The notes beneath the pieces are model-generated. The model saw nothing but the letters and a program-made list of their open reading frames with translations. It was not told the origin of the DNA and searched no databases. The position numbers were made by a program, and so were the translations under genes. DNA of 10,593 nucleotides from Pseudobacteriovorax sp. (GTDB lineage Bacteria; Bdellovibrionota_B; Oligoflexia; Oligoflexales; Oligoflexaceae): positions 1-10,593 of the forward strand of contig JBNKNM010000198.1 in the NCBI GenBank assembly GCA_050293845.1, written 5' to 3'. Shown here piece by piece: positions 1-10,593 of the stretch (position 1 is the stretch's first letter; every line of letters begins with the position of its first letter).

Positions 1-134
1 AACAAGTTGATGTAATCCACAAACATTTTTGATTTCTCAAGATTATTTTCAACTAAAATTGGTTTAAAAAACATGAAAAAGATAGAGAATAGAAAAAACC
101 CAAGAAGCAATACAATAAAAGAAATAAATAAATA
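1..134 (-). other. Start-less open frame running off the window edge, probably a fragment of a membrane-protein gene
   Basis: The frame from 134 reads YLFISFIVLLLGFFLFSIFFMFFKPILVENNLEKSKMFVDYINL with no stop: a TM helix plus a soluble segment. An in-frame TGA (135-137) lies immediately before it. Confidence 0.4.
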
Positions 135-784
135 TCAAACTGATTATCACCATGGTTGGTCATGATGATGTCAGCTGTAGAATGTGAAAAACCAGCTCTA
201 TAGCCATCCCCATACCCCTTGCTACCAATATTGTTAATAACTTTTACGCGAGAATCTTGCTCTGCTATTTCGTTTAATATCTTTAAAGTGTCATCTGTAG
301 ACCCATTGTTGACATATATATAATTTTTGATATTTAGTAGTCTTGCAGATTTTAAAATATTTTTATGGCTTAAAAAAACTCCTGCACTCTCATTAAAAAA
401 TGAAACTACGATATCGACTGTTTTGTCTGAGAAGTAGGATAAGAACCTAAATGAAAACTCTTCGGGATGAAGAGCCCGGTCGTCAACATAATATCCTACC
501 TTGCCAGACCAAGGCTTTCCAAATTTTACATCATCAAAAGGAACTTTGTTTTTTTTAAGCCATTTAATAGCCTTTGGTTTTGTATACTCATGGATTTTAT
601 CTATGTCACCATTATATGTTTTCATATTTCTAGCAGTATGGATAACAATTTGATATTTGTTCAGCTTCGCTATTTTTAGGGCTTCTACAATATTCCAATT
701 AACTTCTTTATCGCTATAATCTAGAGATGGATTATCAATTGTTATTGTTCCATCTAAATCGACGATGATTTTGTTTGTTTCCAT
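53..784 (-). CDS. BcbF/EcbF-like HAD phosphatase (capsule biosynthesis) fused to a GT2 glycosyltransferase domain, which appears C-terminally truncated
   Basis: HAD motifs IIVDLDGTI, IHTARNM, FGKPW and YYVDDRA. GT2 motifs DIVVSFFNE, YVNNGSTDDT, GYGDGYRAG and the DxD-region HGDNQFD. Start moved to the ATG at 784 (METNKIIVDLDG) because it directly precedes HAD motif I. GT2 similarity stops abruptly after NQFD. Confidence 0.8.
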   Translation of the reverse strand: METNKIIVDLDGTITIDNPSLDYSDKEVNWNIVEALKIAKLNKYQIVIHTARNMKTYNGDIDKIHEYTKPKAIKWLKKNKVPFDDVKFGKPWSGKVGYYVDDRALHPEEFSFRFLSYFSDKTVDIVVSFFNESAGVFLSHKNILKSARLLNIKNYIYVNNGSTDDTLKILNEIAEQDSRVKVINNIGSKGYGDGYRAGFSHSTADIIMTNHGDNQFDIYLFLLLYCFLGFFYSLSFSCFLNQF

Positions 785-1728
785 AGAGATATTCCCAGCT
801 TTTTTAATATAAAGAACAATGATATAGATGAAATCGCAAAGTAGGCCCAAAAGAATATCACATGTCCATATTCAAAAGGGCTACTAAGCTCTATTTCCTT
901 TAAGCGACTTGAAGCCGTTTCCAAAGGGAGTGTCATATTGTCAGAATCAGTGAGAATAAATGAAAGGAATGTTGAAAAGCTTAAGTATATAATAGAAGAC
1001 AGATTTGCACTTTCATAAAAAAGCACACCAAAAACAACTATTTCAGATACCCAGATTAGAGTCGTTAGAAAGATTAAAAGAGGTAATCTTTTCTTATATG
1101 TATAAGAAACAAAGCCTAAAGCATTAGACAACTTCTTAGATAACTTTAGTGCGAATATTGCTTCAGGAGTAGTATAGGCTTTCACTATATAGATGCTTAA
1201 GACATGGAGCACTTGCGGTAGAATAAAGAAAATTAAATAAAATGAGAAGAAAAATGTTAGGGCGATTTGAATAATTAAATTTTGTTGAGGAGAAGAAATG
1301 CCCGTTGAAATTGTCAACATTAATAAGAAAAAAAAGAGCCAAAAAAAATCAAATGTACGTTCGATAAAAATTGTTGATGATGTTTTATATATGTTCTTAT
1401 TGAGCTGATTAAATCCTATAATTCGTAAAAGCTCACCAATCCTAAAAGGAATTAATAAATTAACTATATTCGCTGAAAATTGGACGTAGATTAAGTATCT
1501 CAATCTTATCTTTTTATCGTCCAAAAGAAGCAAAAGTCGGATGCATCTAAAAATGTGGGATATTATGTAAAAAAAACCTGCTACCAATAAGCTAATTAAG
1601 AATTTACTGGCTAAACTTTCTACATTTGTCAGTAGATATCTGAGATGATACAAAGCAGCAATAGTGGAAATAGCAAGAACTAACGTTAGAAGTAGGGAAA
1701 GTATTTTTCTTGATTTCATAATACTCAC
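754..1728 (-). CDS. Lysylphosphatidylglycerol synthase TM / UPF0104 flippase-like membrane protein
   Basis: Multiple TM segments with family motifs FRCIRLLLLL, NLLIPFRIGELLR and IFIERTFD. ATGA overlap with the upstream gene's stop at 1725-1728. Confidence 0.8.
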   Translation of the reverse strand: MSIMKSRKILSLLLTLVLAISTIAALYHLRYLLTNVESLASKFLISLLVAGFFYIISHIFRCIRLLLLLDDKKIRLRYLIYVQFSANIVNLLIPFRIGELLRIIGFNQLNKNIYKTSSTIFIERTFDFFWLFFFLLMLTISTGISSPQQNLIIQIALTFFFSFYLIFFILPQVLHVLSIYIVKAYTTPEAIFALKLSKKLSNALGFVSYTYKKRLPLLIFLTTLIWVSEIVVFGVLFYESANLSSIIYLSFSTFLSFILTDSDNMTLPLETASSRLKEIELSSPFEYGHVIFFWAYFAISSISLFFILKKLGISLWKQTKSSSI

Positions 1729-2504
1729 TCCACAGATTGCTTAGTATAAGCCATGTATTCCTCTGGAGTTCCCAAGATAATTGTATTTTCGACAAGTCTA
1801 CTATTATTTGAGTTATATTCTACAATCTTCTCACCAAATTCTAACATTACTTTATAGACATCACTAATGTAAATTTCAGATTTCGATGCCACATCTAACA
1901 TGGAATAATAATGCAGATATTTTTCATAATCACTGAAACAATATAGACCAGAAGTTGCTTTGTCCGAAATTACCTGTTTTTCAGCAATTTTCTCTACAAA
2001 TCCCTCCCTATCAGTTTTAATGTAACTGTATTGCGGGCTATCCGCTCTGAAGATGTCTATAACCCCTTCTGCTGTATCCAGCAAATTATTTATTTCAATA
2101 ATATTTCTTTGAAGTAAAATGGTATCAATATTATGAAACATTACTTTGCGATCGTCGTCTTGGAGTGATTCAGGATCACATGGCTTCGTAGAATTTTTGA
2201 TGTATTCAATAGCTATTTTGGCTGTCTCAGCTTGTCCTTGTGTATCTCCAATAAATAATATTTTATATTTAACCGATGGGAAAAGCTTTTGGACAATTTT
2301 TTCTATTTCCAAATGGAATTCTATCTCTCTTTGATTCACAACCAAACTTATTGTATCAAAGCATTCTTGGTAAGGTGAGAAATGGTAGAATATCGATTCC
2401 AATATGTTAAAACCTTTGTTTACTTTTAAAAGGTATTTTGGGGTAGTGTAGCCAGCCTTACGAAAACGTTGATATAATCCTGCCATACAAAAAACTAGAT
2501 GCAC
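1725..2504 (-). CDS. BcbE-like sugar nucleotidyltransferase/GT-A fold protein (capsular polysaccharide biosynthesis)
   Basis: Motifs VFCMAGLYQRF..AGY..PKYLL, TQGQAETA, HNIDT, AEKQVISDKATSGLYCF, EIYISDVY and LGTPEEY. The GTG at 2504 lies 9 nt downstream of a GGAGA RBS, whereas the TTG at 2513 abuts the RBS. Confidence 0.85.
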   Translation of the reverse strand: MHLVFCMAGLYQRFRKAGYTTPKYLLKVNKGFNILESIFYHFSPYQECFDTISLVVNQREIEFHLEIEKIVQKLFPSVKYKILFIGDTQGQAETAKIAIEYIKNSTKPCDPESLQDDDRKVMFHNIDTILLQRNIIEINNLLDTAEGVIDIFRADSPQYSYIKTDREGFVEKIAEKQVISDKATSGLYCFSDYEKYLHYYSMLDVASKSEIYISDVYKVMLEFGEKIVEYNSNNSRLVENTIILGTPEEYMAYTKQSVE

Positions 2505-3007
2505 GTCTAACAATCTCCAGCGCTATAATGTCGTATGCCAGATCTAATGGCAATGATTAAACTGAATATAACAATGTGCTATATACTATAACTTTTCAAA
2601 TTGATTTAAAACACAGTCTTGACGCAATATAGCTTCTCATTACGCTGTAGCACATATCTGCTTTTAAATTGGCAATGAATATCATATATGCCAAATATAT
2701 CTAGGTATTTATAGTATAGAAGTAGAACTAATTTGAATAGCTCGTTCAAAACCCCATCATACGTGCGACTAAAGTAGCTATTCGTCCCGAAACATAGCCC
2801 ATTAAGTCTCTCGTAGGCCAGTTTTTGAAACACATTGGACCTGTTTTTTCTTGAACAAAATTCTCGCGCAATCTCGGTTCTTTTGGGCTGAGTCAAGATA
2901 GTATATGTGAATCCATGACAGCGGACTTCGATAGATTGGCATACTTTAGCTTCCCATAGCATAGGAAAAAATAGCTTGGTTCAACTAGAGATTTTTATTC
3001 GAGGTCA

Positions 3008-3601
3008 TCAATAAAACTCGAAAATAACTGGCCAGTCTTTAACTTCCTCGATGCCATGTAATCTAACAATAGACTTAAAATCGTTGATATATAAGCCTCT
3101 TGTTTGAAACGAAAGTACTTCCATGGGATTAATTAGTTTTTTATTGTAGGTCATTTGTAAGTGTAGATGGGGACCTGTAGAACTTCCGGTGCTACCCACA
3201 GTGCCGATAGTGTCACCAACACTTACTTTTTGCCCCCAGTGCACGTAGATCTTTTGTAAGTGGCCATAGGTTGTATTGAGTGCGAACCCATGTTCGATGA
3301 CAACTGTGTTGCCAAAGCCACGTGCTGGCCCTGCCCAGTTAATCCAACCGTTACTAACAGCTTTGACCTCTGTTCCTTTCTCAGCCGCGATATCAATTCC
3401 GTAATGAAAACCGCCCTTCCTGGGACCATAGGGAGATGAAATGCTCCCTTCTGTAGGCCAAGAAACTAGAATAATTGGCTTTTTTGAAAGATAACCAGAT
3501 ACAGAGCTAGATTTTGCATGAGTTTTAGCGGTTTGCGATACATTTACCATGATGAGGCTAGTGACAAGAGCTATAAACAACATTGCATAAACGAATTTCA
3601 T
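3008..3601 (-). CDS. M23 family metallopeptidase (peptidoglycan endopeptidase), exported or membrane-anchored
   Basis: N-terminal hydrophobic signal. WP..G.ISSPYGPR, HYGID (HxxxD), YGHL and STGPHLH (HxH) show intact Zn ligands. GGGAG RBS upstream. Confidence 0.95.
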   Translation of the reverse strand: MKFVYAMLFIALVTSLIMVNVSQTAKTHAKSSSVSGYLSKKPIILVSWPTEGSISSPYGPRKGGFHYGIDIAAEKGTEVKAVSNGWINWAGPARGFGNTVVIEHGFALNTTYGHLQKIYVHWGQKVSVGDTIGTVGSTGSSTGPHLHLQMTYNKKLINPMEVLSFQTRGLYINDFKSIVRLHGIEEVKDWPVIFEFY

Positions 3602-3634
3602 ACCTGTCTCCCTGATAATCTCTCCTCAGGAAAT

Positions 3635-3650
3635 TGCAAAAATTACGCCA
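3635..3650 (-). promoter_or_regulatory. Sigma-54 (-24/-12) promoter for the M23 peptidase
   Basis: The minus strand reads TGGCGTAATTTTTGCA, with exact GG-N10-GC spacing and TGGC...TTGCA consensus ends, about 34 nt upstream of the ATG. Confidence 0.7.
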
Positions 3651-3745
3651 TCACAATTTAATGATTGATGTTAACTCTAGTTTCGCGATCTACGATGAAT
3701 AGGAATGTCGAGGATAGAAATAGAATGCTACTTAAAATTTTATAC

Positions 3746-3937
3746 TCATTTCTTGAAGGAATCATTTTTCAAAAAGCAAGATTTGGTGCCGTACTTTTCA
3801 CATTCATTTCTTGAATAGTAGCATGATTCCTTGTCAGATTTCTCATCTTTACTACACCAAAAACTTACTTGATTGAAGGATGTTTGACAGCTAAGTAATA
3901 AATACATCAAAATAACTACAGCTGTTATTGGATTCAT
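3746..3937 (-). CDS. Small Cys-rich lipoprotein (63 aa)
   Basis: Signal peptide with lipobox LLSC, four further Cys in the mature part, and an AGAGG RBS upstream. Confidence 0.65.
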   Translation of the reverse strand: MNPITAVVILMYLLLSCQTSFNQVSFWCSKDEKSDKESCYYSRNECEKYGTKSCFLKNDSFKK

Positions 3938-3971
3938 ATATTATGCCTCTTTAATCGTATCTTTCGGAGTC

Positions 3972-3991
3972 CAGCATATCTAGGTATGCTG
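3972..3991. promoter_or_regulatory. 20-bp near-perfect palindrome, putative operator
   Basis: CAGCATATCTAGGTATGCTG has one mismatched pair and lies in the spacer between divergent genes. Confidence 0.45.
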
Positions 3992-4133
3992 CAATTTAAT
4001 GCGGCTGTCCAGCTTGATGCAGTCCTTGTTATCCTTTTAATACATAAGTTAATTTACATATTAATCCAATCCGAAATAAAATAAAAGCCAGAGTTAAAGA
4101 TATCTAGGTAGTTGTCTACTAAGGGAGGATCGT

Positions 4134-4550
4134 TTGAGTAAAGTTATCCGTTTCAAAGACAAAGATGTTGCCGCTGTATTTGAGAGCTACCCTCCCAAGT
4201 ACCGCAATCAATTACTAGAGCTAAGAGATCTTATTTTTAAGGCAGCAAATGAGATTGCGGAAATAGATGAAATCATTGAAACCCTAAAATGGGGAGAACC
4301 AAGCTATTTACCAAAAAAGAAAAAAGTTGGAACGACAATACGAATTCATTGGCTGAAGTCTAAACCCGATCAAATTGGAATCTACTTTAATTGCCAAACA
4401 AACATGATCACAAAAATTAAGAGAAGGTATGGAAGTATGTTTAGATATGAAGGAAAACGCGGCCTTATTTTTTTAGACAATGAGGTCATTCCTCTTGAAG
4501 AAGTTGAGAGCTGTATTACTATGGCTTTAACTTATTATCTTTCAAAATAA
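4134..4550 (+). CDS. DUF1801 (YdhG-like) domain protein
   Basis: Typical pattern LLELRDLIF..A, ETLKWGEPSY, GTTIRI, IYFNCQT, F.YEGKR and ALTYY. TTG start with a strong AAGGGAGG RBS at 4121-4128. Confidence 0.9.
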   Translation: MSKVIRFKDKDVAAVFESYPPKYRNQLLELRDLIFKAANEIAEIDEIIETLKWGEPSYLPKKKKVGTTIRIHWLKSKPDQIGIYFNCQTNMITKIKRRYGSMFRYEGKRGLIFLDNEVIPLEEVESCITMALTYYLSK

Positions 4551-4948
4551 GGTAATTACAAGCAACCGTACAACTTGTAACCATCCTCGGTTTATTCATT
4601 AAGATCACTGATATTCTTAAGCTACCTAAGCGTCATGTTGTTTAAATACTGGGTGACTATCTGTATTTACTTCAACATGTCTTTATAGAGAATTTTTGGT
4701 TTGGAATTGCTTGAAGGAAGAAAAAATTTACATCCCTTGAAGGCCGGTGAGTTCATAGGTTTATTTAAAAAAACTGAGGATTAAGGTCATAATTTCTTGA
4801 TTTACTCCGAGAATTACACAGAATGATAAGAGATCGATCGGGTTACAAATAAGAAAATATACATAGAGTTTCGCAGATATCGTAGCTATGCTTGGAAGTT
4901 CAATATCAAACTAAAGGTTTGCTGGACATATATATAGAGGAGCTAAGG

Positions 4949-5524
4949 ATGGGAAAATTTTTTGTTAGTTCATTTATAGGTTTAATTTTAATGTGTTTCG
5001 GTCCATTTCAGCTTTGGGCAGCACAGTATTCCTTTGTGTACGACAAAAAAATAGAGATACCTCCTTTTGGACCAGCTGATGCTGGGATTATATATATCGA
5101 AGGTATTGCTGGTAATGTTACTAGTATCACACTAAAACTATTTGGTTACTCACATCGTTTTACCTACGAAACTATGATCGCCATCAGCAATCCTTATGGC
5201 GATACGACTTTGATTTGGTCAGGCATTACCTGTAATATCCCTTATGACGCACCTATAGACCTAGTTTTTACTGACGCGAGTCAGGAGGAATTTGGTAGAA
5301 AAAATTGCTCATCTGGGACTTATACTCCTGGACTTGAATGGGCGCAGCGATCATTTACAATCCCCTTTGCACCAACTCCGCCATTCAATTCCAGCCTAAA
5401 CAAGCTCGTTGAAGCAGAAGATCTCAATGGACGGTGGATACTTTGGGCGGAAGACTTTACCCAAGGTGATGGTGGCTACATTGAGAGGTTCGAACTAGTA
5501 TTTGAAACATCACCGGAAGCCTGA
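4949..5524 (+). CDS. Secreted protein consisting of a proprotein-convertase P-domain-like beta-sandwich
   Basis: ATG at 4949 follows GAGGAG; signal peptide MGKFF...LWA. P-domain pattern VTSITLKL..YSH.F.....I.NPYG and NGRWILWAEDFTQGDGGYIERFELVF. Confidence 0.75.
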   Translation: MGKFFVSSFIGLILMCFGPFQLWAAQYSFVYDKKIEIPPFGPADAGIIYIEGIAGNVTSITLKLFGYSHRFTYETMIAISNPYGDTTLIWSGITCNIPYDAPIDLVFTDASQEEFGRKNCSSGTYTPGLEWAQRSFTIPFAPTPPFNSSLNKLVEAEDLNGRWILWAEDFTQGDGGYIERFELVFETSPEA

Positions 5525-5653
5525 ATTCAACTTCAGACTGGGTCTACACAATAGTCACAACGCCGTAAAACCTGCTGCCTAAGGAGCTAGTTGCCTAGTC
5601 CTAAACGTCTTCCGATGCGGGCGGGAACGCTGCGGCTGACTTGCTACAGGAAT

Positions 5654-5687
5654 CCCCCACTAAAAAGAGTTAGCAGTTTAGTGGGGG
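5654..5687. terminator. Stem-loop, probable terminator between convergent genes
   Basis: Perfect 11-bp inverted repeat CCCCCACTAAA (5654-5664) / TTTAGTGGGGG (5677-5687), 7 nt past the stop of the LRR gene. The U-tract is weak. Confidence 0.65.
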
Positions 5688-5694
5688 GAAACCG

Positions 5695-6873
5695 TCAATT
5701 ACCGCAAGCAAGAACCCGCTTTTCTTCAAGCTGATGGGGGTAACGAAAGCCCCACTTTTCTTTAAGACAGCTTTCAGAACCCACAAGGAACTTTAATACT
5801 CTAGTCGTTGATACCTGGAAATCCTGTAGGAAGACCCTTAATGGAGTGGGGTCAATTATATTACCTTTAATACGTAGAAGCTTAAAATTCTTAGCATTAA
5901 AAATACTCGTCAAACCACTGAGGTCGAGGAGAGTATTTTCATCGCCTTGAAACTCCAAATTCAACTCTTCTAGTTGCTTGAGACCAATTTTATTGGTTCG
6001 TCTTAAGGGGGGTACGAGCTCAATTAAGTTATAGGCTAGATCCAAAAACCTCAAGCTAACAAGGTTGCGTAGATTTTTGATATTGACGACTTTATTCTGA
6101 CGAAGGTTTAATGCTCTCAATCCTGGCAATCCAGCGATAGGATCAGGATTCACTATATTAAAATTCTCATTATTGGCAGGATCGGGAGCTAAGGAAAAAA
6201 CTATTTTAGTTTTAAACAGCATATAAGCATCCTCACAATTTTCTTGTGGGGGCCGGTGGTCTTGAGGATAAGGAAGTCGTACACGAATGGCTGCTACAGT
6301 ATTCTGTATGTCCTGTAACCAAGACTCGAAGAACAGCTCATTGGGAAAAAGTTCTTTAAGGTTAATAGCTTCAACATAATCCTCAGCAATGACACAGTAA
6401 TTGTAAAAAGTCCAATATTCTTCGAATTCGTCTGGTGTCGGAACCGGATCTTCTGGAGCAGAGGGGGCTTCACCCTCGCCGTCTCCTTCACCTTCGCCGT
6501 CTCCTTCACCTTCGCCATCTCCTTCTCCTTCTCCTTCTCCTTCTCCTTCTCCTTCGCCATCTCCTTCACCTTCGCCGTCTCCTTCACCTTCAGAAGGTTG
6601 GGGTTCTTGGGGTTGGGGAAAGGCTTCATCGAATTCGTCACCAGCATTGGGAGCTGTGATGGGGCTAGCAATGTCGCCATCTGGAGTTCCTCCCCCATCA
6701 TAGGGATTACCAATGCCAGCATTGGCATTGCTACTGTCAACGGGAGGAGTAGCAGAAAATCCAGGATCTTCCTCTTCGATCATTTCTTCAGTTTTATTGC
6801 ATGCAATGGATAGAGTAAAAAGCACAGCCAGTAGTGTTACAAATATTGTCCGTGGGGTGCGGGATATTAGCAT
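5695..6873 (-). CDS. Lipoprotein with an acidic Pro/Gly/Glu linker and a C-terminal leucine-rich-repeat domain
   Basis: AGGAGG RBS, lipobox SIAC and a (GE/GD)n tract. LRR units LRALNLRQNKVVNIKNL, LRFLDLAYNLIE, LEELNLEF and FKLLRIKGNII, preceded by a Cys-containing cap (FYNYC...CEDAY). Confidence 0.85.
   Translation of the reverse strand: MLISRTPRTIFVTLLAVLFTLSIACNKTEEMIEEEDPGFSATPPVDSSNANAGIGNPYDGGGTPDGDIASPITAPNAGDEFDEAFPQPQEPQPSEGEGDGEGEGDGEGEGEGEGEGEGDGEGEGDGEGEGDGEGEAPSAPEDPVPTPDEFEEYWTFYNYCVIAEDYVEAINLKELFPNELFFESWLQDIQNTVAAIRVRLPYPQDHRPPQENCEDAYMLFKTKIVFSLAPDPANNENFNIVNPDPIAGLPGLRALNLRQNKVVNIKNLRNLVSLRFLDLAYNLIELVPPLRRTNKIGLKQLEELNLEFQGDENTLLDLSGLTSIFNAKNFKLLRIKGNIIDPTPLRVFLQDFQVSTTRVLKFLVGSESCLKEKWGFRYPHQLEEKRVLACGN
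6468..6592 (-). repeat. Coding tandem repeat of 6-bp and 18-bp units encoding EGEGDG/EG
   Basis: On the + strand, (ccttct)n is flanked by ccttcgccRtctccttca units. All units are multiples of 3 and preserve the frame. Confidence 0.9.
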
Positions 6874-6991
6874 TCATACCTCCTTGTATCCCTCAAAGCG
6901 GGCTAGAAAGCCATAAAAGGGGCTATTTCGAACTTTCAAAAAGAAGAATTCTTGGCTAAATATTGTCATAGTAAAGCTTTAAAAGCTATCA

Positions 6992-7270
6992 TTACCTCAT
7001 AACGCAAAAAGCATGCGTATTGCCATTACGCTGCATAAATCCAGCTAGTTTCCAGCCTTTCCTGCCGTATCTATCTAATACTTGTTCCATTTCTTGATGA
7101 GAATAGTCAAATGTTGGCTCGCAAACGTATTCATATTCCAAAAAGTTTAACAGCTGTTTTCCTGGAATTACAGATCCATCTGCAGTTGCCTCATCCTTTT
7201 CTACTGTGATGCATGACTGTAGAAGAGTCATAAAGAGTATGAAATATATTATCTTCCTGGATCGGTTCAT
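6992..7270 (-). CDS. Small lipoprotein with a DUF4177-like domain
   Basis: GGAGA RBS, lipobox LQSC, and the DUF4177-like pattern EYEYV...EQVLDRYGRKGWKLAG...F. Confidence 0.7.
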   Translation of the reverse strand: MNRSRKIIYFILFMTLLQSCITVEKDEATADGSVIPGKQLLNFLEYEYVCEPTFDYSHQEMEQVLDRYGRKGWKLAGFMQRNGNTHAFCVMR

Positions 7271-7302
7271 GATTATATCTCCAAAATGCCCTGTTTTAAG
7301 GC

Positions 7303-7965
7303 CTAAAAAATCCTGAGCACCACGCGACGGTTCTCCGTTTGGTTTTTCGCTATAGGATTTCCATCTTGATCCCGGTTAGGAAGTTCGGGACGGTGCTCTC
7401 CAAACCCCCTAGCTTCGCAGTTCTCCTGGCAGATATCCATAGCCTCCAGGATCTCCAGAACCGCTAGTGATCTCAAGGTCGATAAATGCCAATTCGAACG
7501 GAATTCCTTACTCTCAATCGGATTGTCGTCAGTATGACCTTCTACGGCGAGGTGGGCATAGCTAGGCAGCTTACCGAGCTTTTTGGAAAACTCCTGCAGT
7601 AATTTTTCGGCTTCAGGCTTGACCCTTGCTTTCCCTGAATCAAACAGCAATCCACCTAAGAAACTGATTTGAATACTCTTGTCATCAACTTTAATTTTTA
7701 CCTGATTTTCAAGGTTACTATCCTTCATGTGTTCTTCTAAATCGACAAGAACAGATGCGATACTTTCATCCTCCGTTTTACCCTGAAAGGCTTGTTTGAT
7801 GCGCTCGAATTTAATGGCTGATATGTTGGTCGCTGATATGAGCAAGGCAAAGAAAACTAGTATAATGGTCATCATATCACTATAACTAGTCTGCCATGTT
7901 TCACTACTCGACTTATCGAGTTCTGCAAGAATGTCGAGATGCTTAGGGCTATATTTTTTTGACAT
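7303..7965 (-). CDS. motB: MotB/PomB-family stator B subunit
   Basis: TM motif WQTSYSDMMTIILVFF with the conserved Asp30, plug-like helix KFERIKQAF, and OmpA-like peptidoglycan-binding domain (LLFDSGKA, VEGHTDD, SNWHLSTLRS, NRRV). Confidence 0.93.
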   Translation of the reverse strand: MSKKYSPKHLDILAELDKSSSETWQTSYSDMMTIILVFFALLISATNISAIKFERIKQAFQGKTEDESIASVLVDLEEHMKDSNLENQVKIKVDDKSIQISFLGGLLFDSGKARVKPEAEKLLQEFSKKLGKLPSYAHLAVEGHTDDNPIESKEFRSNWHLSTLRSLAVLEILEAMDICQENCEARGFGEHRPELPNRDQDGNPIAKNQTENRRVVLRIF

Positions 7966-8713
7966 CTAAATCTCTCAATCGTGTTTTCATATAAAACGAA
8001 GGCTTTTTCTGTTCGACATGTTCCAACCAGTACAAAAGATTGGTATGACTTTTGATATAAGCTGTTTTGCGCTTCTCAACAGAATGAATCAGTGGTACGA
8101 ACAATATATTACCTATAAATATCCCGTAGAGAGTTGTGATAAGGGCTAGAGACATATTTGAGCCTAGGGTATCAAAGTCTTTTAAATCACCTAATAACCG
8201 AATCAAGCCAAGCAAAGATCCGAACATACCAATGGCTGGAGCCAAAGCAGATATTTGTTTTAAGGTTGCAATATCCTGGTTTAATTTGACGACTACTTTT
8301 TGTATCTGAAATTCTAAAATATCTTTAATATCGTGAATAGGAACATTGATAGCCAGTTTTGTTGCTACGATATTCCAAATTCTAGGCATCTTGCGTCGTT
8401 TCACCTCATTACGGAGTTCCTCACCGCCATCGCTATGGTAAATATCTACAAGACCCTTGAGGTAGGTTTCCGATAACATAATCTGCTTCGATTGCTTATG
8501 GGAAGAGTAGGTAAGACAAAATAAGATGAATCGACGGGCATCGTTGACATCCATTAAGACGATTGAAACCCCCAAGATAACACCTGTGACCATAATAAGC
8601 GAAGGAATATGAATCACTCCCCCGAGTACAGACATATTTTCTACGGCCATACTGTAATATATAGCGGATGCCATCAAAGTGAATCCTAGGGAATTCTTAA
8701 TTAAACTTATCAT
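7949..8713 (-). CDS. motA: MotA/PomA-family stator A subunit (divergent)
   Basis: Motifs PSLIMVTG, APAIGMFGSLLGLI, LGSNMSLALITTLYG and NILFVPL. 254 aa; overlaps motB by 17 bp. Confidence 0.92.
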   Translation of the reverse strand: MISLIKNSLGFTLMASAIYYSMAVENMSVLGGVIHIPSLIMVTGVILGVSIVLMDVNDARRFILFCLTYSSHKQSKQIMLSETYLKGLVDIYHSDGGEELRNEVKRRKMPRIWNIVATKLAINVPIHDIKDILEFQIQKVVVKLNQDIATLKQISALAPAIGMFGSLLGLIRLLGDLKDFDTLGSNMSLALITTLYGIFIGNILFVPLIHSVEKRKTAYIKSHTNLLYWLEHVEQKKPSFYMKTRLRDLDVKKI

Positions 8714-8735
8714 TGATATTTCTCCAGTTCAGGGC

Positions 8736-10424
8736 TTAAACGAGGGCTCTGTATGTTTTTAGAATCTCATTTTGAGCTTGTTCGATCTCAGCAGTATTAA
8801 CTTTTACATCCTGCATCTTATAACTATCTATAAGTTGGCTGCGCATATCACCTAGCATTTTTGTCAGTTTTTTATCCATATTATGTTTGGCTAATGCTTT
8901 GCTGAGTACTTCGTTAGATATCCGTTGAAAAACCTTTTTGCCGATACCAATATCTAGTCTCAGAAAATCTTCGAAACTAATCAGGTACTTTTCAAATGCT
9001 GTGGGGACAGTTCCGTATTGCTGTGCCAGCTTTTTAATAACGTTGACACAATCAGTATCGGAATCAAGAAATAACAATTCCACAGCACTAGGATCAAGCA
9101 CATCGACTACGGCTTCATCTTTAAATTTATCAAATATAGCTCTTAACTTAATATCAAGCTCAGCTTTTAAGGCTCTATGTTCAGATGACATGTCTTCAAT
9201 AGTGCCACTTTCTGCTTGTAAATGCATTCTGCGTAGAAATTTAGCTTTATCTTCTAGTGAGATAACTTTATTGAGCTCTTCCATTTGAACATCACTCAAG
9301 TAAGGTGCAATAACTAGCAGGGTCTCTATGCAATTCGATTCTTTAGTTACTAATTGCGCTATATGGGAACCTGAAAGCTGACCGATGTAACCAAAAGGCT
9401 TCGATTCCACTTCTTCATTCAGGCGTATATATCGCTGGAGGTCACGGATGATCTTATCGAATAAGGCAATGCTGTCAGTTCGAGAAGATTCACTGCTACT
9501 TTCAACCTTTTCCAACGACAATAATTTACGGAAGTAGCTCTTCAAAGCTGGAGTTTGGATAGCGTTATAGAAATTTAGTTTGTCTTCAGTTTTGAGGCTT
9601 TGTAAAAATATTCTGGTGATAAGTGGTGATTGGTTGAGAATATCTACAATCTTATCAAGTTTTTTATTAATAAGTTGAGCATTTTGTTTTTTCTCATTGC
9701 CTGTGTCCATGGGGCTTGAGGGCGGCACATGGGTGTCTTCTTGACTACGTCGTTTAAAGTAAAAGCGTAGCCCAAGAATTGCTGCAATAAATAGCATTAG
9801 CAGTAAAAAGATATAAAATAAATCGATGGCCGATCCAGCTCGGCGATTGACATAGCCTAGTACCCACTCCCAGGGAGAGTCGTAGCTAAGTTGTGGTTCC
9901 AACGCGAGTTCAATCGTATTCAACGTGCCCTTATCACCAAACATTATATCAATCATCTCTTGGGTGGTTATGATGGCTAATTGTTTTTTAGATGAGTCCA
10001 GTGATTTATCAAGTATCAAGCGGACTGATACACTGATGATTTCGGAGCGATCTTTAAAAATAAACCGAGATTTTTCTTTGCGTTTTATCTTTGAAGCCTG
10101 ATCTGGTTTTGATTCTATCTGCTCAAAACCCGGCAAAGTAGCAGATTTTTTTTGAATATCTTGTTCCGATGAATCGTTCTCAAGTTCTCCTTCCAGGACG
10201 ACTTTTTCACGAAAGTTCTTCAATTGAGCATTAGCAAATATACGATAGGATTTTTCACTTAAAAATAGGTTAATGTCGTCAGTAATTTTCTGTAAAAACC
10301 TTTCTTCAATCGATTGCGAAGTTTGAACGTTTGAGTTTTTGATTTCCCTGGCTATGGCGGGTGACATCGCCAGTAAAATGAATATCGAGAAAATAATTTC
10401 TATTTTTCGAATATTACCTATCAT
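8736..10424 (-). CDS. FliF-FliG-like fusion protein: signal peptide, FliF RBM3-like periplasmic domain, one TM, then FliG N/M/C-like cytoplasmic domains
   Basis: FliG-M-like PFGYIGQLSGSHIAQLVTKE...LLVIAPYLS...KAKFLRRM. FliG-C-like LISFEDFLRLD...VFQRISNEVLSKAL...EIEQAQNEILKTYRAL. FliF-C-like IEERFLQKI...EIISVSVRLILD. TM at about aa 201-223. Lies directly upstream of motAB. Confidence 0.75.
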   Translation of the reverse strand: MIGNIRKIEIIFSIFILLAMSPAIAREIKNSNVQTSQSIEERFLQKITDDINLFLSEKSYRIFANAQLKNFREKVVLEGELENDSSEQDIQKKSATLPGFEQIESKPDQASKIKRKEKSRFIFKDRSEIISVSVRLILDKSLDSSKKQLAIITTQEMIDIMFGDKGTLNTIELALEPQLSYDSPWEWVLGYVNRRAGSAIDLFYIFLLLMLFIAAILGLRFYFKRRSQEDTHVPPSSPMDTGNEKKQNAQLINKKLDKIVDILNQSPLITRIFLQSLKTEDKLNFYNAIQTPALKSYFRKLLSLEKVESSSESSRTDSIALFDKIIRDLQRYIRLNEEVESKPFGYIGQLSGSHIAQLVTKESNCIETLLVIAPYLSDVQMEELNKVISLEDKAKFLRRMHLQAESGTIEDMSSEHRALKAELDIKLRAIFDKFKDEAVVDVLDPSAVELLFLDSDTDCVNVIKKLAQQYGTVPTAFEKYLISFEDFLRLDIGIGKKVFQRISNEVLSKALAKHNMDKKLTKMLGDMRSQLIDSYKMQDVKVNTAEIEQAQNEILKTYRALV

Positions 10425-10447
10425 GACCTTGTATCCCTAGTTAGTTT

Positions 10448-10593
10448 CTAAAAATTTTTCTTCACATTTTCATTCTGCCGTTTTCTCGCTTGCATGATTT
10501 TCTGAACTTGGCTCTTCAGAGTTTTTTGCCCCTTAATGACTGCGAGAATTTCTGGCTGGTCGGGATTTTGAGCTAAGGATTCCATCCATACTT
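10448..10593 (-). CDS. 3' end of an upstream gene (partial), probably a TPR-containing protein
   Basis: The frame from 10591 reads VWMESLAQNPDQPEILAVIKGQKTLKSQVQKIMQARKRQNENVKKNF* with TAG at 10448-10450. W.ESL..NPDQPEI resembles the end of a TPR. It ends 23 bp before the fusion gene. Confidence 0.6.
   Translation of the reverse strand, partial: VWMESLAQNPDQPEILAVIKGQKTLKSQVQKIMQARKRQNENVKKNF

Follow-up and report, generated by a model that had tools for sequence, protein, structure and literature searches.

The textbook example of a rotary machine is the flagellar motor, whose MS-ring is composed of about 33-34 subunits of FliF, a protein whose periplasmic part is flanked by two transmembrane (TM) helices. 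In FliG, the Arg of the torque helix is trailed by an acidic pair, and FliM is bound through an EHPQR-type motif. To our knowledge, every FliF/FliG rotor described so far encloses a type III export apparatus. The two proteins have been joined by engineering in Salmonella and Vibrio, and the resulting single chain is reported to assemble rings (PMC6079021, PMC10941966, PMC11481574). Our full-text literature search returned only such engineered FliF-FliG fusions; a natural fusion with its own stator was not found described in it.

We analyzed contig JBNKNM010000198.1 of Pseudobacteriovorax sp. (assembly GCA_050293845.1), a stretch of 10,593 nt that we refer to as the window (Table 1). One of its open reading frames (ORFs), protein P0001, begins with a segment that resembles a signal peptide, after which come one periplasmic domain, one TM helix and, at the C-terminal end, a FliG-like cytoplasmic part. 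The earlier note had delimited this minus-strand ORF correctly as a single frame of 562 aa and had interpreted it as a natural single-chain FliF-FliG fusion. The ORF is real and conserved, and not a product of chance: a search of 1.84 billion proteins yielded a fusion family of 61 representative clusters, and the full-length protein is modelled with confidence (pLDDT 85.9). The conservation counts given below refer to 53 aligned members of this family. An assembly or frameshift artefact merging two genes was rejected because the full-length architecture recurs across these 53 proteins. A natural two-gene form was rejected as well; the sole split copy (G008, L034) looks like a frameshift, with frames that overlap just past the TM helix and a second part that has no start codon. 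A word-indexed homology search with the family alignment (A2) returned four proteins, all previously known, and a metagenome scan with a 16-row family alignment (A4) matched one locus (L086). Searching the PDB sequences with a four-sequence profile of the fusion returned only chance interleukin-3 rows (E = 0.5). The Atlas neighbour clusters supply a lead: 22% and 55% of their members carry Pfam YscJ_FliF_C alongside FliG_M and FliG_C.

Table 1. Features of the window, listed in the direction of transcription; residue numbers refer to the fusion protein
Feature	Position	Strand	Remarks
TPR-type periplasmic protein, 3' end (upstream)	10448..10593	(-)	Open frame ending ...KKNF*; cut by contig end
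FliF(RBM3)-TM-FliG fusion protein P0001	8736..10424	(-)	One ORF, 562 aa
Signal-peptide-like N-terminus, residues 1-25	10350..10424	(-)	A-I-A precedes R26
Periplasmic RBM3-like domain, residues 33-175	9900..10328	(-)	Alpha-beta-beta-alpha-beta; FliF tops structure searches
Insertion between RBM strands 1 and 2, residues 77-120	10065..10196	(-)	Collar position; low pLDDT
Single TM helix, residues 195-225	9750..9842	(-)	Kyte-Doolittle segment 195-225; model helix 199-228
Compact helical module, residues 241-340	9405..9704	(-)	Four short and one long helix (model); replaces FliF-C/FliG-N
FliG middle and C-terminal domains, residues 344-562	8739..9395	(-)	Pfam, hhalign and structure matches
MotA-type stator A subunit, 254 aa	7949..8713	(-)	PF01618, 70.1 bits; start 22 bases past fusion end
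MotB-type stator B subunit, 220 aa	7303..7965	(-)	17-base overlap with motA; plug, OmpA-like peptidoglycan-binding domain
Small lipoprotein-like ORF, 92 aa	6992..7270	(-)	Weak DUF4177 match, E = 0.0013, below cut-off
Lipoprotein-like LRR protein, 392 aa	5695..6873	(-)	LRR_8 and LRR_4; acidic Gly-Glu/Asp repeat linker

The periplasmic domain was modelled alone (pLDDT 85.3) and compared with 48,161 PDB representative chains. The first three ranks were held by chains of the FliF MS-ring: 6scn_A (Z = 11.5; 91 aligned residues, rmsd 2.9, 19% identity), 8z5v_A (Z = 11.4) and 8z4d_1 (Z = 10.3). The best non-FliF fold was OsmC-like (Z = 9.0), and the OsmC-like and MamM-like chains, at Z 8-9, lay just 2-3 units under FliF. 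Other ring-building motifs were ranked lower (PrgK, Z = 8.2; EscJ, Z = 7.7; SpoIIIAG, Z = 6.5). With Foldseek, all 18 matches at E <= 1e-3 were FliF (E = 1.7e-7 to 3.8e-5), and SpoIIIAG (E = 8.3e-3) and PrgK (E = 1.7e-2) followed with weaker matches. The domain aligned structurally with residues 234-437 of Salmonella FliF, and the sequence identity to FliF in the structure alignments is 13-20%. The corresponding sequence signal is weak. The family profile of residues 28-232 matched an alignment of 29 FliF sequences, collinear at the start of RBM3, with a probability of 60% (P = 8.5e-5, against P = 0.038 for reversed FliF and P = 0.36 for FliG used as controls). Over the hhalign comparisons with these 29 sequences, P ranged from 8.5e-5 to 3.3e-3 and the probability from 10 to 60%, and the periplasmic domain alone reached 9.7%. 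This signal needed the 29-FliF alignment, as the family profile gave none against the single FliF of the same genome (probability 0.8%). Pfam YscJ_FliF (PF01514) matched neither the fusion nor the family members, YscJ_FliF_C (PF08345) did not match the fusion protein even at E up to 10, and a FliF search of the genome itself returned a canonical FliF on C169 only. Complex prediction with four copies of residues 32-180 reached scores of 0.26 and 0.28 (mark 0.42), which argue neither for nor against a ring.

The insertion between the first two strands occupies the very position of the collar in FliF and SpoIIIAG. It contains an L-P-G-F motif (residues 97-100) in which P98 and G99 are invariant (53/53 members), and in FliF proteins of the phylum an invariant [IV]PG motif occurs twice within this insertion (29/29 sequences). 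No further domain separates the hydrophobic segment at the N-terminus from the TM helix, the periplasmic residues amounting to about 170 in total, and there is therefore no room for RBM1/RBM2. The N-terminus itself consists of a basic n-region and about 11 hydrophobic residues, followed by A-I-A before R26. Using an in-house heuristic, which is not a dedicated predictor, a signal-peptide-like start was found in 42 of the 53 members. Relative to the two TM helices of FliF, the fusion presents one clear internal TM helix, supported by both model and hydropathy and followed by basic residues (KRR), and an N-terminal segment that resembles a cleavable signal by the same heuristic. An RBM3-like domain with a collar-like insertion, the absence of RBM1/2 and a single TM helix had all been proposed from the sequence, and these proposals are confirmed by the fold, by the best structural matches to FliF RBM3/collar and by the single domain without PF01514 or PF08345. 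The cleavable signal peptide said to replace TM1 remains a candidate, with which the heuristic and its recurrence across the family agree.

The C-terminal part of the protein corresponds to the middle and C-terminal domains of FliG by Pfam, by hhalign and by structure, in agreement with the FliG portion of the earlier claim. Pfam FliG_C matched residues 474-561 (24.8 bits; cut-off 23.3), and FliG_M did not match the fusion protein itself. Across the family, matches were found for FliG_C in 46, MgtE_N in 25 and FliG_M in 17 of the 53 members. With hhalign, residues 340-552 aligned to FliG 107-320 (probability 97.5%), and the comparison with 19 FliG sequences reached 98.2% (E = 3.2e-14). FliG structures comprising the middle and C-terminal domains matched this part with Z scores of 12.1-12.5, and FliG-C in its MotAB-bound form (8ucs_H) with Z = 11.5 and an rmsd of 1.7 A. 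Two residues, N504 and R528, are present in 53/53 members. R528 aligns with the Arg of the 'SERAG' stretch of FliG and we take it to be the equivalent of the torque-helix R281 of E. coli FliG. The acidic pair is partly kept, position 533 being E or D in 25/53 members. The FliM-binding motif has not been kept: KESNCIE stands at the aligned positions, with E362 in 21/53 members and no conservation at the others.

The region joining the two parts was less faithful to its proposed description. A FliF C-terminal helix pair running into a FliG-N-like segment had been claimed for residues 236-345, and we could not recover either. The profile of these residues gave no signal against FliF (probability 6.5%, and at the FliF N-terminus) or against FliG (0.3%). 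Pfam FliG_N matched 2/53 family members, and one structural row only reached FliG-N (8vib_G; model residues 278-562 to FliG 6-316, Z = 9.2); Foldseek alignments with full-length FliG spanned 320-330 columns. The compact module in place of FliF-C/FliG-N falls far short of the flagellar co-fold in size. We also built a tree of the FliG-like parts with a quick method, in which the 53 fusion proteins were combined with 19 canonical FliG and a single long paralogue. Eighteen canonical FliG and the long paralogue formed one starred clade among deep branches of the fusion family, and one canonical FliG row (L046) was a long outlier. Since this tree is unrooted, the direction of descent is unreadable. 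Overall, these results support the reading as one natural polypeptide, in which a TM helix connects an RBM3-type periplasmic domain, matched best by FliF in an unbiased fold search, to a cytoplasmic part whose FliG middle and C-terminal domains are detected by sequence and structure.

The genes directly downstream, in the same operon, encode a MotA/MotB pair with the features of a flagellar-type stator. All PDB sequence matches of the MotA-type protein (9/9) were flagellar MotA or PomA, and the MotB-type protein presents a MotB_plug match (42.6 bits), an OmpA match (43.7 bits) and the conserved TM Asp in SYSDMM. The plug is described as specific to flagellar-type stators in a preprint (bioRxiv 10.1101/2024.07.22.604496). 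The best NCBIfam rows were MotP, MotA and PomA for the first protein (best 67.4 bits; MotP cut-off 394) and MotB, MotD and MotS for the second (121.3 bits; MotB cut-off 301). All scores lie below the equivalog cut-offs, and the two proteins represent a divergent subfamily. The MotA loop residues at the classical charged-pair positions differ in the one HMMER alignment covering them, and the rotor-stator interface may therefore differ. MotA-MotB lie directly downstream of the fusion in 10 of 12 distinct loci (the window, L025=L006, L024, L026, L029, L030, L031, L032, L034 and L083), the loci without adjacent MotAB being L028 and L033.

In related loci, the gene immediately preceding the fusion codes for a signal-peptide-bearing protein of 171-215 aa; sub-threshold TPR matches were found in 7 of the 8 such ORFs scanned. 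A putative outer-membrane protein is also encoded upstream, and a PDB profile search with the upstream protein of about 300 aa returned no match. On the other side, the 92-aa ORF has syntenic counterparts of 90 aa in L006 and 95 aa in L028, and L006 encodes a 389-aa LRR protein at the position of the LRR gene, which in the window contains a tandem repeat (6468-6591). Matches in a promoter and terminator scan were at or under shuffled expectation. Neither the window nor the related loci contained other flagellar genes, and no FliM/FliN genes were found near the fusion.

The source genome encodes one normal FliF and two normal FliG elsewhere and holds further paralogous cassettes. FliF is also encoded by the majority of the carrier genomes. 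Two draft genomes, G018 (93% complete) and G010 (84%), carry the fusion and gave no match to FlhA, FliF or canonical FliG. Three to four paralogous copies of the fusion were found in one genome, against a single FliF. The earlier note had inferred that a type III export apparatus is probably not housed in the ring; the missing RBM1/2, the association with its own MotAB and not with flagellar genes, and these two genomes without FlhA, FliF and FliG all support this view.

Taken together, we think it likely that the fusion is the rotor half of a rotor-stator module that is independent of the flagellum and has no type III export gate. The RBM3-like domains would form a ring in the periplasm, like the S-ring of FliF, and this ring would place a ring of FliG-like domains beneath the membrane. 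Peptidoglycan-anchored MotA5B2 units would then push and turn the FliG-like ring by ion flow. Because RBM1 and RBM2 are missing, the ring would lack the export gate, and because the FliM-binding motif is not conserved, it would bind no FliM/FliN switch. More speculatively, mechanical work at the outer envelope might be done through a coupling of its periplasmic face with the TPR protein, with the putative outer-membrane protein encoded upstream and with the lipoproteins encoded downstream.

Alternatively, the protein may be a membrane-tethered FliG-like adaptor that forms no rotating ring, acting as a monomer or small oligomer that recruits or gates MotAB or is dragged by it. The 5:2 motor would then drive just one partner, in the manner of ExbBD with TonB or AglRQS with GltG/J, and all non-flagellar 5:2 motors known to us act on single elongated partners. 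Such an adaptor would agree with the minimal module found in place of FliF-C/FliG-N and with the divergence of the FliM-binding motif, from which no C-ring scaffold would be expected. We nevertheless judge it unlikely, since the best periplasmic matches are specifically the ring-forming RBM3/collar of FliF, with other ring-building motifs lower in the list, since the insertion falls exactly at the collar position of FliF and SpoIIIAG, and since FliG-C superposes so closely in its MotAB-bound form.

It is far less probable that the protein serves as an accessory or alternative rotor part of the ordinary flagellum of this bacterium. The canonical FliF and the two canonical FliG of the genome, and the FliF of most carriers, would allow for such a role, but the fusion gene comes with its own MotAB and no other flagellar genes, offers no RBM1/2 to house the export gate, is carried by two genomes without detectable FlhA, FliF and FliG, and reaches three to four paralogues in one genome where FliF is single. 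We give just as little credence to the view that the periplasmic domain has no relation to FliF and represents a generic alpha/beta sandwich, in which case the likeness would be convergent and the protein would be a FliG-domain membrane protein only. The RBM is indeed a common alpha/beta arrangement, as the Z scores of the OsmC-like and MamM-like chains illustrate, identity to FliF is low and Pfam recognizes no FliF domain. However, FliF holds the top three ranks and every significant Foldseek match, the profile signal exceeds its controls, the insertion shares its Pro-Gly motif with FliF, and the order of RBM3, TM and FliG is that of FliF followed by FliG; the Atlas clusters mentioned above, as a lead, point the same way.

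The rotor-stator module that we favour can be extended, tentatively and with more doubt than confidence, to an autonomous rotary envelope machine that could do without type III secretion. An RBM3-TM-FliG ring turned by its own flagellar-type MotAB would perform TPR/outer-membrane-coupled work at the surface, with several paralogous motors per cell, and would represent either a relative of a pre-flagellar core or a radical re-use. If the module is what we propose, rotor and stator can form a functional unit of their own, made of an S-ring module, an anchor, FliG domains and its own stator. Its occurrence in genomes without flagellar genes would bear on the origin of the flagellum, and on whether rotation or secretion came first. 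It would also constitute a simpler object for torque studies, with one rotor protein, two stator proteins and no switch, and in predatory Bdellovibrio-like bacteria it may power a process at the surface or in the envelope.

Among the known systems, the fusion shares with FliF the topology of RBM3, the insertion between strands 1 and 2, the TM helix directly after the domain and a hydrophobic-Pro-Gly motif. It differs from FliF by the absence of RBM1/RBM2 and of the two Pfam matches, by the signal-peptide-like segment found in place of TM1, by a domain that has about 60 residues fewer than the 234-437 segment of Salmonella FliF and by C-terminal FliG-binding helices that are not recognisable. 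With FliG it shares homologous and superposable middle and C-terminal domains, the invariant Arg aligned to the torque-helix Arg and the adjacency of MotA/MotB. Unlike FliG, it is covalently tethered to the membrane, its N domain is reduced or unrecognisable and its FliM-binding motif is not conserved. The engineered fusions are likewise single FliF-FliG chains, but they are laboratory constructs that comprise full-length FliF with three RBMs and operate inside a flagellum, whereas the natural gene has RBM3 only and its own stator. SpoIIIAG, PrgK/EscJ and CdsD/YscD present a ring-building-motif fold, which in SpoIIIAG also bears an insertion; SpoIIIAG and the injectisome inner-ring proteins are clearly weaker matches, none of them linked to FliG or MotAB. 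Finally, ExbBD-TonB, TolQR-TolA, AglRQS, GldLM and ZorAB resemble this locus in that an inner-membrane ion motor is encoded with envelope partners and presumably energises the outer envelope. We know of no FliG-type rotor domain partner in any of these five systems; here, in contrast, the stator is of the flagellar type, with a plug in the B subunit and matches to MotA/PomA, and its partner is of the FliG type.

The fusion protein belongs to a family that can be recognized by sequence. A word-indexed search recovered three relatives (40–53% identity), and HMMER, run exhaustively over 1.84 billion representatives, yielded 61 proteins at E ≤ 1e-3 (37 at ≤ 1e-10 and 18 at ≤ 1e-30), most of them 540–600 aa long and aligned over their full length. 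We aligned 53 of the 64 ids (alignment A2), leaving out 11 sequences that were fragments or matched only in part (P0009, 11, 17, 32, 45, 47, 48, 54, 56, 58 and 64). Four residues (P98, G99, N504 and R528) are invariant in 53/53 members, and L97, F100, F344 and G345 are near-invariant. The protein consists of an RBM3-like periplasmic domain, one transmembrane (TM) helix and a FliG-like cytoplasmic half. Its first 25 residues resemble a Sec signal peptide, as in 42 of the 53 members (rule-of-thumb sequence scan), and one internal hydrophobic helix (about residues 195–225) is followed by KRR.

The FliG part is homologous to FliG. FliG_C was the only Pfam match of the fusion protein (residues 474–561; 24.8 bits; cut-off 23.3); across the family, FliG_C was matched by 46/53 members, MgtE_N by 25/53, FliG_M by 17/53 and FliG_N by 2/53. 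The family profile aligned over positions 340–552 with positions 107–320 of the 333-aa FliG from the genome of the window (97.5% probability; E = 5.7e-12), and it also aligned with 19 FliG sequences of the phylum (98.2%; E = 3.2e-14). The AlphaFold model (pLDDT 85.9), compared with FliG as the earlier note had proposed, matched middle-plus-C structures (Z = 12.1–12.5) and FliG-C bound to MotAB (8ucs_H; Z = 11.5; rmsd 1.7 Å over 80 residues). In the alignment, the invariant R528 matches the arginine in FliG's "SERAG" stretch, which we take to be the torque-helix residue R281 of E. coli. The region of the FliM-binding motif reads KESNCIE and is not conserved across the 53 members.

For the periplasmic half, the best fold match of the predicted structure is the FliF MS-ring protein. 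The model presents a helix (36–51), a strand (60–76), a low-confidence loop (77–120), a strand (121–139), a helix (144–165) and a strand (166–173); as modeled, this topology is a ring-building motif in which an insertion separates strands 1 and 2. Residues 28–200 were folded alone (pLDDT 85.3) and searched against 48,161 PDB representatives and by Foldseek. The first three PDB ranks were all FliF MS-ring chains (6scn_A, Z = 11.5, 91 residues, rmsd 2.9, 19% identity; 8z5v_A, Z = 11.4; 8z4d_1, Z = 10.3), followed by OsmC-like chains (Z = 8.5–9.0); other ring-building proteins ranked lower (PrgK 8.2, EscJ 7.7, CdsD 7.6, SpoIIIAF and SpoIIIAG 6.5). All 18 Foldseek hits at E ≤ 1e-3 were FliF, with weaker matches to SpoIIIAG (8.3e-3) and PrgK (1.7e-2). 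In the whole model, residues 33–175 superpose on Salmonella FliF 234–437. The link to FliF by sequence is weak: Pfam FliF models matched neither the fusion protein nor the family, and hhalign of family columns 28–232 against 29 FliF sequences gave 60% probability (P = 8.5e-5; at the start of RBM3), versus 9.7% (P = 0.0033) for columns 28–180 alone; controls gave P = 0.038 and 0.47 (reversed FliF) and 0.36 (FliG). Both proteins carry a hydrophobic-Pro-Gly motif in the insertion, an invariant LPGF in the family and two invariant [IV]PG motifs in FliF of the same phylum (29/29).

These results largely confirm the observation of the earlier note and support its interpretation of this gene as a natural FliF-FliG fusion with an RBM3-like domain and a TM helix; the FliG-like part recognized here comprises the middle and C-terminal domains. 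The note had also placed a FliF C-terminal helix pair and a FliG-N-like segment at the junction. Residues 241–340 are modeled as five helices, four of them short and one long, a module smaller than FliF-C plus FliG-N. In profile comparisons this module showed no signal (6.5% against FliF, with the match falling at the FliF N-terminus; 0.3% against FliG), and a single structural match reached FliG residue 6 (8vib_G; Z = 9.2), which leaves the junction claim unconfirmed.

Features of the fusion cassette in the window and of related genes in the same genome (G000; C numbers, contigs; L numbers, compared loci)
Feature	Location	Strand	Description
Fusion ORF	8736–10424	minus	562 aa, one long ORF
MotA-type gene	7949–8713	minus	downstream of fusion gene
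MotB-type gene	7303–7965	minus	17-base overlap with MotA-type gene
Lipoprotein-like ORF		minus	92 aa, after MotB-type gene
LRR lipoprotein	5695–6873	minus	392 aa, after 92-aa ORF
Second complete cassette	C98:2874–4514 (L083 2853–4532)	minus	fusion paralogue P0038, 559 aa, about 17% identical
Third paralogue	C80 (L085 1–1200)	minus	≥400 aa, cut by the contig end; signal peptide, TM, FliG_C hit
Long form	C18 (L084 2090–4423)	minus	777 aa; signal peptide, larger periplasmic part, TM

The operon of the fusion gene carries a flagellar-type stator. The MotA-type protein matched PF01618 (70.1 bits), and the MotB-type protein matched MotB_plug (42.6 bits) and OmpA (43.7 bits), with its TM Asp within SYSDMM. 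All nine PDB sequence matches of the A subunit were flagellar MotA or PomA; the top NCBIfam models were MotP, MotA and PomA, and MotB, MotD and MotS, all far below equivalog cut-offs. Twelve cassette-linked MotA proteins share motifs of their own, including a C-terminal W...KP.FY. According to passages of bioRxiv 10.1101/2024.07.22.604496, flagellar stators are distinguished by having a plug together with an expanded cytoplasmic domain, and generic relatives lack the plug.

Full-length matches were found in at least 10 of 131 genomes of the phylum, a minimum drawn from the best 150 matches: G000 (C198, the window, and C98) and G010 twice each, and G042, G035, G043, G053, G018, G074, G011 and G055. 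The fusion occurs without flagellar core genes, as no FlhA, FliF or canonical FliG was found in the carriers G018 (93% complete) and G010 (84%). MotA-MotB lie directly downstream in 10/12 distinct loci (exceptions L028 and L033; the identical L006 and L025 counted once). Directly upstream lies a signal-peptide ORF of 171–215 aa (TPR hits in 7/8 scanned, all below cut-offs), preceded by a protein of ~285–350 aa with an invariant CxxC, whose C-terminal half looks like an outer-membrane barrel (Atlas leads only: LpoB/TolB_N-like, OMP_b-brl). Upstream of the fusion gene, the window retains only the final 47 codons of a gene cut by the contig end. As leads only, the Atlas places neighbor clusters of the fusion in Bdellovibrionota, Pseudomonadota, Balneolota, Myxococcota and Elusimicrobiota; two clusters combine Pfam YscJ_FliF_C, FliG_M and FliG_C, in 22% and 55% of their members. 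An additional, frameshifted copy (L034, G008:C101, 816–2466) is probably not a natural FliF-like/FliG-like gene pair: its reading frame changes immediately downstream of the TM helix, the second part has no start codon, and a frameshift or sequencing error is the probable cause.

The genome of the window encodes one FliF, two canonical FliG and 16 MotA/ExbB-family hits. Its C98 cassette comprises, in order, a 353-aa secreted protein, a 199-aa TPR-like protein, the fusion, MotA (259 aa), MotB (226 aa) and a 309-aa OmpA-like protein. The C80 paralogue follows genes for a TPR lipoprotein and for two secreted proteins, and 4 kb away lies a divergently oriented set encoding MotA, MotB and a PEGA lipoprotein (MotA/MotB at 5259–6694, plus strand). 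The C18 long form has FliG_M and FliG_C clearly above cut-off; no MotAB lies close by, and its neighbors encode a DsbA-like protein and a YkuD-type L,D-transpeptidase. At least nine more genomes of the phylum encode similar proteins (750–890 aa). The best canonical FliG (333 aa; C5, L001 1471–2472, minus strand) has ABC-transporter ATPase genes on one side and a CinA-like gene on the other, surroundings that are not a flagellar operon.

Several other features of the window were observed. The LRR lipoprotein carries a long acidic Gly-Glu/Asp linker encoded by an 18-base tandem repeat (6.6 copies; 6468–6591), and its syntenic counterpart in L006 has a collagen-like low-complexity stretch there. 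Downstream of the cassette, both the window (3008–3601) and L006 (12842–13849) have a same-strand M23 peptidase gene, which may be a member of the same envelope unit. A 210-aa secreted ORF without Pfam match lies on the opposite, plus strand (4892–5524). Positions 1–2600 form a low-GC block (0.30–0.33 vs. 0.41–0.45 around 5000–8000) whose ORFs encode a HAD-glycosyltransferase fusion, a membrane protein resembling lysyl-PG-synthase-TM and an unassigned product of 262 aa; the block may represent a surface-polysaccharide island.

Ring formation, rotation and output of this module are put forward here as proposals. The RBM3-like domains would assemble the fusion protein into a ring, and a peptidoglycan-anchored MotA5B2 would exert torque on the FliG-like ring, giving a rotor with neither export gate nor switch. 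More speculatively, the module might, through its TPR, outer-membrane and lipoprotein partners, do work at the envelope. The main rival to such a rotor is that the fusion protein acts as a tethered adaptor that does not rotate.

Passages of PMC12505986, PMC13277936 and bioRxiv 10.1101/2024.07.22.604496 make no mention of such a fusion. Full-text literature searches turned up engineered FliF-FliG fusions only (PMC6079021, PMC10941966, PMC11481574) and no description of a natural cassette. The fusion module, of which we found no instance in print, is a set of known parts in a new form.
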